Positions 1-64,000 of a stretch of 64,000 nucleotides of DNA are shown piece by piece. The notes under the pieces are model-generated. The model ran no database searches. It saw nothing but the letters and a program-made list of their open reading frames with translations, and was not told where the DNA came from. This stretch comes from the human T2T-CHM13v2.0 reference genome, Homo sapiens: the NCBI RefSeq assembly GCF_009914755.1, contig NC_060931.1. One strand, 5' to 3'. The position numbers and the translations under genes are program-made. Numbering within the stretch: position 1 is the first letter of the stretch; every line of letters starts with the position of its first letter.

Positions 1-26
1 GTGATCCTTCTGCCTCAGCCTCCTGA

Positions 27-218
<192 letters not shown>

Positions 219-354
219 TGAGACAGAGTCTCACTCTGTTGCCCAGGCTAAAGCGCAGTGGCACAATCTCTCCTCCTCCGGGGTTCAAGTGATTCTTGTT
301 CCTCAGCCTCCCAAGTAGCTGAAATTACAGGCATGTGCCACCACGCGTGGCTAA

Positions 355-507
<153 letters not shown>

Positions 508-1402
508 TAGTGATCACGTTTCTGTAACAACTGTGTGACTGTGTTTTGCAGCTTTTAAACTAGTTTTACGCAAATGTATATAGAGGTACCTTCATACAGA
601 GTCTCATTTACAAGTTAACTTCGCCTCCCCGTAGGATCTGTGTTCATTTCCTGCTGAAATTGCTAAATGTGGCTTGTTTGTTTTTTTCTGTCTTCATCTT
701 CAATGTGCCTGGATTCTTCCTGCTATCATGCTTTTAACCAACCTACATTCAGGTCTTTCATTACCTTCCTGATAAAGTGCTATTTATAAGTTTTCAGTAC
801 TCTTTCTACTTTGAAGCCCTGACTTCTTTTCCCCCAACCACTTTATTCTCTCTCTACAGTCACTGGTTTTTTGTTTTTGTTTTTGTTTCGTTTGTTTGTT
901 TTTTTTTTGAGATGGAGTCTCACTGTGTTGCCCAAGCTGGTCTTAAACTCCTGGGCTCAAGCCCTCCTCCCACCTCAGCCTCCCGAGTAGCTGGGATTAC
1001 AGACGTGAACAACCACACTGGCTCTTCTCTGTCTACATTCAGCACCACCATAGATTATTTTTTGTTTTTTGGGGTTTGGTTTTGTTTTGTTTTGTTTGAG
1101 ACAGAGTCTCCCTCTGTTGCCCAGGCCGGAGTACAGTGTACAGTGGCGCGATATTGGCTCACTGCAACGTCTGCCTCCTGGGCTTAACCGATTCTCATTC
1201 CTCAGCCTCCGGAGTGGCTGGGAATGCAGGCGTGCACCACCACACCCGGCTGATTTTTGTATTTTTAGTAGAAATGGGGTTTCACCATGTTGGCCAGGCT
1301 GGTCTCGAACTCCTGACCTCAAGTGATCCACCTATCTCGGCCTCCCAAAGTGCTGGAATTACAGGTGTGAGTGTGAGCCACCACACCTGGCCTACCTACT
1401 TT

Positions 1403-1658
1403 TAATTACGTGTAGATTAAGGGGCAGTTAGTGCAGAAATTACTAGGGAAGAGGTAGTAACTTCTAAGTTGTCAGCTCATTGCCATGGAAAGGGGTGGTA
1501 ACTCCCGGGTGTTGCCATGGCAACGGTAAACTGACATGGCACTCTGGTGGGCATGTCTTATGGAAAGCTGCTTCTGCCCTGGCCCCATTTTAGCTAATCC
1601 TCAATTTGGTCCACTGTCCAAGCCCCACCTGCAGAGTCAAGTCCCTCCTCCCACCTCA
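1403..1658 (-). mobile_element. MER51-type ERV1 LTR fragment (5' part)
   Basis: Reverse complement reads TGAGGTGGGAGGAGGGACTTGACTCTGCAGG...GGACCAAATTGAGGATTAGCTAAAA...GTTGCCATGGCAACACCCGG, matching the recalled MER51A consensus start. Confidence 0.7.
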
Positions 1659-3011
1659 GCACTGCTAGAAAAGAGCTTCAGGATGGAGCCACACATGTCA
1701 CTCAAGCCCAAGGGTCAGTCAACAGCCCACAGCCCTAAACTCATCTGTCCAATGCCAGACCCTGCAACTGCTGATTTACATGAATCAACTCCATCATGCA
1801 AGCCTCATGACATCCCAATGAGGTAGGTGCTGTTTGAATCCTCATTTTACACTTAGAGAAACTGAGGCTCCAAAAGTTCAAGTAACTAGACCAAGAGTAC
1901 ATGGTACAGACAAGATGAGAACCAAGACCATCTGAGTCCTGCGCCCCTCTACTATACACCATAGCTAGGAAGGATATGGCTTGGGCTGACTTGGGAATGA
2001 GGCCACAAGGCTAGGGGGCTGTTTGGTTTGTTTTGATTTGATTTGATTAGGCACCAATGTTCTCATAAACATCCGTATCCAGACGCAGGTGCTTTTGCAG
2101 TCATGTGACTGGACGTGGGCTAGGACTCTGTTGTCCGTGGCTGGAGTCCATAGCTGAGAACAAAGAAGGAAAAACTTCAGGAGGACACTCCCAGCCCACA
2201 GCACGGCACATCAAAGATCCCAGATGCCACCTACGTGACAGGCAGAAACGCTCGCGAGCTTTGCTTGCTCAGCCAGTTTTTCTGCTCCTCAAGTCTGGAC
2301 GAAAGCAGCAAGAAAGAGAGAAAGGACTTGGTAGAAGCCAAAGAGAAAGGACTTTGCCTTCTGCCTATTGGTGGGGGCTTCCCTCTCCTCCTCCATGACT
2401 GGTTCCCTTGCCCCCTCACCATGAAGACAAGTGAGAATGTCTTCAAAACCTGGGGACAGAGGCTGGGTGCGGTGTCTCTCACCTGTGATCCCAGCACTTT
2501 GGGAGGCTGAGGTGGGCAGATCACTTGAGGCCAGGAGTTCAAGACCAGCCTGGCCAACATGGAGAAGTCTCATATCTACTGAAAATACAAAAAATTAGCT
2601 GGGCGTAGTGGCATGCACCTGTAACCCCAGCTACTGGGGAGGCTGAGGCAGGAGAATCACTTGAACCGGGAAGCAGAGGTTGGAGTGAGCTGAGATTGCA
2701 CCACTGCACTCTGCACTCCAGCCTGCACAACAGAGGGAGACTCCATCTCAAAAAAAAAAAAAAAAAGAGCCGGGGGCAGGGCGGGCAGGAATCCCAGTCA
2801 CCAGGGAGACTCCATATCTACAAAAAACCTCATCCTCGGCCAGGCACAGTGGCTCACACCTGTAATCCCAGCACTTTGGGAGGCCGAGGCAGGCAGATCA
2901 CAAGGTCAGGAGATCAAGACCATCCTGGCCAACATGGTGAAACCCCATCTCTACTAAAAATACAAAAATTAGCTAGGTGTGGAAGCACAGGCCTGTAGTC
3001 CCAGCTACTCA

Positions 3012-3161
<150 letters not shown>

Positions 3162-3212
3162 TTAAATAGGAGACTCTCGTGCCTAGGCAGGTGGCGGGTG
3201 ATTCAACAAAGC

Positions 3213-3332
3213 CACTAAGAGGGGAAGGTGGCCAGGGAGGGGCAGGAGCACCACAGGAGGTCCACGTTCCATTCACTAAGAGGGGAAGGTGGCCAGGGAG
3301 GGGCAGGAGCACCGCAGGAGGTCCACGTTCCA
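3213..3332 (+). repeat. 61-bp G-rich tandem duplication (2 copies)
   Basis: CACTAAGAGGGGAAGGTGGCCAGGGAGGGGCAGGAGCACC(A/G)CAGGAGGTCCACGTTCCA starts at 3213 and again at 3274, with one mismatch. Confidence 0.95.
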
Positions 3333-3585
3333 GCCATTTGAGTGGCCAAGGGTGCCTGAGTTTGTCACAGATCAAATGGACCCAGGAGCAGGTAGCTGGA
3401 CTTGAGTTGTCCAACTGGTGCCCCCACCCAAGAATCTCCTCAAAAGGAGGTTGTGCAGTGCCCTGCTAGGGGCAGAAGGCAGATCGACTGGGACAGGGGA
3501 CTGAGTAGTAAGCAGGCCCCCAAGGCCCCCTGAGGATTTCATCCCTGAACACCACAAGCCAACGTTTGTGTGGCTGACGCACAGT

Positions 3586-5179
3586 AGCGGTAGACTGTGT
3601 TTTCCAAAAGTGACCTTGGCAGCGTTTTTGGTCCCACATGCAATTCCAGAACCACATCACTTCCCATCAAAAGGTGGCATCTGGCTGGGTGCCATGGCTC
3701 ACGCCTGTAATCCCAGCCCTTTAGGAGGCCAAGGTGGGCAGATCACCTGAGGTCAGGAGTTCAAGACCAGCCTGGCCAACATGGCCGTCTCTACTAAAAA
3801 TACAAAAATTAGCCGGGCACAGTGGCAGGCACCTGTAATCCCAGCTACTCAGGAGGCTGAGGCAGGAGGATTGCTTGAACCCGGGAGGTGGAGGTTGCAG
3901 TGAGCCAAGATCGCGTTACTGCGCTCTAGCCTGGGCGACAAAAGTGAGACTTAGTCTCAAAAAAAAAAAAAAAGGTGGCATCGCCAGGCATGGTGCCTGT
4001 AAAACCAGCACTTTGGGAGGCCAAGGCAGGAGTATCCCTTTAGCCCAGGAGTTTAAGACCAGCTTAGGCAACATAGTGAGACCCCATCTCTAACAAAAAA
4101 TAAAATAAAATTAGCTGGGTGTGGTGGCGTGCACCTGTACTCCCAGCTACTCAAGAGGCTGAGGTGGAAGGATTGCTTGAACCCAGGAGTTTGAGACCAG
4201 CCTGGGCAACATAGTGAAACCCCCATCTCTACAAAAAAAATTTAAACATTAGCCGGGCATAGTTGCTCATGCCTGTAGTCCCAGCTACACGGGAAGATGA
4301 GGGTGGAGGATCACTTGAGCCCAGGAGGTCGAGGCTGCAGCGAGTCATGATTGTACTCCAGCCTGGGTGACAAGAGTGAGACCCCGTGTCATAAAAAAAA
4401 GAAGAAAAGAGGGGGGAACATATTTTCCCTTCCCTTGAAACTAGGTGTGACTTTATGACTGCCTCAAGGCATTGAATGCAGTGAAAGGGATGCTGAGTGC
4501 TTCTAAGATTAGGTTATAAAGGACATGTGGCCTTCATTCACCTGTCCCCTCTGTCTCTCTGTCACCCACTCCACTTCCTTCCTTCCCGTACCTCCTTCCT
4601 TCCCTCCCTTCCATTCCCTTCCCTTTCCTTTCCTTCCTTCCTTCACTCCCTCCCTCCCTCCCTTTCTTTCCTTCTTTCCCTCCCTCCCCTTTCCTTCTTT
4701 CCCTCCCTCCCTCCCTGCCTTCCTTCCTTCCTTTCCTCCCTCCCTCCCTACCTGCCTGCCCGCTCACCTGCTCTTCCTTCCTTCCTTCCTTCCTTCCTTC
4801 CTTCCCTTCCCTTCCCTTTCCTTCCTTCCTTCCTTCCTTCCTCCTCTCTCTCTCTCTGGATACTTGTCCTTGGACCCCAGCCACCATCCTGTGAGGAAGC
4901 CCAGAGCACATGAAGAGACCACCTGCACATGTTCAGATCCACTGCCCCAGCTAAGATCTCCGCTGACAGCCAGACCAATCACCAATCTTAGGAGCTGGCG
5001 AGCCTTCAGATGGTCCAACCTTTGAGGCCCCCCAGAGGAGCCAGGTGGAGCATAGATGAGCCATCCATGTGGATCCCTCCACCAAATGGAAGATTTAGGA
5101 GCAAAATAAACAATGTTGTCATTGCTTTCACCCACGAAATTGTTGAATAATTTGTTTTGCTGCTTAAGTAGCTGGAACA
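3586..5179 (+). mobile_element. MLT1-family (MaLR) solo LTR, split by Alus and a CT-rich tract
   Basis: The segments GGTAGACTGTGTTTTCCAAAAG...CCCATCAAAAGGTGG, TTCCCTTCCCTTGAAACTAGG, GCCACCATCCTGTGAGGAAGCCCAG and AAAATAAAC...GCTGGAACA resemble MLT1F/G. The inserted Alu has a target-site duplication (TSD) AAAAGGTGGCATC at ~3669 and ~3970. Confidence 0.6.
4565..4857 (+). repeat. (CCTT)n/(CCCT)n polypyrimidine low-complexity tract
   Basis: About 290 bp that is almost entirely C/T, built from CCTT, CCCT and CT units. Confidence 0.95.
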
Positions 5180-5256
5180 CTGTGTTACCGAGGGAAGAGC
5201 AACAACCAACAGGAGAGAATAGTCAGTTAAGTAAGAGATTTTTGACCCTCTCCCTA

Positions 5257-5592
<336 letters not shown>

Positions 5593-5808
5593 TCAGGCAG
5601 GTGGCACACGCCTTTAATCCCAGCTACGTGGGAGGCTGAGGCAGGAGAATCGCTTGAACCTGGGAGGCGGAGGTTGCAGTGATCCCAGCCTCGGTGACAA
5701 AAGCAAAAACTCCGTCAAGAAGAAAGAAGAAGACTCAGTAAAATGGGACCTTTGGAATCAGATATAAGACTTGGGTTTGTTTTTTTTGTTTTGTTTTGTT
5801 TTTTTTAA

Positions 5809-5913
<105 letters not shown>

Positions 5914-6039
5914 TGAGTAGCTGGGATTACAGGCATGCACCACCATGCCCAGCTAATTTTGTATTTTTAGTAGAGGCGGGGTTTCTCCGTGTTGGTCAGG
6001 CTGGTCCCGAGCTCCTGACCTCAGGTGATCTGCCCGCCT

Positions 6040-6245
6040 TGGCAGCAGCACCCCATCTGGAGTGGCCACTGCCATGATGCTGGCTGCAGTGAGTGAGGCA
6101 TAGCTGGGATCGCAGCACTCCACAGAGCTGGAGGGAGCTGGGAACACATGGAAGCCCCCACTCCTTCCAAGTTGGAGGGACAGGAGACCCTCCCTCCCAG
6201 GAGTAGCTGCAGCCACCCAGTCACAGCCGCAAACCCGGGCTCCCC
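6040..6245 (+). mobile_element. MER52-type LTR 5' fragment
   Basis: TGGCAGCAGCACCCCATCTGGAGTGGCCACTGCCATGATGCTGGCTGCAG...AGCTGCAGCCACCCAG is a CpG-decayed match to the recalled MER52 consensus. Confidence 0.6.
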
Positions 6246-6662
6246 TTCAGCATTGACTCCACCAGCTTTCACAACACAGAAGTCAAACTTAGGCAACCAC
6301 AGTTTCTAGGGTGCCCTTCAGGAACTTTTATTTGTTCAGGGCAGCCAGCCAATTTTTAAGCACAATGTCTCTTTGTAATCATAAATCATTAGTTTCATGA
6401 TTCTTTCAACACTTTCATCTTAGAGTCCTTTCAAAACTCTTGGGTGGATACCACCTGATCTTGTCAGCTGAGCTTGTTTGCTGACAGGTCTAGAACCCTG
6501 GGGTTACAAACGTTATTGCCTATATTCCCTCTGACTATCTGTGGGACCAGTAATCTCATTTCTTGGAATCCATCCTTAGGAAGTAATCAAAGATGTCGAG
6601 GCCAGGCGCGGTGGCTCACACTTGTAATCCCAGCACTTTGAGAGGCTGAGGTGGGTGGATCA

Positions 6663-6929
<267 letters not shown>

Positions 6930-6964
6930 CTAGCACTTTGGGAGGCCGAGGCTGGTGGATCACT

Positions 6965-7106
6965 TCCTGCCTCTGCCACCCCTGAGACAGCAAGAGCAAC
7001 CCTTCCTCTTCCTCCTCAGCTTACTCAGTGTGAAGACGATGAGTATGAAGACCTTGATGATGATCTATTTCCACTTACTGAATAGTAAATATATTTTCTC
7101 TTCCTT
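6965..7106 (+). mobile_element. Tigger2 DNA transposon fragment
   Basis: GCCTCTGCCACCCCTGAGACAGCAAG...TGAAGACCTTGATGATGATC...GAATAGTAAATATATTTTCTCTTCCT matches the recalled Tigger2 3' region. Confidence 0.7.
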
Positions 7107-7298
7107 AAAAAACAGTGTTCACATGATATGAATGTAGCAGATACTTCCAGGATACCAGCCTCCTCTTCAATACAACTGCAACTATGGTTTTGAACAGTGT
7201 TTAAAATAATATCAATAAATATTTATTTGTATATGAAAACAGGAAAAAGGTAAACTAAAGCCATGGGGATTGTGTTAGGGTGGAGAGATTACCGGTAA

Positions 7299-7571
<273 letters not shown>

Positions 7572-8049
7572 TGATCCACCCACCTTGGCCTCCCAAACTG
7601 CTGGGATTACAGGCATGAGCCACCGTGCCCGGCCCTTTTTTTCTTTTTTGAGATGGGATCTTGCTCTGTGGCCCAGACTGGGGTGCAATGGCACAATCAT
7701 AGCTCACTGCAGCCTCAACCTCCTGGGCTCAATCTATCCTTCTACCTCAGCCTCCCAAGCAGCTGGGACCACTGGCACACACTACCCTGCACCCAGCTAA
7801 TTTCAGTATTTTTTGTAGAGAGAGGGTCTCATTACGTTGCTTAGGCTGGTCTCCAACTCTTGGGCTCAAGAATCCTCCCGTCCCAGCCTCCCGAAGTGCT
7901 AAGATTACAGGCTTGAGTCATCGTGTCTGGCCCTGTCATTGCTTTTTAGTTTTCAAACATTTTTTAAAAAGTAAATCTGGCCGGGCACGGTGGCTCACGC
8001 CTGTAATTCCAGCACTTTGGGAGGCTGAGGCGGGTGGATCACAAGGTCA

Positions 8050-8306
<257 letters not shown>

Positions 8307-8929
8307 CTACTGAGTTTCTCCCATGAACTTGTCTCGGAACATAGTGGAAAGTCACAACCATTAAAGCCTGTAGTCCCCCCCACCCTTGCACAACGTGGCC
8401 CCCTCTTATGCGTGCCTTACCCTGCAAGGCAAAGATGAAGGCTGTAACTGTGGTAGGTTGTGAAAGCACTTTGAAGGTAAAAGTGTCTGTTGTTACTCTG
8501 AAAACTCCTTTTAAACGGCTATAATAGCATATGCCACATGAGCAAAGCACAGAACCTTATAACTATGCTTGCTTGTGGAAAGACATCCCTTGTCCACGGG
8601 CCAAGTATTTGAAAATACCACTCCATATAGCTCCAGGGCCCTGAGAGAAGCTACCGTGGCAGCTTTGGGAAACCAGCCACCCTTGGCTTCACTTTGATCT
8701 TCCTCAGTCTACATCCTTGTTTCAGTTCCTTTGCCACAGACATACAATTACCAAGTACTATATTGCTTGATAATAACTATAATTACTACAAGGACTGCCT
8801 GAGATGAAAAAGACAGGTGAAATCGAACTTTCACATGGACTGGTGTCTGAGCTGGAGAGTCTGTTTGAGTTTGAGTAGGGGAAAGCCTGAAACCCCCCAC
8901 CACCTGCTCCCGTTAGTCCCTGCATTAAC

Positions 8930-9720
8930 TAGGGGCGGACTGGGACCTGATCCTCCAAGCTGGAGGCTTGAAAACTCAAGGGCAGGCGCCTGGTCCAGCG
9001 ATTCGGAAACCGAGATGCAAAGTCCTCCCGCGCTCCTAGAGAGGACCCGGAAGCGCGGCGCGGTCCCGGAAGACGAGGTGGTGACACGCTTCCGGCCTTT
9101 GTGACTCATTGTGTCTGTGTCGAGGCGTCGGGAGGGCCTAAGTCCGTGTGCGGTGCCCTTCGGCCGGCCTGAGCCCCAGAGTCAGCTCCCCTTTCTCGCC
9201 CAGCGCCCCCAGGCCGCTCCCGGGGCTCACGGTGAGACTTGGGGCCGGCCTCTGGGGTGGGAGGGCGGGGCCGCAAGGGTGTGTGCGCGAGGGTGGGCTC
9301 CGCAGCTGCGGCCCTGGGACCCCCTCCAGGCGGCCCCGCTGTTGTGCGAAGAGAGTCCATGCCCCTGCCTCCTGGCCGGGCCCGGCCGTAGAAAGCGCCG
9401 TTCTTCCTGGGAGACGTCCCCGCCCCACCCCCAGGATCAGGCGGGGAGGGGGCGAGGGTTTCAGTGGCTGAGGGTGCCCGGAGACCCGGGGAGAAGCCGT
9501 CTGTGGGCCCCTCTCCCGCAGTGTCGTCATCGCCCTTTGACGTTTCTGCAAACGGGGTCGCGAGCGAACCGACCCCGGTCTTGATTTTTCTGCTCTCCCT
9601 TAGTCGCCATTTGCTTTGATTCCGGTGAGGTGTCTTTTTCCCCCCCCGGTTCCTTCGGGACCTCGAGGTGAAATGAGCGGAAGGATGAGAGATGGACACA
9701 TTTTGAGGTGCCGCATACGT
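8930..9720 (+). promoter_or_regulatory. ZKSCAN1: CpG-island promoter of ZKSCAN1
   Basis: High GC and CpG density. GC box GGGGCGG at ~8932; ETS cores CCGGAAG at 9047 and 9066 and CTTCCGG at 9089; AP-1 site TGACTCA at 9102-9108; YY1-like CGCCATTT at 9605. Confidence 0.9.
9080..9231 (+). other. ZKSCAN1: ZKSCAN1 exon 1 (non-coding; transcription start approximate)
   Basis: Donor CACG|GTGAGA at 9231/9232 inside the CpG island; no ATG in this segment. Confidence 0.8.
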
Positions 9721-10725
9721 TTCCAGACCTGCCTTTCCTTCTCCCACCCTCATCACTGAGCGGTGATTAAAGAGTATTTGAAGCCTAGTCATAGTGGATA
9801 AATAGGTGATTGGGATCTAGTAGAGATTATATACACCCCACTCTTTCAGCTTGATGGAATGCTTTGAAGGCTTTGGAAAAGAGCTGTCCGGGACGTTAGG
9901 TGGATTTTTCAATTCTGGATAGTTGCTCTGTTTGACATGGAGTGGGGTGAGAAGTGAAGGGAATTTGTGGAAATTGCACTGTGTCACTAGGAGACTGATT
10001 AGCTGAGTGACCTTGGATAAGACGAGACACTCACCAAGTCTTAATTTCGTCATCAATAAAAACTAACTGGATTTTCTCAAAAGGCCCTTCCGACTTCGAA
10101 ATGATTTGGTCAATGTAATTGAAGAATTAACTACAGTTTAGCTTGACACTCCTCCATCCCTCCCCTCCCTTTCCTGCAGTGCCCCCTGTACACAATAAGA
10201 TACTTTCATTATAGAGAGTGGCTGTTCCATGGCCTGGGACCAAAGAAAGCATTTATTGTACGGGCCAGTGCTAGGCGGATTGGAGGCGGTCAATAAATAC
10301 TTGTTGAATTGAATTGTGGAGAATTCATTGTAACCACATCAGCAAAGCACTGTTAGTATATATGCTGAACAAATGTGGAGAAATCGCTGTTTTACATAGG
10401 AAACCATGGTGATTTGCCCCAGAATGTGTATCCAGGTTTGTATCTTCTCTGAATTAACATATAAGATTCTTGTTTATTATTTCAGGCAGTTTTCACCACT
10501 CTTAAAATACAAACGAGGAAGCTAGCTACTTAGTCTTTTGCTCATTCTCGATTTAAAAGCATTTAAAATACAGATGAATAGCATATTAAATCTAACATTT
10601 TCATTCTGTGGGAGTATCAATATTCTTTGAATAGCTAGCTGTCTTTTAAGGTAGCTTTTTCATATTAAAACATTTGATTGCTCTTTAAAAAAATGAGTGT
10701 AAAGGGCAAAGGGCAATTTATTTAA

Positions 10726-16815
<6,090 letters not shown>

Positions 16816-17011
16816 TCAGGAGCGTTCTGATAGTGCCTCGATGTGCTGCCTCCTATAAAGTGTTAGCAGCACAGATCACTTTTTGTAAAGGTACGTACTA
16901 ATGACTTTTTTTTTATACTTCAGGAATAGTAAAGAAACACATCATAAAACCTCCCAGGACATAAAGGTGAGCACAGACCCTGTTTGGATCAAGTCAGTTC
17001 CTGGAGCCTGA

Positions 17012-17437
17012 ATGATGACTGCTGAATCACGGGAAGCCACGGGTCTGTCCCCACAGGCTGCACAGGAGAAGGATGGTATCGTAATAGTGAAGGTGGAAGA
17101 GGAAGATGAGGAAGACCACATGTGGGGGCAGGATTCCACCCTACAGGACACGCCTCCTCCAGACCCAGAGATATTCCGCCAACGCTTCAGGCGCTTCTGT
17201 TACCAGAACACTTTTGGGCCCCGAGAGGCTCTCAGTCGGCTGAAGGAACTTTGTCATCAGTGGCTGCGGCCAGAAATAAACACCAAGGAACAGATCCTGG
17301 AGCTTCTGGTGCTAGAGCAGTTTCTTTCCATCCTGCCCAAGGAGCTCCAGGTCTGGCTGCAGGAATACCGCCCCGATAGTGGAGAGGAGGCCGTGACCCT
17401 TCTAGAAGACTTGGAGCTTGATTTATCAGGACAACAG
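17012..17437 (+). CDS. ZKSCAN1: ZKSCAN1 coding part of exon 2 (start codon, SCAN domain)
   Basis: [10 protein letters not shown]...[46 protein letters not shown] (SCAN); donor CAG|GTAAAA; 426 nt. Confidence 0.98.
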
Positions 17438-17658
17438 GTAAAAAGAGGTGAAACCTATTATGTGTGAGCAGGGCACAGACGTTGAAACTGGAGCCAGGAG
17501 AAGTATTGGCAGGCTTTAGGTTATTAGGTGGTTACTCTGTCTTAAAAATGTTCTGGCTTTCTTCCTGCATCCACTGGCATACTCATGGTCTGTTTTTAAA
17601 TATTTTAATTCCCATTTACAAAGTGATTTACCCACAAGCCCAACCTGTCTGTCTTCAG

Positions 17659-17812
17659 GTCCCAGGTCAAGTTCATGGACCTGAGATGCTCGCAAGGGGG
17701 ATGGTGCCTCTGGATCCAGTTCAGGAGTCCTCGAGCTTTGACCTTCATCACGAGGCCACCCAGTCCCACTTCAAACATTCGTCTCGGAAACCCCGCCTCT
17801 TACAGTCACGAG
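17659..17812 (+). CDS. ZKSCAN1: ZKSCAN1 exon 3
   Basis: TCTTCAG|GTC...CGAG|GTAAGA; encodes VPGQVHGPEM...LLQSR; 154 nt, in frame. Confidence 0.96.
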
Positions 17813-17834
17813 GTAAGAAGCAAGGTTTCATTTA

Positions 17835-22682
<4,848 letters not shown>

Positions 22683-23353
22683 CTTACCCAGAGCTAAGGA
22701 GACCTCCTTACTTCCCTGCCTTTCTGGATATTGCTACTAAAGTGTTTTTTTTGTTGTTGTTTTTCTGGATTTCATTGAGACGGGGTCTCACTCTATCATC
22801 CAGGCTGGAGTGCGTGATCATAGCTCACTGCAGCCTCGACCCCTTGAGCTCAAGCAATCCTCCCGCCTCACCTGCCACTAAAGATTTTAAAGCTGTGTTG
22901 TGTTTTCCACAAGTGTAGGCATAAATGGGATTCTCATATCCTGGTATCGTTCCTTGGACTGGAGGAAATTAGGAGCCAGACTTGAGCTATGGGCTGAAGG
23001 TACCCACTTTTATAGCTGAGAATAGGAACCTGGGTCCCCATCCTGGCTCTGCCACTGGGAATGTGACATTAGGGAAGTCATTTGCAGTCTCAGGGACTCA
23101 AGTTTCCCCTTCTTTAAAATAAAAGGGTTGGACCAGGTGATTAGGACCCTTTTATGACTCCTGCTCAAGAGTAGAGGTCTTGGGAAAACTGAGGCCCTGT
23201 GTTCTCTCGTTTGTGTTGTCTGGAATTCTGTATTTGGGACCTAAACACTGAACAGTGAACATGCTGGTGCAGGAAGGAACATGCCCCGAGCCCTTCTTTG
23301 AGCAAGGCTCAGAGCGGAGCTGATTTACTCACAGACCCTTTCTCCTCCCCCAG

Positions 23354-23445
23354 CTCTTCCTGCTGCCCACATTCCTGCACCCCCTCATGAGGGTAGTCCC
23401 AGAGACCAGGCGATGGCATCTGCACTATTCACAGCGGATTCCCAG
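23354..23445 (+). CDS. ZKSCAN1: ZKSCAN1 exon 4
   Basis: CCCCCAG|CTC...CAG|GTGAGC; encodes (A)LPAAHIPAPPHEGSPRDQAMASALFTADSQ; 92 nt. Confidence 0.95.
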
Positions 23446-23741
23446 GTGAGCTGTGGCCCCTCTGCTCTCCTGAGTCCTCAGTGTCTGCCTCTGTTCCTGA
23501 GCTCTCTTCATTATCTCCACAGGCCACTCTGGATGCCCCTGCTCTCAAAGAAGCCCCAACCCTGTCCTCTCCTTTTAGCATCTTTCTACCACAAACTCCC
23601 CTCCACCCCCAGGTTCTGGCCACCCTTTTCTTCCCAGCGTCCTGTAGCTTTGCAGCCACCTCTCTTCCTGACTCCAGGTTTGAGCAATGGGATTGTCCCT
23701 GAGTTTGGGGGGAAATGACTGTTTGTCTCGTGTTATTTTAG

Positions 23742-23868
23742 GCAATGGTGAAGATCGAGGACATGGCTGTGTCCCTCATTCTGGAGGAATGGGGATGTCA
23801 GAATCTGGCTCGGAGGAATCTCAGTAGGGACAACAGGCAGGAGAATTATGGGAGCGCATTTCCCCAGG
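23742..23868 (+). CDS. ZKSCAN1: ZKSCAN1 exon 5 (divergent KRAB-A box)
   Basis: TTTTAG|GCA...CAGG|GTAAGA; 127 nt, the canonical KRAB-A exon size; encodes AMVKIEDMAVSLILEEWG...RQENYG. Confidence 0.96.
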
Positions 23869-24410
23869 GTAAGACGGATGCAGGCTTACTGTCTGATAAG
23901 ATGGTTTTGTCTCTCTGTGTGTTAGCTGTGGGATCTCTGATGTGTTCAATTGAGTGTTGAGGAGTTAGAGACTACCTATCCCCTTTTGTAGACCAGATGG
24001 AAAGTGAGAATGTTTGTGTTCATTTAACTCCAGAAGCATGGTACTGTGACCCTGATTCCAGGTGGGTTTTTTATTGCTAAGTAGTTTTTGCTCTTTAAAA
24101 TCAGAAATAATTGAGTTCCAAGTCCTCACCTCTTCAGCCACTCAGTTGCCTGGGAGGCAGTTCTGCTCCGTTCCCATGGATTACAATTTAGGTGCCTCTG
24201 TCGGGGGAATATCTCTTTCCTAGCAGAGATGACCAGGCGAACTGATCATCCGTCTAATCCCAACCCATTGTCCCGGTACCACATTCCCGAAACTACCAAG
24301 CATCCTTCTGTTGGCTTTCTGTCTTCTTCCATCCTGTGTGATTAGTGTGATTCCAATACACTGCTTTGTGTAATTCCACGAACTTGCACCTGGACTGTCC
24401 TTGTGATGAG

Positions 24411-24506
24411 GATTCCCAGCTTCCAAACTTAATGGTGATTTTCTATGAAGAGCTCTGGGTCCTGGATGTGTAGTAAGAACGAGGAAGTTCAAGAGGCATC
24501 AGCCAG
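24411..24506 (+). pseudogene. Fossil (dead) KRAB-B exon in ZKSCAN1 intron 5
   Basis: Conceptual translation GFPASKLN-VIFY-EELWVLDV**ERGSSRGIS resembles the KRAB-B consensus [23 protein letters not shown]. The acceptor is degenerate (CCTTGTGATGAG|GA) and the donor is dead (CCAG|ATAAGA). Confidence 0.65.
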
Positions 24507-24768
24507 ATAAGACAAGGTGACACTGTTGGCAGACATTTCCATTTGTCTCTGCTGGATCTTAACCCCTCAGGACAGTGCTGCAAAGAAGCCCTCACGTGAG
24601 TACAGCAATAGGGAGGTCCACAGCAAGCTTCTACCTGGAGAGGGCAAAGGGAGTGTGAATAAAGCGTGAACATGAAGGATGTTACTAATGAAACATCAAG
24701 TTCTATTTTTGATCAGGCATAAATGGGGCTTATAATTTCTCTTGGTACTTGCTCTTTGTACTAGATGA

Positions 24769-25149
<381 letters not shown>

Positions 25150-25488
25150 TAATGTCGTAACCACTTTTTTCCACCTACTCCTCTGTTACTTGAGCACTGT
25201 CAGCTCTGTGTTCCTCTCCTTGTTGGATAGAAACTATTTCCTGTGTCTGAAGATTCCTGTAGCCTGCCAGGTTCAAAACAAGTTCCTTGACCAGGCACAA
25301 TGGCTCACACCTGTAATCCCAACACTCGAGGAGGCTGTGGCAAGAGGATCACTTGAAGCCAGGAGTTCAGGACCAGCATGGGCAATATAGCAAGACCACT
25401 GTCTCTACAAAAAAATTTAAAAATTAGCCAGGCGGGGTGGTGCAGGCCTATAGTCCCAGCTACTTGGGAGGCTGAGGCAGGAGGATCA

Positions 25489-25608
<120 letters not shown>

Positions 25609-26072
25609 TCATCAGCTTGTTGATAGAAAACTCACAGAATTGGAGAAATATTTACTATTCCTTTCTTTCTGCTAATACCACTAATCATTTTCTATGAAAG
25701 ACCTGTTCTTTTTTTGAACTTATGAATAATGTTAGAAATGGAACATGATGTTTTAAATGTATACATAAACCTTCCAATTAATTATCAGGTGATCCAGTAG
25801 TAGACCTGTGACCTCTGAAGGCTCCTGCTTCTCATCCCTTCCCTTCTGCTGTGATTTGTTGTCTTCCCTCTGCTCATTCCCCTTGTGTCTGTTTCTTCCA
25901 TCCTCTCCCCATGCTCCCTCTGTTGTCATTTCCCCTTACTCTCCACTCTTTGCCTGCGCTCTCATTTTCCAAATTTTTGTTGTTCCAAAACTAGGACAAC
26001 AGATCTTCCTGTTGTCCCAGTTTTTCCCCTTGTTTTTCTCCTATTTTATGTCCAATTAATATTGTGAAGTCA

Positions 26073-35157
<9,085 letters not shown>

Positions 35158-35185
<28 letters not shown>

Positions 35186-35220
35186 CTTGTGCTGGTTTGT
35201 TTTTTGTTCTTTGTTTTTCT
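35158..35220 (+). terminator. ZKSCAN1: Distal polyadenylation signal of ZKSCAN1
   Basis: AATAAA at 35158-35163 followed by a GU/U-rich downstream element GTGCTTGTGCTGGTTTGTTTTTTGTTCTTTG. Confidence 0.7.
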
Positions 35221-35336
35221 CATCCTTGGTTGCATAAATACACATTGGGGGTGAAGAAAAAAAAGTATTCCAAAGTTAAAAGACTGGAGCTGCAACCCAC
35301 AAACAAAATTCTCATGCAAAACTATCTGTTTACTTT

Positions 35337-36170
<834 letters not shown>

Positions 36171-36227
36171 GTCTCATATATATTTTTATTATATATACAC
36201 ATGTGTATGTGTATATGTGTATAGATA

Positions 36228-36230
<3 letters not shown>

Positions 36231-36258
<28 letters not shown>
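36231..36258 (+). repeat. (GT)14 microsatellite preceded by TA/ATGT-rich alternating sequence
   Basis: Read directly from the sequence. Confidence 0.95.
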
Positions 36259-36261
<3 letters not shown>

Positions 36262-36286
36262 CGAATACACCACCACACCCAGGTAA

Positions 36287-36496
<210 letters not shown>

Positions 36497-36747
36497 TAGT
36501 GTTAGCCAGGATGGTCTCGATCTCCTGACCTCATGATCTGCCTGCCTAGGCCTCCCAAAGTGCTGGGATTACAGGCGTGAGCCACCGCACCTGGCCTTTT
36601 TTGGGTATTTTTTGTAGTGACAGTCTGGCTATTTCCCAAGCTGGTCTTGAACTCTTGGGCTCAAGTGATCTGCCTGCCTTGGCCTCACAGGTGTGAGCCA
36701 CCACACCCAGCCCTATTTTTTCTTAATAATTATTTTTTCTTTTATAG

Positions 36748-36894
<147 letters not shown>

Positions 36895-36897
36895 TAA

Positions 36898-37152
<255 letters not shown>

Positions 37153-37171
37153 TGAGCCACCATGCAAGGGC

Positions 37172-38225
<1,054 letters not shown>

Positions 38226-38961
38226 ATGAAGTTTAACTCCACCATTCCACTTTCATTCTCTTTTCCTTTCAATTTCTTTAGCAAATGTCTTTGCAGCTTT
38301 CCAACATGCTGCACATGTCTTCTGCTTCCTGGAAGAAAAAGGACATGTTCGGAGTTGTCATGCGCCAGAGGCTTGCCCAGCCTGCTCTAAGGGAAGTCAC
38401 GGTTTGGTTACCCTCTGCTGGCCAGCTGATGGCAGCAAAAATAGGTGATGATGAGAACGAGCGAGGAAGATCCAGAAATGCACCTTTTTAGAGAGAACCA
38501 TGAACACCTTACTGGAAATGGAAGGAAGGTGCCAGAGACAACACTAAATGCTGGAATCTTTTCCTCTCCTGGGTTTCCGCTGCAAAGGGCACTGGAATTA
38601 TTTTTCTTTTGTCAAGCCAATAATCTCCCAGGCATGGTGGTGTGCATCTGATCCCGCTACTTGGGAGGCTGAGGCAGGAGGATTGCTTGAGCACAGGAAT
38701 TCTCGACCAGCCTGGGCAACATGGCGAAACCCCTACGAAACATTTTTTCAAAAAATAGGTGCGGTGCGGGTGCGGTGGCTCACGCCTGTAATCCCAGCAC
38801 TTTAGGAGGCCGAGGTGGGCAGATCCTGAGGTCAGGAGATCCAGACCATCCTGCCCAACATGGTGAAACCCCATCTCTACTAAAAATACAAAAAGCTAGG
38901 TGTGATTGCGCATGCCTGCAATCCCAGCAACTTGGGAGGCTGAGGCAGGAGAATTGCTTCA

Positions 38962-39162
<201 letters not shown>

Positions 39163-39304
39163 CTACCAGCCTGGGCAACATGGTAAAACCCCTAGAAATA
39201 ATTTTTTAGGGGCTGGGCGCAGTGGCTCACGCCTGTAATCCCAGCACTTTGGGAGGCCGAGGCGGGTGGATCACGAGGTCAGGAGATCGAGATCATCCTG
39301 GCTA

Positions 39305-39656
<352 letters not shown>

Positions 39657-40474
39657 CTACCGCAAATAAATAAATAAAAATAAAAAATCTCTTGAGACAC
39701 AGCAAGCACACAGGATTGGAGAATCTGGCTTGTGCTCTCAGCTTTGATACTAATTAGCTAACTAGTGTACCTTGGATCCGACTTCTTCAGGCACTGGTTT
39801 CTTCAACTGAAAACAAGAAACAAGAGTTTAACCAGATTGTCCTTAAGGTCTCTTTTGACGTTAATATTTTACAGCAGCTCTAAGCCCCTTTGCTTGAGGA
39901 GCATCTCAGCCCTGGAAAGGACAATGGGTTTGGAAATAGATGGATTTTCTTCAAGCCCCAGCATAACCACTTAATGGTTTCATAACTAGACAAAGACCCG
40001 TTGACCAAGAGGCTGAATGGAGCCCCACCAAAGCATCGACACAGGTGTGGCTCTTGAAATGTGTGTAGGTTTCCCGGTTCTTCCCTCTGTCCTGGTGATC
40101 CTGTTTCCATTTCCCATCTCTTTCTTCCCCGTCTAACTGAGAGGCAGTAGAGCACAGGCTTTGGAGAAAGGGGGCCAAGTTTCACTCCTGATGCTCCCAC
40201 GTATCAGTTGTGTGATATTGGAAAAGTGACTTTTTGGAGCCTGTTTCCTGGTCTATAAAATGGAGATTTTGGGGCCAGGCACAGTGGCTCACGGTGGCTC
40301 CCAGCACTTTGGGAGGCTGAGGCAGGTGGATCACTTGAGGTCACGAGTTCAAGACCATGGGGGAATGAATTAAAAGGACTAACCATGTAACAATTGTTAA
40401 AGCTGGCCAATGTATATGGAGGCTTTTTTTTTTTTTTTGGTGAGACAGAGTCTCACTCTGTCACCAGGCTGTAG

Positions 40475-40657
<183 letters not shown>

Positions 40658-40897
40658 TGATCCGCCTGCCTCAGCCTCCTAAAGTGCTGGGATTACAGGC
40701 GTGAGCCACCGTGCCCTGCCAAGGCTCATTTTTTTTTTTTTTTAAGAGAAAGCAAGTTTATTAGAGAAGTAAAGAAACAGCTGGGCACGGTGGCTCACAC
40801 CTGTAATCCCAGCACTTTGGGAGGGCGAGGCGGGCAGATCATGAGGTCAGGAGATCAAGACCATCCTGGCCAACATGGTGAAACCCTGTCTCTACTA

Positions 40898-41065
<168 letters not shown>

Positions 41066-41527
41066 TCAAAAAAAAAAAAGAAAGAAACAAAAGAATGCAC
41101 ATGGAGGCTCATTTTCTCTAATTTTGCATGTCTTTAAACATAAAAAATTTTTAAATTATCCTGGAAAATGTCAGGGAAAAATGATATTGAGTATCTATGA
41201 ATTCATGACGCGTATGGACAGGGAATTCCACGTGCAGGCAGCCATATTGGTGTTCCTCAACACATGTGAGTTTTGCAGGACCAGACAAAAGCAAACTCAC
41301 AGGGGGCCCGATGGAGTAGTGCTGAGGTGGAAAATACAGACTCTTCAGTCTGGAAACCTGCAGCTGAGCCAGAGCAGCAGGAGGAAAAGGCAGGCAAAGA
41401 CATCTTCATCGAGTCCTGCAGCATTGGAAGGAGTTCAGCCCCTAGGTCTTCTGCTCAGGAAGTTTAGGACCCACAGAAGGGCAAGGCTACTTCTGATTGA
41501 TGTCACCATGACCCTGGTCTGCAAAGT

Positions 41528-42840
41528 TGAGGACTAAACTCTGACTGTTTTCTTCTTTTGCCCAAATTACTATCTAAGGGGCCTGGAGAGTCACCCCCTT
41601 CAAACCATAAAGCCTCATCAGACAGGTTTTATTTAACTTTATATAACCTGGCTGACTTTTCAACCAGGCTCTGGCATAACATCACATGGCAGATAAAGAA
41701 GGAAACGAAAATATTTCCACCCCAAATATGTTTTTTTGCCATATCTTGAAATAACCCTACCAAGCTGTCTTCTCGTGGGGAAAATCTACACTTGGTAGAG
41801 AATCCCCTTCCCTTTCCAGGCCTTTTTCCTGATCCAGGAGAGAATCAACTGGGCGTCTGGCACTTTTTAAAGTCTGATAAGAAATATTTGCAGTCTGTTC
41901 TTTCTGAAGCCGGCTGCCTGGAGGCTCCATCTGCATAATGGGAACCCTGGTCTCCACAACCCCTTAGTTCAGCGGTCCCCAACCTTTTTTGGCACCAGGA
42001 ACCAGTTTTGTGGAAGACAGTTTTTTCCATGGATGGCAGGAGGGGGATGGATGGTTTCGTGGTTTCAGGATGATTCAAGCACATTACATTTATTGTGTAC
42101 TTTATTTCTATTATTATTACATTGTAATATATCATGAAATAATTGTACAACTCATCATAACATAGAATTAGTGGGAGCCCTGAGTTTGTTTTCCTGTAAT
42201 TAGAGGGTTCCATTGGGGAATTATGGGAGACAGCGACAGATCATCAGGTATTAGATTCTCATAAAGAGTGCACAACCTAGATCCCTCGCATGCACTGTCC
42301 ACAATAGGGTTTGTGCTCCTGTAAGAATCTAATGCTATGGCTGATCTGACAGGAGGCGGAGCTCAGGCAGTAATTAGAGCAATGGGGAGTGGCTGTAGAT
42401 ACAGGTGAAGCTTTGCTCCTGCAGCTCACCTCCTGCAGTAACGGCCCAGTTCCTAACAGGCCATGGACTGGTATCTGTCTGTGCCCCAAGGGTTGGGGAC
42501 CCCTGCCTTAGTCATCCCAGACATTCCTTTCTATTGATTATAGGTCTTTAGACAATAACTTTCAGCCAGTTGCCCATTAGAAGATCCTTGAGTTCACCTA
42601 TGACTTGGAACATCCCCGCTTGGAATTGTCCTGCCTTTCCCACAGAACCAATGTTCATCTTACATGTCTTGATTGGTGTCTTATGTCTCCCTAAATTGTA
42701 TAAACCCAAGCTGTAGCCCGACCATCATAGGTACATGTTCTTAGGACCTCTTGAGACTGTACCTTGGGCCATTGGTCACTCATATTTGTCTCAAAATAAA
42801 TGTCTTCAAATATTTTACAGTTTGATTGTTTTCATCAACG
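41528..42840 (+). mobile_element. MER4D-type solo LTR (interrupted by MER1A), ending ~400 bp upstream of the ZSCAN21 promoter
   Basis: Starts TGAGGACTAAACTCTGA...TTGCCCAAATTACTATCTAAGGGG; ends with TATAAA, AATAAA and ...AAATATTTTACAG..TTTTCATCAAC. Confidence 0.7.
41970..42505. mobile_element. Full-length MER1A (hAT-Charlie) non-autonomous DNA transposon
   Basis: Terminal inverted repeats CAGCGGTCCCCAACC ... GGTTGGGGACCCCTG; 8-bp TSD CCTTAGTT (41962-41969) / CCTTAGTC (42506-42513). Confidence 0.9.
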
Positions 42841-42999
42841 AAGTATTAACTCAATCTCTGGCTTCACGGGCCAAGCACAGCGTTCCATGTCCATAAACCT
42901 GGACCGAGGAGCTGGGCCCAAGGGTATCCAGTGACCTCGATCCAGGTTTATGGACAAGGAACCCTGTGCTTATCCCAAGGGTACTCAGGGACCTTGGGC

Positions 43000-43530
43000 T
43001 CTGAAGTCCACGAGGGTGACCGAGGTGGCTGCCTCAGCCCATGCCCTCCCTGCCCCAGGGCGTCGGGGTTGGGTGAGAGAACCGCCGCAGCCTTCATCTG
43101 GTCTGACCGTCTTCGGTAAAAACAGAAAGAGTCCCTGGCTTTTCATTTTCGGGGTGGACTCAACTCCTCCCTGATGTCCCAAGGGCCAGAGACACAGAGA
43201 GGACCTCCCGAATTTCTAGAGGGGCCGCTACGGCCCCGCACTACTTTTCCGCGGGGGCGGGGCTATGACGCACTTCCGGGTGCGCGGTCCCGAGGTACGC
43301 GGTGCGGTCTCCCGGTACCCGGAGCGGCTCTGATTCATGGTGAGCCTGCTGGTCGCGGGTTAGCGAGGCGGACAGGAGAGGGAGCCGTGGCTGAATGGTC
43401 TGGGGAGGGAGGAGTGGGTTTAGCAGCTGTGGCTTCCGAGGACCCCACCTAGACCGGTCCTAGCAGGGCTGTGGGGAGGAGCTCCTCGTCCCCGCCCAGG
43501 ACCAGCTGGTGGGGGCGCTGGCTGCCTGGA
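43000..43530 (+). promoter_or_regulatory. ZSCAN21: CpG-island promoter of ZSCAN21
   Basis: CpG-rich. GC box GGGGCGGGG at ~43254; CRE-half/ETS composite TGACGCACTTCCGG at 43266-43279. Confidence 0.9.
43285..43339 (+). other. ZSCAN21: ZSCAN21 exon 1 (non-coding; transcription start approximate)
   Basis: Donor CATG|GTGAGC at 43339/43340. Confidence 0.8.
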
Positions 43531-43985
43531 AAGCCTTTTCTTCCACTTGGGGCTTTAACAAATGAAAGCTGGAAGAACAGATGTTTTGGAAGTTCTTTCG
43601 CGTTCCAGAATAGTTTTTTTTGTGCGTTCCCCAAGCCAAGCCGTCTATCAGTCTGACCGTGGCCGCCTTTTTTCCCTTTCTCTGAACTGGAGGTCCGAAC
43701 GCAAGGCTCATTGATGGCAATACGCCCAAGGTGTTGGAAACCTGTGGGAAGCCGAACCTCATTAGAAGTGTTGGGTAGAATCAAATCCAAGGGAAGAAAT
43801 AGTCCCCTCGGGCTTTGTTCGGGCTAGAACACACACACAGAATAGGGATCTGCTCATGGTTTAGAAAAACAGTCTTAAAGAACCATGTATAAATAAAAGA
43901 GTGTCAGGACAAAGTTGATTTGGGCCAGGCGCGGTGGCTCACGCCTGTAATCCCAGCAGTTCGGGAGGCCGAGGCCGGCGGATCA

Positions 43986-44305
<320 letters not shown>

Positions 44306-44427
44306 TCAAGTGTTGGAAGGCTGCTATGGAGAAAGTGAGTATTGGTCTTGGACTAACCTAGGATTTTTGAAATGATGCGGAATTTGATTCAGGTTAAAGA
44401 ATTTGTGTGGCCGGGCGCGGTGGCTCA

Positions 44428-44674
<247 letters not shown>

Positions 44675-44761
44675 TCAAAAAAAAAAAAAAAAAAAAAAGG
44701 AAGAACTTGTAACAATTAGTGGAATTCTGTGGCTCAAGAATTATCTAATTTGGCTGCCTAG

Positions 44762-44968
<207 letters not shown>

Positions 44969-45959
44969 TAGTAGAGACGGGGTTTCACCGTGTTAGCCAG
45001 AATGGTCTCGATCTCCTGACCTCGTGATCTGCCCGCCTCGGGCCTCCCAAAGTGCTGGAATTACAGGTGTGAGCCACGGCGCCGGGCCCCCTAGGGATTT
45101 TCAGGTACGGACTGAGTGTGAAGCATTTTAGCACAAGTGGGTAAGTGCTGTTCTACTTTTAGAATCTATGGTAATTTGATTTTTTTATGCCTCATCTTGT
45201 TACAGAATGGACTTGGGGCGCTTTCATAAGGGCATATAAGCTGTGGGAGATTGGCATAAAGGAGGAGGGAAAATGGACACAGAACAAGGGCCTTCTGTTT
45301 ATGATAGACCATGAACTTTTGCTTGATGGACTTCTTGAGATAAACAGTCTAGATAGCTTTTAAAAAGTCACTGTGATTGTAGACAATGTGAGTTAGTAAT
45401 GAAGCATTTGATTTCTAGCCGCATGCTTCTTTATTTTTTTAAGAGACAGGGTTTTCCTTTGTCACCCAGGCTGGAGCACAGTGGTACAGCCACAACTCTG
45501 CAGCCCGGAACTCCTGAGCTCAAGTTATGCCTCAGCCTGGGCAACAAAGCAAGACTTCGTTTCTACAAAAATAAGTAAATCAATAAATAAATTTTTTTTA
45601 ATTAGCTAGATGTGGTGATGCACACCTGTAGTCCTGGCTACTTTGGAGGCTGAGGTGAGAGGATCGCTTGAGGCCAGGAGTTCAACGCTGCAGTGAGCTG
45701 TCATGGCACCACTACACGCCAGCCTGGGCAACAAAGCGAGACCCTGCCTCTGTAATTGAAAAACAATAAAATAAAGACCCAGTGAAGTGGTTCACGCCTG
45801 TAACCCCAGAACTTTGAGAGACCAAGGCAAGAAGATGGCTTGAGACTAGGAGTTCAAGACTTCCGTGAGCTGTGATTGTGCCACTGCACTCCAGTCTAGG
45901 CAACAGGCTAAGACACTGTCTCTAAAAAATAAAAAAATTAAATTAAAAAAAAAAAGTGA

Positions 45960-46250
45960 AAGAGGATTCGGGATGACCCCAGGTTTTTCGGTCCAAGTAA
46001 AAAGAACAATGAGAGTTGCCATTAGCTGAGATGAGCAGCTTTTGAGGGAGAGATGGGAATTCCATTTTGGACATGTTAAGGTTGAGATGTCTTACTGGAC
46101 ATCCAGGTGGTAATGGCAAGTGGGTAGTTGGTCGTATGAGTCTGGAGGTCAGCAGGGAGGTCTAAGTTGGAGATACAGTTTGGGCAGTTGTGAGTATATA
46201 GATGGTAATTAAAACCATGCAACTTGTGAAATCACCAAGGAGAGTGAGTG
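45960..46250 (-). mobile_element. L2 LINE fragment
   Basis: GATGACCCCAGGTTTTT...TTTTGGACATGTTAAGGTTGAGATGTC...GGACATCCAGGTGG is typical of the L2 3' region. Confidence 0.65.
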
Positions 46251-46421
46251 CAGGAAGGAGGAAGGGCACCCGGCCCTCTACTCGTTTGTAGTCTTTATGC
46301 ATTGTACATTTGAGTTGTGTGCACCGCAAAACTGATGTACCACCGGGCGTGGTGGCTCACGCCTGTAATCCCAGCACTCTGCGAGGCCGAGGTGGGCAGA
46401 TCACTTGAGGTCAGGAGTTCA

Positions 46422-46658
<237 letters not shown>

Positions 46659-47012
46659 TCACTTAGCTAATGAGCTTACCCAGCCAACTGCCCAGCAGCA
46701 ACATCCAAGGAAACTTTTTTTTCTGTAATTTGCAGAGGCAATCATGTGATCCAGTGGCATCTGTGAATTTGGATTCACCAAGTTCTCAGAGTGTATCGCA
46801 CATGAATGTTATGTTACTACATGACGCTCCCTGTGTGATGCCAGCAGGTGCTGCATGACTCCCTGGTGAATTGCCTTGTTTCCCAGGCCAGATCACAGAA
46901 GCTGAGCAGCCCAAACAATGGTTTCTTTCCTGGTCTTAGGGTGCCCTCCTCTGGATAGAGTATTAAATTTTGTAACAGTTACGTAAAGTTAATCTGCCAC
47001 TGAGGAGGGCTC

Positions 47013-47013
<1 letters not shown>

Positions 47014-47043
<30 letters not shown>

Positions 47044-47053
47044 CATACATACA
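47014..47053 (+). repeat. (TACA)10 tetranucleotide microsatellite
   Basis: Read directly; it adjoins the poly-T of an antisense Alu. Confidence 0.95.
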
Positions 47054-47254
47054 TAATTTTTTTTTTTTTTTTTTTTTTGCAACAGAGTCTTACTCTGTTA
47101 CCCAGGCTGGAGTGTAGTGACAGGATCTTGGCTCACTACAACCTCCACCTCCCAGGTTCAAGTGATTCCCTGCCTCAGCCTCCCAAGTAGCTGGGATTAC
47201 AGGTGCCTGCCACCACTCCCAGCTAATTTTTGTATTTTTAGTGGAGACTGTAAC

Positions 47255-47415
47255 TTGTAATTTTATGGCAACTATATTTTTTTAGGTTTAACATGTGGCC
47301 CTAAAGAACCAGAAACCGAAAGGAACCAGTATTCCTGCCCCACAGAGTCCCATCTTTAGTGAGGCTATTTCTGGAGTTTATATGATGACCAAGATACTAG
47401 GTATGGCCCCAGTTC
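47255..47415 (+). other. Duplicated copy of the ZSCAN21 intron-1/exon-2 junction inserted inside an antisense Alu
   Basis: 47286-47415 versus 50421-50550 gives 119/130 identical with no indels; the upstream acceptor was copied too. The host Alu is broken at GTGGAGAC | TTCACCATGTTGG. Confidence 0.93.
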
Positions 47416-47652
47416 ACCATGTTGGCCAGGCTGGTCTCAACTCCTGGCCTCAAGTGATCCGCCTGCCTTGGCCTCCAGAAGTGCTGGGATTACGGCCGTT
47501 AGCCACCACGCCCGGCCAGTCGTTTTAAATATTCTAAAGAATGCTCTCCAGCACAGCTACCTCATTATTTCTTGTTTATTTTAGTCTTTGGTGCTCAGGC
47601 CTTTGTTTTAGTAGGTGAGATGACGTTGCATCTCCCCTGACTCAATTTTTAA

Positions 47653-48060
<408 letters not shown>

Positions 48061-48242
48061 TAGTTATAGTGCTTTTGAACAAATTTTGGGAAATAATTCT
48101 GTATGCATTTTTTTCCGTGCCTTACAGTTTCCCTTTTCATGCTTTGGTTTGCTTCCTGATGTCTTAATTCCACTGCTAAACACTCCACCAACATTTCTTT
48201 TGGTGGAGCGTGGTGGTGCGTGCCTGTAGTCCCAGCTACTCA

Positions 48243-48371
<129 letters not shown>

Positions 48372-48592
48372 CTAATCAAAGCCTTAATTTCATAACTATG
48401 AACCGTGTTTACAGAATGTTAGCACTAAAGTCCATTTTGTTTGTCAGAAAACTACTTATGATCTCTCTTTTTTTTTTTTTTTTGAGACTGAGTCTTGATC
48501 TGTCACCCAGGCTGGAGTGCAGTGGTGCAATCTTGGCTCACTGCATCCTTCCCCTCCCAGGTTAAAGCGATTCTCCTGCCTCAGCCTCCTGA

Positions 48593-48904
<312 letters not shown>

Positions 48905-49145
48905 TAGCTGAGATTACAGGTGCACACCACCATGCCCAGCTAATTTTTGTATTTTTAGTAGAGACAGGATTTCACCATGTTGGCCAGGCTGGTCTCAAGT
49001 CCAGGCCTGCCTCGGACTCCCAGAGTGCTGGGATTACAGGCATGAGCCACTGCGCCCGACCTCAGTTATTTTTAATGTACTAGTTAATTACACCCTTCGA
49101 GCATGACTCAGGTCATACTGACAGGCCCAGTCATTTGACTAGTGA

Positions 49146-49313
<168 letters not shown>

Positions 49314-49962
49314 TAACTTTTTTTTGTATTTTTAGTAGAAACAGGGTTTCACCATGTTAGCCAGGATGGTCTCGATCTCCTGACCTCGTGATCCGCCCGC
49401 CTTGGCCTCCCAAAGTGCTGGGATTACAGGCGTGAGCCACCGCGCCCGGCCCTCCTCTTTTTTTTTTTTAGACGGAGTCTCGCTCTGTCGCCCAGGCTGG
49501 AGTGCAGTGGCACAATCTCAGCTCACTGCAAGCTCCGTCTCCCGGGTTCACACCATTCTCCTGCTCAGCCTCCCAAGTAGCTGGGACTACAGGCACCCGC
49601 CACCACGCCTGGCTAATTTTTTGTATTTTTAGTAGAGATGAGGTTTCACCGTGTTAGCCAGGATGGTCTCGATCTCCTGACCTCGTGATCCGCCCACCTC
49701 AGCACCTCCCAAAGTGCTGGGATTACAGGCGTGAGCCACCATGCCTGGCCTTGACTAGTGAATTTTCATTGCTCAAGCTAAATGTCTTAGGTTTAAACAG
49801 ATGGCATCTAGCCAGTAGATAGCTTGATAAAATCTCAGAAACTATAATATCTATAGTGGTGAGATTCTGAACTAGTTTTGGAGCAAAGTTAACTTTAAAA
49901 TTATGCCACATTGCACTTTTTAGGAAAGTGGAGACCACTGAAATCAAAGTAGGATATCCTGA

Positions 49963-50289
<327 letters not shown>

Positions 50290-50516
50290 TGAGCAGTTGT
50301 TTTTGTATGGTAGTTTTATGGTGGACATAATTTCCACAATTTCTTGTGTTAAAGGTATGGCTGTAAAGACCCAAAAACACTTTTCAGTTTGATTATTTTT
50401 TGGTAACTATATTTTCTTAGGTTTAACTTGTGGCCCTAAAGAACTGGAAACCCAAAGGAACGAATATTCCTGCCCCACAGAGTCCCATCTTTGGTGAGGC
50501 TGTTTCTGGAGTTTAC

Positions 50517-50915
50517 ATGATGACCAAGGTACTAGGCATGGCCCCAGTTCTGGGCCCTAGGCCTCCACAGGAGCAGGTGGGGCCTCTGATGGTAAAAGTC
50601 GAGGAGAAAGAAGAGAAAGGCAAGTACCTTCCTAGCCTGGAGATGTTCCGCCAGCGCTTCAGGCAGTTTGGGTACCATGATACCCCTGGACCCCGAGAGG
50701 CCCTGAGCCAACTCCGGGTGCTCTGCTGTGAGTGGCTGAGGCCCGAGATCCACACCAAGGAGCAGATCCTGGAGCTACTGGTGCTGGAGCAGTTCCTGAC
50801 CATCCTGCCCCAGGAGCTCCAGGCCTGGGTGCAGGAGCATTGCCCGGAGAGCGCTGAAGAGGCTGTCACTCTCCTCGAAGATCTGGAGCGGGAACTGGAT
50901 GAGCCAGGACACCAG
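50517..50915 (+). CDS. ZSCAN21: ZSCAN21 coding part of exon 2 (exon is 50421-50915; SCAN domain)
   Basis: Acceptor TTTTCTTAG| at 50421; [10 protein letters not shown]...[28 protein letters not shown]..; donor CAG|GTAGGC; 399 nt. Confidence 0.97.
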
Positions 50916-51207
50916 GTAGGCAGGAGAGACCTTTGTTATTCTAGGAGATTGGGAGCGTAACATTCTAGGCAGGAACAAGGGTTTGTCCATACATTAAGAT
51001 TTGCTGAATGGAAATTTCTGCTGAATTAGACCTTGTTTCCTCCTATTTTTCTCTATCATCCTAAACTAACTTTTAGCCTTGGGAATGGAATGGGATGGGT
51101 GTTTTCCTTTTCTCTTTCCTAGAGGTTCTATGTAGCTCTACTGGGATTTTCATTCTTGGTCTTAAAGTGAGCCATGCACAAACCTAGCCATTCCTGATTG
51201 TCTCTAG

Positions 51208-51400
51208 GTCTCAACTCCTCCAAACGAACAGAAACCGGTGTGGGAGAAGATATCCTCCTCAGGAACTGCAAAGGAATCCCCGAGCAGCATGCAGCCACAG
51301 CCCTTGGAGACCAGTCACAAATACGAGTCTTGGGGGCCCCTGTACATCCAAGAGTCTGGTGAGGAGCAGGAGTTCGCTCAAGATCCAAGAAAGGTCCGAG
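51208..51400 (+). CDS. ZSCAN21: ZSCAN21 exon 3
   Basis: TCTCTAG|GTC...CGAG|GTGAGG; encodes [10 protein letters not shown]...DPRKVR; 193 nt. Confidence 0.95.
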
Positions 51401-51689
51401 GTGAGGACCACCCATTAGACTCCTATTCAGTGCCCCAGGCCCCTGTGGTTGGAGAAGCAGAATAATTAGTAATTCTTGGTTGTGAGGTGATTTCATAGAT
51501 TGACTTGATTAGTTGGGCTGACTGGGTGGAAATAGTCCCCTTTCCTCCCCCAAGTAAGGCTGTCTTAACCTGGGCCCTAGCATGGGAATGGATCACTCTT
51601 AAAGGATCAGTTTCTCTTTGAAGTCTGAGTATTACAAATAATTTTTTTTAAAGGGTCAATTGAAATGAGTTTAAAAAAGAAACTGTTAA

Positions 51690-52076
51690 CAGAGGTGTAG
51701 AGACTTCAAATGAACCAATAAGGAATAGTGTTGCACCAGACAACAGTGAAAAGCTGTTACTCCCTGTGAGCCTAAAGGGACAGAGGGGGACCCTCTTACC
51801 AGAATCAGGTAAGAGCTATAGTCATGGAGGAGGGGGTCACTTGATAGAAGTTGTGGCTGTAGGCCCTGCTGTGGGATGAGGAGAAAACGGAATAAATACC
51901 CCAACTGCACCCTCCTCCTGCCCTTAAATCTCCTGCTTTTGTTCCCCAATGACAAACTCAGTTGGCAGCCAGAGGGCAGGAAAGACAAGACAGTGCAGCC
52001 CTTAGGGTCAGCTTCCTGGGGCACAGGGCGGGTCAGAGAATGGATCTGAGAAGGGCAAATGGGAAATAATTGGCAA
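51690..52076 (-). mobile_element. LTR33/LTR41-type ERVL solo LTR
   Basis: GCAGCCAGAGGGCAGG...GGGTCAGCTTCCTGGGGCACAGGGC...GAATGGATCTGAGAAGGGCAAATGG resembles the recalled LTR33/41 terminus. Confidence 0.55.
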
Positions 52077-52136
52077 CCTCCTTTCTGAAGCTATGGAAAG
52101 AGGTGGGGCATTTTTCACAAGTCAAAGCTGTATTAG

Positions 52137-52370
<234 letters not shown>

Positions 52371-53044
52371 TAACTTTATTTTTTTGTACAGACAGGGTCT
52401 CACTATGTTGCCCAAGCTGGCCCTATGTTATTTTGTTATTTTATGGGTTCTACTCTTAAGTACCTTCATTTACCAGAAGGATTAGAACTAAATCTTTGAA
52501 ACAGAGTTAATGTTTAATTATATGTTTGCAAAAATATGGCATATTATTCCAAATCCTAATAGTTTCAAACCAGGACTTTGCTTACGTGTTGGTGGTGTAG
52601 ACCACTATTTATGTGTGTGGTGTGATTTCATGACAAGAGTCCATGGCCCTCAGAAATCTCCCTCCATGCTTGCTGTGTCTGAAACGTGAAACTCCATCAT
52701 GGAAACAGAGTTTCGAGCCGGTTAAAAATCACATTTTCTAGGAAAAGTAAAAAATTAAACTGTTAGCTAAATTCTTCATGGTTTATGGTGAACACAGTAG
52801 ACCTCTCCAGGCAATTGGGGTTTCCCCAGAGTTGCCACAGTAATTAGAGATAAAAATAGCCGGAGACCTATCTGGTCAGTTTTATTTTCCATATCTCTTG
52901 GTGTAGCCCCTTGGCAGTATTACACAAAGAGGAGGGTGGAGTGGAAGGATTATCAGAGCCAGGAACAGGCTTGGGTTTTAGTACCCAGATGGGACAGAAG
53001 ACAAAGCTGCTGGGCCCTCCTAAGGAAAGGGAAGTTGGCTGTGA

Positions 53045-53453
<409 letters not shown>

Positions 53454-53960
53454 TGATCCGCCCTCCTCGGCCTCCCAAAGTGCTGGGATTACAGGCGTGA
53501 GCCACCACGCCCAGCCAAGAAACTGTTAATAAAAACACAAACAGGCACCTTTGACAGAAACAAAATAGAATTTCTAAAAGTGAAAACTGTAGTCATTGAA
53601 ATGAAGAATGCAATGGCTGTTTTAAATAATGAAGGACATGATTAGCAAACAGAGGTAGATGGAAGGAAGTCATCTGAAATGCTACTTAGAAAGATCAAGG
53701 TGGCAGGCATTGGACATCAGTGTGGGATCAGATGAGAAGGTCCAGTGTATGTTTAATAGCTGTTCCAGAGGAGGCGGAAAGAGTTGGAGAGGGCAGACAT
53801 GATGGCTCACACCGGTCATCCCAGCACTTTGGGAGGCCGAGGAGGGCGGATCATGAGGTCAGGAGATGGAGACCATCCTGGTCAACATGGTGAAACCCCA
53901 TCTCTACTAAAAATACAAAAATTAGTTGGGCGTGGTGGCATGCACCTGTAGTCCCAGCTA

Positions 53961-54601
<641 letters not shown>

Positions 54602-54723
54602 TTACCCCCCTCAAAGGAATGCTGATTAGACTGATGACAAACTACCCAACAGTAACAGTGCAGCCTGGAAGACAATGAAATAAATAGTCCTGGTAAATTC
54701 TTTTTCAATTTTTGCCTCATTCA

Positions 54724-55023
<300 letters not shown>

Positions 55024-55943
55024 CTATCTCAAAACAAAACAAAGTTTATGAGGTTACTTCTGTCCCACACATGTAGTCCATGGCTGTCCAGTGACTCGAA
55101 GAGAAGTCTGTGTGTAGGCAAGCGATTGCTAATTATGGAGAGTGTGAAGGACTTCAGCTGCTGAAGCTCTGACCCCCAGCAGATGGTGAGGAGAGGGTGA
55201 GCCTGGAAGCAGCTGATAGTCACTGTCAGCAAAGGAAGGAGATAGACAGCTGGGCAGAGAGAGAGAAGCTGTCAGGGCGGTTCCTAGGGAAGGGGAAACG
55301 GGTGAAGAAGGTAGCTTGCTGACAGGCTTCTGTACCCTCAGAGGACTAACAGTTCTCCAAGGGGTCCCATTTTTCAGAGCGAATTTCTCTTACTCCCCTT
55401 TTCCCTGATGTGGATGGCCAGGTGGACTTTGAAGAGGTGTGACTGCCTGGTGAGGCGTTCTAAAAAGATAAACTGGTTCCATCTGATTTTAATAGTGAGC
55501 GTCACTTTATAACTGAATTACAAGATGTAGCCAGTGTAAGTAAATGATGAGCGTGAAGCCCTCTTGGAGATCACGTGCTTTCATTCTGATTGATACGGAT
55601 CTGGGGCGGGAATGATTGTAAATGGTCAGAATGCCCTCTGATTGCTTTTATGTTCAACTGCTGTGGGAACATGGGTTTTTGTGAGTTTGCCACTCAGCCT
55701 CATCCTTAATTGTCCTTGTCATTTTCCTTAACCCTGGCCCTGCAGCAGTCATTCTCCCTTGTTTTTAATCTGCGTGAGGCTCAACTGTTCTTTTTTTTTT
55801 TTTTTTTTTTTTTAAAGGGCCGGGTGTGGTGGTTCATGCCTGTAATCCCAGCACTTCGGGAGGCTGAGGCGGGCAGATCACCTGAGGTCAGGAGTTCTAG
55901 ACCAGCCTATGGTCTAGAACATGGAGAAACCCTGTCTCTACTA

Positions 55944-56161
<218 letters not shown>

Positions 56162-57296
56162 TCACCTGATGTCAGGAGTTTGAGACCAGCCTAGCCAACA
56201 TGGTGAAACCCCATCTCTATTAAAAATACAAAAATTAGCTGGGCGTGGTGCCAGGTGCTTCTAGTCCCAGCTCTTCGGGAGGCTGAGTCAGGAGAATCAC
56301 TTGAACCCAGGAGCGGAGACTGCGGTGAGCCAAGATGATACCACTGCACTCCAGCCTGGGCAACAGAATGAGACTCCGTCTCAAAATAAATAAATAAAAT
56401 AAATATTTTTTTAAAGATAGGGTCTCACTCTGTTGCCCAGGCCAGCACAATCATGGCTCACTGCAGTCTTGACCCATTGCAGCCTTGACCTTCCAGGCTT
56501 AAGTGATCCTCTTATTCAGTCTCCCAAGTAGCTGGGACCACAGGGGCACACCATGCCCACCTAATTTTTTTATTTTAACTTTTTGTAGAAATGGGGTCTC
56601 CCTATGTTGCCCAAGCTGGTCTTGAACTCCCAGACTCAAGCCATCCTCCCGCCTCAGCTCCCAAAGTGCTGGGATTACAGGCGTGAGCCGCTGTGCCCGG
56701 CTACCACTCTCATATGCTGCATTTTGCCTTCTGTATGTGAAGCTGTTTTTCTGGCAGAAAAAGCCACGTTCTCTTCACATCTTAATAGCTTCGGGTGGGG
56801 AATTGTGTGAAAGTGTGGTATGGAGGCCAGGCCTGGTGGCTCATGCCTATAATCCCAGCACTCTGGGAGGCTGAGGCAGGCGGATCACCTGAGGTCAGGA
56901 GATCAAGACCATCCTGGCCAGCATGTTGAAACCCCATCTCTACTAAAAAAAAATACAAAAAATAGCTGGGTGTGGTGGCACGTGCCTGTAATTCCAGCTA
57001 CTCTGGAGGCTGAGGCAGGAGAATCGCTTGAATCAGGGAGTTGGAGGTTGCAGTGAGCTGAGGTCACCTGCATTCCAGCCTGCTGACAGCGAGACTCCAT
57101 CTCAAAAAAAAAAAGAAGTGCAGTATTGTAAACTAGATTGGATGCTGATTTACTTGTATCTATGCGCTATCATGAGCTCTGTTTAGTCACCCTTCAGAAA
57201 CCATCAGTCTCACCTGATGGTTCTATCTCTCTGGTAACAGTTTCTTCCTCAGAACAAGAAACAACTGAAGTATCCTTAATCTGCTTATTGTTTCAG

Positions 57297-58126
57297 ATTG
57301 CAGATTGAGTACCCAGCACGAGGAATCAGCAGATGAGCAGAAAGGTTCTGAAGCAGAGGGGCTCAAAGGGGATATAATTTCTGTGATTATCGCCAATAAA
57401 CCTGAGGCCAGCTTAGAGAGGCAGTGCGTAAACCTTGAAAATGAAAAAGGAACAAAACCCCCTCTTCAAGAGGCAGGCTCCAAGAAAGGTAGAGAATCAG
57501 TTCCTACTAAACCTACCCCAGGAGAGAGACGTTATATATGTGCTGAATGTGGCAAAGCCTTTAGTAATAGCTCAAATCTCACCAAACACAGGAGAACACA
57601 CACTGGGGAGAAACCTTACGTGTGCACCAAGTGTGGGAAAGCTTTCAGCCACAGCTCAAACCTCACCCTCCACTACAGAACACACTTGGTGGACCGGCCC
57701 TATGACTGTAAGTGTGGAAAAGCTTTTGGGCAGAGCTCAGACCTTCTTAAACATCAGAGAATGCACACAGAAGAGGCGCCATATCAGTGCAAAGATTGTG
57801 GCAAGGCTTTCAGCGGGAAAGGCAGCCTCATTCGTCACTATCGGATCCACACTGGGGAGAAGCCTTATCAGTGTAACGAATGTGGGAAGAGCTTCAGTCA
57901 GCATGCGGGCCTCAGCTCCCACCAGAGACTCCACACCGGAGAGAAGCCATATAAGTGTAAGGAGTGTGGGAAAGCCTTCAACCACAGCTCCAACTTCAAT
58001 AAACACCACAGAATCCACACCGGGGAAAAGCCCTACTGGTGTCATCACTGTGGAAAGACCTTCTGTAGCAAGTCCAATCTTTCCAAACATCAGCGAGTCC
58101 ACACTGGAGAGGGAGAAGCACCGTAA
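57297..58126 (+). CDS. ZSCAN21: ZSCAN21 exon 4 coding part (7 C2H2 zinc fingers, stop codon)
   Basis: TTTCAG|AT; seven fingers. Total CDS 399+193+830 = 1422 nt = 473 aa. Confidence 0.98.
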
Positions 58127-58296
58127 CTTTCAAGCGCTCCTGTTGTTGTCGTTGTTTTAAACTTTAGAATCTGAAAACCAGAAAGAAGTCTTGTCATTGC
58201 AGCAGCATCGATTCCGGTGATAGAGTTTGTATCACTCAACATCAGGGGATGCCTGAGGAGTGCGAGCTCCACAGCAACATGGCAGGCAGGAGGTCC

Positions 58297-58421
58297 TCAG
58301 AAGGTGTCAGGAGGTTCCACACTCGCCAGTTCACTGGAGCAGAGTCCCTTCGCCACACTTAGGGTCCCAGTAAGCCATGCCAGCATTACCTTTTGCGTAG
58401 TTAAACAGACGTGTATCCAGT
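58297..58421 (-). CDS. ZNF3: Probable alternative terminal coding exon of the convergent KRAB-ZNF gene ZNF3 (KRAB-only isoform tail)
   Basis: Minus-strand acceptor CTTAATGTTTCTTCCTTAACTAG|AC. Phase-1 reading is (D)WIHVCLTTQKVMLAWLTGTLSVAKGLCSSELASVEPPDTF*. Gene identity is from recall of the locus; upstream exons lie outside the window. Confidence 0.55.
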
Positions 58422-58526
58422 CTAGTTAAGGAAGAAACATTAAGATTGTTTAATTTTTAACATATATTCAAGAATTTTAATTTGTAAAGAATTGAGCCAC
58501 ATTGAACACAATTGAATGAGATTCAG

Positions 58527-58532
58527 AATAAA
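58527..58532 (+). terminator. ZSCAN21: ZSCAN21 polyadenylation signal
   Basis: AATAAA 400 nt after the stop codon, followed by U/GU-rich sequence. Confidence 0.8.
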
Positions 58533-58716
58533 CTTATAACATCTTGTAATGCCTCAGGACTATTATTATAACAAATGATGTGTTGGTTATTGAATACTTA
58601 CAGATGGAGAAAACTATTCCTACTGGTTTAGCTTTTAGAAAATTTGGATTTGGGGGTCAGGCACGGTGGCTTACGCCTGTAATCCCAGCACCTTGGAAGC
58701 CTGAGGCGGTCGATCA

Positions 58717-61755
<3,039 letters not shown>

Positions 61756-62859
61756 TAATTTTTCTATTTTTAGTAGAGACAGAGTTTTACCGTGTTGGCC
61801 AGGCTAGTCTCAAACTCTCACCTCGTGATCCGCCCGCCTTGGCCTCCCAAAGTGCTGGGATTACAGCCATGAGAACACAGATTTAAAATTTATTTGCATA
61901 GGCTGGGCGTAGTGGCACATGCTTGTAATCCCAGCACTTTCGGAGGCCGAGGCAGGCAGATCATGAGGTCAGGAGTTCAAGACCAGCCTGGCCAACATGG
62001 TGAAATCCCGTTGTCTATTAAAAATACAAAAGTTAGCTGGGCGTGGTGGTGGGCGCCTGTAATCTCAGATACTAGTGAGGCTGAGGTTGCAGTGAGCCGA
62101 GATTGGTCCACTGCACTCCAGCCTGGGCAAGAGCAAGACTCCATCTCAAAAAAAAAAAATGGCAATCTATAAAGTAATTTCATTTCATTTTTGAGACTGT
62201 CTTGCTCTGTTATCGTGTGGTGGTGCAATCACAGGGGCTCACTGCAGGCTCAACTTCCTAGGCTCAAGCAGTCCTCTCACCTCAGCCTCCCGAGTAGCTG
62301 GGACCACAAGTGTGCACCACCACACCCAGCTAATTTTTTTTTTGAGATGGAGTCTCACTCTGTTGCCCAGGCTGGAGTACAATGGAGCAATCTTGGTTCA
62401 CCGCAACCACTGCCACCTGCATTTAAGCGATTCTCCTCCCTCAGTCTCCTGAGTAGCTGGGATTACAGGCACGTGCCACCACACCTGGCTGATATATATA
62501 TATAATTTTTTTTTTTTTAGGAGAGAGAGCATTTCACCATGTTGGTCAGGCTGGTCTCGAACTCCTGACCTTGTGATCCGCCCACCTCGGCCTCCCAAAG
62601 TGCTAGGATTACAACTGTGAGCCACTGCGCTCAGCCCTAATTTTTTTTTTTTTAATTTTGTTGTAGAGATAGGGTCTTGCCACGTTGCCTAGGCTGGTCT
62701 GAAGAGATTCTACTGCCTTGGCCTCCCTAAGTGTTGGGATTATAAGCATGAGCCACTGTACCTAGCCTATAAAGAAATTTTAGGGCCAGGCATGGTGGCT
62801 CACGCCTATAATCCCAGCACTTTGAGGCTGAGGCCGGCAGATTGCTAGAGCTCAGTTTA

Positions 62860-63250
<391 letters not shown>

Positions 63251-63479
63251 TAGCTAGGATTATAGGCATGTGCCACCATGCCCGGCTAATTTTGTGTTTT
63301 TAGTAGAGACGGGGTTTCTCCATGTTGGTCAGGCTGGTCTAGAACTCCAGACCTCAGGTGATCTGCCTGCCTTGGCCTCCCAGAGTGCTGGGATTACAGG
63401 CATGAGCCACTGCACCCAGCCAACATGTCTTGTTTTAACTGAAATATATGGTCCAAACATTGCACAAAACCACACTCAA

Positions 63480-64000
63480 TCTCTTCTGAAAAACTATTCT
63501 GTTTAATAGTGCACTTCATTTATGCTACAGGATGAGCAGGGTTGGGAAAACACAATGGAAGGTCATCCCGTCGGTTGGGAAAACTCGGGGAGTGCCATCC
63601 TCACCCAGCAACGAGCTCTGCTACCAGGCTCAGGCACAGCCTGCCTTCTCTGGGCTTCGTTTTTTTGTTTTTTTGTTTTTTTTTTCTCCCTTTTGGGCTT
63701 TGCTCTTTCTCTGCATTAATCTTCAGCTGCTGAAGAGTCAGAGGTGGAGGCAGGAGTGGTCTGGCTCCTGGGGCTGGGTGTCAGAGGTGAGAGGGCAGGG
63801 CAAGCAGGCCAAGTGAGCTCCTTGAAAGCATCCTTACCCAGGCATTTAGAGAAAATCATTTTCATCATTGGAGTGGGAAGAGGACAAGAGAGGACAGCAA
63901 TCAGAGGCCAACGCTAAGTGCTTCTGACCCTCTCCCTCACAGCCGGTTACTAGCTGTTTGGACAGATTTGCCCATTCAGCCCCAGGACAACTGGGGGGGA
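63480..64000 (-). other. ZNF3: Probable 3'UTR end of the convergent gene ZNF3
   Basis: ATTAAA on the minus strand (TTTAAT at 63502-63507), where unique sequence meets the Alu cluster. Gene identity is from recalled gene order only. Confidence 0.5.

What the first reader, a model, noticed from the sequence alone, without database searches (positions are those of the whole stretch)
47255..47415. ZSCAN21 exon-2 start pasted into an intronic Alu: candidate self-derived uORF cassette exon
An antisense Alu is cut at GTGGAGAC/TTCACCATG and patched with ~160 bp copied from 3.1 kb downstream (intron end plus 130 nt of exon 2, 119/130 identical, TTC microhomology at the right join). Intron sequence is included, so the template was genomic DNA or pre-mRNA, consistent with templated break repair. 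The copy keeps the acceptor (TTTTTTTAG| at 47286), and a C>T change creates a donor (CTAG|GTATGG at 47400/47401; the source has GCATGG). The predicted 115-nt exon adds AUG-UGG-CCC-UAA and a 31-aa out-of-frame uORF ([14 protein letters not shown]...HLW*) that stops 20 nt before the real start. It could be a primate-specific splicing-controlled translational damper or a decoy acceptor, and it can also cause read mis-mapping.
Basis: partly seen in the sequence, partly recalled or inferred. Interest (0 to 1): 0.8.

Follow-up and report, generated by a model that had tools for sequence, protein, structure and literature searches.

The report
Exon-start copy patched into intronic Alu
A 156-base copy of the start of ZSCAN21 exon 2 was pasted long ago into an Alu repeat in the intron upstream, almost certainly as a DNA-break repair scar; it looks like a small exon carrying a decoy start codon, but nothing available here shows that it is spliced into the mRNA.

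Summary
Window 47260-47415 matches 50395-50550 at 142 of 156 bases without gaps. The exon part matches at 119/130 and the intron part at 23/26. These are the only two copies in the whole T2T genome.

The copy interrupts one otherwise continuous antisense Alu. The Alu has lost 5-8 bases there. The right join shares TTC. The left join holds 11 bases of uncertain origin. There is no target-site duplication and no poly(A).

The splice and uORF anatomy is as described. The donor is weak: 6.9 bits, below 15 of 16 annotated donors in the window, and about as common as 1 per 505 nt of the intron. RefSeq lists no such exon. A catalogue of 117 frontal-cortex samples lists only the other Alu exon of this intron.

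Verdict: an old, fixed templated insertion and a plausible but unproven pseudo-exon. The translational-damper idea is untested and unlikely. Interest is low to moderate.

The parts
47057..47248 (-). Host Alu, left piece on the + strand: T-run 47057-47078, right arm and linker, ending ...TTTTTAGTGGAGAC.
   Evidence: Aligns column for column with 5 of 5 neighbouring antisense Alus up to GAGAC. Sequence read.
47249..47259 (+). Left-junction filler of 11 nt with uncertain origin.
   Evidence: No ungapped homology to the source. It contains an 8-mer identical to source 50424-50431. A match of 8 nt or more arose in 108 of 5000 random intronic 11-mers and in 150 of 5000 shuffles. Alternatively it continues the source homology as TTG, a gap, then T, with source base 50392 missing (reading).
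47260..47415 (+). Copy of the last 26 nt of ZSCAN21 intron 1 plus the first 130 nt of exon 2. The last 3 nt (TTC, 47413-47415) are shared with the Alu as microhomology.
   Evidence: 142/156 identical to 50395-50550 with no gaps. Only 2 copies in the genome.
47416..47517 (-). Host Alu, right piece (left arm to the Alu 5' end), resuming at ACCATGTTGGCCAGG.
   Evidence: The Alu bases R-GGGT(TTC) present in 5 of 5 neighbours are missing, a microdeletion of 5-8 nt.
50395..50550 (+). Source segment: the end of intron 1, the exon-2 acceptor (exon starts at 50421), the 5'UTR and the first 34 nt of the CDS (AUG at 50517).
   Evidence: and the RefSeq table supplied with the finding.
47286..47400 (+). 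Hypothetical 115-nt cassette exon, with AG at 47284-47285 and GT at 47401-47402.
   Evidence: The acceptor context equals that of real exon 2: 10 of 16 pyrimidines at -20..-5 and a longest Y-run of 7 in both. The donor TAG|GTATGG scores 6.9 bits on a recalled PWM, against 5.3-10.9 for 16 annotated donors. No annotation or expression evidence was found.
47240..47241 (+). Second, Alu-derived acceptor-like AG, 44 nt upstream of the copied acceptor. It would give a 159-nt exon, 47242-47400.
   Evidence: It has the same Alu position and sequence type as the RefSeq-annotated acceptor of the Alu exon at 44972.
47293..47304 (+). Potential uORF1, AUG UGG CCC UAA. The AUG exists only in the copy (A at 47293, T at 50428 in the source).
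47382..47400 (+). Copy of the ZSCAN21 start codons (AUG AUG). If the interval were spliced to exon 2, this would open a 31-codon uORF ending at 50497, 19 nt before the real AUG.
   Evidence: in-silico join by coordinates.
50389..50393 (+). TTGAT, the only full yUnAy branch-point motif 21-34 nt upstream of exon 2 (A at 50392). It coincides with the 5' limit of the copied segment.
   Evidence: Motif scan. Consensus and distance range from the abstract of PMC2367711. The branch point itself has not been mapped.

Best explanation
This is a fixed, tens-of-millions-of-years-old templated insertion.

Proposed origin. A double-strand break inside an antisense AluS-age element in ZSCAN21 intron 1 was closed by end joining. 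The repair first copied a 156-nt tract from the intron-1/exon-2 boundary 3.1 kb downstream in the same gene. My preferred mechanics are inferred, not shown:
1. The 3' end of the left Alu stump (...GAGAC) primed DNA synthesis on the nearby duplex. This may have followed one abortive 8-nt copy of the exon-2 start.
2. Synthesis ran rightwards from about 50393-50395 to 50550.
3. The new strand was captured by the right stump through the 3-nt TTC microhomology.
4. The Alu lost 5-8 nt in the process.

This would be polymerase-theta/MMBIR-type templated insertion, equivalent in outcome to a 'class 2' templated sequence insertion. I put a DNA template in cis at about 55% and a cDNA of nascent ZSCAN21 pre-mRNA at about 35%.

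Current state. The copy has since drifted from the source by 14 differences in 156 bases. It carries an intact copy of the exon-2 acceptor and, 115 nt on, a weak GT donor. It is therefore a pseudo-exon that would add uORFs if used. Most likely it is skipped, or included only at noise level, and has no selected function.
For: Shown.
- 142/156 ungapped identity, and unique in the genome apart from the source.
- The two Alu flanks are consecutive parts of one Alu with only 5-8 nt missing. There is TTC overlap at the right join and 11 unassigned nt at the left. There is no duplicated target and no A-tract on either strand.
- These are the features listed for class 2 templated sequence insertions. 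Experimental inserts there measure 73-414 bp with a median of 191 (PMC5110952, text read).
- The filler contains an 8-mer from the exon-2 start, with a chance of about 2-3%. This fits repeated template use as described for MMBIR-type events (passages of PMC8421209).
- In a window self-comparison, the only other low-copy pair is the ZKSCAN1/ZSCAN21 SCAN-exon paralogy at 76%.

Age.
- Copy-to-source K2P distance is 0.097 over two lineages.
- The host Alu differs from the window's majority Alu at 14/230 = 6.1% of non-CpG sites, rank 29 of 65.
- The insertion is therefore younger than the Alu but old.

Lack of use.
- No exon at this place in the RefSeq table supplied with the finding.
- The donor scores 6.9 bits, below 15 of 16 annotated donors. 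14 of 408 GTs in intron 1 score at least as high.
- In the Alu-exon catalogue from 117 GTEx frontal-cortex samples, 4 of 4 ZSCAN21 rows are the 44972/44975 exon. No coordinate beginning 1000536-1000540 occurs.
Against: - No orthologous primate sequence and no RNA-seq junction data could be examined, so both the dating and the 'not used' part rest on indirect evidence.
- The cortex catalogue only lists exons that overlap an annotated Alu (methods passage). It tests the 159-nt version starting at 47242 but probably not the 115-nt version.
- The copied acceptor is as good as that of constitutive exon 2, and a full yUnAy motif lies 21 nt upstream of it.
- The same intron already exonises an Alu through the equivalent Alu acceptor, with maximum PSI of 0.24-0.60 in cortex. 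Low-level inclusion is therefore quite possible.
- An isoform with a 31-codon uORF might be removed by nonsense-mediated decay and so be under-annotated.
- Templates 3 kb away are further than the typical local MMBIR or polymerase-theta templates ('within 100 bp' in the yeast model). The 5' limit of the copy falls on the predicted branch point, which a DNA template does not explain.
Confidence: 0.8

Rival explanations
1. The 115-nt interval is a real, regulated, primate-specific cassette exon. Its copied start codons open a 31-codon uORF ending 19 nt before the true AUG, so its inclusion dampens ZSCAN21 translation or triggers NMD.
For: The anatomy is complete. The acceptor equals that of exon 2, branch-point-like motifs are present, and there is a GT donor of 6.9 bits. 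The uORF starts in the same context as the real AUG and ends too close to it for efficient re-initiation (the re-initiation rule is general knowledge). The same intron does exonise another Alu.
Against: No exon at this place in the RefSeq table. None was found in the sQTL listing for ZSCAN21 or in the cortex catalogue. The donor is weaker than 15 of 16 annotated donors, and a donor of this quality is expected by chance about once per 505 nt. The substitution pattern (11/130 exon, 3/26 intron) gives no sign of constraint. The canonical mRNA already has a 2-codon uORF across the e1/e2 junction.
Confidence: 0.05
2. Low-level, unselected use. The copied acceptor, or the Alu acceptor 44 nt upstream, is occasionally engaged. 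This would give rare 115- or 159-nt inclusion or act as a decoy site that slightly slows removal of intron 1, without adaptive value.
For: Acceptor quality equals that of exon 2. The paired Alu acceptor type is used at 44972. The decoy-exon concept is described for large retained introns (abstracts of PMC6097662 and PMC7373989 in the listing).
Against: Not annotated and not in the cortex catalogue, whose assembly threshold was 1% of the main isoform. No direct data either way.
Confidence: 0.25
3. RNA-templated patch. The right Alu stump's 3' end (...GAA) annealed to UUC in nascent ZSCAN21 pre-mRNA. A reverse-transcribing polymerase (L1 ORF2p or polymerase theta) copied exon 2 backwards across the 3' splice site. 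The cDNA end was then joined untidily to the left stump.
For: The review of templated sequence insertions reports enrichment for transcribed templates and a more than three-fold drop with reverse-transcriptase inhibitors (PMC5110952). Polymerase theta can reverse transcribe RNA (abstract of PMC8195485 in the listing). The junction polarity fits: microhomology at the proposed priming end and filler at the finishing end. The copy stops within 3 nt of the only full branch-point motif.
Against: RNA-derived patches in that work came from distant loci. A template only 3.1 kb away in cis is more simply explained by proximity of DNA. Intron-containing sequence fits DNA equally well. Nothing in the sequence discriminates between the two.
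Confidence: 0.3
4. The insert was acquired during Alu retrotransposition, by template switching of the L1 reverse transcriptase from Alu RNA to ZSCAN21 pre-mRNA and back, or by a separate L1-mediated insertion.
For: Chimeric retrocopies made by template switching are known (general knowledge, recalled).
Against: The insert is in gene-sense orientation on the + strand, while the Alu is sense on the - strand. One continuous cDNA would have had to copy an antisense transcript of exon 2. There is no poly(A), no target-site duplication and no TTTT/A-type site at the insert, and Alu bases are lost rather than duplicated. These are the class 1 criteria in PMC5110952.
Confidence: 0.02
5. Homology-driven repair. 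The broken Alu invaded the like-oriented Alu at 49977-50290 just upstream of exon 2, and synthesis ran on into exon 2.
For: A same-orientation Alu ends about 105 nt upstream of the copied tract. Alu-Alu interactions in mutagenic break repair are documented (title and abstract of PMC4356517 in the listing).
Against: The product lacks the about 230 nt (50165-50394) that such synthesis must have copied first. A strand carrying the rest of the Alu would have re-annealed to the right stump and given clean repair.
Confidence: 0.03

Closest known systems
Class 2 templated sequence insertions (TSI/TSIP; Onozawa and Aplan, PMC5110952)
   Same: A patch copied from an intact donor elsewhere. No target-site duplication and no poly(A). 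Microdeletion, microhomology and extra nucleotides at the junctions. The size (156 nt plus 11 nt) lies within the experimental range of 73-414 bp.
   Different: The donor lies 3.1 kb away in the same intron-exon unit, not at a distant locus. The event is old and presumably fixed, not a polymorphism. The recipient is an Alu.
Microhomology-mediated templated insertions (MMBIR 'MMB-TI', PMC8421209; polymerase-theta end joining, PMC7165422, the latter seen only in the search listing)
   Same: A nearby template, microhomology at a junction, and a possible second short templated tract (the 8-mer), as in multi-template events.
   Different: The copied tract is longer and its template more distant than the usual tens of bases copied from within about 100 bp. 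Microhomology at the left junction is not evident.
Alu exonisation, e.g. the RefSeq ZSCAN21 exon 44972/44975-45104/45140 in the same intron
   Same: An antisense Alu in intron 1 with the same linker acceptor, TTTTTAG|T, and a donor about 130-170 nt downstream.
   Different: Here the body, the better acceptor and the donor come from the pasted exon-2 copy rather than from the Alu, and no use has been shown.
Decoy exons and poison or uORF-bearing 5'UTR cassette exons
   Same: An intronic unit with paired splice sites that would lower protein output if engaged (abstracts in the listing; uORF arithmetic).
   Different: Those classes are defined by measured inclusion or intron retention and often by conservation. 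Neither is available here.
Tandem exon duplication
   Same: An intragenic copy of exon sequence with its acceptor, lying upstream of the parent exon.
   Different: Only the first 130 of 495 nt of exon 2 is copied, without its donor. It is embedded in a repeat and carries end-joining junctions rather than unequal-crossover junctions.

Membership tests
Class 2 templated sequence insertion | The insert is a copy of a sequence that remains intact at its donor site. | tested here: met
   142/156 identity to 50395-50550. The donor is the functional exon 2. There are 2 copies genome-wide.
Class 2 templated sequence insertion | No target-site duplication, no poly(A) tract or signal, no TTTT/A insertion site. 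| tested here: met
   Alu bases are lost, not duplicated. The junctions read GAGAC|TGTAAC and CAGTTC|ACCATG.
Class 2 templated sequence insertion | End-joining marks: microdeletion, microhomology, extra nucleotides. | tested here: met
   5-8 nt missing relative to 5 of 5 neighbouring Alus. TTC overlap. 11 unassigned nt.
Class 2 templated sequence insertion | The template lies in a distant genomic region (screen criteria based on inter-chromosomal junction pairs). | tested here: not met
   The template is 3135 nt downstream on the same strand.
Class 2 templated sequence insertion | Polymorphic in human populations. | not testable with these tools
   Only one human assembly is held. 9% divergence argues for an old, fixed event.
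MMBIR / polymerase-theta templated insertion | Microhomology at each template switch. | tested here: inconclusive
   3 nt at the right join. At the left join only 0-2 nt can be argued.
MMBIR / polymerase-theta templated insertion | The template is close to the break, usually within about 100 bp to a few kb. | tested here: inconclusive
   3.1 kb in cis: near on a genome scale, but beyond the 100-bp figure quoted for the yeast model.
Cassette exon (alternative 5'UTR exon with uORF) | AG acceptor with pyrimidine tract, a branch-point motif and a GT donor at exon-like spacing. | tested here: met
   The donor is weak at 6.9 bits, using PWM frequencies recalled from memory.
Cassette exon (alternative 5'UTR exon with uORF) | Observed inclusion in mRNA (junction reads, cDNA, annotation). 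| tested here: not met
   Absent from the RefSeq table supplied. Absent from the ZSCAN21 rows of the 117-sample cortex catalogue (4 of 4 rows are another exon). The ZSCAN21 sQTL junction in PMC12481885 runs from exon 1 to about 44975. Raw RNA-seq could not be queried.
Alu exonisation | Exon sequence and at least one splice site derive from an antisense Alu. | tested here: inconclusive
   Met only for the hypothetical 159-nt version that uses the AG at 47240-47241. The 115-nt version lies wholly in the insert.
Tandem exon duplication | A whole exon with both splice sites is duplicated. | tested here: not met
   Only the first 130 nt of the 495-nt exon 2 was copied, and the native donor at 50915 was not.

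The most novel reading that the evidence does not exclude
The patch is a cDNA fossil of a splicing intermediate. The right DNA end primed on UUC in exon 2 of a ZSCAN21 lariat-exon-2 intermediate, or of a U2-engaged pre-mRNA. Synthesis ran back across the 3' splice site and faltered at the branch point.

Two observations fit this. The copied tract ends within 3 nt of the only full yUnAy motif in the usual branch-point range (A50392, 29 nt before exon 2; abstract of PMC2367711). In the gapped reading of the left junction, the single base missing from the copy is that adenosine.

Reverse transcriptases are reported to pause at branch nucleotides and to make deletions when bypassing them from the 3' arm (abstract of PMC5399748).

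If true, this would be sequence-level evidence for RNA-templated break repair in the primate germline using an unspliced, branched template. One search combining lariat, branch-point and templated-insertion terms listed no such case among its 12 top hits of 512.
Probability: 0.06. Interest if true: 0.7.

Novelty: new member of a known kind. Interest (0 to 1): 0.3.

Why it matters
As it stands, this is a clean, datable example of a break inside an Alu being patched with a copy of nearby gene sequence. It shows how such a patch can plant a ready-made acceptor and a copy of the gene's own start codon in the upstream intron. That is one route by which new 5'UTR exons and uORFs could arise.

It matters in practice for anyone calling ZSCAN21 junctions. 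Exon-1 reads with 7 nt or less of overhang cannot tell 47286 from 50421.

It would matter biologically only if inclusion were shown. ZSCAN21 is discussed in the papers I saw as a regulator of SNCA (passages of PMC8215754), so a primate-specific translational brake on it would be of some interest.

Tried and rejected
- A first literature search failed on a term-syntax error. Re-sent, its 15 listed hits did not contain ZSCAN21.
- The ZSCAN21 + splicing + exon search returned 26 papers with 20 listed. I opened two of them. One gives an sQTL junction from exon 1 to about 44975. The other concerns coding variants.
- Supplements of the hnRNP C/Alu paper (6 files), the aberrant-splicing preprint (1 file) and the Alu-proteome paper (5 files) contain no ZSCAN21 entry. 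Files may have been cut when stored.
- Rejected on the sequence: L1-mediated insertion or template switching during Alu retrotransposition (wrong orientation, no poly(A), no target-site duplication), and Alu-Alu homology-driven synthesis from the Alu at 49977-50290 (about 230 nt of expected intervening copy is absent).
- MAFFT aligned the Alu's TTTTTAGT with the source's TTTTCAGT. I treat this as coincidence between two acceptor-like motifs, because the Alu continues for 6 more bases (GGAGAC) before the junction.
- No primate genomes, RNA-seq junction databases, MaxEnt/SpliceAI scores or branch-point maps were available. Donor scores therefore use position frequencies recalled from memory, and dating uses rates recalled from memory.

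Full report
**What is there**

I read 46900-47800 and 50300-50700. Bases 47260-47415 match 50395-50550 at 142 of 156 positions with no gaps.
- The repeat finder reports the pair as two-copy family D9, and blastn gives E = 9e-60.
- The 14 differences are 10 transitions and 4 transversions, for a K2P distance of 0.097. Three fall in the 26 intronic bases and 11 in the 130 exonic bases.
- A DNA search of the window's own 3.1-Gb assembly returned only the copy and its source, 2 of 2 candidates scored.
- In a self-comparison of the 64-kb window, the only other low-copy pair is the ZKSCAN1/ZSCAN21 SCAN-exon paralogy, 76% over 250 nt.
- The duplication is real, specific and far beyond chance.

**The recipient**

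I aligned the region with five neighbouring antisense Alus.
- One full-length antisense Alu spans 47057-47517 and is split by the insert.
- All five neighbours read GAGAC-R-GGGTTTCACCATG.
- The host reads GAGAC, then the insert ending ...CAGTTC, then ACCATG.
- The Alu has therefore lost 5-8 bases, depending on whether TTC is credited to the Alu or to the source. That TTC is a 3-nt microhomology at the right join.
- No target-site duplication or A/T tract bounds the insert.

Between GAGAC and the start of clean homology lie 11 bases (47249-47259) that do not align ungapped to the source. Two post-hoc readings compete for them, and neither is secure.
- They contain an 8-mer identical to the first bases of exon 2 (50424-50431). 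A match that long arose in 108 of 5000 random intronic 11-mers and 150 of 5000 shuffles.
- Alternatively they continue the source homology as TTG, a gap, then T, with a single source base missing.

**How it arose**

The junction features are microdeletion, microhomology, extra nucleotides, no duplicated target and no poly(A). These are the ones the Onozawa and Aplan review gives for 'class 2' templated sequence insertions. Such insertions are break-repair patches of 73-414 bp (median 191) in their experimental system (PMC5110952, full text parts 1-2 read).

The difference is that the template here lies only 3135 nt away in the same gene. That favours a proximity-dependent process.
- I prefer DNA-templated, microhomology-primed synthesis from the left stump, captured at TTC by the right stump. 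A possible abortive first copy would account for the 8-mer. Multi-template events of this sort are described among germline MMBIR-type insertions (passages of PMC8421209).
- A cDNA of nascent ZSCAN21 pre-mRNA is a serious rival. The review reports transcribed templates and sensitivity to reverse-transcriptase inhibitors. Polymerase theta can reverse transcribe RNA (abstract of PMC8195485 in the listing).
- The sequence cannot tell DNA from pre-mRNA. I put them at roughly 55% and 35%.
- I reject acquisition during Alu retrotransposition. The insert is gene-sense while the Alu is antisense, so one cDNA could not hold both.
- I reject Alu-Alu homology-driven synthesis from the Alu at 49977-50290, because about 230 nt that it must have copied first is absent.

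**Age**

- The host Alu differs from the majority base of 65 aligned window Alus at 14 of 230 non-CpG sites (6.1%, rank 29 of 65).
- The copy and source differ by 0.097 over two lineages, or about 0.05 per lineage if both drift.
- The insertion is therefore younger than the Alu but old, on the order of tens of millions of years using primate rates recalled from memory. It is surely fixed and necessarily primate-specific.
- If the source had been fully constrained, the copy would appear older than its host. This suggests the 5'UTR of exon 2 has also drifted.
- The direction of any single change is unknown without an outgroup. This includes the GC/GT at the donor, where GGC and GGT are synonymous in the source.

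**Exon-like anatomy**

- The AG is at 47284-47285, the exon would start at 47286, the GT is at 47401-47402, and the interval is 115 nt.
- The copied acceptor equals that of exon 2: 10 of 16 pyrimidines at -20..-5 and a longest pyrimidine run of 7 in both.
- A full yUnAy motif lies 21 nt upstream of the copied acceptor.
- On a position matrix whose frequencies I recalled from memory, the donor TAG|GTATGG scores 6.9 bits. Sixteen annotated donors in the window score 5.3-10.9, and 15 of them are higher.
- 14 of 408 GTs in intron 1 score at least as high, about one per 505 nt. A usable-looking GT within exon distance of a copied acceptor is therefore not surprising.

Joining the pieces by coordinates in silico gives the uORFs.
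- uORF1 is AUG UGG CCC UAA at 47293-47304.
- A 31-codon uORF from the copied start codons ends 19 nt before the true AUG.

- Exon 1 ends in AUG, so the canonical mRNA already carries AUG GUU UAA across the exon 1/2 junction.
- The Alu's own linker acceptor (AG at 47240-47241) lies 44 nt upstream of the copied one. It is the same site type as the RefSeq-annotated acceptor of the Alu exon at 44972. A 159-nt version is therefore equally conceivable.

**Is it used?**

- The RefSeq table supplied with the finding lists no exon at this place among 7 transcripts.
- An sQTL table gives a ZSCAN21 junction at hg38 chr7:100049841-100051478, which runs from exon 1 to about 44975 (PMC12481885, passage and supplement rows).
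- The Alu-exon catalogue from 117 GTEx frontal-cortex samples has 4 ZSCAN21 rows. All are the 44972/44975-45104/45140 exon, with maximum PSI 0.24-0.60. No coordinate beginning 1000536-1000540 occurs in the file (PMC8460874 supplement 2).
- That catalogue keeps only exons overlapping an annotated antisense Alu, and its assembly threshold was 1% of the main isoform (methods passages). It speaks against the 159-nt version in cortex but probably does not test the 115-nt version.
- Three other supplements held no ZSCAN21 entry.
- I could not query raw junction data.

My estimates:

| Outcome | Probability |
|---|---|
| Some junction reads exist somewhere | about 0.6 |
| PSI of 1% or more in a normal tissue | about 0.2 |
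| A selected regulatory role | about 0.05 |

**Mis-mapping**

The longest exact run shared by copy and source is 28 nt, and ten diagnostic bases lie within the 115 nt. Ordinary reads are safe. Only the first 7 nt after the acceptor are identical, so exon-1 junction reads with 7 nt or less of overhang are ambiguous.

**A bolder reading that is not excluded**

- The copied tract stops within 3 nt of TTGAT (A at 50392). This is the only full yUnAy motif 21-34 nt upstream of exon 2, the range holding 83% of mapped human branch points (abstract of PMC2367711).
- In the gapped reading of the left junction, the one base missing from the copy is that adenosine.
- Reverse transcriptases pause at branch nucleotides and make deletions when bypassing them from the 3' arm (abstract of PMC5399748).
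- A cDNA of a lariat-exon-2 intermediate would explain this. But the match left of the gap is only 3 nt, the branch point has not been mapped, and the idea is post hoc. I give it about 6%.

**Verdict**

The functional exon and uORF interpretation is unsupported but testable. This is a new member of a known kind: a templated insertion creating a pseudo-exon. Interest 0.3.

Noticed in passing
window 43337-43339 with 50421-50426: ZSCAN21 exon 1 ends in ATG. In the canonical mRNA the exon 1/exon 2 junction therefore forms a 2-codon uORF, AUG GUU UAA, 90 nt upstream of the main AUG.
   Followed up: partly
window 44972-45140 (Alu at about 44785-45095): The RefSeq alternative exons 44972/44975-45104/45140 are an exonised antisense Alu. 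They use the linker acceptor TTTTTTAG|TAG, and their donors lie just beyond the Alu 5' end (8.3 and 8.8 bits). The cortex catalogue labels the element AluY, finds these exons in up to 72 of 117 samples (maximum PSI 0.60), and an sQTL table lists the exon-1 junction to this exon.
   Followed up: partly
window 47016-47078: A (CATA)n microsatellite of about 10 units directly abuts the 22-nt T-run of the host Alu. No target-site duplication of the Alu could be recognised, perhaps for that reason.
   Followed up: no
window 50526-50534: Real exon 2 carries a weak internal donor-like AAG|GTACTA (3.8 bits) 10 nt after the start codon. It is destroyed in the copy (GT to AT at 47394).
   Followed up: no
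window 17168-17417 vs 50640-50889: ZKSCAN1 exon 2 and ZSCAN21 exon 2 (SCAN box) are 76% identical over 250 nt. This is the only other low-copy repeat pair in the window.
   Followed up: no
window 50380-50388: An acceptor-like CTTTTCAG|T lies 33 nt upstream of the real exon-2 acceptor, just outside the copied tract. It resembles the Alu linker acceptor TTTTTAG|T at 47234-47242 (7 of 8 bases), and MAFFT aligned the two.
   Followed up: no
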